From Parasitella parasitica NRRL 2501 (lineage: Eukaryota > Fungi > Mucoromycota), in assembly GCA_025201805.1 (NCBI GenBank), contig MU619276.1, forward strand, positions 162,805 through 226,804: 64,000 bases of DNA, read 5' to 3'. Below, in pieces: positions 1 through 64,000 of the stretch (the stretch's first letter is position 1; each line of letters begins with the position of its first letter). The notes under the pieces are model-generated. The model saw only the letters and a list, made by a program, of their open reading frames with translations, was not told the DNA's origin and did not search any database. Position numbers and translations under genes: made by a program.

Positions 1-1927
1 ATTCCTCAGCAAGTGTGGCAATCTAAATATATTACTGACTAGGTATCTAACACATTAATATTGTAGAAGAAGATTTTACCTCATTGATACCAGACATAAA
101 GATCAAAAGATCACCTCTTTCATTTACTGGTACAGACTGATCTATGTATTCCAACACTTTAATGTATGGATCTGTGGGTCCTTATTAGTATGCGTTTGCC
201 AATCTGGCTCATCAACAAGTGGGGGTAAACATACCAGCTTTAACCATGGATGATCTGCTAGGGATTGATCTCTGTAAGGCAGAAATTACTAAGTTGAGGC
301 AATGTTACAAATATCAAGTTGCTCGACGTACCTTGACTACGTCTGATTGTCGTTTTCTATGAGCTGCTTCATCGACCAAGTTTTTATCTTCTTCTTCGAA
401 TGGCCAATAATGAACCTTGACGCTATACATCTTTCCTGGTATCTTTGCAAGGTTAGTCTATTTAAATGACCATTCAATTGGGGTGTGTGTCTTAGTCATC
501 TTACCACTAGTGTTGGAGCGTCAAAATACTGAGCAAACAGTTCGGCATTGATGGTGGCACTCATCAAGACAACGTATAAATCCTTTCTTTGCAAAAGGGT
601 CTTTTTCAGTAAGGCAAGCAGAAAGTCGCCTATTATGGCGGATTTAGAGCTGTCTTCCATTTCCGCTAGCACGCTGCACTTACCCATCATATGTCGCTCA
701 TGAACCTCATCGACCACAATAACATCATACATGGACAACATGTTGTCTGTAGCATATTGTCGCAAAAGTAGCCCCTAAAGCAAGCCAGTGTTATGTAACC
801 ATCTCATGTTTATGCCAGTGTTTTGTGCAAATAATGTCTTACTTCGGTCAGAAACAAGATGCGAGTTCTGCTGGTTTTGGTTCCTTCAAATCGAACTTGA
901 TATGCAATTTTTGATCCGTACTCATTCATCGTTTCGTAGCTAAATATGCATGTTTAAACAATAAATTTTCACATGTATGTAGTAAGGAAGAAACCAAGCA
1001 ATTTACCTCACTCGCCTTGCCAAGGATGAGCATGCAATTCGTCTTGGTTGAGTACATGCAATCTTGTTGAATCCAGCACTCATCAAAATTTGTGGAACTT
1101 TTTTTTTTTTTTTTTTTTTTTATCAACAATGATGAATATATTGGCCCAAGCCATCACAAATTAACTCACCTTGTGTGCTCTTGCCACAGCCCGTATCGCC
1201 AGCAATCAGCAAAACTCTATGCTGCTTGAGTGTCTGTACGATTGCATTAGCAAAAGGGGTGACAGGAAGAGCAGCTTTGGTTTCTTCAATCTTTTTTTTC
1301 AACCCTTGTCTTTTCTTGCTTTGGAAATCTTGAAATAAAACCAGCGTATGCCGTATCATTTCGCCTTCCTGACGAACAATGTTCATGCGACCAGCCAGTG
1401 TAGATTTTTGGAGAGTTTTCCCATCACAAACACTTTGTTTAAGCTTGAGGTAGAAACCTAAAATCAATGGCACTCTTCTTTCAATTATCTGCTCGTATTT
1501 TTTAGTATGTAGACATGTATATCAACCTTCAAATTCATAGTAAATGGTTGATCCAGTTGGTATCAGCCAAGACACTAGCCCACGGTTCCTGCGTGAAAAA
1601 AATATATTGTCTGTCTCTTCTGTCCAAGCCCTGCTCGAGCCCAAGTCGTAGAATGAAGACTCTGTCTCAGTCTTTTTTTCTTTCAGATATGCTTGGGCTT
1701 CTTTCAGTGCGTCTCTGTTCTTTGCTGGGTCATTTGTCTACACACATACACTGTACTTAGATCAAAGAGCCCGTGCTTGGGATGAATCAAAAATTACTTA
1801 CAATTGCTTTCAAATCCCAACGTTTTCTTTTGAAAGCTTCTTCGTTTCTGACCAACGTCCCGTCGATGCTGTATCTTTCTTGCGGTATGTATTCTGCCCT
1901 TCTTTTCCGATTCCTGTCGTAGCTCAT
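1..1927 (-). CDS. DEAH-box RNA helicase, DHX34-like (multi-exon; 3' part runs off the window start)
   Basis: ATG at 1927 ([10 protein letters not shown]...). Spliced exons give [16 protein letters not shown] (Walker A), [56 protein letters not shown] and [17 protein letters not shown] with TQPRRIAC is typical of DHX34. Confidence 0.8.
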
Positions 1928-2324
1928 TATGGAGGCAATGTGTTGATGGTGCACAACTGTTGACGATTTTATTTTCATGTAGAGGATGTGATGAGTCGCT
2001 CCCCCCGGGCCGGATAGAGCCATGTTGCTACATTCGTGCGCCGAAAAATCTGTGAGGATTTGGAAAAAAAAAGGCAAGTATATGGTCAAGAGGAGCATGC
2101 CAAAGCTATTGATCCTCCTCTTTTTTTTGTACTTTGTACTTGGTGAGTAGTGATTTTTTTATTTTTTTTAGAAGGGATGTCATGCATAGTAAATGGGATG
2201 GATCGATACGGATGGGATTGTAGACATTAAGGATGGATTCAAATACGGATGGATTTTTTTTCTGTGCTGTTCTGAACATTGGACTTACGCTTATATGTGA
2301 TATCTCACTACTAGGAATTTAATC

Positions 2325-2975
2325 ATGGGTCGCCGTCCCGCTCGTTGTTATCGTTATTGTAAGAACAAGCCTTACCCCAAGTCTAGATACTGCCGTGGTG
2401 TCCCTGATGCCAAGCTCAGAATCTACGATTTAGGTCGTAAGAAGGCGTCTGTCGACGATTTCCCTCTCTGTGTTCACTTGGTTTCCAACGAATACGAGCA
2501 ATTGTCTGCCGAAGCTCTTGAAGCTGGCCGTATTTGCGCCAACAAGTACATGTCCAAGACTTCCGGTAAGGATTCCTTCCACATGCGTATCCGTGTCCAC
2601 CCCTATCACGTCACCCGTATCAACAAAATGTTGTCGTGTGCTGGTGCCGATAGATTGCAAACTGGTATGCGTGGTGCTTTCGGTAAGCCCAACGGCCTTG
2701 TCGCTCGTGTCAACATTGGCCAGATCATCTTCTCTGTCCGTACCAAGGATTCCAACAAGGCTGTCGTCATTGAAGCTTTGAGACGCTGCAAGTACAAGTT
2801 CCCTGGTCAACAAAAGATCATTATCTCCAAGAAGTGGGGCTTCACTCCTCTCACCCGTGCTGAATACGTCGAAGCTCGTGCTGCTGGCTCTCTCAGACCC
2901 GATGGCTGCTACGTCAAGTTTGTCCCTCAAAGAGGCCCACTTACCAACTACTTTAAGGAAGCTTCTAAGGTTTAA
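2325..2975 (+). CDS. RPL10: 60S ribosomal protein L10 (uL16); probable 5'-UTR intron about 2143-2314
   Basis: [21 protein letters not shown]...[25 protein letters not shown] is canonical uL16. Strong codon bias. Confidence 0.98.
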
Positions 2976-3209
2976 ATTTCTTTATAAATTTTTGCATCCA
3001 AAATAAAATTCTTAAAGGCAATTTTCTCTTCAAAATGTTTGTGTCTGTCATCCATGTAAGCAATTAATGATGTTTGGGTTTTGAGAGGTTTGTACGACCT
3101 TGTAATTTATATTTAATATTGCAATTTACATGTGGTAGTCAATTGACCCTCTTTGCTCTCCTTAACCTTCCTTCGTTTTCTCTCTCTTTTTTTTCTTTTT
3201 TTTTCCACA

Positions 3210-4814
3210 ATGGACGCAGATAAACCAAAGAAGCTTTACAGCTCCCAAACACAGCGAGACAAGGAGCTTGAGCGCATTAAAAGCTTGGGTGTCGTTTCGG
3301 TGCTGAACAAGAATTTCAACGAAGCAACTCCTGCCCCTCTTAAACCAGCGTCGCTTCTACCAGCCTTATCCCCTTCCAACTCCTTGAGGACTGACAATCC
3401 CTCGACTGACACATTTGCCAAATCAAGATCTATGACAGTTTGCAAATCTCAGGCTGCTTCCTTCAGCTCCAGCTCAAAAGCAAGAAGCAGTTCGAGCCTC
3501 CATAGTGATCCCAGCAGCACAATGGCCCCGACATCTTTGTCATATGCACATGAATTAAAAAAGTCCCTCCCATTGTCTTCGTCAGGACATGAAGACTGCG
3601 ACGATCAACAGATTGTCTCGGAAAGAAAAACGGATCGAGAAGACGGCCTCGTGGTGAATTCGCCTATTGACACCGAAAAGGAAACTTTGCTAAAGCGTGT
3701 CCAAGAATTAGAAGCGCTATACGATGCCTCCATAATTGACTTGCAGATCCTGGAATCTCGAAACAGCAGTCAAAAGGACATATTAATTATGCAAGATAAA
3801 CTCATACAGCAAATGACTGATCAGCTGGATGCGCAAGAAATCAATAGTATGCAGCAATGCCAAATTTGCTCCCTTGCTGATAGTAGTAATGTCGATTGCA
3901 TTTTAAAGGCACAACAAGACATTGCTATGCTGACCACAGAACTACATGAACTGAGCCCGCTAACATCAGAATACAGTTCCACAATATCAGATTTGACCGA
4001 GGAACTTGCAAAACATGACCTGAGGATAGAAGAATTACAGCATATTGCCCAGGAAATACAGAAAGCAAACGCTATTCAATCAGAATCCATTGATACCAAA
4101 GTTCAGACTCTTCTTGATAGAATCCTTGCCAAAAATGAAATTATAAACAAACTGGAGCATGATCAGCAGCAGCAGCAGTTGGTCCATCCACAATTGCCGC
4201 CTACGCCCAAGCCCGAGATGATCCATCAAAGCAATAGCATTATTAGTTTGAGCGATTCCTCAACCCTGGCATACGAGCAGAAAGTGCAGATTGAACAAGA
4301 AGAAATGGGCGTGTCTCAGGAGACTCAGCATGGACAAACATTGCACGCTTCTCGTTGGAAAGGAAACCCGATCCCGCCAGCTTCACCACCGCCTTCATTG
4401 CCACTACCTCCCATTCCCAGTGCGTCTTCCCGATCCGTTTCCTCAACCAGACCCACATCAATTCTATCAGAAATAACCAAACGCTCAAGTATATATGCAC
4501 AACATACAAGCAGGAAGCATACATCTGCGGACGCTATAAGCCAGGAGCTAGGCGACCGTCAACCCTTGACTCGCTCTGAATTTGATGAGGAGCTGACTGA
4601 TGCCACTTATTACCGGGAATTCACAACTCAACTGCAAGAAAGACTTTCCGTATCCAAAGAAATCGACGATCTTCGTGTTTGGGCACCTAGTGATTACCAC
4701 AACATCCAAAGAAAAATCAGCTCTAGAAACTGGTCTGATAGCGATGATGACGTTAGTCTCAGTAGCCAAAAAGCTGCCTTCTGGAAAGGCATGAAAAAGA
4801 AGCTGAGAGTTTAA
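3210..4814 (+). CDS. Hypothetical coiled-coil protein with Ser-rich N-terminus and Pro-rich segment
   Basis: Uninterrupted 535-codon ORF from ATG 3210, a heptad-rich middle region and a PPASPPPSLPLPPIP motif. No recognisable family. Confidence 0.75.
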   Translation: MDADKPKKLYSSQTQRDKELERIKSLGVVSVLNKNFNEATPAPLKPASLLPALSPSNSLRTDNPSTDTFAKSRSMTVCKSQAASFSSSSKARSSSSLHSDPSSTMAPTSLSYAHELKKSLPLSSSGHEDCDDQQIVSERKTDREDGLVVNSPIDTEKETLLKRVQELEALYDASIIDLQILESRNSSQKDILIMQDKLIQQMTDQLDAQEINSMQQCQICSLADSSNVDCILKAQQDIAMLTTELHELSPLTSEYSSTISDLTEELAKHDLRIEELQHIAQEIQKANAIQSESIDTKVQTLLDRILAKNEIINKLEHDQQQQQLVHPQLPPTPKPEMIHQSNSIISLSDSSTLAYEQKVQIEQEEMGVSQETQHGQTLHASRWKGNPIPPASPPPSLPLPPIPSASSRSVSSTRPTSILSEITKRSSIYAQHTSRKHTSADAISQELGDRQPLTRSEFDEELTDATYYREFTTQLQERLSVSKEIDDLRVWAPSDYHNIQRKISSRNWSDSDDDVSLSSQKAAFWKGMKKKLRV

Positions 4815-5540
4815 GCAACCATAACATACATGCACATAAATACGATATACACATACAAATGAAAAAAATAAACTGCATCTTTTTGCCCCTTCTTGTAACA
4901 GACGGCACTGTCACTAGACCTCTTGCTTTTTCAAATGAGCCATATATGCTATTAAAGATATTACTTTTCCTAGTTGGAATATTGCCATATAAATTTGACG
5001 GCTGTCGATTTGATATTCCTTTTAGACATCAATAACAGTATATTGACGCCTTGGTGGCATGAAGAAATTTGAGGCGCTAGGCCTTGTGCTTGATGTAATT
5101 TAATATTCTTGTCTCAATAAAGGGATATGTTGCCTAGATACCAACCTATAAGTATTTCATGTACACAACGCCATGTCGATCTTTTTCTGATTGTTGCCGG
5201 TATTAACTTTTGTGGCACTATCATTACTTCCCGAGCAGGCTTTTCATGACGTTTTCAAGTCCAATTTGTTTTATTAAAATATTAGCAAGTATTTTCCACC
5301 AGAGGGCTGCTTTTTAGTCTGTTCATTAGAAAAACGGCAAGGATGCCAAAAAGAAACCGCCCCCCCCCCCCTCTCCTCGTGCCTTCATATGATACAAGGA
5401 CGCTGGACGGTGTGGAGAAGGTTTGATTATGGTAATATGAAACTGCAATTATACCGGTCCCAGATTTTACAGCGCATCATGATGGTTACATAATCAGCAT
5501 CTTTAAAGAGCCGGATCAATTTATTAAACTATTGCATATA

Positions 5541-5627
5541 CAGCAAGAGCGGTAAATTTTGTCACTTTGAGACACAAAAAACAAATGTCCTTGGCAGCAA
5601 AGTGACAAAATTTACCGGTTCTCACTG
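5541..5627. mobile_element. 87-bp Tc1/mariner-type MITE
   Basis: About 30-bp terminal inverted repeats with a perfect 20-bp core (CGGTAAATTTTGTCACTTTG at 5550-5569, reverse complement at 5598-5617). Ends are CAG...CTG, flanked by TA on both sides (5539-5540, 5628-5629). Confidence 0.75.
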
Positions 5628-5735
5628 TACTACCATTTTAATACGAAAAGAAATAATTGAATATATAGAAATTTACACTTATATGGGTGAGGAAGGGGAT
5701 GGGAGGAGGGTTATAAATAATAGGTGCGATTTTAT

Positions 5736-7088
5736 CTAACCTAAACATTCATTAAAATTGTCAGCACTGTTATTGTTATTATTGTTCAAGTCAGAGTTTT
5801 CTTCAGAAGGCACCATGGGGATTTGAGGCCTTTGTCTTGTCTGCAGCATGGCAAATAAATCATCTAAAACTTGGCCACTGTTGGCACTTGGTAAGAAGTC
5901 GTTGCTACTAGTGATGGTGGGCCCAAAATCGTCCTCAAAGAAGGGGTCAAAATCAAAGTCGAGATCGAAATCACCAGCGCCAGGCGGAGGCACCATAGTC
6001 TCCGAATTGCTGCCATCCTTACCCCAAAATCCTGTTAAGGGATACTGCAGTTGAGCTTCTTCACGTTGCTGTTGCTGGGCAGATATTAATAGAGGATTGT
6101 CTGTGTTATTGTGCATTATTGCGTTAACAGCAGCAGCGTTGTTTGCGAAATTCGTGCCAACATTTGATATTGGTGCTTGGCCCATGACAGAATCATCCAA
6201 TTTGCGTCGCTTGCTAGCATCATCTAATTGCAGTGAAGCCGTTGTGGTATCGTTTACAATCAAAGCGGGATTGCGGTCGTTCAAGTGGTACGGTGAGGAC
6301 TCTGGCCCTAGTTTTGGTGCTCTCAATGGTAATGGTATACGTGTGATTGACCCTGTCTCATTGGGTACGTTGCTACTCTGGAGAGTGTCATTATCCGCTG
6401 GCTCTGCTGTCTTTTGTTCATGACGCAGCCTTGAATCTTGATGAGGTCGCTTTGCAGTGGTTGATGATGATGTAAAGTGGGAGGGTGATGCACTCTCTCT
6501 GCGTGTCATCACTTCACCTTCACTGGCTGGGGCTGTCGGTAATGACATTGATCTTTCAGACCTCGTTCTTGTCATTGCATCGGATTCAGCGATTGGAGGT
6601 GTTGATAGTGTGGTTGTATGTGTATCATTATGATTTGATCTCTCTAGTTCAGCTAATTTGCTAGCGTCTCCTCCTGATAATACAACTACATGATGCTCCA
6701 GAGTAACTACTCTCTGACGAAGTTCTCCATTCTCCTTGCGTAACTTTTCCATTTCCTCCTGCCAACCCTCCATCTCCTTTACTTTGATTTCTAAATCCTT
6801 GATATATTGCTCTCTACGTTGTCTAAAAGCCTTTTGTGCAGCTCGGTTTTGAGCAGCACGTTTGGATGGAATTACTGCTCGAGAGCCGCCTTTGCTGTTT
6901 TTAGAGCTTTCGTATTCATGCGCCTGCGCTGGTGGAGAAATAGACTGCTCTTGTTGATTTGGCGGATGCGATGCGGAATGCTGTAGTGGTATTGGCTGCT
7001 GCTGGTGTTGAGGCTGCTGCTGGTGTGGATGCTGATGTTGCTGCTGAGGCGGCAGCGGTAACACAGACCCAGGTGGCCTTGATACCAT
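5736..7088 (-). CDS. bZIP transcription factor, Yap/AP-1-like
   Basis: Basic region KRAAQNRAAQKAFRQRREQYIKDLE followed by a leucine zipper. Q/P-rich N-terminus and acidic DFDLDFDFDPFF activation-like tail. No Yap1 Cys-rich domain. Confidence 0.9.
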   Translation of the reverse strand: MVSRPPGSVLPLPPQQQHQHPHQQQPQHQQQPIPLQHSASHPPNQQEQSISPPAQAHEYESSKNSKGGSRAVIPSKRAAQNRAAQKAFRQRREQYIKDLEIKVKEMEGWQEEMEKLRKENGELRQRVVTLEHHVVVLSGGDASKLAELERSNHNDTHTTTLSTPPIAESDAMTRTRSERSMSLPTAPASEGEVMTRRESASPSHFTSSSTTAKRPHQDSRLRHEQKTAEPADNDTLQSSNVPNETGSITRIPLPLRAPKLGPESSPYHLNDRNPALIVNDTTTASLQLDDASKRRKLDDSVMGQAPISNVGTNFANNAAAVNAIMHNNTDNPLLISAQQQQREEAQLQYPLTGFWGKDGSNSETMVPPPGAGDFDLDFDFDPFFEDDFGPTITSSNDFLPSANSGQVLDDLFAMLQTRQRPQIPMVPSEENSDLNNNNNNSADNFNECLG

Positions 7089-7634
7089 ATAATTAAACGT
7101 TTCAGGCGCATGGTCTGTTTATCGAGAAAATAATGAGCATTCCCCATGCATTTGCATATTGCAAAAACATATACCTACCTATGGGAATCATCCATGGCTG
7201 ATTGCTGTGATTGCTACTATTGCTGCTGTTCATGTTTTACGCTTTTTCTTGTCCAATTTCTATAGTGATTTTTGTTTTAAAGGGAAAAGTATCATAGCAA
7301 CGAAAAAAGTTAGCATTCAGCAAAACATTTCCGATAAATTGATGTTTACCCTGTCAATGCAAGTTGAAACAATGAGAAATAAGGAATATATGAATAGGGT
7401 ACCGTTCAAGATAAAAGTGCAAACATACAAGTTATCGCTGGATGATTTTTTTTTTTTGTGAGTAATGAGATCTAGCCAAAAAAACGCAGACTTTAAGCTG
7501 AATAGGTAACTTTGACACCTTCTTGATTTTTTTTCTGGTAAATGATTTACAGTGTCAAATACAGAAGGGAAGAGAGAAAAAAACCCCCCTCCTGCCCGAG
7601 AAAACTCACAAGAAACAGAAAAAAAAAAAAAAAA

Positions 7635-7654
7635 NNNNNNNNNNNNNNNNNNNN
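7635..7654. other. Assembly gap (N run) inside poly-A
   Basis: 20 N characters. Confidence 0.99.
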
Positions 7655-8157
7655 AAAAAAAAAAAAAACTCGGTAAAAAGCCAAACCGAACATGCTTTAT
7701 TGACCTCGCTCATATGATTGGACAAATCAGATACTAGAAAGGGATATTATCACAGAGACTGAAGAGGTTGCAATCAATCATAATTCTTGTAAATGCAGCG
7801 ACATACAGTAGCAAAATGCTGACATGGCAAATGAATGCAGCTGCAAAAAAAAATTTTGTGATTTTCTATATTATAGCCTTTTGAGATATGGCATAAATTG
7901 GAAAAAGAAAAAACTGGGTTTTCGTTCCACTTTCCACTTTCCATGGAAAGAACAAAATCGACTGACTTTTTCCATGTTCATGGGGGGGGGAGGGTGAGCA
8001 GGTATCACAAAAAACTTGCTTATGAAATCAACTGAGTCACATCCCGCCTAACCCAGATTTACTCGTTCATTTCCATCAAATGTAGATATAAAAAGGGAGT
8101 GGAGCCTCCACAGAAACTTTCCCTTTTTCTTGATTATAATTTATCATTACAGCAAAA

Positions 8158-9767
8158 ATGTCATCTCCTGTTCCCTCTTTCGGCTCTCTCGACAAGATCT
8201 ACGACCCTGCGGCCGTCCCCAAACAAGAGTAAGTCATCTCACAAAGGGAAGCATTTTGCATGATTTCTCACCAAAAAGTATTACACAGCCAACGCTACAA
8301 GAAGCTTATTGCTGAATTCGAGAAAGTTCATGGTCGCAAGGCCGAATTCGTTGTTCGCTCTCCTGGTCGTGTCAATTTGATCGGTGAGCACATTGACTAC
8401 TGTGGTTTTGGTGTGCTTCCTATGGCCATTGAGCGTGATGTGATCATTGTTGGTGCTACTACTGATGATGACTCCAAGGTCCGCATTGCAAACGTTAATC
8501 CCAAGTACCCTGCAAGAGAATTCGACTATGAGGGCAAGGAAAAGGTTGTTACTATTGACTCTTCTGAATTGGAGTGGTCCAATTACTTCAAATGTGGCTA
8601 CAAGGTAAGCTTGAACTGGTTTCATGGGGGGGGGGAGTAGGCGAATGCGTGTATTCATGTTTCGGTTGGTTTCATTAGGGCATGCTGGAGAAGTTCCAAT
8701 TGGATAAGCCCAAGGGCCTCTTTTTGATTGTTGATGGCACTGTCCCTGCTGGCGGAGGACTTTCCTCATCTGCAGCCTTTGTTTGTGCCTCTGCTTTGGC
8801 CGTTGTCACTGCCAACAAGCTGACCATTTCCAAAACTGAACTTACTGAGATTGCCATTGTCGCTGAGCGCAATGTTGGTGTTAACTCTGGTGGTATGGAC
8901 CAAAGTGCTTCCGTTCTATCTGAAAAAGACTTTGCACTTCATGTTGAATTTGTCCCCAAGTTGCACACTACGGCTGTTCCTTTGCCTGCCACTAGTCCCA
9001 AGTTAGCCTTTGTCATTGCTAATACCTTGGTCACCGCTGACAAGTTTGTAACTGCTCCCCGCAATTACAATCTTCGTGTCGTTGAAACCCACATGGCCGC
9101 TCTCTTCCTCGCCAAGAAGCTCGGCTTGCCTGCTGTTGATACTCTCAAGGAAGTGTATGATCTCTATTACAAGGATTCTTCTCTCAGTGACGTCGAAAAG
9201 TTCACTGATCTGCTCAAGAAGGCTGAAGAATTCTATCCCAAGGACAACACCAACAATAATGGTTATACCCTCGAAGAAGTCTCCAAAATGCTCGATGTTC
9301 CTGTCAAGGAACTTCAAGACAAGTATATGACACGTTTCCCCGTGCAAACTGATTATTTCCGTCTTGTCCACCGCACCAAGCACGTCTTGTCCGAAGCATC
9401 TCGTGTCATTGAATTCCACAAGGCCTGTGAAACTGGCCAGGGCGAATCCACTCTCAAGGTTTTGGGAGACCTTATGAACCTTTCCCAAGAGTCTTGCAAC
9501 AAGTTGTTTATGTGTTCCTGTCCCGAAATTGATCAGGTTTGTGAGGTTGCTCGCAAGAACGGCTCGCTGGGCTCCAGGTTGACTGGTGCTGGATGGGGTG
9601 GAAGTACCGTTCATTTGACCACTGAAGATAACGTTGCTAATCTCATTGATCACATCAAGAATGACTTTTTCCGCAAGGTTTACCCCAAAATCACTGAAGA
9701 GGAGTTGGATGATGCCATCATTGCCACTAAGCCTTGTTCTGGCGCTGCTATCTACACTGGTTTTTAA
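8158..9767 (+). CDS. GAL1: Galactokinase (GHMP kinase); exons 8158-8228, 8289-8604, 8679-9767
   Basis: Signature SPGRVNLIGEHIDY, ATP loop GGGLSSSAA, GGMDQ and GSRLTGAGWGG. GT-AG introns restore the frame. Confidence 0.95.
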
Positions 9768-10096
9768 GCCCTCATCTTTTCATCATTTTGTAACATTACA
9801 TTAAATCACCTTTTTTTTGTTCATATTTCTCAATTTTGTAATTAAATAATAATAATAATAAACCCCCATTTTTACTTGGAATCAAACTGTTCGTTTAATC
9901 TATTTCCAAGTATCTACTGGCTAGTGAAAAGAGAATATCACCCAATTTATGCACTCAAACATATGAACAAGACTCACCCCCGAGCGGCGCTTTTTGTTTT
10001 GCTTTTTTCGCTCAAGAGTTACTTTTGGGCTGTTTTTTACCGTCTATTACCAACGGGAAAAATGAATCCATCCCGAGCCTTTCTTTATTTATACGA

Positions 10097-11912
10097 CTAT
10101 CCAAAATTAATGCCTTGTGCTAAAGGAAGGGTACCCGAGTAATTGATGGTGCAAGTACCGCGTCTACAATATTGTTTCCAGCTATCACTGCCACTTTCAC
10201 GGCCACCACCAGTTTCTTTTTCACCTCCAAACGCACCTCCAATCTCTGCACCGTTGGTAGGAATATTGACATTGATAATACCACAATCAGAGCCAGACGG
10301 GCCGATCCATTTAAAGATAGTAGATGGGTTGCTAGTAAAGATGGAGCTGGATAAGCCTTGAGCGACATTATTGTTGATAGCAATGGCTTCATCCAGAGTC
10401 TATAAATACGGATAAAGTTAAAATCCTGTAGTCGTATAGCCACCAAAAATTTACCTTGTATGTCATTGTGTGCAAAATTGGAACAAAAGACTCATTTTGA
10501 ACAACCTCCATGTCAGGACGTACGCGAGTCATGGTCGGCTCCACAAAGTTACCATGCTTCAAAGGCCCATCCTCAATCACCTTGCCACCAATGATGATTT
10601 CTCCTCCCTCTTGCTTGACCCTTTGTAAAGCGTTTTTATAGATTTCAACTGCTTCCTTGGTATGAAGAGGGCCACAAAGAACACCTTGATCCAAGGGATC
10701 GCCGACTTTGACCTGTTTGTAAGCCTTCTTTAATCTCTCAATCAGGGTATCATACACAGATTCTTGCACAATCAAACGACGAGTCGTAGTGCAACGCTGT
10801 CCCGCAGTACCCACAGCTGCAAACAGAATGGCTCTGGCAGCCAGATCTAAATCACAGTCGTCTGTCACAATCAAGGCGTTGTTTCCTCCAAGTTCCAGGA
10901 TAGAGCGCCCAAATCTGCCCTGAACCACTTTGCCAACCTCTCTACCGACGTTGGTAGAGCCAGTAAATGAGAGCACATGTGCACGTTTATCTGCTGTCAT
11001 GGCACTGCCAATATCAGATCCACCAGTGACTAAAGCACACAGCGAAGGAGGAAGGTTATGCTCTTTGAGCGCATTGGCAATGATACGAGTAACAGCGATA
11101 GAGACTAGCGATGTTGTAGGAGCAGGCTTCCAGATAGTACCATTGCCTGTGACAAGAGCAATAGCGCAATTCCAGCCATAAACAGCGACGGGGAAATTGA
11201 AAGCGCTGATAATACCTACTGTGCCCAAGGGGTTCCAGGTTTCCAACATGGCGTGACCCGGTCTTTCTGAAGGAATCACAGCACCTTGGAGCATACGTGA
11301 AAGGCCCAATGCGTACTCGAGAATATCAATGTATTCTTGCACCTCTCCAATACCTTCAGGCAAAATCTTACCCATTTCTAAAGCAACCAGCTTGCCCAAA
11401 GGCTGCAAGTTTTCAACCAATGCATTTCTCATTGTCAACAGGACATGGCCACGTTTAGGAACTGGAAGCTATGTAAAGATATGCAGTGAGCTACATGCTC
11501 CACTTTCTACACACCCTCACACGATTTGTATATTTACCTCTCTCCAGATCTTTTGAGCTTCTGCTACTTTTTCAAAAGCAACATTTAAATCATCAGTGGT
11601 TCCCTACATTTGTAAACGGATGTAGCGTGAGAAAACTACATCTGTGGTAGAAGCATACACACATACCGTAATCACTTCTGCAATCACTTCGTTGTTGACA
11701 GGGTTGTAGGAAGGCACAATGGGACCTGATCCTTTCCAGTCCCCATCAAAGACGCCTTTGTTGTTGGTCTTGTCCAATCCAAGCGCCTCAAATACAGACC
11801 GGTGCTTATCAAAGGCGGATAAATAGCGGGCGTTGGTTAAAGGGGCACAGTTTCGCACCAGCTTGTTGGCTGCATGAATCAATGGGCGCGATCTTAATAT
11901 CTTGGTAATCAT
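10097..11912 (-). CDS. ALDH7A1: Alpha-aminoadipic semialdehyde dehydrogenase (antiquitin, ALDH7 family), likely with mitochondrial presequence
   Basis: [52 protein letters not shown], and C-terminal [20 protein letters not shown]...[17 protein letters not shown]. Confidence 0.93.
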
Positions 11913-13216
11913 GTTTGTTAAAAAGTAGAAAAAGGAAGAGAAAGCGAGAGAACGACAGAAATAACAAAACATCAAGTTTATATATGCAGGCACGTACAAG
12001 CTAGTGTCTGTTGTTATAGTGATGGCTAGTTGGGCTAGGCGGGAGCGTGGGAATAACAGGCATCGAGCCTGCGAACAAATGCTGGCTATTTGTTCCTAAA
12101 ACGGGAACCACTGTATCGCTGCCAAATGCATGTACCTTACAATATGGAAGCCAATGACGTATCGGCGTTACAAGTTTGGTTGAAAAAACGCAACAAACAA
12201 AAGAAGGGTAATCAAGCAAAGACCTGACTAGGGACCCAAGTTGGAAACAAGCATTTTGAGAAACACATCGTAGAAGAAAAAGTATGACCAGAGCCCTAAT
12301 TCTCTTGAATTTCAAACATGAAAGCAACAGATAAAGTTCTGGTCCTCGCCAAAGCTTGCATAATTCATACTTGGAAGCACAATGTCTTTCCAGTAATAGT
12401 GATTCCCAAAAAAAACGATTTCGTCAGGACATAAAGTGATGTGGTTTACCGGCATCTTTAACACCAAGTAAAGTATCACTGAACCAGTCGGTACAATAAT
12501 TCCATGTACCAAAGTTTTATTGCCAAAAACTAAATAGCTGTGGTCTTTTCTGTTGCTCAGATCCACGTAGAGCCGTTTTTCCCATTGCATACTTGCTTCC
12601 TGATGCACCCTCTCAATTTTTTTTAGACATGGAAAGCATGCTCAAATCGCCTTACCAGCCCTTGTATACCGTCCATGGACCAAGATAACTGGAAATCATT
12701 TGATTGAAATTTTCACCACAAGAATCAAGACGTTTGTTATAATACATCATAAAAAGCAGCGCTCACAACAAATGTCTTTTGTTTCACCTCATTGTTTATT
12801 AGGTTGCAACGCAAGCAATTATTTCGATATGCTGTCTCACAAACTTCGTTAGTAAGCTCACAAGTTAAGCATATAGCAAGATGCAGACTCAAAAATATCA
12901 GAGCTGTAGGACATACTTTGTATGGAAAACCAGGAGACATGTGGGAAAAAGCTAGATCAGATTTCAGGAATGAATCCCCCTGCCCTTTTTTGCCGCCCAC
13001 TCAAGCTCCACTTTGTTATCATGCAGGTACTTTTACACAAGCTGGAAAAGTAAAAGCATCCAATGGGGATCCATGAGCTTTCCTTTTATTTGAAACGAGT
13101 TATAAATGTTGATTTTATTAAAGTATAGAAAAAATGGCTATTAGCAAGCACAGAATCAACATTGACCAAGAAACAATATACATGCTCAGTTAAACAGTAC
13201 ATAGGGATTCTTTGTT

Positions 13217-13623
13217 TTACTCCACTACACGAGCACATGAATACAACATGCATACGCACACACATTACAACGAAGATCACTTACGTAAAATATGTTCTTC
13301 AACAAGTTTTTGTCTGTCTGGACGCTCATGAAGTTCCTTGTTGAGTTTATCAGCAATTCTGTGTTTCTCTAATTCATCACGGTGTTGTTGAATGGCGGGT
13401 GCTATCTTTGGATCTGTAGCAAATTTATAAAAATGGTTATATTGATAACGCCTCTCTTTGCTCCTAGATAAACATACCTTTCATGATGTTTCTGTCGACC
13501 AAGTCTTGAGCGTTAGGACGGTTAGCCAACTGCTCTTCAAGAGATTTATTTTCGGGTACAGCTAGATGCATTATAAGTTGTCGCATCTATTTTGTCAGTA
13601 TATGTCCGTAGCCACTTACTCAT
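13217..13623 (-). CDS. Small (74 aa) RPEL-repeat protein; exons 13623-13620, 13561-13478, 13413-13285, 13224-13217 (not in ORF track)
   Basis: Spliced product MTVPENKSLEEQLANRPNAQDLVDRNIMKDPKIAPAIQQHRDELEKHRIADKLNKELHERPDRQKLVEEHILLE*. Two LxxxLxxRPxxxxLVxxxI(L/M) RPEL repeats. All introns are GT-AG and in frame. Confidence 0.85.
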
Positions 13624-14071
13624 ATCAAATAGTTTCAAATGTTTAGAGCCGAGGAGAGGAAAAAAAAAAACAGAAAAAGAAAAAAGTAAATAACCAAATG
13701 CCTCTTTTTATCCAGATGATATGTATCACGCGTGTTGCTGTATGCTGTACATGATCCCACCAGACCTATGTTAATCAAACAGAAATGACGTCGATTCTCC
13801 TTTATCGCTTGGTGCTGGCAATCCAAACAAAAGTTCACACTTCCTGTTGGCTCATGAGAGTAAGACCGTTCTTGATACGACTAAAGCTAATCCACAGGCG
13901 GTTGTATTTTATTTAGTTGGTGTGCTTTGATTTTATGATGTGTAAAATAGACTTTGCTTTTTGGTGGGCCTTGTGGAGTTTCACTGCTGTTCAGCCTGCG
14001 GATTCGTCCCAGTCACAGAAGCATCAGACAGACATACGGTGCATGCTCTTTCTTTCTTGGAATCCAACAGC

Positions 14072-15319
14072 ATGTCAAATAGAATAGGAGGCCTACCTTT
14101 ACCGGCAGGCTCTCTTTCGAGCAAAAGAACGGGAGGAGGAACAAAGCTATTTGTGAATGCAAACGGAACGGTGCTCTCCTCGGTATCAACATACATCGCA
14201 GCTTCGATCTTATCAACGTTTGCCAACAAAATGCTGTTTACTTATTCCGAATACAAATTTCCATATCCTTGCTTCACAGTCTTTTTCCAGCTTGTTATTT
14301 CGCTGATACTTATGGCTGCATGGAGCCACGTTGGACTATTGTAGGTGGTTTACTACTATTCTTTATTCTCTATTTTTTTTTTTTTTTCACCGTCTGTTTG
14401 TTCCCTAGCAACCATACATTGCCTCGAATACCAATATTAAACTGGGATTCTGCAGTGGCGATTCGCGTAGCGCCATTGACCATTGTGTTCATCTGTGTCA
14501 TAATATTCAATCCTCTCTTCCTGCAGCATGTCGAAATCACAACATATCACTTTGCCCACTCGCTCACTATCGCTTTCTCGATCGTATTTTCATACCTAAT
14601 GCTGCGAATAGAGCAACCACAGCGGATAGTGTCAGCAAGTGTAATAGTCATCTTTGGTACCTGTATAGGGTCCATGGGAGACCTTAATTTCTCACTTGTA
14701 GGTGCATTTTATACTCTATCGTGGCCTGCTGTAGTGGCATTGTATGGCATCTATCTGAAAAAGACGTTGATCGCATTGAAAAACGATTTATGGTAAGCAA
14801 ATCCAACGCAAATCAAAAGTGCAGCACCAACAACAAACACACAGGGCGCTTGTGCAGTATAATACTGTCATGGCAACTGCAATTATGGTGCCTCTTGTCT
14901 TGCTCTCTGGAGAGCTAAACGAGATATTCTCCACTGTTTGGTTTTGGGATGAATTTGGATTCTGGTTACAGATGTTTATTACCACCCTGACTGGATTTGG
15001 TGTTACTATCTCGATGCTATTATTATTAATGCATACATCCCCCCTGACGTTAAGTGTGGCCAGCGTGTGCAAGGTAAGGCTCATCAGTCAGGCTGCTTGG
15101 CTGATTCATTTGGTAATGTAAAATGTGATAGACAAGTATACAGGCTCTTGTTGTGGCTGTCGTGTTTGGAAATCGAATGACAATGCTTGTAAATATCGCT
15201 GCGGAAAAAACACTACAGAACACTCATTTCTTTGTCCTTAGAATACGGGTGGCATGGCTATCTCGCTCGCTGGATCAGCTTATTTTGCTTATTTGAGATC
15301 TGCGGAATCAAAATTCTAA
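14072..15319 (+). CDS. Nucleotide-sugar transporter, TPT/SLC35 family (GDP-fucose transporter SLC35C1-like); true start may lie upstream (about 13720-13860)
   Basis: Multi-TM exons: FANKMLF...FPYPCF, LQHVEITTYHFAHSLTIAFSIVFSY, HTSPLTLSVASVCK, ending AYLRSAESKF*. Confidence 0.75.
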
Positions 15320-15698
15320 CCTGCATGCCGGACCTGGTCGTTGTTGAGAATAGACGGCAATAATACGGTATTGTTATAATAATAAAAGCAAAAAGCCCTT
15401 CTATAACAAGAGCCGTTGTGGCACTGTTTGCATTATACATCAACAGCCAAAAAAAAAAAAAAAAAAAAAAAAAAAACGCGCCTATTTGTTTATGCACTTT
15501 TGCTTGCAATCATGTATTATATAACCTAAGCCTAAATCGTTGCTTTAGTTGGAATCTTGCTTTTCTCAGTTTGATTGTCTATAAATAAGCTGTCTGCATC
15601 AAACTAAGCCTTGGGATCAATACCAAACACCTGAAAATGTATATAAACGACAAGGCTATAGACAGCAAAAACAACATTTCCCATATTTATCACAAAGC

Positions 15699-18600
15699 AT
15701 GGCATCAATTGTAGCATTTGTTATTTTGTTATTGCTGTCAAGTTTCAATAAAGTGAATGCCTACTATGGTAGTATTTATGGCGGTGCGTCATACATTCCG
15801 CCTCTGATAGACGCGGCAGCCGTTGCAGTACAAGACACAGTATACCTTTTTGGAGGGGTCGAAGCTACCCTCGAACAAGATTTCAACTTTGATATGACAA
15901 CTATAAAATTCGATTCGAATCAAAACCTGGTAACCAACACTTTCGATAGTGCCTCCTTGCCGTACAACAGACATCGCTGTCAAGCTTTTTCGCTGGGCGA
16001 CAACAAGACGATTGTAGCTGTCAACGTCCAATATCCACATCTCAACATTACTCAGGGACACCCGTATTTCAATATAAGTGCAGAGCACACCCAAGGAAAT
16101 ATAACTACGCTCAGAACAGCAGGTCTATCTTTCTATGATATAGCAAGCAATACTTGGACTAGCCCTCAGAACAACACAATTCTACCTCCATTCAGATCAA
16201 CTCTTATGGCAGCAATCTCCCCTGAAAATGATGCTATTTATACGATGGGCGGCACCTACCTTGCCGCAGACGCTAATATGCCAGAGATTTTTAGATTCGA
16301 CCTCAAAAACGTATCCTCCGTAGTCAATCTGACAGCTGCCTACCCAAACTTGAGACTGGAAGTGTTCCGTGGCACAGTTCAGATGTTACCGTATGTTGGT
16401 TAAAAGCTTAAATTTGATAACGACACTAATGCATGTAACGATAGAAACGGAATCATAGTTATTGCTTTTGGCATGAATAATGTATTAGACGGGGCACTTT
16501 TCAACACGACTCAAGTAACTCTATTTGACACACGCAAGAATGAAATTTATACACAACCCGTTTCTGGAGTACCGCCAGAACCAAGATTTGGGCTTGGAAA
16601 CGCATTGGGTATTATGCTTTGCAAAGTTGTGTCGGAACAGAATACTGATTTCGAATTTCCATCTATAGGTCCTGATAAATCCACAATATACTACTATGGA
16701 GGTATGCTGGTGTACAGATGCATGAAATCGATTCCCAGCTAACGTATTTTTGTTCATAGGTGGTGACCAAATGGCTGCATTGAACACCGCAGCAGGTTCA
16801 GCCGTACCAAACCTCGTTGCGCTTGATACAACTACATGGACGTGGGTTTATCCAAAGGTTCTTGGACTTGCAGCTACTCCCTATGCTTTCTCCACATTAA
16901 CATTACTAGAAGATTCTAAACTGATTACACTAACAGGTTAGTGGGCAATGTTCAATTATCACATATGCAGTCGGCTAACTTATGGCACATGCAAACTTTA
17001 ATAGGCATTATTGGTAGTATTGCTACAACTGATATCGGTGTCATCACCAATGTTCCAAAATCTAGTGAAGAGCTCCAAAACAGCCAAATGCGATGGTTTA
17101 CAAACAATGAGGAATTCGATCAAACTTACCTGGTTACGGAGCCGCGCAAAGAGCTTAGTCAAGGTGCTATTGCTGGCATTACTATTGGAGTTTTGGTCGT
17201 AGTTGCACTGTTGATCGCACTCTTATGGAAAAGATTTCCAAAGGTAAGACGCATCGGAAACTATATACAGAACGAAATTATTTGGCATCCAAGGTTAGTA
17301 TATTTCCAAATTTTGCAGACAAGCAAAGCAAGTTTTTGACTTGACGGTAAACTACAGATCTGGAGAACCGTTGTGGGCAGAAACAGCACGACTCTTGGTT
17401 CGCTTTATTCTCCTGTTTTTGTTTTTGGCATTTGTTGTATACTCGATCTACAGGGCTGTTGAAAGCCCTATTGTAACCCAAGAAATAAGAACACCCACCA
17501 ACACCGTTAGATCACCAGGTAAATTTTGATTAACGATAAAAACAAAAACAGCTTCTAATTGTAAAGCATAGATGTTCGTTTTTGCTTTGATGGCTTCAGC
17601 AATACGGACCCTACTCAGAATCTAAGTGTCACTTGTGCCTTCCGAAATGGTACAGATTGTTCAAGCCGAATTGTAGCGCTAGATATGGCTGAGCATTCGC
17701 CCGTGTATCCCGATCAATTAGGAGATGTTACCTGCTTCATGTTTATATCCGAACCTGCATACTCTTTCATTGACGATAAAATGAGTTTTAGTCAAACTAC
17801 AAGCACAAAGATGTTGTTCACCTTTCAAGGTCCACCAAGACTTTCTACAGAGGGAATTTCGGACGGTTCAGGCGTGATTTACATTGACATGTATCCGCCA
17901 GGTTACAACCCAAACATGGATATCTACAACTTGACTGGTGGTGCTGCTCAGAGCAAACTTACTTCTACATACATCAGAGAGTGGGCAATCAACGAACAAG
18001 GTTCTAACTTGGTAGATTCGATTATTCTTAAACCTAGTGTCAGGACAACAGCTGCATTCGAGATAATCGAAAATAGAAAGCTGCGGAGGGATGATGGATG
18101 GAACCTTGTGGGGTTTTCGTCCAACTATGACAAACGCTACGAGGTTGAAAGCTACTTTAAAGATGCACCTCAAAATATTGGATTGTTGGGATCCTCCAAA
18201 ATTTTAGCACAGCTCACTCTACAACCTTACGCATTTACAATCAACGTCAACAACGAGCAAAAAGTGTTCACTCTTCTGAACGCATTTGCACAAGTCGGTG
18301 GTGTCCTTGGTTTATTCATAGCTTTGCAAACCATTCTCTTTGGCTTCAGACCTCAATCTCCTTGGGGCATCGTTCATCGCTGGTCGTTTGGTAAACTTCG
18401 AGTCAAGCTTACAGACAGGTTGGCCAATTATTTCGATCGCATGGGGACACCCGTACCGCTAGTCAATCCTGTGAGTCGAAGATTAAGCACAGTATTCAAG
18501 AACAATGCATATTCTGCAGTACCTGGTTATTCCTACGCTGATGAAGAAGCTTTTAGCCAAGAAAACAGAGTGCACCAAGTGGAAGAACGTCTGCAGCTAA

Positions 18601-18932
18601 TGGAGCTTTTGTTAAAATCATACTATTTGAATGATGAAGTATTCCGCTCTTTAGATCAAGCTGTCAAACGTGGAAATGAAGAAAGACGTCGCAGTAATGG
18701 AGGACAAGGAGGACAAGGACAAGGGGAAAGAGAAGATAGAAGAATCATTGATGATGCAATTATGATGTCTGGAGACGATTCCATTGAGATTATTGAATTA
18801 AGTAACAATGCAAAAGCAGCTGCAGAAAGTGGTTCTACTGATGCAATCAACAGAACGACGTCTGGTGCTGTACTTCCTCAGCAAAGGAGTATATACCAAG
18901 CAAATCTAGTTCCAGATCAGCCAACCCCTTAA
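15699..18932 (+). CDS. 958-aa membrane protein: signal peptide + Kelch repeats + TM + two-TM DEG/ENaC/PAC-like module + cytosolic tail (7 exons)
   Basis: Exons 15699-16390, 16445-16608, 16669-16701, 16760-16936, 17005-17293, 17358-17518, 17572-18932 join in frame via GT-AG introns (2877 nt). Kelch GG motifs (VYLFGG, IYTMGG, IYYYGG, LDTTTWTW) and three hydrophobic helices after the signal peptide. Confidence 0.85.
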
Positions 18933-19232
18933 GTAATTAATGTATTTCACATATACTATATACCGTATACGCCTACATTTCTAATAAACAAAATCCTTTC
19001 ATATATCGAATGATTTACAAGTACCATAAACACTTGCGATACTTTTAACATATTATTAAATAAAACAGAGTGTTCAGCTTAAAAAATCGCCTTGTATACG
19101 GTAGTTAGACCATGTCCAATTTTCGAGAGGTCTAAGCTATTCAAAAAGCATTTACTTTGTTTACAGAGCTTTCATTAAACAAGATAAACGAAATCTCATT
19201 CTACATGCCAAGCAAGTATTGCAAATACTTTT

Positions 19233-20101
19233 TTTTTTTTTTTTTGTAAGTATGAAGGTTTATTAAATGTTAAACTAAGCTAAAAGTTAAGAAACTCATA
19301 AAAAGGGAAATATTAGAAAGTTAGAGATAAGTGGCCCGTCTCGAGGATGTTCAAGAGTTATCTACAATAATTTAAACAAGTGTCTCAGGTTGATCATGGC
19401 ACGGTCCATAACGGATTGGTTGTCAAAATCAACAGTTTCAAAGAATTTAAGCCATTTGGCCCGCCAGATGGCTGTGATCACGCATGTAAAGGCTTCAAAG
19501 GTAGATATCCGCAAGAAGGAGTCTAAGAGACGATATGCGGACAAATTTAACGACATTACGTCTTCGTATACTTTAGCCATATTGAGGGATGCAGAGGGTA
19601 CGAATACCAAGGAGAAGTAATTCCACCAGATTTCAGAATGAGTAGGACAAGTAAAGAGCATATGACAAGTAGTCTCCCGCATACCGCAATAGACACACAT
19701 TTCATCAGTCAAACGAAGAATATTGACTATGTTAGCTTTGGAAGAGACTTTGTTAGGGATCAGACGAAACCATAAGTTACGAGCTGCACTAGGCATTTTG
19801 GTGTGAAGAAAAGAGGTCATTGTGAACCGATTCAAGTCAACGTGTGGTCGGGCAATTGGGGGGTGATCTCGCATATACATCGCACGAAGCTGAGTATTAG
19901 TCATGGACAAGACCGGTATACTTTGGTAGTTAAGCTTGTGAGAGAGGTAAGGAGTAAAATCGACGCCACCCGCAGATGAGGCCGGGAGAGCAAGTCCAGA
20001 CGGAGGAGATAAACATATTTAGAGCGTAGGTGTAAAGGTTAGAGCAGCTGAGCTTACGGCCTGCTTAAGCTTCCTGAGGAGTACAGGGTGAGGGCAGTTG
20101 A
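19233..20101 (-). mobile_element. 5'-truncated L1-clade LINE (ORF2 C-terminus, zf-RVT) with poly(A) tail and 11-bp TSD
   Basis: ARNLWFRLIPNKV...CVYCGMRETTCHMLFTCP...IWRAKW motifs. Poly-T at 19229-19245. TSD CAAATACTTTT at 19222-19232 and 20102-20112. One in-frame TAA upstream of the listed ORF. Confidence 0.88.
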
Positions 20102-20182
20102 CAAATACTTTTATTTAATAGGGTTGTTGAAAAACTTTGAAGACAATATTGTTGATGAATTTCCCAACCTAATCTTTTATTT

Positions 20183-20339
20183 CAGTTTCATCGATAAAGG
20201 TACAGTTGTTATTGTATGCAATGCCTTTTGTCAGTAACTTGTTGACATACTCATATCTTGCCTCGATTGTGGCGGGTTTGTTTCTTCGCTCTTCAATAGG
20301 TTTGACGCGAGTTAAAGTATAGCCAGTGTGCTCTACAAG
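20183..20339 (-). mobile_element. Tc1/mariner (IS630-like) transposase fragment
   Basis: Translates LVEHTGYTLTRVKPIEERRNKPATIEARYEYVNKLLTKGIAYNNNCTFIDET, i.e. the linker plus first catalytic FxDE motif, then is lost. Confidence 0.65.
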
Positions 20340-21180
20340 GAATACAATTCACGCTCATACTCGTCAGAATCTCGGCTGATTTTGTGATAGTACTTGGTGC
20401 TGTTTGTGTTATCGACATTGAGCATATCAAGAACCAACAATCCCACACCACGGCAAATCATATGCATTTCATCCAGAGAGAATGAAAGCGATCCCACATA
20501 CAAATCCATACCCGAGAAAATGCTCAAGCCAGTAATGCCTCTTTCAGCATCGCCACGAATGTACTCATCCATTGTTCGCAAATTGCCGTTTGTATAGCGT
20601 AGGTACATTCCGTGGCTTCGATTTTGTGGATGCTCAGCTCTTTGAACGCAAATTCTGCAAGGGTAAAAGCTTTGATGGGGAGCTACATGGCTAACGAGGT
20701 TGATAGCAGGGGTGTCACCACCATTCAGCACCAGGTAAACTTAAGCTCGACACAGTTTCACCAAACTTTTTAACAAGCATGCCATTTCTTTCAAGATAAT
20801 GTAATTCAGCCAAAATAGGTTTCAAAAAACTGTCCAGAGATGATTTTGATGGTCCAGGAGTAATGGCTAATTGAACATGATATGTCTGTTTATATCTAGT
20901 TCTGCTGTCATAATTGAGAACGACGAGGTGTACCATATTAAAAAGGCGTGATCCACGCTTGTCTGTTACAAATCCATCCGTTGAGAGTTATTTCGATATA
21001 AATAACGATTGTCTCCAAAGACAACTAAATAGAGAGACTACTAGCGATTATATCACGGAGAACGTAGGGTCTTTATTAATGATTGAAAAAGGAAGCCAGG
21101 GTTGCTCTGGTCTTGGTTTCTAAAAGTCTTTATACAATTTGTTTTGAAGAACAGCAAATACTGCTTTATTTCGTGCAACT
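20340..21180 (-). mobile_element. Degenerate CACTA/EnSpm-like (Transposase_21) transposase
   Basis: STDGF, LAITPGPSKSSLDSFLKPILAELHYLE, GDTPA, CRIC and SLDEMH motifs, with stops and frameshifts. Confidence 0.75.
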
Positions 21181-21835
21181 AGATCATATTCCTAATCCAT
21201 AAAAGACCTCGAACATGTCCATATTATAATCCCTTCCCTTTTCCCAAATACACCAGCATATACTATAACCAAAAATACCTTATTTCGAATTTGGTAATAA
21301 TCTTTAACTATGAATTTCTTGCAGTGTACCTAATAAGAATAAACACTTGGTTTTTATTTTGAAACGCTTGAATCACAGAAAGCCTTACAGTGTCAAAGTT
21401 GGAAATGAGATGAGATTCAACCTCCAGTTGATAGGCGTATTCTTCTGTCGCCAATATGCTAATAAATGAAAATTCATCATTCATATTACTACCTATTATA
21501 TTAACTCTATCTGCGATTTGAAACTGTAATGCATACGCGAGAACAATTTATGAGAAATAGATACAAAACCAATATAGTGATTCTATTTTATGATATTGTG
21601 CACAAATTCGCATAAGGTCATACACATAAGCATTTCAAATATTATGCACATTTGAGCATAGTATTAAGCATGCGGGGAGATTATCTCAAGAGCACATATG
21701 AGCTTGGCAATAAGCACATGTGCTGTTTATGTACATTTTGCATATTAACGTATTATTAACCATATTCACTGTACATAATAGATTGGGCTTCAGTGGTATG
21801 CCCACTTGACCATAATAATGTAATAATGTGTGATG

Positions 21836-22151
21836 TGTCAATTTCCCAACCGGAAGTCAAACTCAAGTAAACTCAATCCTGAACACAATTCAGGAACATA
21901 TCCCAATGGATCATGTCCCTTATTTACCGTATAACTCAACATGACATGTTCTTGGACAATAGATACAATCTATCGTTCCATTCTCTAAATCACACCATGT
22001 CTCACACTTGTATCTTATATCCTCCCATCAATCCACTTAGATTCACTAGTATATAAACCATCATTTTTTTCTTGTAATAAACGAGATCTTTACCTGATTA
22101 ATTCGCAACCGTTTTATTTGAATAATTTCTCATTCTGATAAATCATTGACA
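21836..22151. repeat. Possible solo-LTR-like segment
   Basis: Bounded by TGTCAAT...ATTGACA (7-bp inverted termini), with internal TATATAAA and AATAAA. No matching TSD seen. Confidence 0.3.
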
Positions 22152-23343
22152 GGAGATCATGGCAATGCACTTCAATTGAAGGTTGGAGATTGTCCAATTA
22201 TGTGATGTGATACGCTTGTGTAAACTGAAGAATAAAATCACTGTTTCAAACCAGGAAGGTTATTCCGCGGGTAGTTAGGGCACTGTTAGATCAAAGACGA
22301 GTAGCCCTTGTTGTATAACCTTACATTGTACCCTATCAAGTAGATTGTTACTCGGAATTATTCTTGTCAATCAGTAATCTGAATAAGTTACCATGAATTT
22401 ATGTAGTTGTAAAAGGTATAAATAGTTGATGCAATTTCGATCTTAAATAAAGTATCTTGAATTTTTCGGTTTTATCTTTTTTGTATTCAACAAATAGAAT
22501 GGTATAGCTAATAGCGCATAACCGCAGGAAAATTAAGAATCAAATGATGTTACGCATAGTCAATTTATGCCATTCGACTTCGCATAATATACAAAGCCAT
22601 ATAATCAAAACGCATTACAAATATAATTTAAAAGCTTATCAATGAATGTCGTGTGAAAGAAAACACTCCTGATCAAAGTGCTTTCATTTACACAATAAAA
22701 ATTTAGAATGAGAATAAATAATAGCAAAGACATCAAGTATGGCAGTTCGTCAATCAATGAGTTTTACCCATCATTCTAATTAAGCATGTTTTTCACACAA
22801 TAACTACAATATGACGATAGCCATTCTCACACGGCCCACTAATTTTTACGCATATCTCTATCCATGGTATATGCATTTCATTATAATTTTGCTTCTCCTT
22901 AAAACCCAAAGAAAATAACGGCTAGTTAACGCATTGACTCTGGGATCAATACTCCATTCATGAGAACTGACATACGACAATTCTAATGTTATAAATACTA
23001 AGATGTTTTCATCTGGATGAAGCCTCAGAATACTTTTATGATAAAGAATGCTTAATTTGATTATAACTGTAACTTTTTAAAACCCTTTTTTTTAAAAAAA
23101 AAAAAAAAATAATCGTAAAGCTATCGAATTTACGGCATCAGTTACTAATTTTGCATCAATATACCATTCATATTATTGTGATCCTCTCAATGTTTTGATG
23201 TAGCGACAACAATGATCAAATATGCCGCTGCGTCGTCCTTGTTCAACTAGCTGCTGCGGCCAAGGTGTTGCATTTTGTAGTTGAAAGACAACCTCCAAAT
23301 TTAGCATTTTCTTCTATTTTCGTTTTTCACTTTCCAGCATACA

Positions 23344-24799
23344 ATGACAGTTGAAACTTTCAAAATTTTCCCTAGCAATAAACACAACCGTCCAGCTCCA
23401 CCATCCAAAGTAGCGTTTCATGGTCTTGATCTCATGGGTGCACCGATTCAAATCCGCAACCATCGGTTCTTTCACCCTCCCACAGACACCACTTTTGATC
23501 ACGTCGTCGAGAACCTAAAGTCCTCCCTTGCTGAAGCGCTCGAGTTATACCCACCTGTGGCTGGCACGTTAGAAATGGACAGAGATGGTGAAATTCACAG
23601 CGCAATGGGCCCTGAATTCAACAAGGGCACGCCATTCTTGGTGGAAAGGAAAGAAACGCCATATCAGGGCGATGCAGACGACGTTGGGCCTCGCACTGAT
23701 GTCCTCCTTCCTCACACATCAGATATATTGCAAGTTAAAGTGACTCAGGTACAGCATAAATTCACCGTGCGCTGTGTACATACAGTCCAGTAGTAGACAC
23801 TCACACAACGTGTTTTAGTTTTCTTGTGGTGCCATTGCTGTGGCCTCGTCCTTAAACCATCAAATCTCAGATTTGCGCGGGTTTCTTGATTTTCTCGAAC
23901 TCTGGGCTTGCATTGCAAGAGGCGAAGCTGTTGACTTCAATAGCATTCCTGACAATTGGAGTCGAACACCTGGTAGGTTTTTTCTTGGTTTGACTAAAGA
24001 ATCAGCACCCAAAGCACCCGCTCCATTTTCTGTACTAGACAAGCCCGTAACTGGACCTTCTGCCTATCTTCTAGTTCCATCAGTGGCTACGATATGGGAC
24101 TTTACAAAGAGTGACATGGAAAGATTGAAGAAAGATTTATCGTCCTCACAGCAACATACCCCCAACGGTTGGATCTCATCTGGCGATGCGCTCGCAGCTT
24201 TATTGTGTGGTGTCATTACCCGTGCTCGGGAAAGAGCCTGTGTACCAAGACTGGAAGGAAGATCAACTAAAAAAGAGTTGCACGAACAAATTGCGATGGC
24301 TGCAGATGGCCGCGACAGAGCACCGAGAGGGGATATGGCTGGTGGCCATTATTTTGGTAATTTCAATCCTCTATGGAACGCCACAATTTCTCGAACCGAC
24401 CTGCTGGAAGCCACTTGTGCGTCTGCGTCTCGGGTCGCTGCTGCTATCCGCGCTGCATTGACAACGGAACTTTCACCTGAGGCGGTTGCGTACAAGATTT
24501 CGTTCTTTCAAGATCCTCAAAACACGGTTCCTCGCGGCCGTATTTCGTGGACAGCAGATATGATATTGACGAATTGGTGTCGATTTGATCTGAAGGGACC
24601 AAAACTAGATCTAGGTTGGGGAAAACCTTTTCATGCAACTTCGGGTAGTGGGGGGTCTTTTCCACCCGGATATTGTTTAATGACTCATGATCACGAATCC
24701 CAGGCGACAACTGTATTAATGACAGTGGAAGGTGATGGTGTTGAGAATTTGAAAACTGACACTTTGCTGAACAGTTACGCCACGCTGATATCTGAATAA
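23344..24799 (+). CDS. BAHD-family acyl-CoA acyltransferase (Transferase family); one intron about 23749-23818
   Basis: LKSSLAEALELYPPVAG, QVTQFSCG, catalytic HQISD (HxxxD), YFGN and DLGWG (DFGWG motif). Confidence 0.9.
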
Positions 24800-24880
24800 A
24801 ATGTTGTTTTGTATGTATGTATGTAGTATTTACAGCGAATTTATTGAGAAAGTATGAATAAAATTAGGGTAAACTGTGAT

Positions 24881-25818
24881 TTATTTTTGTCCAGTCTTTA
24901 AAAGATCCAGGAAGCTTGACTTTGACATTGTTGAAACTATAGACAAATTAGCACTGGGATACGCTAGCTCAGCATTGGACACTTACCACTTTTGGCTTTT
25001 TCTTTTGCTGCAAGAGTCTTGCGAGTGTCGGCAGCATTTTGAACGGCAACCTCTGTTACCTTTTGTTGTGTACGAATAGCATTGAACAGTTTGACAACAC
25101 CTCTTGTAGCGACCTTTCTTAGTCTCTTTTCGTATTCAAATGTCGTAAAGTCAGGAATAACTCTGCCCTTCTCTTTCAATGCTTTCTTTTCTGCCGACAT
25201 GATCTTGCGAGCCTTGTAGTCTAATTTGTCGTCTTCAATCTTGCGTTCTAAGCCTTTTGATCTGGCAAGGATAGGTTGCTGTCCGACATTTTAGTCGATT
25301 GATTGGATTGCTCTCTGGCAGCACATGTCGACAAAAAACTTACCTTTCTGTCCGATCCGGTCAACGTACTGGCCAAAATCTTGGTCATGGCGTCAGAAAA
25401 TGCTTCTGAACTAAATTTCTTGGGTTGCTTGGGACCTGGAGGATATGTACTTGGGTGAGCTGTCAAAATTGCCGTTGCGAATGCTTTACTCACCGTCGTC
25501 TAGATCCATTTTATCGTCGTCAAACTCGTCATCATCGTCTTCATCATCATCGTCATTATCGTCATTATCGTCTTCATCGTCTTCATCGTCATCATCCTCG
25601 GCATCAGCATTTTGATATATTTCCATGTCATCATTCTCTTTTTCACCTTCTTCCTCGTCAGCAGAACTCTCACTTGAAGCAGATTCGACCAAGTCTTGAG
25701 CCGTTCTCTGTGTTTTTACTCTCTTGATAACTTTCTTTGGAGAAGCCGCTACAGCTTTTTTATCTTCCAACTTTTTCTCAACAGCTTGCTGCTTCTTGAC
25801 CTGTTTCTTTGCTGCCAT
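24881..25818 (-). CDS. RRP15: Ribosome biogenesis protein Rrp15
   Basis: Acidic N-terminus, AFSDAMTKIL, QPILARSK, EYEKRLRKVATRGVVKLFNAI and C-terminal MSKSSFLDLLK. Confidence 0.88.
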
Positions 25819-26329
25819 GATGTTTAATTCTAGGTTGAGTAAAAAACCAGAAGAAGAGAAAAAAAATAGATTGCGAGGCTTTTCGAAGCGTAAACAAGTA
25901 AAGACAGTCCATGCATCAATGTTGCTTTATTACATAATAATGCATCAACTGAAGAGGGTCTTACTCAAGCATGGCTCTTTCCGCTAAAAAAAAAAACAGA
26001 GAGCAAGCTCTAAGCCTGCGAATACCGTTGTTGATGCGACATGGGTCAATGTAGCTAGAGGCATTAAACGGTTTACAATGGCCTTTAATCCAACCATTGT
26101 TAAAACACCCATCAATCCTCCCTCCAAAGACACTTTGACTAGTCAGTCTTTTATGACAGAAAAGCCTATGTATGAAGCCTTGAAATGGTTCGAGCCCTTC
26201 CTTAAAGGCATTGAAGAGGATTCAGTTCTAACTGACATAACGGGGTTAACCAGCCAACAGCTTTTACATGAAGTAGTGTAAGCCTTCAGAATGGATGCCT
26301 ACTTTCGCCATGGATATAATGACTATACT

Positions 26330-26680
26330 GACAGGGTGCCCAAAACCCGCAAGTACATGCCATTGCCACAAAGCAGTATCCAAGCTATTTCAATCAGTCT
26401 GCTCGCAGTTTCTTCATGAGGGTCTGTTCTCTGTCATTTAATGGACCACATGGATTAAGCCAAAACCCTTATGGAGTTGGGTGTATTAGATATTGCACAA
26501 CAACAGAGAGTACTGTACTTTCGTTGGGTTCAGCCTATCCTACGCCCCTCTGATTCTCCTCATATTCATATTCTAGATCTCATGCTTGCCATGCTAGTTA
26601 ATAAGCAAAATCGGAGACTTCACGGATATACAGTATGTGTCCAAAAAAACACACTGCTGCATCCATGATAGTTAACATCA
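26330..26680 (+). mobile_element. Highly degenerate LINE ORF2 remnant
   Basis: LGVLDIAQQQRVLYFRWVQPIL resembles the post-RT GGLG(V/I)LD...QQ..L..RW motif of L1-like elements. Confidence 0.5.
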
Positions 26681-26999
26681 GGAGGGCCCATATGAGAATG
26701 GTCTTTCACTCGGCACCCTTCAAATGGCCTGATGCAGTCAAACAAATCAAACTTCAAGTCCATAACAAAGTAAAAATATATTGACCAGCTATAATTCTTG
26801 TCTCTCTGTTTTAACATGGCCATTTTTATATCTGAATCTTTTACTGACTTTAATAGACTTTAGCTTGTCAATTGCGCCCGCCTCTTGATAGCTCCCTAGG
26901 GATCTATTATTTTACACGGAGCAATCCATAGAAACAATTATTCTAAAAAAAAAAAAAAAAAATAAGAAAAAAATAAAAAAATAAAAACTCAAGCAGTAG

Positions 27000-28669
27000 T
27001 TATCGCAACTCATAACGATCGCCATGACGATCACTGCTGTCCCGGTAAGTGTTGAGCCCACCATCCACTAGTAAAATGGGCGTGCTTTCAGCGACAGTGC
27101 TATAAAGATGATGCGACGCAGCTCTATCTAGTCCATATTCATCGTAGTCGTCATCATCCTCTTCAATGTCTCCCCCTTGTAAGCGATGCGTCTCTTCCTG
27201 CCCAACGTCAATAGCCGCTGTGTCTTTTCTCGCCTTTGCTGTAATCATCTTGAGCTTGAGCCAATTGTATAGACCAATACCGAACAGTGTGATGCATAAA
27301 CCGATGATATTGACGATGGTGAGAATGTCTCCAAATACAAGCGACGAAATGAATATAGTAGCCACTTCCTTGAAAATACCACATACACTCAGTGTTACTA
27401 CCGATGTGCGCTTGATCAAGAAAAATTCAGACATGATCATACAAAAAGCAAGGCTTCCACCGGCCAAAATAATGCCCATCTACATTTTGAACCGTAAGCC
27501 ATTTTGCTCAAACATGGGAAGAAGAAAAAAAAAAGGGGGGGGGGCGGGGGCGGGGAGAGCGAGATACGTACCGTGTGCAATCCTACACCAAATGTACTGA
27601 AAAAAGCACTGTGAAATATAGTAAAATAGCCCTCTACGCCGGCAGATATAATCAAGAGGATAATCGCTTGGGATGGAGCCAAGAAAAAGATGGAGGCAAA
27701 TGGGTTTGTCAAGCCAATACTCTCTTTCCGCAATAGAACCTCTGTCAATGACCAGCGAAGACCACCGAAAACTGAAGCAGCCATCACTTGCACAAAACCT
27801 ACCAGATTAAAGTCTGTTTCGTCCGACACCATCAATACGACGCCTGTTGTTATAATGACAATGATCAGGATCAAATTCCAACTAGGCTTTTCGAGCTTAA
27901 AGATGAACGCAAAAATCAGGACAAACGCAAGAGTCGACGATTTGCACATGGCTGGAGAGAAAACGGTTAGCATTGGCCATGGACGACACGGGCATTATGA
28001 TAGTGCGACTTACTATAGAATGAAAGGGTGATAGTCTTTAGCGAGAGGTTGGATAGTCCAATGTCGAGACTTGTGGCTAACGCACAAGGCAAGACTTTGT
28101 ATCTATAAAAATGTGTAGTTCAATACATGCAGTCAGACTAGACAAGCATACACACATTACATGTAATCGGAGACTGTGGGTCGTTTAGCAGGTCGTAGTT
28201 TAGGCACAACAAGCAGTGAAGTGCCAGAAAACACAAATTGCACAATCATGTGAACACTGGTGACAAACAAAGGATACTGAAAGTTGTAATGGTCCTCTGA
28301 AAACATCCATTTGTTGTATACTGATAATATCGTGGCAAACTATAATGGCAGCAGCGGTTAGAACAGTAATGGCCAGCTAGTCAAACAAACAAGACACTTT
28401 ACAGTATACCTGATCAGAAAAATGAGTTTTTTTTAGAGAGGTGAATATAGGCTTTGAGTAGCATTCAGTTCTTACCACATCAGTATCCAAAACAAATTAA
28501 TAGCCGATGATTTTACGATGCTCTTCTTTTGCTGTATCGTTCTTTCTTTGGTTGTCTGGTTGTTCAGCAATGTCTCGGAAGGCAACGACAAAGGGTCCTC
28601 GTCTCGTAATGAAAACACCTCGCTATCCTGTGATGGCCGCCTGTGAGATGGTTGTAAATTTTTGGTCAT
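27000..28669 (-). CDS. TPT-family nucleotide-sugar transporter (SLC35C2/YMD8-like), multi-exon
   Basis: [69 protein letters not shown] and [15 protein letters not shown]. Confidence 0.9.
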
Positions 28670-28973
28670 TTTTACAAGGTGTTATGGATTCATATACGGG
28701 TGTATATGTTGTATAAATATAAAGCAGAGCAAAAGAAGAAAAGGGCACAAGATGAGGGATAAAAAAAGCCGCTTTTTTAAAGTCCAGGTATTTGCATCTG
28801 GCCAACGTATAACAGTGGGGTGCACCAAAGCCATAATGAAGCTGCAATAAGCAACTGCTGTATTTCTTGCTATTGCGCTACCAGCTGATACTTTTTTTTA
28901 TTTTTTTTTATTGATTTATTTATACATATAGTGAGAGTAAACTTTTTGTTACAATACGAATTGGTCAAACATG

Positions 28974-29612
28974 TCATAACGTTTGGTTGTGTAACGAGAG
29001 CATATGCCTTTTGAATGATGTTTTGCGAATTCTTATCTCGCAAATCTCGCAATAATAGTAAGATTTCGAAGGAGCTGATTTTTTTGGTTTGATCAAAGGG
29101 GGTAAAAGCATATGGTGGATTCTTCTCAAATGAATGTTGTAAAAGTTTTTGTTCGTGTGAGGCTTTTCACAAGATCTGCAGTAAAAGTTGGGGTCGTCTA
29201 CATCTGGCTGCACATCTAAATACTTGATGCCTTTGATTTTAGGCGTGATGTTGTGTGCTGATTTGATATGGCTGTAGTATTCCCTGCACCCTTTTATGTT
29301 TTCATTGCATCTACGGCAATAAAACCAAGAGTCTCTGTTCATCGGGATAACTTTATCTGTTTCTTGGGTCTGTCAGTTGCACGCTATTCTTGTGCGATTT
29401 ATACATGTACTTTACTTACCGTTCTCAGGCTCACCTGGTGTCGTGTCTTCCTTTTTATAAGCTGGGCTCTCTTCTTTATTGATTTCAGGCTCTGGGTTGT
29501 CTCGTTGTCGTTTGCTTGTAGACGTGTCTTGATTGTCGGCTTGATTTACCTGCAAGCTTTCGACATCTGACAGGTGCTCTTCTTTCTTTACTGCAACTAT
29601 CTGATTATTCAT
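28974..29612 (-). CDS. Small C2H2 zinc-finger protein (3 fingers)
   Basis: CRRC..HIKSAH, PDVDDPNFYCRSC..HLRRIH and CEIC..HMLSLH. Probable intron just after PENG (GTAAGT donor near 29418). Confidence 0.7.
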
Positions 29613-29897
29613 TGCTAGATGTGGTGGTGGGTGCCTTTTATCAAATGTAAAAACTATCAGGATGCCCTTATATTTTTTGCCAACTCGACTATAAGCCACT
29701 TGCTCTCTGTTTATGTATTGCTTTACATTTTTATTTCTGCTCTGAGGCGAGTATGATGTCGGCGTTTAGCCTAGTGGGGGAGGAGGGGGAATCTCAAAGG
29801 TAGCTTTCAGGGTAGATCGTTTTTCTCGTGTCAAGTAAATTAATCTTTTATTCTCAACAATGCATACAAAAAAAATAAAATAAAATAAAAATCGATT

Positions 29898-30705
29898 TTA
29901 TCTATCACCATGTAGTCTTTTCCGTGCCTTTTATAATTTGGATTTTGTTGAAATGTTTAATAACCATCCAAAATGATACTACATGCATTTTTTTTTTCTT
30001 TTTTTTTTTTTTTTTTTNNNNNNNNNNCCATTTAAACTTACCGTATCAAGAGTCCTACTTTGATAAGTGCCAGAAGAGCTTACATCTCGTTTTACTGACG
30101 AACCTATTCCTGCTGATTGCGCATAACTTTCGGCCTTGATAGGATCCAAAATACCTGAACCATCTTTGCCCAGCCCTTCCCCTTTTTTCCAGCCCATGTT
30201 TGCCAACATACGGGCACCTTTGTTGTCGTCTGCTATAGGTGCATATACAGAACTCTGATTGATTTTTGCTCTACACAGCCTCGGATTTAGCATTCAACTA
30301 GTCGACTGCAGTGCGAGGCAACTTACTGTTCACGTTTTGGAAAGGACTGGTGTCTTGGGGGGGATGAAGGAGGGGATAACACTGGCTTCTCCGGCTGTCC
30401 ATATGCTTGCCTTCTCTCGGCAGCTCGATTGCGATACTACCTAGACTTAATATCTGGTGTCGCAACACAACAATGACGCCCTACCTCCACAGTTTGTTCT
30501 TTGTCCTTGCTTGATTGTTCAACCTGGATAAACTGCAACTTGAGCTTGGCCTTGTTCACAGCGACAGCGTCATTTAGGTTGTTCTAAATGTCGAAAATAT
30601 ACCTTGTTTAACATTGTCCAACTGTATGGCTGCAGCATCATATGTCTCATATTCACGCCACCCCCCGTCTCCACTCTCACCAGACCGACGCCTCCTTCCT
30701 TTCTT

Positions 30706-30741
<36 letters not shown>

Positions 30742-31241
30742 GCACACCAACCCGCCTGGACATCAATAAATCGACATGTTCGTACTTTGTGAAGTTCAGA
30801 TATAGCTTGGTGTCTCTCCAGATCTGGCTTCGATTTGAACTTGCGTTGACACAACAAGCAGGCCATGGCAGACAAGTCTGCATAATCGGCCCTGGCCAGC
30901 TCTTGTTCGGTCTCGAGATGTGCTTCTTGTTTGAGTTCTTTTTTCTTTCTATTCCAACGCTCCAACTGACTGTAAACCTAGTCCATCATTTAGCTGCGGC
31001 AAAGCACCTAGCTGTTGGCCTTGAAACTTACTTTTTTGGTTGCGATAGGAGCTGCGGTGCTGTCTTTGTCTGAGCGTTTGCGCTTCTTTTCGTCGCCTAC
31101 GACTGCAGAAGCTGCTGCTGCCGTTGTCGCTGTCGCTGTCGTTGCTGATTTCTCTTTTTCTTGCGCTGAATCGAGGTCCACTGTCTTTTCAATTTTTGAC
31201 TTGATGACAAACTTGAACGCTGGCTTTTGTTGGTTGAACAT
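29898..31241 (-). CDS. RBM5/RBM10-like C-terminal module (C2H2 ZnF + G-patch)
   Basis: LERWN, DYADLSAMACLLCQRKF..L.RH..SELHK, YRNRAAERRQAYG, G-patch NKGARMLANMGWKKGEGLGKDGSGILDPI, ending ARKRLHGDR*. Confidence 0.8.
30703..30741. repeat. (CT)n(CA)n compound microsatellite (intronic)
   Basis: Directly visible. Confidence 0.9.
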
Positions 31242-31702
31242 TTTTCAATTTTGTAAAGAGGTAAAAAAAAAAAAAAAAATTATAATGGCCAGGAGCATTT
31301 GTAATGAACAGCTCAAATCCGTGACTGAGGGAAATGTCCAGCAAGAACAATGATCCCGATGCACGGTACGATTTGGGACATTTGCTCGCAATTGTCAATT
31401 ATATTCTTCAATCGAATGTCAAGTGTATTGGCATCTGGATGCATTGCTAATGAGAACCACAACCACTGAATCGAAACAAAATGTAGAGTATTTTGTTGAC
31501 ATTGTTTTTGAGCAAGTGCCAACCTTTTTTCCCGTTGTTTTTTTTAGCCGGAGAAATAGAATGATGGCAATAACTACTATGTATAATTATATCTGGATCC
31601 CAAGTTCCAAAAATATAAAAAAAGAGTTTTTTTTTTTTTGACAAGCCAGATTTTCAAGTTGTTTCTTTCTTGATTTTCGCCCGAAAAAAAAACATACGCA
31701 GA

Positions 31703-34110
31703 ATGGCAGAAAGCGGCTCAGGCTTCAACTATGATGATTACCCTGTCATTGTAGGCATTGATTTCGGCAAGTAATATTCCACGCATTGGGCTTGTCAATC
31801 ACTGGCTAAATGTGAATGTCTCTGTAGGCACTACATTCTCCGGCTGCTGCTATGCATTTGCACAGAACGAAGAAGTAATTGACATTGTCAAATGGTAATT
31901 TGCAGAGCAGTCTGTCGTATATACAGCACATGGTATTAACAATGACATATATTAGGCCCAAGCAGAATAACAATATTTATCCCAAGGTATGCTAATCCCT
32001 AGCTACGTTAGCGTATGCAATAACCAATTTCAAATCGTAGACTCCTACATTGTCATTGTATAGAAAGGGATCGACGCAAATACTGGACTGGGGGCATGGA
32101 GCAAGAAGGACAGCGATGAAGCCCAACAGCTCAGATCTCTTGCTGCTGTCTAAATTCAAGCTGTACCTTGACGAACATTTGCAAAACGAAACTTTGCCCA
32201 ATAATCTCAACATTATCGATGTCATTGCTGATTACTTGCGACTATTTCACAACCACGTCTGCGCGGAATTGTTAAAGGGATTTGCAGGAAATTACGACCA
32301 GAGTAAATTTCGCTATGTAAGAGTTTAGTTTTTCACACAAGAAAAACCCCCCTTCTCCCTCCCTCCCATCGTATTTAATAACGCTGTCGGACACATGTAT
32401 GTATAGTGCTTGACTGTGCCAGCCATGTGGACAGATCGCGCCAAAGCAGCCATGCGAGAAGCAGCCATTCGAGCAGGGCTGATTGTGCGTGCAGATCCAC
32501 CCGAAAGACTCGCCTTGATTTCAGAGCCTGAAGCAGCAGCGCTGTACTGCGAAAAGAAATCGGAGCAATTTAATCTATCGCATGGCCAGCGATTCATGAT
32601 TTGCGATGCTGGCGGCGGAACAGTAGATCTTATCGTATTTGAAATCGATGAAAAGGCGGCTGGAAAGTAAAGAGATTGTCACAATTGTTGTACATGTCGA
32701 CATGAGTTGAATCTAACTCATGCTATTTAGACGCACTTTGAAGGAAGTTACTAATGGCCATGGCGCCACCTGTGGCTCTGGTTTTCTGGATTCTCGTATG
32801 CGTGACTACATTGCTCGCAAATTTGCTCACATTGGCCCTATCAATGATTCAGCGATGGAACACATTATGGAAACATTTGTCAACATAAAAAAAAAAAAAA
32901 ATCGGCTGGTGTGTATGTGTATTGCAGTGCTGTTGAGTAACCTGCCAAATATTTGTAGCCTGAATTCGATGGCACAGAGGACCACTTTTTAGATTTGCCA
33001 GCCTCTATGGGCTTGGGCGATTTAACGGATGAGCCCATCGGCTTGGAAAATGGGTGTCTGTTGCTTCCTGCCACGGAGCTCTGCAATGAGATTTTCGACC
33101 CCATTGTATCGCAGGTACTGGGGCTGATCGACAACCAGTTGCTGCAGTCGCCTGTCTTGGAGGCTATTTTCTTGGTAGGCGGGTTTGGGCAGTCCAACTA
33201 CTTGTTCAAGCGAGTTGAAGACATCTTTGCAGACCGAGTAGGGATGATTGGAGTGCCTCCTCGAGGCGAACTAGCTGTTGTCCGTGGTGCTGTCTATTTT
33301 GGCCTGAGTCCGCAAACAGTGACAGAGCGCATTTCTCGCCGCACGTATGGCGTCGAGACCCGCATGCTGTTCCAGAACGACATTGACCCACCAGAATTTT
33401 CTGTGGTCGGCGTAGACGGAAGAAACTATTGTCGGCAGAGGTTCAGCGTGTATGTGCATAAAGGGCAAAGCATAGACGTCAACGAGTGTGTGTCCAAGAC
33501 GTTTGTGATTAGCTATCCCAACGACACGGATTCAGACTTGTATGCGTACGATGCGGATGAGCCTGTACCACGTCTCACGACAGATCCTCGAATCCAAAAA
33601 GTCGGTCATTTCCCTATCCGCATGCCCAAATTAGAAGGTGTCAAGCCAGGCGATAAAGTAACACTGACGATTCGCATGTATTTTGGCCTGACTGAAATCA
33701 AAATAGAGTGTGTCATCCAAGACCAAGTTTTCGTGTTTACTAGTGCTTTTGACGCTGCTGATGCTCGTACTGCGACAGCGACAGCGACAGCGACAAACGC
33801 TACGTCAAATATACAGACTCCAACAATTCAGCCAATGTCGGCCATGTCTTCTGTTGTCTATCCGCCAACACGGTATTCTCCAGCGCCTGCACAACTACCA
33901 CCAATTCAACAGCAACACCAAGGGTATCCTTCCAGCGTCATGCCACCAAATAGCGGCGTCTACGACAGCAGAAACTCGGCCATGAGCTACGATGCATTGG
34001 CTGCACAGCAACAACAGGATTACTACAATCAGCAGCAGCAGCAGTATCCGCCCCAAGGATACTATAACGCTACTACACAGCAAATGTACCCTCCCAGCCA
34101 CTACCGCTAA
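31703..34110 (+). CDS. HSPA12-like atypical Hsp70 with Q/Y/P-rich tail (multi-exon)
   Basis: VGIDFGTTFSG, LTVPAMWTD, ISEPEAAALYC, ICDAGGGTVDL, LVGGFGQSNYL, AVVRGAV and RRTYG. Confidence 0.9.
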
Positions 34111-34206
34111 TGATGCTTAGAAACATGTCAAACCGGCTATTATGTAAAACCTGTGAAATAAACATTCGAGTTTTTTTTTTTTTTTCGTCTTTTGCCTTTT
34201 TTTTTT

Positions 34207-34238
<32 letters not shown>

Positions 34239-34250
34239 TTTTACACCAGT

Positions 34251-34490
34251 ATGGAATCTCCTATACAAGCACAGCATCCTCATTCTCATCCAAATCAAGT
34301 ACCTCAGCCTCATGCTGGCCGTCCGGTTGGTTCAGCCATGAGACCGAGAAGAGTAATTGGCAAGTTTTTCCTGTCTAAAACGCTCGGTAGAGGTTCTATG
34401 GGGAAAGTCAAGCTAGCTCTGAACACTGAAACAAACGAAAAGGTATCTACCATGCCATGTGTATATGTGTGTGTGTATGTGCGTGTGTGT

Positions 34491-34524
<34 letters not shown>

Positions 34525-36766
34525 CTGTGTGTGTGTCTGTGCGTGTGCGTGTATGATTTTGCGTTGCTCATCTGTTGCTTGTATGCATATAGCTGGCAGT
34601 TAAAATTGTTCCCCGTAAGCTGCTGGTAAGCAAATCAGTCCCACCCACCAAGAAAGAACGGGATGCTGAAATCAGTCGAGAAATACGGACCATTCGAGAA
34701 GCCAGCATCATGCTCCTGCTGGATCACCCGTTTATTGCTAGACTGGATGAAATGGTGCTGATAGACAACTTTTACTACCTGTTTATGGAGTACGTGGACG
34801 GTGGCCAACTGCTGGATTACATCATTTCACACGGCAAACTGAAAGAGAGACAGGCAAGGCAGTTTTCACGGCAAATAGCTAGCGCTTTAGGTAAGTTTGT
34901 TGGGGGGCGGCGGGAGGGACGTCCAACGCACTGTCGGATTTAAACAGAGTGCACCACAGATTACTGCCATCGCAATTCCATCGTCCACAGAGATTTGAAG
35001 GTGGAGAACATCTTGATCTCGAGATCCGGCACCATCAAGATCATTGACTTTGGACTTTCCAATGTCTTTTCTCCAAGGTCTCATCTTTCAACCTTCTGTG
35101 GGTCTTTGTACTTTGCTGCGCCTGAATTGCTGGACGGGAGAATGTACACTGGTCCTGAAGTCGATGTGTGGAGCTTTGGCGTGGTGATATACGTGCTGGT
35201 TGTTGGTGCCGTTCCGTTTGACGACCAAAACGTAGCTGCATTGCACGCCAAGGTAAAGCAGGGCGATCTGGAGTATCCTGGACATCTCTCGGGCGATTGC
35301 AAGAGTCTGCTCCAGCGCATGCTGGTGACACGTCGAAAACAGCGAGCCTCCATGTCCGAAGTCATTGTTCATCCGTGGCTGAACAAGGGCTACGATGCTC
35401 CAGTCGAAAACCATCTGCCCAAGAGAAATCCCCTGCAGCTTCCCGTTGATATGAACGTAGTGCGTGGCATGGGGGGATTTGGGTTTGGCACGGAAGAAGC
35501 GATCAAGAACGAGCTGGAAACTATCATCTCATCTGAAGAATACCAATCCAGCGCCAAGCTGTTGCAATTGACGTCGCAGCATTCATTCGAGGAGATCTCA
35601 CCACCTATCCATTTGTTGAGACAGAGGTCGTTCTCTTGCGCCATGAACGATCCCCAGTCTATTCCTGCTGCATATCACCCATTGATATCCATATACTACC
35701 TTGTCAAGGAACGCATGCAAAAAGATGCGTTATCCAGGAGTTCGCATGAGCTATCCGACGACGATTCGTTGTTGAGGGGTGAAAAAACAGACTCGATTGG
35801 CGTCTCGTACACGGCTCGCGGTAAAGCCCATGTCCAGCAGCAAACTTTGCAGCAAGAGCAAGATGTTGTGCAGTATGCGCTGGGAGTAGCAGAGGCCTCT
35901 GCGCAAGCCTCAGCTGATTTCGGACATGGACATCGCCGCATGATTTCTGACGCATCGGCCGCTTCTACGCTGTCAGCTTCCACTGGCACGTCGGGCTCTG
36001 CCACCAGTAATAAGTCCAGTATCCTCAGTCGTCTGAGTCGTCGCTTAAGCAGACAGCACCAACCAGATGAACCAAATGCGCCCATTGCAAACACAAGACA
36101 AAATAGACGGGTCTCAGGTGATGCTGCCCCCAATATCACAATTGCTAAGCGCACCGTCGCTGGGGATACCGCCCCCGTTGTCACCCTCAATGGATCACCT
36201 GTCACTGTTGAACACCACCCTTCACCTCACAGGAAAGATGGCAGATCAGGTAAATTGTTCAACAGCTTACTAAAGAGAGCCACTTCTATTACGGTAAAGG
36301 ACTTGCCATCTACGCAACACGGTACCGAGCATAAGACAGCAGCCCACCATTTCAATCGTCGTCCATCCACATACACCACTACCGTTGAACGCGGAAACCC
36401 CTCTGGTCAAGCAAAAGTCGGAGCTCGACACGAGCATCAGAAAGACACAGCAACTTCCCTGCTAACATTACCCACTACCGTCATCCCTAACACAGCCGCT
36501 GCCGCCGCTTCCGCTGCCACCACCACCACCATCACCACGAGCGACCTTTCACCCACTGTCGAGCAAGATGAACACGCAGATCACAGGCAGCAAAAAGCAG
36601 ACGATTCTGTGAAATCTGTTTATTTAAAAGGCTTGTTTTCAGTGGCAACCACTTCGAGCAAAAAAGTATCTGATATCCGTCAAGAAATCATACGGGCGTT
36701 GGCAAAGAAGGGCATTTCGTACCGTGAAAAGAAGGATAGATTCGAGTGCTTTTTGAGCAGCAGCAA

Positions 36767-36797
<31 letters not shown>

Positions 36798-37010
36798 GGG
36801 CCAGCTGGGTACAAAAACAACCTAGCAGATACATCAGACGATGATGGCACCAACATAGATGAGCCGCCAGTAGCTGTCAGATTTGATATCTATATCGTGA
36901 AAATACCCTTGCTGTGGGGTTTGCGTGGGGTTAGATTTAGACGTGTCAGTGGTGATCCATGGCGGTACAAAAATACCTGTAGCATGATTTTGGATAGCCT
37001 AAATTTGTAA
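34251..37010 (+). CDS. KIN1: Kin1/MARK/PAR-1 family Ser/Thr kinase with C-terminal KA1 domain
   Basis: LGRGSMGKVK, AVKIV, RTIREA, HRDLKVEN, DFG, TFCGSLYFAAPELL, AYHPLISIYYLV, and KA1 region VYLKGLFSVATTS...GVRFRRVSGDPWRYKNTC. Confidence 0.93.
34460..34552. repeat. Imperfect (TG)n microsatellite in KIN1 intron 1
   Basis: Directly visible. Confidence 0.9.
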
Positions 37011-37371
37011 TAAAAATATTTGAAAAGGTTGTGTGACACTATTTGCATATAAGATACTAGTGGGGGAGGGGAGTGGGTTTTTTGCAAGTTTAAATCGGCG
37101 TGTCCAAGATTTAAGTTGAAGCGAAATACTGCTATCCAATATTCCGTATTATATTCATACCCTAAATGTACTCTTTCATCAAGGTACATGTCTTTATTGC
37201 ATTTAGCTGGCACAATGTGAATTTCATGCGGTAATCTCCTAAAAAAAAAAGTGGCTGTCAATTGCAACCCTATGGTCACCCTACACATTCATTTGACCAT
37301 CGCAGACCCAGCGCATGTTATTATTATTATTATTTTTTTTTTTTTTTTTTAACCATCACATAACGAAAAGA

Positions 37372-39016
37372 ATGGCAAATATTAGGAATTTTGCAAATCA
37401 AATACAGCAGGCTTACACTACACAAGATGAGCCATTATTTAGCCGACTCATTACTATTGACATATCGAGTCCAACAGTGAATGCACTTGCGCAGGACCTC
37501 TATCACGTAAGTTTTGCGTTTTACGGATGATACACAACCAACAACGAAAACGGTATTTTTTTCTCGCCCTATTAGACAAGTGAGCAACAATCACAGCAGA
37601 TTATCGAAAGCATACTCGAAGATACATCTTATGCATTGACAGAGGCAATGACAAACTACATGGAGGTTGTGCGCTACTTGACAAGCAGCGATATTGATTT
37701 TGTGTTTGAAACGTTCGCAAACTTTTACAAGTAACGTTTAAGCAGTTGAAAGCAAACGGGAAGAGAAGAGAGAAACTTATCGAGCATCCTGTAGATCTTT
37801 GATACCTGTCTTTAGTGGATCCGATACCTTTTTCATGCTGCCAGTTATCAAGACATTGTCGACATTGCTTGTACAATTAGCATTCCGTGTAAGAGTGCAT
37901 TTTGCAGAACAAAAATAACGACCCTGCTGAATGGCTGATTGTAGGTTGACAAGATGGGACTAGTCGGCAAAGCTCGCAAAGCAAATACGGCGGCCAGACT
38001 GGTTTCAAAGGTATTCAACACCATGCTGGCCGACCGGACGCCCATCGAGACATCGAAACAGCAAGGCATATTCCACATCACAAACCTGGTGTTCAAAGTG
38101 TACTTTAAACTGAATTCGGTCAAGATGTGTCAAACGTTTATATCCAACATCAGTCAGAGCGCTTTGGACTTGGAGCTGTTCCCCATCAGCCAGCAAGTGA
38201 CGTACAAGTACTACACTGGAAGATACTCGCTCTATCAAGGACGTCTGCAGCATGTAAGTCAAAAGCTGGATGCTCTTTTTTTCCACGGCCATACGCTCAA
38301 TCCCATGTTTGGAATAGGCTCAAAACTATCTCTTGTTTGCGTTTGAAAAATGCCATGCTCAGCAATGGCACAACAAAAGAATAATTCTACACTACTTGAT
38401 CCCTACGCGCATCGTCTTGGGATATTTCCCATCGGCCCAACTGCTAGAAAAGTACCAATTAGCAGCGCCGTATGCCAACCTCGTAAAGACGATGCGAGTC
38501 GGCGACATCCATGGCTACCTGATGCATCTAGACACGTATTTTGAATATTTTTACAGCCATCTTAGCTATCTGCTTCTTAAGGAAAGGGGCCTTGTGCTCG
38601 TTTGGCGCTGTCTGCTGAACAAATTGTACGCCTGCAAGAAAAACGGACGTGCCGACGCTTCTCCAACGCTGGGCTTTGAGGAATGCCTCAAAGCCTTTGT
38701 CTTTTCTTCTCAAGATGAGTCTTACGATCTGAATGACATGGAAAGTATTCTGGTTTCATTAGTGAGCCAAGTAAGTTTTTTTTTTTTTTAAAAAAAAAAA
38801 AGTAGATGGACGGATTGATTGATTTGCTCTTAGGGCTACATTCGTGGTTACATACAGCATCAACGCCAATGTATTGTTCTTAGTAAAACCAACGCTTTCC
38901 CTCCTATATCGAATGTACGCGCTCATGTGGAAAAGTACAATGAGGCCTCTGTGGAGGACCATTTAAAGGAAACGCAGCAAACCGTGCCAAATGAAATAAT
39001 GCAGCTAATGAGCTGA
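37372..39016 (+). CDS. PCI-domain protein PCID2/CSN12/Thp1-like
   Basis: SKQQGIFHITNLVFKVYFKLN, QQVTYKYYTGR, NKRIILHYLIP and GYIRGYIQHQRQCIVLSKTNAFP. Confidence 0.88.
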
Positions 39017-39150
39017 TTTTTGCGCTCTTGAATAAAAGCATTGTTTTTGTTTGAACAAAGAATTTATTGATAAGCTTTTTCCTAGTATTCATATTGGAGA
39101 GCTTGAATCGTTTTGATATTGATTTGATATTTAGAGAATGGGCATCTGAT

Positions 39151-40341
<1,191 letters not shown>

Positions 40342-40907
40342 GCACAATATCAAATTGATCATCAATATATCTTTTCTGAAAAAAAAAAATATCAGTCATG
40401 CCAAACACATGTAATAAAAGAAAGACAGTTTTTAACATGTAAACACCCATTCAGGCCAACAATGCTCTTTACAATGTATTTTAACATTTAGAAGGAAAAA
40501 AAAAAAAAAAAGCAATTGCCTTGGTTATTGACCTTTTTTGTGCTAAAGCTTGAACAGCTAAATTCTTTCTTTTATTGAAAGCGCAATCAATTACTATAAT
40601 TAGCTGAAAATTCGAAAAATAAAGTAATGCATGAATAGCCGTAGTCGTTGGCTGACGATTATGATAGTAGTAGTATTAATAAAAAGGGGGGGGGATGGAG
40701 GAGGATATAGTATATGTGAATAAATATTTGTTGCTTATATGTATATAGAATTCTTTGCATACATGGAGAATTTCGTGAAAATAATTTAAAAAAATTGGGA
40801 AAAAAAAAGGGCATAAAAATGTGGTTGAAGCCTATGTAACTATGTATAAAAATAATGAAAATTAAAGAATAAAAAGAGGGGATAAAGAGCGTAAATGGAA
40901 GCAGCGT

Positions 40908-43297
40908 CTAAAACGGCGAAAATGTGGTGAAAAATTGCGGGTCAGAAAGAATGTCAAAGGGCACTGGACCTTCGTCTTTGTGTTCGAGTGGTATAGACGG
41001 CGATTGTTTTGGCGTGAGGTAAGATGCTGGTGAGCATGTCGCGGAGAGGTCAACACTATCGAAAAAATCAAACCAGGGAGGCAAATCCTGTTGAGTTAAA
41101 GATGATGACGATGATGCATTTGAAACAAGAGTCTGCTCTTGCTGTGATTGTTGTTCGTCCATGATGACAGGAAATATGCTGCTAATATCAAATCTTTGCT
41201 GTTCAGCGTAAAAGTCGTTGATCAGCATGTTGTTATTATCTGGAGCGGTTAATATGCTAGAGGATGGAGAAGCCAGTAAGCCCTGATTGTCTTCTTCGTT
41301 GTCTGCGACATAGGGGCGTTTGTTGTTGTTGTTGTTCTTTGACGACCAGTTTGACGTAGGAGACAAGGACGCAGAATTCGATGGCGAGGGATACCCATAG
41401 TCAAATACAATATTGCAGTCTCTCACTAGAAATTGCTGCAGTACGCTTTCCAAGACAGGGCGAGGAAGCAAGCTACAGTGGGCCTCCTTGAACAGAGACA
41501 TGCCCTTGGAGAGATTAATCATATCGAGTTCATTGTTGTCTTTACTGCTAAGCATAGTATTGTCGAGGTGAATAGAAGTAGCCAGAGTCAACGAGAGGGG
41601 AAATAGACAGTGTAGGTACTTTGCTTGGCCCTGTTCCAGCATTTGCTCGGAAATGCGAATGATAGTGGCTGCAGACGTTGTGCAAATGCTGCTGCTTAGA
41701 CTTTGCATTTCATGTTGGATCGTTCTGTTTAGCATAATTTGGACAGTGTAATACAATATGCGGTACATTCTTGCAATAGGAGAAGGTGAAACATGCTGGT
41801 TTAGTTTTCCATAGTCAAGATAGGAAGGCAGCTGCAATAGCCAGCCATTCAAATCCGACTGAGAGGCTATGCCCTCGCCAATGTCGCTCACAATGTAAGC
41901 AAGTCGGATCATCTCTCTGAACGAGTTAATTTGGAGAGCATATTCGACAGATGTGTATGCCAACTGTTGCTGGTGTTGGTAGCGAGACGGATAGGAAAGG
42001 GCAAACAGCTGGTTATCTTCTAGCTGAGGATACTGGACGTGCTGCTGCTTGCTGATAAATGCGTTTCCGCCAGTACTGCCTGCCAGCCAGCGATCAATGA
42101 CAAAAGAAACCCAGTAGGCACGTCTTTTCATCTCGGTCTGATGCATATCTTGCTTGTCGTTGGGTGACTCGTAGTCCAATTTCAGTTGATGAACAAGAAC
42201 AGACAGACGGTGACGAAGCGCATAGCATTTATGCAAATCGCCTCGCAAGTATGTATACCAGCACATGATGACTGTAGCCTAAAAATGAAGCGAAATTAAT
42301 ATCACCCGAAACACGTGGGGGAGTGTTGGCATTTTTCGTACCTGCACTGTGGACAGATCAGTCGTTGTCATATCATCATGAGACGCGTTGATGGACAGAG
42401 CATCGAATTGCTGATTCAAGGCCTTTTCTTGACCGACGTCCTGGATGCTGTTGTTCAGACGACATCCTAAAAGGAAAACGGCCAGTTTCAGCATAGGATT
42501 CAGCTCTTCGTTTTCAAGTTGAAAATGAAACTGAGGTCTTGATAGAATGGGGAAAATAAAGTTGAAATGGTCAAAGAAGCTTTCGGTCCAAGTAGCGGTA
42601 GAAGTGTGCTTCCACTGCAATGAGCCAGTGGGTGGTTCAAGCACACTAGTCGTCGCTGGAAAAGCGTACATCGTGCCATTGCTGCCCTAGAGGATAGTCA
42701 TAAGAATGGACCTTATCAGTGTTCTGATTCTTTTTCATGCGTGTGTGTGTGTTTTTTTTTTTTTTTTTAATTTAACGTACGTGTACCAATTGGACGGCTG
42801 CTCTCTCTTGCTCGAGAACAGCATCAACTGTATCAGCAACTAAGCACAATAGCGCATTAGCTGCATTTTTGGTTAGCTGGGGCGGCTTGCGGATAGTATC
42901 CACTATACATGTAATATATATATATGGTATGTTTAATTGGATGCAATGTACATAAGCTATACTCATTCTGCAGTCTACCTGATGTTGAATCGCTGCTGCT
43001 GCTGCCGCTGACGACATGAAGGTGCAATGGCTGTTGCGGGATGTGGGGCGGCAGTTGCTGGGCTGTGGTGCCTAAAATCGACTCGATCCGATGCGCTCTG
43101 TTTTCAATTACTTCGACATAACTTTTGGGAGGGCCTCTCTTTTTGAGACGGTCAGAATATTGACAGCATATGCCGATAGACTGACATCGAGAACATGTAG
43201 GTTGAACACCATCGCACTTGACCTTTTTTTTGCGACAAATGGTGCATGCTAAAGTGACTTTAACACGCTTTGGTGGCTGTTCGGTGCTTTTGGACAT
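40908..43297 (-). CDS. Zn(II)2Cys6 transcription factor with fungal-specific TF domain
   Basis: ACTICRKKKVKCDGVQPTCSRCQSIGICC...KKRGPPK, FFDHFNFIFPILSR and EMKRRAYWVSFVIDRW. Confidence 0.9.
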
Positions 43298-45570
43298 TTC
43301 TGTTGGAAGTTTGAAAGGGAAGAAGAAAGAGAAGAAATGGGAAAAATGAAGAAAAGAATGAATTAAATACTATCACAATTAAGGGGATTCTCTTTTTTGG
43401 ACATACAGTTGCTTGAAAGGTTCAAAGTGACGGGATCTTTAAATGACCTTTTTGTTTATAAAGACACAAAAAGTGTGGGGGAATGAAAAGTGATTGGTTA
43501 CAATATTGTCTTATATGGACTTGTGCATATACACCCTCTTTCCCCCTTTCTCCTTTGATCTTTCCATCGGTAAATTCCAGTTTTCATCAGGGGGTGTAAC
43601 CAAGTGAGCTTTTGTGAGTTCCTCTCACTTCCTCAGTATGTCTCCACATGCAGAGCTTGTCTCTGATTGGGCTACGGTGCAGGTTACTTGATCCAGACAA
43701 ACAAGTACATGCCTCTCATGAGCATCACACTTTGTTGCAGAGGGGCAAACGGCAGAAAACACAGGAAAAACATGGTCGGTCCGATCTCTAACTAGCAAGA
43801 TCAAGTGATGAGTGTTGAACATTCTGCCTTGAGGTGACAATGCAACAAATATAGCAAATACAGGAGTACATGTATATAGCTCCTTTATTTTGTAGCAAAA
43901 AGAAAAAAAGACCTGCGAGAAACAGTTCGATACTTTGTATATGTATTTCATATAAATTGATGTTTGTGCATATTCTAAAGATAATGAGATATGTTGTTGT
44001 GTAATCAGAACCAATTAAATCGCAATGTGGAATTTAAGGGTATATACATGCACATTTAAACTTTTATACACGACTCCTTTCGTGTGCTGATAAGGCCCTT
44101 ATTATTATATTTATTAAAATTGTATTTCTGCTGGATTTCTCTTGATGCGTTAATACCACCATTGACTCTGTGTCAATTCGCAATGTAAGCAGCATGTTTT
44201 TAATATGCATTTTCAATGACACACATGGGGATCATGAGACTTGCTAGCATCTTTATACATGGAGCAACTGCCTGAGCTCTACATGTGTCACTATTGCATC
44301 TTGTATTTCATATAGACAGCCCACTCTACTTTTACTGTGCTACTGTACTCGAGTGGTTTTGCGGGTCTCGACCATGTGGCATAATACACACCTCCAAGTC
44401 ATAGGATAGTTTCCTGTAGTAACCACCTAATTATACATGTGTCTCAACGTATCGTTATACCACGCTGCGTATCTTTTGACCACATAACAGTATGGCTGGG
44501 GCTATGTTGCCCTGAATGATCTACGGGAAAGTTTCTTTCATATGCTGCATTTTTTCTTTTTTTTTACATGTTTACTGTGATTTTGCCCAAGGCATCTGCT
44601 GTTGTCATGGTAGTTCATACATATAAGCGCCATTGGCATCATGATCAAAGAGAATCATGATGAGCTCCAAAGAGTTTAATCTCCTCTTGGCTGCATAATT
44701 GAGTCTGCTCACACTCGCCTATTTTATAGCAACGTTCTGAGATCCTTTGTTTTGCGATATTTTGTTTGATATTTGATGGAGCTGGAGCTGCCAACACCTT
44801 TTAGATTCGTCCGCGTGGAAAATTTCTGTTCCACGGAAGCGATAAAAGGAGACTATATTTATTTTTAATTTTTACAATATGGTATTTTGTACCATAATAA
44901 GCAAAGATGGGTTAATTCCATTTTTTTTATATAAGCTTGTTGATATACATATTTTGGTTTTCAACTTGGTTGCTTGGACCACGAAGATGGCATGACACTG
45001 CTTTTGATATTTTCTAGGTTAAAACATATGCATAAATTAATATTTTTCTTTTATGGAAGGCTTCGATCCGATAGTTTTCTGGTTACATAAACATACGAAT
45101 GTTGTTTTAAAAAACCCCTCAAAATTAGAATAAATATGTAATGTCCAATCTGGTCTTTCTATTTGCATGTGTATACCGTATAAGGACAATTGTAGTAGCT
45201 CTGCATAATTCAAGGTGTTATTGTGTGGACATGAAAATGCATTCAGTCCTCTAAAATATAGCCACTAGCCGACTTTTTATTTTGATATCCACGCTCATTC
45301 GCGATAACTTTTGAATAGCCTAGCAGTGGGCACACAAGATTATATTTACAATGTATACCTCTTATATGCATAAATCAACCGGTTTGCATAGTGGTTGCTA
45401 AGGGGATAAGTACGGGAATACTCTACTAATATGTTTTGCCTAAATAGAATCGATGCATTTTCTTTCAAGGAATTTGATACTGCAGATGACACTTGCCGAG
45501 TGGAGAAAAATACAAATCGTGATTCTCAAACTTGGAGAACGCAATTGTGTTTTTTATTTTTTTTTTTTTT

Positions 45571-45631
<61 letters not shown>

Positions 45632-46046
45632 NNNNNNNNNNNNNNNNNNNNNNNNNNNNNNNNNNNNNNNNNNNNNNNNNNNNNNNNNNNNNNNNNNNNN
45701 NNNNNNNNNNNNNNNNNNNNNNNNNNNNNNNNNNNNNNNNNNNNNNNNNNNNNNNNNNNNNNNNNNNNNNNNNNNNNNNNNNNNNNNNNNNNNNNNNNNN
45801 NNNNNNNNNNNNNNNNNNNNNNNNNNNNNNNNNNNNNNNNNNNNNNNNNNNNNNNNNNNNNNNNNNNNNNNNNNNNNNNNNNNNNNNNNNNNNNNNNNNN
45901 NNNNNNNNNNNNNNNNNNNNNNNNNNNNNNNNNNNNNNNNNNNNNNNNNNNNNNNNNNNNNNNNNNNNNNNNNNNNNNNNNNNNNNNNNNNNNNNNNNNN
46001 NNNNNNNNNNNNNNNNNNNNNNNNNNNNNNNNNNNNNNNNNNNNNN
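45632..46046. other. Assembly gap (N run) between long poly-T and poly-A; probably hides the cystinosin 5' exons
   Basis: N characters flanked by homopolymers. Confidence 0.99.
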
Positions 46047-46105
46047 AAAAAAAAAAAAAAAAAAATAACCAAATAAAATGATATTAAATGATTGTGTCAC
46101 CGTAG

Positions 46106-47218
46106 ATTTACAATTTAGCTTTCTACTGCAACCAAGATATCAGAGATCAATGTAAAGTTGCGTATATGACAGACGCTTTATATCAATTAAAATTTGTCTA
46201 TAGATCATCAACGACATCCAAACAGCGAAAATAACCTGGTTCGCATGAACGATGTTGTATTTTCTGTGCACGGCTTCATTATATCTACATTGATCTTGTT
46301 GCAAACATGTGTTTACAAGGTCTGTTCCATTGTTAATTACATTTCCAATAGAATCTTATTTCATTTTTCCTTCAGAAACATGAAAATCAACAGATTTCAT
46401 CCTTTGCTGCATCTTTTGTTTGGTTGGCTGTCATGGGATCAGTGCTAGTTATGTCCACTATACATTATGGTGGAGCAATTTGGTTGGATTTCATGTATTA
46501 CTTGAGCTCTGTTAAATTGATCGTCAGTTTTATCAAGTACTTGCCTCAGGTAAATTTCACAATAGCCTTTGCCTTAATTCTTGAAGATGCAAATGCGCTA
46601 ATCTTGGTGGAACTAGTTATGGTTAAACTATAAACGTCAGTCTACTCAAGGCTGGAGTATAACTTTTATATTTTGGGTAAAGAGGGGCCTTTTGAGCATT
46701 TTTACTATAATATGATCTCGTAACGTGCTTTTTCTTTTCTTGAACATTTCATAGGATTTGTCAGGCGGCCTATTGTCTATAGTGCAGTTATTATTAGATG
46801 CGTACATTGATGGAGATTGGTCTGGCATTGAGGGTGTAGGTTGGGTACATGTGATCACCAAATTGTAAATTAATTCATATTCTATCTTCATTAGGACAAT
46901 GTGAAGCTGTAAGCAAACCATCTGAGAAGTCATCTAAATACCAACTTTTTGTATAGTGGTTTAGGTGTCATTGTCGTTGCTTATGACACAGTCTTTTTAG
47001 TCCAGCATTATGTGTTATATCCTCATCACCATCCCATAGGACACATTGGCGACGAAAGAAGACGATTGATTGTTGAAGGTCGAGTACTCATTGATGACGA
47101 TGAGGGGTCTTCAGATCATGAAGACATTCATAGTGAAGCGTCATCTGTTTTAAGCAGGAAACCTAGAAATGCCAATCGGCATTATGGGTCCACATCCTAC
47201 ATCTCGTCTGCTGAATAA
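46106..47218 (+). CDS. Cystinosin/ERS1-like PQ-loop vacuolar transporter (5' end in gap)
   Basis: VRMNDVVFSVHG, IKYLPQ...NYKRQSTQGWSI, DLSGGLLSIVQL, DNVKLGLG and FLVQHYVLY. Confidence 0.85.
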
Positions 47219-48665
47219 GAATTATCCCAGATTTATAAAATTAACATCACCGCAGATAAAACCTCTATTTCATAAATTAACCCCTAATCAATGATTTACT
47301 TGTTCGCAACGCATGGCTTTAAATCCAAAAATATGCAATACTCGACTGACTCTGAGCTATTCAAAAAAAGAAAAAAGGTTTTACAGGCACCCATTGCTAC
47401 CGCAATATTTTTTATTCGAAACTGTCTTACATCTACAACTAGCTATGATTTCAGCTCCAATATCTATAGAACACAACATGTTGTTGTTGATTCTTTTAAG
47501 AGATTTTTTTTTTTTTTTTTTTTTTACAAAAATAGATCCGTGGTACAAGTAGATCAAGGACCTTTTAGCCCATCAAGTTATATAAAAAGTAAAACCATTA
47601 AATTGGTGGCATAACCCTCAGGTTCACGATTGTGCATTATTTGAAATAAATAATGCACTTTGTACAATGCAATTTATGTAGTTTTACGAGCACTCGCAAT
47701 TTTTTTTTTTTTCATAATTACTGATGTATATTTGTTGAGGTTCGTACAAGTTCTTGCAAGTAACTAGAAAATATCGAGAGAACCAAACAAAGCAATGATA
47801 CATTTCATTTCCCGTCCGTTTGCTTTATGCTGGTCTCGTTGTTTGCTTACTGCACACATAGCTTATGCATAATTGAGGAGGAATGCAATTGAACCCGAAC
47901 TGTTTAAGATTACCCCTATCCATTATTAGGATTTGAAATTTGCCAATCTCTGCTGTGAACGGATTAACAGTTAGACCACCCATTTCACAGATATCTAGTG
48001 CAAACGTTTATAACTAATCCTCTGATCCGGTTTATTTTTGGCACGCATACAAAAAGCACCAACTCGATGAAATATCAATTAAATACTCTTGTAATCAGAA
48101 TTTCTTTTTTTTTAAAAAAAACAGGCGTAATTTGCTATTTCGGTTCACAATTTAAGACTGCATCATAGGATCAAGAGGTGGACGACCATGCAGTCCCTGG
48201 TTTGGGTTTGGGTTTCTCTAGCGAATCAAATGACAGCAAGTGTTCAAGCAAAACACAACGTATCACTTTACATGTGAAAGTTTTTTGACAGATTGCTTTT
48301 TCACACACCCATTGAGGATGTACACCCACCTTTCTTGACGCAGAAATCTAGCTTTTCTTAGGATCATCAACGAGAAAAATTAGCTGTGATGGCCCGGATC
48401 CAGAGCTACAGATCAGGGTTTTGTTGAATTTCCTGCAAAAGGCTCAGCTACTGTGTCAAGATTAGTAATGCAAGGAGAAACGATTAAGCTGATTAATTGA
48501 ATTGTCATTTGCTTACACATTTCTTTTCCCAGTCCCATACTCCCGGGGAACGAATCCCCAATATCAGAAACTCGATCAAAAAGAGAGAAACGCTGACACA
48601 TTCATATTGGAGCTCTTTTTTTCTTCTTGCTTGTTTACTTTTTCCAACAAAATAATATAATAATT

Positions 48666-49471
48666 ATGGTCGAAACACAAACTGCAAGTTACAAATACGA
48701 GTTTGACTCTGTCAAGAGTGCGCTCGAGGATTTTGGTAGGCTTTTTTTTTAATGTTTGTTTGCGGGCGAGAGAGGGAGAGAAAAAAAAAAAAAAAAAAGA
48801 ACGTATGACTCATACTGGTTGTAGCTGCCAACAAGTTTGTCATTGTGATGGATAACGAAGATCGTGAAAACGAGGGTGATTTAATCATTGCTGCCGAGAA
48901 AGTGACAACCGAGCAGATGGCATTTTTGATTCGTTATTCTAGGTAAGTTGCAATACTGAAAAACCTTACAAAGTGCGGGTTGTATTTATCATATGCACCA
49001 TCTGCTAGTGGTTATATCTGTGCTCCTACTACTGGCGAACGTCTAGACGAATTAGGGCTACCTTTGATGGTCGAGAAGAATACCGAGTTAATGAGAACCG
49101 CATATACCGTGTCTTGCGATTACGCCCATGGCACTTCCACGGGCATTTCCGCTCACGACAGAGCATTGACATCACGCAAACTAGCTGACCCCACAAGCAA
49201 ACCCGAGGATTTCATGCGTCCTGGCCATATCCTTCCTTTACGGTCTGTTCCTGGCGGTACTTTTGAGCGCTTTGGCCATACTGAAGCTGCTGTCGATCTC
49301 TGCCGATTAGCTGGCGTCGCACCTGTCGCTTGTATTGGTGAACTGATTAAGGAAGACGACCCCAAGGGCGACATGGCAAGAAGAGACGATTGCTTTGCTT
49401 TTGCCAAAAAGCACAATATCAAAATGATTACCATCAAAGATATAATTTCCTACAAGAGATTGACTGCGTAG
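48666..49471 (+). CDS. RIB3: 3,4-dihydroxy-2-butanone-4-phosphate synthase (2 introns)
   Basis: [34 protein letters not shown] and [16 protein letters not shown]. Confidence 0.95.
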
Positions 49472-50344
49472 ACTATAATATTTAAAATGCGGGGTAGAGT
49501 GAAAATAGAAAAGGGAGGAGAGATCTTTTGTGCGACATGTATGTATATAGCTTTTTTTTTTAAAAAGTATAAAAATAAACATCTATTTTATTTCTTGGAT
49601 TTTCATTTGGGTAGTAAATTGCCATCATCTGAAGGACGTTTTTTTTAAGAGACTCTTTGCAACGGGTATGACACTGACATCAAACAACCATATAGTATAA
49701 CACGTTATTGGCCTGACCGTACATGGTGCCATGTAACACCTTCCAATTTGGGCCAATTTGCCTTGACATGGGACGTGGAACGATCAAACATGAACGCAGC
49801 CAGCACGACTTGTAGACTACTAGTATTATCAGTATAATAGATATATGACATTGTATGGTGTGATTAGTTAAACAAAAACGAGGTGCCGCATTGAATGGCC
49901 AACCTTCAGTCTACTGCAACCTCCTGGAAGATGATAAGGATGCATATGAACACGCCACAAAAAAAGTGAAATGCATCAAAAACTCTGCATGCAAATGTTG
50001 GTTTTTGACTAGATAAAAAGCAAAGCTGTAAGAGTCGCTTCTAGAACAGAAATGCCTCTCTGCGATCTAAAGCTAAATTGTACCTAGACAGCAAATTATT
50101 GGATGATCTACATTGTAAAGCCGGAAAATGAAGGTGAGCATTCATATCTTTGATGCGATCTGCAAAGGATAGCCCGAGACATGTTCAATTAACAACTATA
50201 CTATATTCATCATCAACACGAGGAAATCTATGTTGTTGGCTTTTATTTCTTTTGTATTCTATATCGCCATGGCGACATGCCATTGCATTCCGTCGTTATG
50301 CAACGCGCCGTTTTGTCGAAAATTTTCATCTCTTTGACAGCCGA

Positions 50345-51022
50345 TCAAAAAAAAAGTGCATGCTTTTTCGTCTCTTTATACTTTGTTCTCTCAAGTGAGC
50401 GTTTGGCAACCTCAATATCTGTCTTGATATCTCTAATTAGATTGTCTGTTTTTGTATTATATCTTGGGTGAGTAGTGCGCCCTGAAAACGAGCATATGAA
50501 TCTTACCTAGTGAAGGGTAGTTTTGTTCAGGGCGAATAAAGCCTAATACTAGCACACGAATGCGAGAATCATAGAAATCGTCAGGAAACTCGTGAATAAT
50601 GTGTACTTCCTACGTACTAGTGAGCCATTGGATGTCAATCAAACCCCTTTTAAAAACCTACTGCTGAACGCTTTTCATTTTTAAAGTAAGGGTTCCAACC
50701 TAGACTCATGACCATGGGGTAAACTTGGCTGCCTAAATCTTCGACTTGTGTCCAACCGTAATAGACGCCTGTCTCCAGTCCGGATACCAGAGCATCAATT
50801 GCTTCATCTGATAAATTTGCTGATTATACATTAGTTGGTTGAATCCAAGAGCATACTAGCTGCATTCTAAAATAGTATATTACCAGTAGGAATGCCCAGC
50901 TGTTTTGAGCCTCTGCCGTAACCCTTTACGACAGTTCCGTTCAAAGCAAACGGATATGGATCTGAAGGTGTTTCGGGGCCTACAAGGAGTGGGCGGTCAG
51001 GGTTGATGCCTTGCAGAGACAT
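50345..51022 (-). CDS. FMN1: Riboflavin kinase (166 aa); exons 51022-50884, 50819-50662, 50609-50507, 50445-50345 (not in ORF track)
   Basis: [74 protein letters not shown]. Three GT-AG introns keep the frame. Confidence 0.93.
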
Positions 51023-51217
51023 AATGTACTTGATAAAAAATAAAATAAAGATGAATAGAGATTATCTCCGAATGGGCTCAAACAACACTTTTTTTTTTTT
51101 TTTTTTTTTTCCCCGCCCATGTAGCAATTGGGCTGATTCAGCGACTCGGGTCAATTCGAACCGCACAATCTGTGGAATAGTGCAGTCTGCTGTTGGGTTG
51201 CACTTTTTTCAAATAAT

Positions 51218-52187
51218 TTATTGCTTGACCAGGTTTGACAATCTAGCTAGCGTAGCATGATAGTCCTGCTGACTCGATTCTTTTTCACGGCTGAGTCTGT
51301 TTTTCACTTTGTAGTATCTGTCCAGATGCAGCTCACAGATGTCTTGGTCGTTTTCTATATCCTGTAAATGCACTGCGGTCGGTAGCTGTCTACAGACCGA
51401 CTCTACGGGGACAAACGATGTGTCCCAAATAATTTTGCGGGCCTCAGTGTACTGTTTGGCATCTTCCTTCCATCGGTTTACTTGGTCCTTGAATTCTTTC
51501 GGGTTCAGCGATAAATCGTGCAGCATGGTTTCCATCCGCTGCAATTGCTCGACGTCTCGGTTTAATATGTCGGTCTGCATGCCCTGGTCAATGTACTGTT
51601 TCTCCATCAAGCTCAGTTCTTCAATGTCGTTTCTCGACTGGCTGTAGTCTTGCTCCGCCTTGGCCAACTGTTCTTCCAAGCGCTATTGAAAATAACATGA
51701 GCGGTGTTACCCACTTTTGGATACATAAAAAAAAAAAAGCCAGGCTTGCCTTGAATTTTTCGTCAAACTCGAGTTGGATGTTTCTGTATTTTTCATCGAC
51801 TCTTTCCATGATTAAATCCGTGTCGTCCTTGTCTTCCATATCTGGTGGGTATACTGGCGGCTGAGGGGGTATCTCGCTGTTGTGGATTGCTAGTGCTTCT
51901 TTGGTTAATGGTATGTTTGGCGTTTTGCGAATGGGTTCAGAAAATACTGACTTTGGAAAACTGCGTTCTTTCGGCCTGACATGCACTAGTAAAAAAAAAG
52001 AATGCTTAGCATGCCACATGCGCGTTTTCTGCTGTATACTATACACACTTTCAGAGTGAATTTGGCTAGGTATTGACTGCGATCTGTACGAGCAAGATAA
52101 AGATAGCACGTCTCTATCGACGCTGGGATGGTTCACACTCGACTCCTCTGTGTACTTGTAATGCTTGTATTCTTGTTCTGAATCCAT
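51218..52187 (-). CDS. Hypothetical coiled-coil protein (multi-exon; 3' end uncertain)
   Basis: ATG 52187 (MDSEQEYKHY). ORF pieces with coiled-coil character (EEQLAKAEQDYSQSRNDIEEL). No family recognised. Confidence 0.55.
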
Positions 52188-52336
52188 CGTTTGGCACACT
52201 TTGAATAGCAGGAAGAAAAAAAAAAAAAAAGCAATAAAAAAGGTATTTATTTTGCAAACAACAACAATCAAAATAAGCTTAATAAGTCACGTATATTACA
52301 GTACAACAAAGATCAGTAAAAAAAAAAACAGACGAG

Positions 52337-52999
52337 TTAATTATAACTGTAGTGATGTCTTGCGCCGTATCTTTGGCCATGTCTTGGCGGTTGCTGGTAG
52401 TAGTAGTCAGCCAGCGAATACACATATTGCTGGGATGGCTGTGGTTGATGTGGTGGTGGTGGTGGTGGCTGTGGCATGGGATAATAGGGTATATCATGGT
52501 TGTATCTAGACATCATTTGTTGCTGCAATTGCTGCTTGCTAGGTGGTATATTGTCCATATGGCTGCCGTAATATTCGTTGTCATAAAAGGTAGGTTGGCT
52601 ATCAAATAGCTCCTCGTCGCCCATATCGCCGTCGTCATAATATAGATTATTGTACGCACAAGATGTTCGGGACACTGGCCTCACACTGTGAAGATCTCTC
52701 CCTGTTGATCTACTTCTTCTAATCTCGTCCATATACACAGGTAAACCGTTCATTTGCATCATCATTTGTTGCTCTTCGTGCCATCTTGCTGACTCTATCG
52801 ACCTAGCACGAGGTCGTCTTTTGCTTGCAGAATGGCTAGCAACAAGAGTCGTTGCAGGGCTTACATGATCAAATCGATGACCTCCATTGCTTTTGCTACT
52901 AGCGTTACTAGCACGGCGAGACACAGGCTTTCTAGGAGCAGGGATGTCGTCACCATTATAGTTGTTTCGGCTATTGCTACTTTTTCTCCCGTCTTCTAC

Positions 53000-53032
<33 letters not shown>

Positions 53033-54536
53033 ATAATGGTAACTGGATCTAGAGGCACTGCGACTATGATGTCTAATATGGTCTTCTGATTTACTTCTGA
53101 TTCGCACCCGTCTTGGATGATACATTTGTGTTTCGTCTCGACCCATATCGTCTTGTTCGAACGGAGCATTTGGGTCGTTGTCATGATAATACTGTTGATG
53201 ATAGTAATTGGCATTCATTCGGGGTGGTGGCGCAACATCCTCTTCCATATCCTCTTCCTCTTCCTCTTCTTGTTGTTGGTGATGGTGTTTTAACCCCATT
53301 TCAGCAACCTGCTTTTGTAACTGAAGCAGCTGCTGTTGCTTTAATTGTTGATCATAGTGAGTCAGTTTTGCCTTGTTGTTTTCTTCTTCTCGGCTTTTCA
53401 AGACGCTTGTAAGGTGGCCTTTTGTTTCAATGAGGGTCTCCATCATTTGGTGACGATGTGTTAAAAGCTCTTGCTCTTTCCGTGTCCACTCTTCACGATC
53501 TTTGATGCGCTGCTTTTCAATTAGCTCCACCTGCTTTTTGAGTTCTCGCAGTAGAGCCGTTTGCTCGTCTTTCTTTTGTCGCTCGAATAGATGGTCTAGT
53601 AAAAGACTTTGCGCGGGTTGTGGAGGCGGCATTTGTTGGTGCTGGGGTTGCTTTAATTTGTTATTTGCTGTACCAAGTGTCGCTTTTTGCTTGTCATCAT
53701 GTTGTAAAGGCGTGACATTGTTGGCAGATGATCGGGATGATGAACCTGGGCCGGGATTGGGCCGTTTTTGAATATGCTGCTGAGGACTTGCAGTGAGGGA
53801 AGACGAAGAGTCGGATAGCATGCCAATAGCCATGATATCTTGTTGCAACTGTTGCTGCGGCAATGGGACATGCTGAGGGTTGGCAATGGGCTTGAGGGAT
53901 GGCTTCTTTTTCACCATAGGGAGGACTGGACGGTCTGCGGGAGCTTGGTCGTCTTCTGTTGCGTCAGACAGGGACTCGAGGGCGGATTCATAAACTCGGC
54001 TAGAGTCATCGCTTATAATCGTGGAATGGGAAGAGACGACGCCTGGAGCTTGCTGCTGTGTCAAATGACGAGCAACTGGCTTTACAAGCTGAGATGATAG
54101 TGGCTCTAAAGTAGCCTTTTGTTCAGCTATAGTTCAAAAAAAACAAAAAACAAAAAAAATTCAAACGTGTCAACTAACCTTCACGTGTTGGCAACAGAAT
54201 GGGAGAGATGTCTTGCTGGTGGACGAATTCGCTGCTGGATACATCCTCTTCCACTTGGGTTTTATCATGGTCGTATCTACCCATAAGGGCGCGAGTTGGG
54301 GTGTGCGGTCTGCGAGGTTTAGGCATTACAATGGAGAAGGGAGAGGATGACCTTGCTTCGACAGCTGGGATGTTTGGAAGGGTCATTGAGGTACTAGCAA
54401 CGGGGATGGTCGCCATGGCAGCAGCAGGTTTTGTCTGCGCTGTAACATGTGAGGAATTCAGCTCTGTCGCATTCTGTAGCAAGATTGTGTGTGCGATACT
54501 CTTGTCAGACTTTTTTTTTTTGAACAGCTTGATCAT
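52337..54536 (-). CDS. Hypothetical low-complexity Q/S/R-rich protein with central coiled coil (one intron about 54130-54178)
   Basis: A 120-aa and a 575-aa ORF joinable by a GT-AG intron. Contains poly-Q tracts. Confidence 0.7.
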
Positions 54537-54815
54537 GATGAAAGGAAGAAGAGAAAGAGAGAGGGAAAATACGTTTGTATATTACCAGCAATACATATAC
54601 CACAGTGGAGCACTGCTTAAAAAGGATTAGAGGATAAATAAAAACATCATGTCCAAAAAGGGAACCGTGGTAGCACAATGAACCCACCAAACAACAACAA
54701 CAACAACAATCAATTGTGATTTAACCAAGTTTCTATTGAATTGTTTTGACTGGAATAAGATGATAATAATAATAATAAAAGAAAAAAAAAAGATGGAAGC
54801 ATTATACTATTTGAT

Positions 54816-56548
<1,733 letters not shown>

Positions 56549-56949
56549 TATGAGTTTTTTGCAAAGTGTATAAAAGAGAAACGATGCAATGGGTCTTGCT
56601 TCAACAAAAATAAACTGAGTTACAAAACCAGGGTAAGGTTTGTATAGGCCCAGTCATGTTTGTTGTGCCCCTGGTGTACCGTACATCGCTTCAGCAGTAC
56701 AGCAACTTGAATTTCAGACAAAGTGGACGAATCAAAGCTTCAAAATAGGATCTGGCAACATTGCTAGTCTCTCAAGCCGAATATTGCGCTTCATGGTCCT
56801 GAGAAGCACAGCTTGTTTCGATGGTAGTTGAAAACCCAATGCTTTTTATGCATGTATTTCGATGAAATCAAGAGAACAATGATTTGCTACCAAGCAAACT
56901 GTGTCTTGGTAAATGACATTAACAAGGAATCAAACAAGAAAACGTCTAC

Positions 56950-57200
56950 TCAGACACAAGGCGTTTGTAGTATTATCAATATAGGCCTCAGCTCCCTCTA
57001 TCTTGGACTACAATGCAGAGAATTTACAATCACTTAAGCAGCAAACCAATTGGGATACTAATCAATTCGGCAAGGATGACTGGAAAGTCTTGTTTTTTTT
57101 ATCGGAACTGCACCGAATTTCTTGCCACGAATTGATGCTATAACTGCAACAAATACAGCCAAATTCCCCTTCATTGCCCTCACATCAGCAAGCACTATGA
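56950..57200 (+). mobile_element. Degenerate LINE ORF1/gag-like zinc-knuckle remnant
   Basis: CYNCNKYSQIPLHCP (decayed CCHC knuckle) at about 57136-57180, with surrounding stops. Confidence 0.35.
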
Positions 57201-57399
57201 TCAAACAGCAGACAGGAAGGTAAAGACTCGCAAGACTAGACCAATGAAAAGCAGTGCAGCAACGTCCGATACATTAGCAGCACTATATACGTATACATGT
57301 AAACGGATATCTGTTAAATCTACTATGCTTGGTAATCTGCAGCAAGCACCATTGCTTAAAAATGCCTGATATTAGTTTCGATATCTCCCAGATGTTATT

Positions 57400-58000
57400 T
57401 AACCAGGTACTTTAGTTGGACTACCGTCTTTGACATATCTCAGGCTTCTGACAGAAAGAGTGTCTTTACCTCTGATCTGATTGAAGTCTAGCCGCTGAGG
57501 ATAAAGCCATGATAAACTTCCAAATGCCGTCAATTGGTCTTACTACGCAATAAATGTTTCCCGCAAATTGTTTGATATACAGAATAATGTTCTAGTTTTG
57601 GCAACATGGGCTGCAATGCTCTCGTATTGCAGATACTGTCATTCCATGGATTATGCTCTCGTAGACTGTGCTCTCCAAAAGAAATCCACCATAAAGAACA
57701 AATGGACCATATCACTAATATCGATACGATTTCTTCGTCTAATCCCAATACGGCTTACTTGCTCAGTCTTACATTACGAACACTAATCAAGATCTCTGCC
57801 TTTGTCCAATAAAGCAATCTTTTGAATTCTCTGTTTATTTCAATTTTGCAAAATGGTACTTGGCATTGGGTAAACTGAATTGTCTCAAGCTATTATCTTT
57901 CTGCCAGTAGATGATCATACTGTGGTCCATTCCACGTTCTTTATTTCGTTTATCAATATATATGTTTTTCCAACGGCACTGGGCATCGTTGAACTGAATT
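57400..58000 (-). mobile_element. Possible degenerate LINE ORF2 3' remnant
   Basis: Frame-broken pieces such as FFWRAQ resemble the IWRAxW motif seen in the LINE at 19.4 kb. Weak evidence. Confidence 0.3.
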
Positions 58001-58433
58001 CTCTACAAAATCATATCGCTCTTTGTGCTGGCCCAGGGCAACTGATCCTCCGTCACAAAATTCCTTGCCAATTGCTATTACACTGTTTTATTTCTGCCTT
58101 CTTTCTGTCTCCTGCTTGCGCCCTCTGCTCTCATTTCAATCACACACACTGGGTCATTTTCATTTCTCGCGTCCCATCAAACTGCTAGTGTCATGCGTGG
58201 ACTAAAATATAAAGACTGCCAGAGAAAGCGATTGGCAGCACGACAGCTAAGCTTTGCAAGTAATATTTACTGTATGTTGTAATGAAGACTACCAAGTATT
58301 TAGCACTGATACACATGTGATGGTATACATTTCGCGATTTATACTAAACAATACCGTATAGCGCCTACAACGTAAGCCATGTAGAGCAGCAGAAGCAAGT
58401 ATTGCAAGTTATCATTTCAAATGTAAAAAAGTA

Positions 58434-58575
58434 GGTTCCCAAATAAATTTGGGTTCCCAGCCAAATGGGAACCTGATCGGACCAATAAGTTGACAGATAA
58501 CAAAAGTTATTTGACAACTAGGTTCCCACTGTAAACTCGAGTTATTTGACAATCAGGTTCCCACTATAAAAACTC
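58434..58575. repeat. Cluster of GGTTCCCA motifs (4 direct + 1 inverted) including a 35-bp tandem duplication
   Basis: GGTTCCCA at 58434, 58452, 58521, 58556 and TGGGAACC at 58466. AGTTATTTGACAA..GGTTCCCACT.TAAA is repeated at 58505 and 58540. Confidence 0.85.
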
Positions 58576-58950
58576 TTGTAATTTGGACTCAGGGCGTCCG
58601 CCAAACAGACTGAATGAATTTGATCATAGCACATTAGCAACAATAAAAACATATCCAGACTCTAAAAAAAAAAGTTATGCTGTACTGTATATAGCGCCCT
58701 TGAATATATACATTCTATCTGATGCTTGCCTCGTTTTTATAAATCCCATGGTTCCTTTATTTTTGGCAAACGTTTATGCCATTTGTGTAACTTGAAGTAG
58801 TAATCATGAAAAGTTATCATATCGTATTATAAATGTCTCTGGGAATATCAGCAAAAAATACCTCTCTCAAATTTTTTGTATAAATTGGAAAGAATAAGTT
58901 TACCACATCCTTTTGATCCTACTTCTTGTTCAGAAATTACAATTAAAAAT

Positions 58951-61533
58951 ATGTCTCGCCCAGCAACAATTTTACCTCAAGCTGAAATTGATCGTTTAAC
59001 AGCGCATGAAGACCATGTCGAGCAGTTGATCCGTGATCATATCCCCCATTTCCTGAAAATGTACCAAAAAAAAAGAAGATATGGCAAGAAGAGGCAAAGC
59101 TTGGATGACGAAGACACTCAAGGCAGCGCCATCAGCCAAAACTTTTTCCAAGGTTGCGGCCGTATCACAGAGTCTATGATTGCTGAATATGAAGCCAGCA
59201 TTAGCAACTTGGCATACAGAGAAATCCAAAAAGCTCGTGGCATCAATACTTCTTTAGCCTATTGCAATAAGCAGGTAGAGTTCCTTTTGTTCTGTGAAAA
59301 AGTCTACGCTGTTCATCCACTTGTCTCTCGTTTCCAAGTTACCGGTGGAAAGCTGCTTGCATTTCTTTTGGAATCGGTAAATATGAATAATACTGTATGT
59401 GTATTCACGCAGCTAATGATGTTTTGTGCTGTTTAAAGGTGGTAGAACGTAAAATTCGTAAAGCTGGAAAAACCTATTTCGACGAATCAAACAAAGAAAC
59501 AGCAGTGAATACGGAGACCTTGGAGAATGCGATTTCTTCCACAAACAAAAAGCTCTCCCACAGCACTTGCAATGTATACGTCTCTGCAATTGTCGACTTA
59601 TGGAACTATCAACGACTTTTGGGCAGCAATACCCATGAATCTCCCAGAACGAAAACAGTTTCTCAGATTCTTAAATGGGTTCGACAACGACAATCAAAGG
59701 AAAACAGAGACAATTATGTGGACCGCGCAGCTAACTCTCCATCGAATGGCTACTCGACCAACATGGAGGTTGCGTTGATAGCTCGATGCATGTACAATAG
59801 TCCTCAGCAAAACTACAAGTTTGGGTTTAGAAATGCAACTTCATTTCTGCTGCAACATTTCTTGCTGCTTCGCGGAGAATCCGTAAAGAACCTGGAGTTC
59901 TCGGATCTGCAATACATGGAGCTTCACAAGGTAGGAGCTGTGGGTACATACCCTTCTATTGTCGTTATCTTCAATCAGGGCAAGCGCAACAAGGATGGCA
60001 AGACCGAGTCTGGCGCTTGTATGCGGAATAAGATGGTCGAGATCTGTCCTTTCATGGCCCTCAGTTTCCACTTTTTCTGGAGATGGCATCACGAAAAAGA
60101 AGACTTTCCAAACATGGATAGCAACAAAGACTGGTTCAAGATGAAGGTAATCCACGGCGCAAGGCTCCAGTCGTCAGCGACTGTCAAAGGTAATGTTACA
60201 GTGCACTGTATAGGTAGAGTTCGCAATTATCAACATTGATTTTCTGCAGGTGACATTGATGCTGCTGAAGATGTTGAATATGACTCTTCTAGCGACGAAC
60301 GCAACTACCAAGAAGAATGTAGCCACTGGGAAACACCAATCTCAAGTGCCACTCAAGCTAGGTTCATGAGAGAGGCTTTTGACCGTGCTGGTGTCTTTAC
60401 TGCAGGAAAAGCTACGCACGCTCCTCGTATTTGTGCCACGCAAATGGCTGATCTCTTTGGTATTCCTGCAGCGCAAATCCAGAGAATGGGCAAGTGGGGC
60501 ACTGATGTCATGACAAAGTCATATCTAAACACAATACCTCGCCAGTTCATGAGAGCCATTGCCGGGTTTGACAACGATGCCGCCTATCATATTCCAAGGG
60601 CTATTGAGGAGCCCTGCCAAGAGCTGAGGGACTTGGTCTTCCCAATGGCTGACTACTGGTCTGAGCGGGTCTCGACCGGTTCAGTCAAACAAAGCTCTGG
60701 CTCGGCAGTAAAATTCCTAATGCTCATAAAATGCTTCAAGACAACCTTTTTGCAAGATGCGGCTGCTATGATGAACCTGATACCCGACCATCCAATCTGG
60801 AGGCACGAGATCTTCAAGACACAACTGTTTGCTGATTTCAAAAAGTAAGTTTTCATGATAGTTGCTTTCCGAGATCATGCATTTAAAATGCTTCTCTCCC
60901 TACAGAAAAGTGGATGCTCATTTAGATGCTGATAAAGAGCCGGACTCTTTGAACATCAATGGGATTGCCCCCGAGATTCAGCGGCAGCTTGAAGGAATCA
61001 AAAGGCTGATCAATGCTGCAATGACCGAAATCAGTGAGCAGCAGAAAGCTGCACATAATGAAGCTCTGCTATTCCAGGAACGCATTCTGGATATCGTCAA
61101 TGGCAACAACGTACCAATCCCCAGCTCACGTTTATCACCTTGTGTTATCCCATCTGCAACTGTGCCCGACCATCTTCAGTACACTGCTGGCGGTGTACCT
61201 ATTTACACGATGGCTCGTGAAATAACCACAGTCAAAGACCTCTGGAAGGAATGGAAAGAAGGATGGAATGGATATTGGCCAGTCGAAGAGTTGGAAAAAA
61301 AATGGGGCAGCAGTTGGAGGGGAAAAGACAGAAAATGGTTCAATATCAGAAAGCATATAATTGATGCAGTAGATGACCTGCATAAAAACCATCACATGTC
61401 AACAGAAGAAGCCATCAATACATTGCAAGCAGAAATAAGCTGCAATAAATGGTCTTTGGACAAAGTTGGAAAGCTTCTCCAAAGTAAAAAATATAGCTAT
61501 TGCGATAGTTTGAAAAGAAGAAGATTAGAGTAA
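58951..61533 (+). mobile_element. CryptonF-type tyrosine recombinase gene (Ndc10-II-like YR domain + GCR1_C), 799 aa; exons 58951-59376, 59439-60189, 60250-60844, 60906-61533
   Basis: NTSLAY, VTGGKLLAFL, YVSAIVDLWNYQ, LLLRGES, GKRNKDG, ICPFMAL, KATHAPR, MGKW, KSYL, and C-terminal YTMAREITTVKDLWKEW...EELEKKWGSSWR (GCR1_C). The spliced CDS is 2400 nt with no internal stop. Confidence 0.9.
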
Positions 61534-62479
61534 AAAAAAAATTTTTTTTTAAAAATACAAATACATTATGCGATATCTCTTAAAAACTAAAGCCATATAT
61601 CGATATTATAAGTAGTTCAGATGTTGCACCTCTCTCAAGTCGATTGCTTTTTGAGCAAAGCTACTGGACTCTTTTTGAACAGATACTCCACATCATTCTA
61701 CCGTCATTGACATATTCCAAGGCCTTGATTTTTACTGTTCATCTGGCTATCGTCTAAACACAACGCACAGTTTCTCAAGGGCAACAAAAATGCGTGGCAT
61801 TCTACCCCACCTATTTTATTAAACTGAACATTGAACATTGGATCTCTCAATTGTCGAGATCTAATCGACACGGCTCCGTATTTTGCTCGTCGTCAATTTA
61901 TTCGATATTTGAAGGGCTCGTTCTCTTGGTTTGTTCGCATTTGAAGAAACACATGGCTCTTTATCCTTATGATAACACATAATTCTGACGCAACTGAAAT
62001 GTTTTATATCATAACGATCGTGTACTTTGCTGCCTCCCAATCTGAACCATATGCCGTTTTTCTACCGTGCTCACAGGCTATAGCTTTGTATTTTTTTGAT
62101 CTTGTTTACGCTCAATTATTTTGGTTGATTTTAATTACACCTACCCAAATGCATTAACGTCTCGAAATCATCAGATTTCTCTGTCTTGGCCAAAGTACAT
62201 AGATAATTACCTTCCCAACGGCTTTACGCCATTCCTTAGTACCTTTCAACGTGGAGTTTTTCAATCCTAGATCAATCACATTCTGCTATCAAATGGTTTG
62301 GCCTCTTCAGTCGCCTTTAATCATTACATTGATCGAAATATTTCCAGACTTATTCATCCGCATTTTCAGCGCTCGAATGATCGAAAAAAGTCTTAATCCT
62401 CGTCCATGTGTTTTATACGGGCGTTGTTCGTTGTTGCTTTATAATAGATAATAGTATACTGGCGAAGCTCGTCATGGAA

Positions 62480-63450
62480 CACGCCAAAGGCACTCATTCA
62501 TCCAGTATCGACTTGCTTTTGGGCCTATGTTCGTACCCATCCTAGTTGCCTCCGAGCTGTGCTCTCGCATTTTGGATAGCCTGTTGCCTTGGTCCGCTGC
62601 ATCTCTCGCCTCTTCTTCGATACTCACATAATCATTAATGTGAAAAGTTTCTTGTTTCCTCGTTTTGCACATCGTGGAGGCCTCAAGCAAGGTAATCCCA
62701 TCAGCCCGATTTTGTTCAACTTGTCTTCCACACAACTTTTGCGACGAATCCTGCAGGCTTGGCCTAGTTAATACCTGGCGTTTCCTTTTTCATCAACTTG
62801 CGCGTCTTTCCACAAAATTTTCGGTTCATACCAATCCCTCAAGGAAGTTCCTGTAACTAGTTAAACGGGATGTGACTCAGCTCTTTCTCTTTGTTTGTGC
62901 CTTCATCCACTCTTACCTTCCTTCTTTTAGTTGATTTTCTTCTCCCTGAAAGTTGCGAATTATACTGTTGTCAATATAATACCTTTCATTTAGGTCTATC
63001 AATATATGGTTCTCAAGGTTCTGCCCCACTCTATACAGGTCTTTTATAGCCGATCTTGTCTCTTTCCACGCCAATATGCAGGACTTTTGCCTTGATTTCT
63101 GGTTACTACCAATCTCTCATTTTTTGCCGCAATATTTAGTATCACTTTCTCGATCACAAAAGTCCTCAAAATTCGCTTCTACATCGCTTTGTCGCTAATT
63201 TCTTTTCATCTTCCTCTTGTACCGTCATCTCTCATTCCAATGATACTTTGGATAATTTACTTTTCATGTCCTACAAAATTATTAGTTTGGCAAAAAAATT
63301 CAACGACGCCACCTACATCCATTTCTTTGACCTCTTTGGATCTTCATCTACTTGTCAACACTGTTCGCTTTCGCACTGATTTTCTTTGCTCAGCGCTCCT
63401 TGTGATTGCGGCCGTTTTAAAATCCAATTAAAAATTTCACTAGTCTCTCT
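62480..63450 (+). mobile_element. Degenerate LINE reverse transcriptase remnant
   Basis: GLKQGNPISPILFNL matches RT motif B (GLRQGDP.SP.LFN). Many stops, C/T-rich strand. Confidence 0.65.
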
Positions 63451-63597
63451 TCTCTATCTTTTCGCTCGTGGAATCAAAACATGCCAAATATAAATAAAAG
63501 TCTTTCATCACAGCTGGTATTCCTCATTGGCCACTTGTTTTCTTTGCGGTAAATTAGTACTATTTCTAAAGATCTCTATTTGCATCTTACCTACTCA

Positions 63598-64000
63598 GAG
63601 CATCTCCAACGGAGGCGCTAATTTCCCAAAATTTCCCAAAATACCTCCAAATAAATAAAAACGTTCTCCAACGGACCAGGTAAACAGGGTGCCATATTTA
63701 GCAAAAGCTAAAATAAGATTGCCAGGAAGCCAAATTTGGCCGTTATTTTGAAAAAGCTATATTGAAATTTGTGTTGGTGATTACCCTCGAGGTGTTCCAA
63801 GATGATTCCCTAACTGCGAACCAAGGCCGGTGGGTAGCTACCATTATCTTTCTGGTATTATTGAGGCCCTTCTTAACCATATCAAATATATATAACCGAA
63901 TTAACCAAATTACATTATTTTAACCGAATATCAAATCATATAATAGGGGTATTCAAATAGCAAAAAAAAATTAAATAAAAAAAAAATAACTAAAATGTTT
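63598..64000 (+). mobile_element. Probable left end of a PIF/Harbinger (Tourist-like) element
   Basis: Starts GAGCATCTCCAACGG, resembling Tourist/PIF TIRs, with internal repeat TCTCCAACGGA at 63665. The other end is not in the window. Confidence 0.5.

Follow-up and report, generated by a model that had tools for sequence, protein, structure and literature searches.

The locus lies at positions 15699-18932 of the window, by which we mean the whole 64,000-nucleotide stretch of Parasitella parasitica NRRL 2501 DNA that was analysed, and consists of one gene on the + strand, as are all features described below. Seven exons (15699-16390, 16445-16608, 16669-16701, 16760-16936, 17005-17293, 17358-17518 and 17572-18932) are separated by six introns (16391-16444, 16609-16668, 16702-16759, 16937-17004, 17294-17357 and 17519-17571), all of which are GT..AG introns of 53-68 nt. 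The exons total 2,877 nt and, as confirmed by a frame check, encode 958 codons plus a stop. This gene model, a single in-frame protein of 958 aa, had been proposed in a first-pass annotation and was borne out by a single Logan transcript contig of 2,909 nt from public run X1 (depth 113), which was placed on 15703-18944 with 0 mismatches and in which the seven exons are joined and exactly the six proposed introns are absent. Separate mRNAs for the Kelch and C-terminal halves had been named beforehand as the outcome that would speak against the model, and what was found is one contig spanning both halves.

Domain layout of the encoded protein

Hydropathy analysis revealed four segments, corresponding to a signal peptide (15699-15761) and three transmembrane helices, here termed TM0 (17166-17228), TM1 (17392-17451) and TM2 (18270-18344). 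The predicted order is signal peptide, six-blade Kelch propeller, TM0, cytosolic linker, TM1, ectodomain, TM2, an FRPxSPWG motif and a conserved C-terminal helix; the hydropathy peaks and the Kelch matches of exons and family members agree with the layout of signal peptide, Kelch region and three TM helices put forward at first pass. The in/out topology proposed for the protein fits its hydropathy, its N-glycosylation sequons (N-X-S/T), of which the Kelch exons encode eight and the loop contains three, and its conserved cysteines. For these comparisons the window gene was searched exon by exon, and the contiguous orthologues P0002 and P0182 were used as proxies for folding.

The signal peptide of 21 aa ends in ..KVNA ahead of YYG and is suggested both by its hydropathy peak and by homologous N-termini: P0026, P0039, P0040 and P0182 show the same hydrophobic leader followed by A-YY or A-FY, and the model of P0182 has a helix at 2-12 in the leader, at low pLDDT. 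Exons 1-5 then encode the putative extracellular beta-propeller and its stalk (15762-17165, without introns). Exons 1, 2 and 4 gave matches to Kelch-family profiles of Pfam (the profiles used being PF24681, PF24981 and PF01344) that stay under the gathering score, since a single exon covers only part of the domain, and family members exceeded the Kelch cut-off of 50 bits, with 78 bits for P0182 and 148 bits for P0039. The AlphaFold2 model of P0182:1-440 (pLDDT 80) was matched by Foldseek to six-blade Kelch domains with E 4e-17 to 6e-13. Family profile scores and this model confirm a Kelch propeller, with six blades, in the N-terminal half, which had been predicted to be extracellular at first pass. 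The propeller is probably anchored by TM0, AIAGITIGVLVVVALLIALLW (Kyte-Doolittle 3.04), which corresponds to the long helix from residue 396 (DSSP 396-436) of the P0182 model and continues there into the linker. Propellers of the attractin/LZTR1 type (PF24981) and the KLHDC2 type (PF24681) likewise consist of six Kelch blades followed by a single TM helix, but none of them is joined to a channel-fold module, unlike the fungal protein.

TM0 is followed by a basic, presumably cytosolic linker (~55 aa by window coordinates; 17229-17391, without the intron 17294-17357), which ends in a pre-TM1 motif, W-x-P-R-x-G-E-P-x-W (17283-17293 and 17358-17376). This segment is among the most conserved of the family: of 49 sequences, 90% or more keep its R and E, and its EP core is retained in the stand-alone members described below. 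TM1 (hydropathy 2.67) corresponds to helix 11-40 of the orthologue model, whose counterpart in the aligned ASIC and PAC chains is their TM1. The ectodomain of ~270 aa (17452-18269, without the intron 17519-17571) is predicted to be beta-rich, with pLDDT 80-91 in the orthologue model. It begins with the post-TM1 strand SP..VTQ..SPDVRFCFDG (17464-17594), carries the motifs CFMF (17733-17744), NPN (17907-17915) and GWN.VGF (18096-18116), and closes with a last strand and EQKVF (18213-18269). Its four cysteines, the only conserved ones, are all invariant in the 16-row alignment A1, in line with the first description of a four-Cys loop lacking a Cys-rich thumb.

The candidate pore helix TM2, TLLNAFAQVGGVLGLFIALQTILFG, lies where Pfam ASC matches family members and where a profile search of the PDB gave an alignment to ASIC TM2. 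It is more conserved than TM1, and its conserved small or polar residues are N, GG, G and Q. The post-TM2 motif FRPQSPWGIVHRWS (18345-18386) is conserved in the alignments; within SPWG the P and G are invariant in the 49-row alignment, with the R of the motif kept in at least 90% of rows, and no counterpart of FRPxSPWG was seen in ASC or PAC. Just past TM2 the pLDDT of the orthologue model drops below 50. A helix-like cytosolic segment (..VEERLQLMELLLKSYYLNDEVFRSLD.., 18561-18674), which is conserved among Mucorales and can still be recognised in the Ambispora and Jimgerdemannia proteins, precedes a low-complexity, variable tail. Overall, the most conserved parts are the pre-TM1, TM2 and post-TM2 regions and the ectodomain is variable; judged from these alignments, such a pattern is as expected of a pore/gate core.

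Sequence signals and predicted fold of the two-TM module

The DEG/ENaC family is regarded as essentially confined to animals, apart from a few protist outliers. In a published BLAST survey whose scope extended to Fungi, the only groups with reported DEG/ENaC candidates were holozoans, one alveolate and one stramenopile (PMC10507113). In this study, exon 7 of the window gene had no Pfam match at E≤1 and phmmer found nothing in the PDB at E≤10. Among family members, Pfam ASC (PF00858) was the commonest family, matching 13 of 16 at pre-TM2/TM2 (HMM positions 399-442), with 15.7 bits (E 0.0081) for member 1 and a best E of 2e-4; no member or paralogue rose above the gathering score of 23.6 bits. 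When the ASC HMM was run against the whole 32.8-Mb genome, one place was matched, a paralogue of the window gene (20 bits), and the same HMM also had a match in the Thermotoga control genome. The ASC likeness is confined to the hydrophobic GG..GL helix, and six members are also matched by an unrelated membrane family, YqhR.

A profile of 49 sequences was searched against the PDB, and the top ten matches were ASICs (best E 0.025), aligned in three collinear segments. HMMER paired PDiRFC with FPAVTFC, sCyLF with nCFTFN, and EQ..GG..GL with EQKK..GGQMGLFIGAS, and weak collinear alignments of the family ectodomain reached ASIC2 and ASIC5. The motifs quoted at first pass could all be located (SPDVRFC across the last intron, EQKVF..GGVLGLFIALQ, and PQSPWG), and the two alignments then put forward, of the post-TM1 strand and of pre-TM2/TM2, were reproduced, the GG..GL one being printed without gaps. 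That ungapped alignment places A-L-Q (18321-18329; a-i-q in the family) opposite the G-A-S belt of DEG/ENaC channels, as had been claimed, and the Q is conserved in at least 90% of alignment A1. A G/S-x-S belt is absent from TM2. Also absent is the His-Gly before TM1, where the window reads H-P with an H that is not conserved. For TMEM206 (PF15122), no member had a Pfam match at E≤10, and its HMM found nothing in the genome at E≤10, which is weak evidence because the controls of that scan matched nowhere as well. The module misses the ASC and TMEM206 thresholds and lacks the GAS and HG motifs; in our reading it forms a fungal branch of its own within the fold and is not a DEG/ENaC member.

The fold itself was predicted with AlphaFold2 from the nearest contiguous orthologue, a Rhizopus arrhizus protein (P0002:105-475, 68% identical to exon 7), as a monomer and without templates, which gave a module model with pLDDT 78 and pTM 0.67; the alignments behind the orthologue models were shallow (16 and 18 rows). 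All 50 Foldseek matches listed from the PDB were PAC/ASOR or DEG/ENaC-family chains (ASIC, FaNaC, BRTNaC1), at a probability of 1.00. The best was 7sqg_A (E 2.2e-10), the top 19 were all PAC/ASOR (E 2.2e-10 to 4e-8, TM-score by target at most 0.56), and ASIC chains followed at E 5e-8 to 7e-7. VIA, run against 48,161 chains, returned DEG/ENaC or PAC entries in all of its top 11 positions (Z 10.3-12.9), for example 9jf7_A (Z 12.9), 6ave_A (12.7), 6bqn_B (11.4) and the PAC chain 7ji3_A (Z 11.9, with 241/259 residues aligned), as well as chains comprising only the ENaC ectodomain (6wth_B, Z 11.2; 9blr_A, Z ~11). The next fold was Erv41p at Z 7.5, ~3 Z units below the ENaC/PAC entries. TM-scores to the channel structures were moderate (0.41-0.56). 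A shape search of the ESM Atlas returned Mucoromycota clusters, a ciliate cluster, and then TMEM206 and ASC clusters, the PAC clusters being chordate; the language-model search of the atlas added no named family beyond a ciliate cluster, at a lead-only score. These comparisons support a predicted module of two TM helices around a palm/beta-ball-type ectodomain, that is, the DEG/ENaC/ASIC/PAC-like fold originally suggested, as the orthologue model matched such channels exclusively among the PDB matches listed.

The fungal module shares with DEG/ENaC/ASIC channels (for example chicken and human ASIC1, ENaC, FaNaC and the centipede BRTNaC1/PDPNaC1) two TM helices, cytosolic ends and a beta-rich ectodomain, together with traces of the P-x-V-x-F-C post-TM1 strand, the C-Y/F-x-F strand and E-Q..GG..GL at pre-TM2/TM2. 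It differs from them in that its ectodomain is ~100 aa shorter, with four Cys and without the Cys-rich thumb, that W-x-P-R-x-G-E-P-x-W stands in place of HG and A-L-Q in place of G-A-S, and that a signal peptide, a Kelch propeller, a third TM helix and FRPxSPWG are added. With PAC/ASOR (TMEM206) it has in common a similar unit size and a minimal, thumbless ectodomain, and PAC/ASOR chains gave the best Foldseek matches, whereas the TMEM206 HMM finds no sequence signal in it. The earlier wording 'more PAC-like or minimal' is a fair description: in size the module resembles PAC, while its sequence traces point to ASC.

Distribution of the family in Mucoromycota

All named relatives belong to Mucoromycota. 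The module is fused to Kelch in Mucorales, the order to which the gene had been assigned at first pass, as was confirmed, and occurs as a stand-alone two-TM protein in Ambispora and Jimgerdemannia. The existence of such stand-alone relatives shows that the module is autonomous. A hidden Kelch region near the stand-alone genes was considered and rejected, as no Kelch coding sequence lies upstream of them in Ambispora and Jimgerdemannia. The P. parasitica genome contains at least five paralogues, and Kelch sequence lies directly upstream of the module at five of five paralogous loci. In the literature on these channels, on Kelch proteins and on Mucoromycota, we found no earlier account of an ENaC/PAC fold in fungi or of such a Kelch-channel fusion.

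A candidate fungal receptor-channel and its alternatives

The explanation that we favour, at a probability of roughly 0.55, is that the gene encodes a type-I-like glycoprotein in which a Kelch propeller, TM0 and the linker precede a two-TM module of ENaC/PAC fold, and which acts as a candidate trimeric channel. Three subunits would assemble via their palm-like ectodomains, and TM2 would line a pore that may conduct ions, with three propellers next to the ectodomain of the channel, on the outer (or lumenal) side of the membrane. The ligand of the propellers might be a glycan, a cell-wall component or a soluble molecule, or they might serve as a mechanical tether, and their displacement could be passed on through TM0 and the pre-TM1 motif to the cytosolic mouth made up of pre-TM1, TM2 and FRPxSPWG. 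In the tether model of C. elegans MEC-4/MEC-10, the proposed tethers are separate proteins. In both schemes a pore of the ENaC fold would be coupled to an anchor outside the cell, but the fungal protein carries its propeller within one chain.

A homologous fold could also serve without conducting ions, in a surface receptor, adhesin or cell-wall sensor whose ectodomain and Kelch region bind ligands and whose pre-TM1 motif, FRPxSPWG and C-terminal helix recruit signalling partners. We consider this unlikely, although it accounts for several features: the pore hallmarks of animal channels (GAS, HG and the PAC pore lysine) are not conserved, the strongest invariants (FGFRPxSPWG and the C-terminal helix) are cytosolic and could be docking sites, and a propeller with a single anchor helix resembles receptor architectures. 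As to the lysine that PAC carries in its pore, an Arg three residues past TM2 is invariant in A1 and kept by 90% or more of the sequences in the 49-row alignment A3, and its equivalence to that lysine is only a guess. To our knowledge, however, the characterised two-TM proteins of the ENaC/PAC fold are all trimeric channels; moreover, the conserved N, GG, G and Q of TM2 would be unusual in a mere anchor, and the stand-alone members, which have no receptor domain, retain TM2 and its flanking motifs.

It is quite improbable that the ENaC/PAC likeness is analogous or a prediction artefact, the module then being a two-TM protein that is peculiar to Mucoromycota and unrelated to these channels, and whose loop is a generic beta-sandwich resembling the lumenal domains of the Erv41/Erv46 type. 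The shallow alignments behind the models, the appearance of Erv41p in the VIA search and the lack of a significant sequence match, both the PDB and the ASC scores being short of it, would agree with such an origin, but the Z gap to Erv41p, the high rank of ectodomain-only ENaC chains, the Foldseek probability for the whole top 50, the three weak motifs ordered as in ASICs and the singling out of a paralogue by the ASC HMM genome-wide all argue against it. That the Kelch and C-terminal halves are separate genes joined by a gene-model error, as the many public gene models containing only the last exon or the N-terminal part might suggest, is effectively refuted by the one contig with its continuous reading frame across both halves, by fused models in many genera and by the same order at all five paralogous loci.

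With regard to evolution, the chances appear about even that the superfamily of trimeric channels with the ENaC/PAC fold has a third branch in Mucoromycota, of which this candidate is a founding member; in Mucorales the protein would have gained a covalently linked Kelch receptor together with one more TM helix and so have become a receptor- or tether-gated channel in one polypeptide. If that is true, the channel fold predates animals or extends well beyond them. A conserved, expressed Mucoromycota family with the ENaC/PAC fold would broaden the known range of this fold and would supply an outgroup for the relationship between ENaC and PAC. Because a candidate sensor, the Kelch propeller, and a candidate pore lie in one chain, the fused protein would be a natural test of the idea of tether or receptor gating. 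Finally, since agents of mucormycosis belong to the Mucorales, a surface channel or receptor that is restricted to the lineage and has a large ectodomain may be of note as a marker or target.

Gene structure, transcript and membrane topology

The gene at 15699-18932 (forward strand) consists of seven exons and six introns, with 958 codons and a stop in one reading frame. The introns (16391-16444, 16609-16668, 16702-16759, 16937-17004, 17294-17357 and 17519-17571) are all of the GT..AG type and 53-68 nt in length. Precisely these six intervals are omitted from a single 2,909-nt contig of the public sequencing run X1, which maps to 15703-18944 with 0 mismatches at a depth of 113; thus, the six introns and the 958-aa frame that the first-pass annotation had proposed are found spliced as predicted. 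Since the frame is unbroken at all exon joints of this contig, one mRNA, and not separate transcripts, carries both the Kelch and the C-terminal half. The 5' end of the contig is an adapter cut four bases past the ATG, hence the 5' UTR is absent from it, and the 3' end lies 12 nt beyond the stop.

Hydropathy, computed per exon, revealed a signal peptide of 21 aa (15699-15761) and three transmembrane segments on the same strand: TM0 (17166-17228), TM1 (17392-17451) and TM2 (18270-18344). Eight N-X-S/T sequons are located in the N-terminal exons and three in the TM1-TM2 loop, which also contains four Cys residues that are invariant in a 16-row family alignment (A1), and a basic stretch (KRFPKVRR) follows TM0. 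These features fit a topology in which the propeller is outside (or lumenal), followed by TM0, a cytosolic linker, TM1, an outside ectodomain, TM2 and a cytosolic tail.

Just downstream of the gene, a 182-aa ORF on the reverse strand (19362-19910) matches Pfam zf-RVT, a reverse transcriptase zinc-binding region, barely above its cut-off (28.4 bits), and is probably what is left of a non-LTR retroelement. Upstream, the neighbouring gene probably ends in an exon-sized forward ORF (14819-15118), whose match to the triose-phosphate transporter family (TPT) is weak and sub-threshold at 19.9 bits. Long homopolymer runs of A (15449-15477) and T (19230-19246) are present upstream and downstream, respectively.

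Predicted folds of the propeller and the two-TM module

The exons of the gene were searched one by one, and contiguous orthologues were modelled as stand-ins for the joined protein; each model is a monomer computed from an alignment of 16 or 18 rows. Kelch-family Pfam matches in the exons are all below the cut-off because each exon is a fragment, and contiguous relatives exceed the cut-off of 50, namely the Gilbertella persicaria protein P0182 (78 bits) and P0039 (148 bits). The AF2 model of P0182:1-440 (pLDDT 80, pTM 0.77) has a leader helix, beta strands grouped as repeated blade-like sets and a long helix from residue 396. In Foldseek it matched six-blade Kelch domains (among them ESP, KLHDC3/10, Keap1 and LZTR1) with E-values from 4e-17 to 6e-13.

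For the module, comprising TM1, the loop and TM2, the closest contiguous orthologue, P0002 of Rhizopus arrhizus (68% identical to exon 7 by BLASTP, 73% in A1), was modelled over residues 105-475 from A1 without templates (pLDDT 78, pTM 0.67, with the loop at 80-91). All 50 PDB matches listed by Foldseek are PAC/ASOR or DEG/ENaC-family proteins (ASIC, FaNaC, BRTNaC1) with a probability of 1.00, the best being 7sqg_A (E 2.2e-10). An independent all-against-all structure search (VIA) of 48,161 representative chains likewise placed DEG/ENaC or PAC channels in 11 of its best 11 entries (Z 10.3-12.9), and the PAC chain 7ji3_A was aligned over 241 of its 259 residues. The next fold was Erv41p (Z 7.5), below which only helical noise was observed. 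Ectodomain-only ENaC entries (6wth_B and 9blr_A) reach Z 11, so the match is not due to the two helices. We consider it very likely (probability about 0.85) that the module has the ENaC/PAC-type fold, probably as a very distant homologue.

A shape search of the ESM Atlas returned, in order, four Mucoromycota clusters, one ciliate cluster, and TMEM206 and ASC clusters. The ciliate cluster, mostly Ciliophora and carrying PF27811 (Y80K_N), has TM scores of 0.52/0.49 to the module model, and may represent a further branch of the fold outside animals; TM scores by query are 0.48 and 0.53 for the TMEM206 and ASC clusters, which rank below it.

At the sequence level, searches with exon 7 (452 aa) found neither a Pfam family nor a relative in PDB. 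The family matched by most A1 members was Pfam ASC (13/16, best E 2e-4), over HMM positions 399-442, corresponding to pre-TM2/TM2, and in all cases below the 23.6-bit cut-off. In a six-frame scan of the whole 32.8-Mb genome, the ASC model matched a single place, in a paralogue on contig C96, where it scored 20 bits over the TM2 region. A profile of 49 family sequences searched against PDB gave ASICs as the ten best matches and as 15 of 20 overall (best E 0.025). Three weak HMMER segments on ASIC5, collinear with the module, pair PDiRFC with FPAVTFC, sCyLF with nCFTFN, and the final strand and TM2 with EQ..GGQ(L/M)GLF, the third pairing being free of gaps. The ASIC-type motif correspondences that the first-pass annotation had pointed out were returned here as the same pairings, and its assignment of A-L-Q to the G-A-S filter position agrees with the HMMER alignment. 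Taken singly, none of these matches reaches statistical significance, six A1 members are also matched by the unrelated membrane family YqhR, and the ASC model unexpectedly exceeds its cut-off in a Thermotoga maritima control genome, which calls for caution on its specificity in six-frame scans. For these reasons, the sequence evidence is taken to corroborate the structural result and not to prove it.

Distribution of the family in Mucoromycota

A word search with exon 7 identified 38 relatives; the gene models of several also include Kelch domains, and all species-named ones belong to Mucorales. The exhaustive profile search yielded 338 clusters (50% identity) with E<=1e-3, of which 123 reached E<=1e-30. 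The named representatives looked up were all from Mucoromycota; besides many genera of Mucorales, they include Jimgerdemannia (Endogonales) and Ambispora (Glomeromycotina). Most of the long Mucorales proteins have the propeller first and the module from about residue 400 onwards. Those of Ambispora and Jimgerdemannia, 379-423 aa long, begin shortly before TM1, and no Kelch-like coding sequence was found within the 5 kb or 1.2 kb examined upstream of their genes. Thus, the two-TM module is an autonomous unit, to which a signal peptide, Kelch propeller and TM0 are added in Mucorales.

The P. parasitica genome contains at least five such loci, each with Kelch sequence directly upstream: the present gene (C40) and Kelch-plus-module paralogues at C117:89382-90473, C122:61388-62511, C96:55398-56513 (the genome's only Pfam ASC match) and C7:103695-104811. 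Consecutive locus tags of family members in Helicostylum pulchrum (HPULCUR_007402/007403) and a shared 262,836-bp contig in Mucor mucedo (KAI7890912 and KAI7890927) suggest tandem duplication. Many public family entries (P0001-P0019, P0007, P0026) are fragments, including last-exon-only ORFs; an intron seems to be retained in the P0007 model and one blade segment is missing from P0026. The fused architecture is therefore under-represented in public annotation.

Classification and possible function

By sequence thresholds and hallmark motifs, the module is neither a DEG/ENaC nor a TMEM206 member; the best description is that of a distinct fungal branch of the ENaC/PAC-type fold. In a previous survey (Elkhatib et al., 2023; PMC10507113), which applied DEG/ENaC queries to many eukaryotic groups, including Fungi, the only candidates reported were from holozoans, one alveolate and one stramenopile. 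Our full-text literature search, of incomplete coverage, turned up no account of either an ENaC/PAC-like protein in fungi or a Kelch-channel fusion.

Across the 49 sequences, the most conserved elements are W-x-P-R-x-G-E-P-x-W before TM1, L..(L)G..GG..GL in TM2 and G-x-R-P-x-S-P-W-G after TM2, whereas TM1 and most of the ectodomain are variable, except for the four Cys and the P-D-I-R-F-C, N-P-N and W-N..G-F motifs. A pore or gate core made up of TM2 and its two cytosolic flanks would be expected to show such a pattern. To our knowledge, all characterised proteins with the ENaC/PAC-type fold are trimeric channels, and on this basis we lean towards the module forming a trimeric ion channel as well. 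With neither the GAS nor the HG motif present, its sequence gives no guide to ion selectivity. In ASIC, part of the lower pore is formed by the region preceding TM1. Considering the fixed architecture, and that TM0 leads straight into the conserved pre-TM1 motif, we hypothesize that the Kelch domain may gate or tether the candidate channel.
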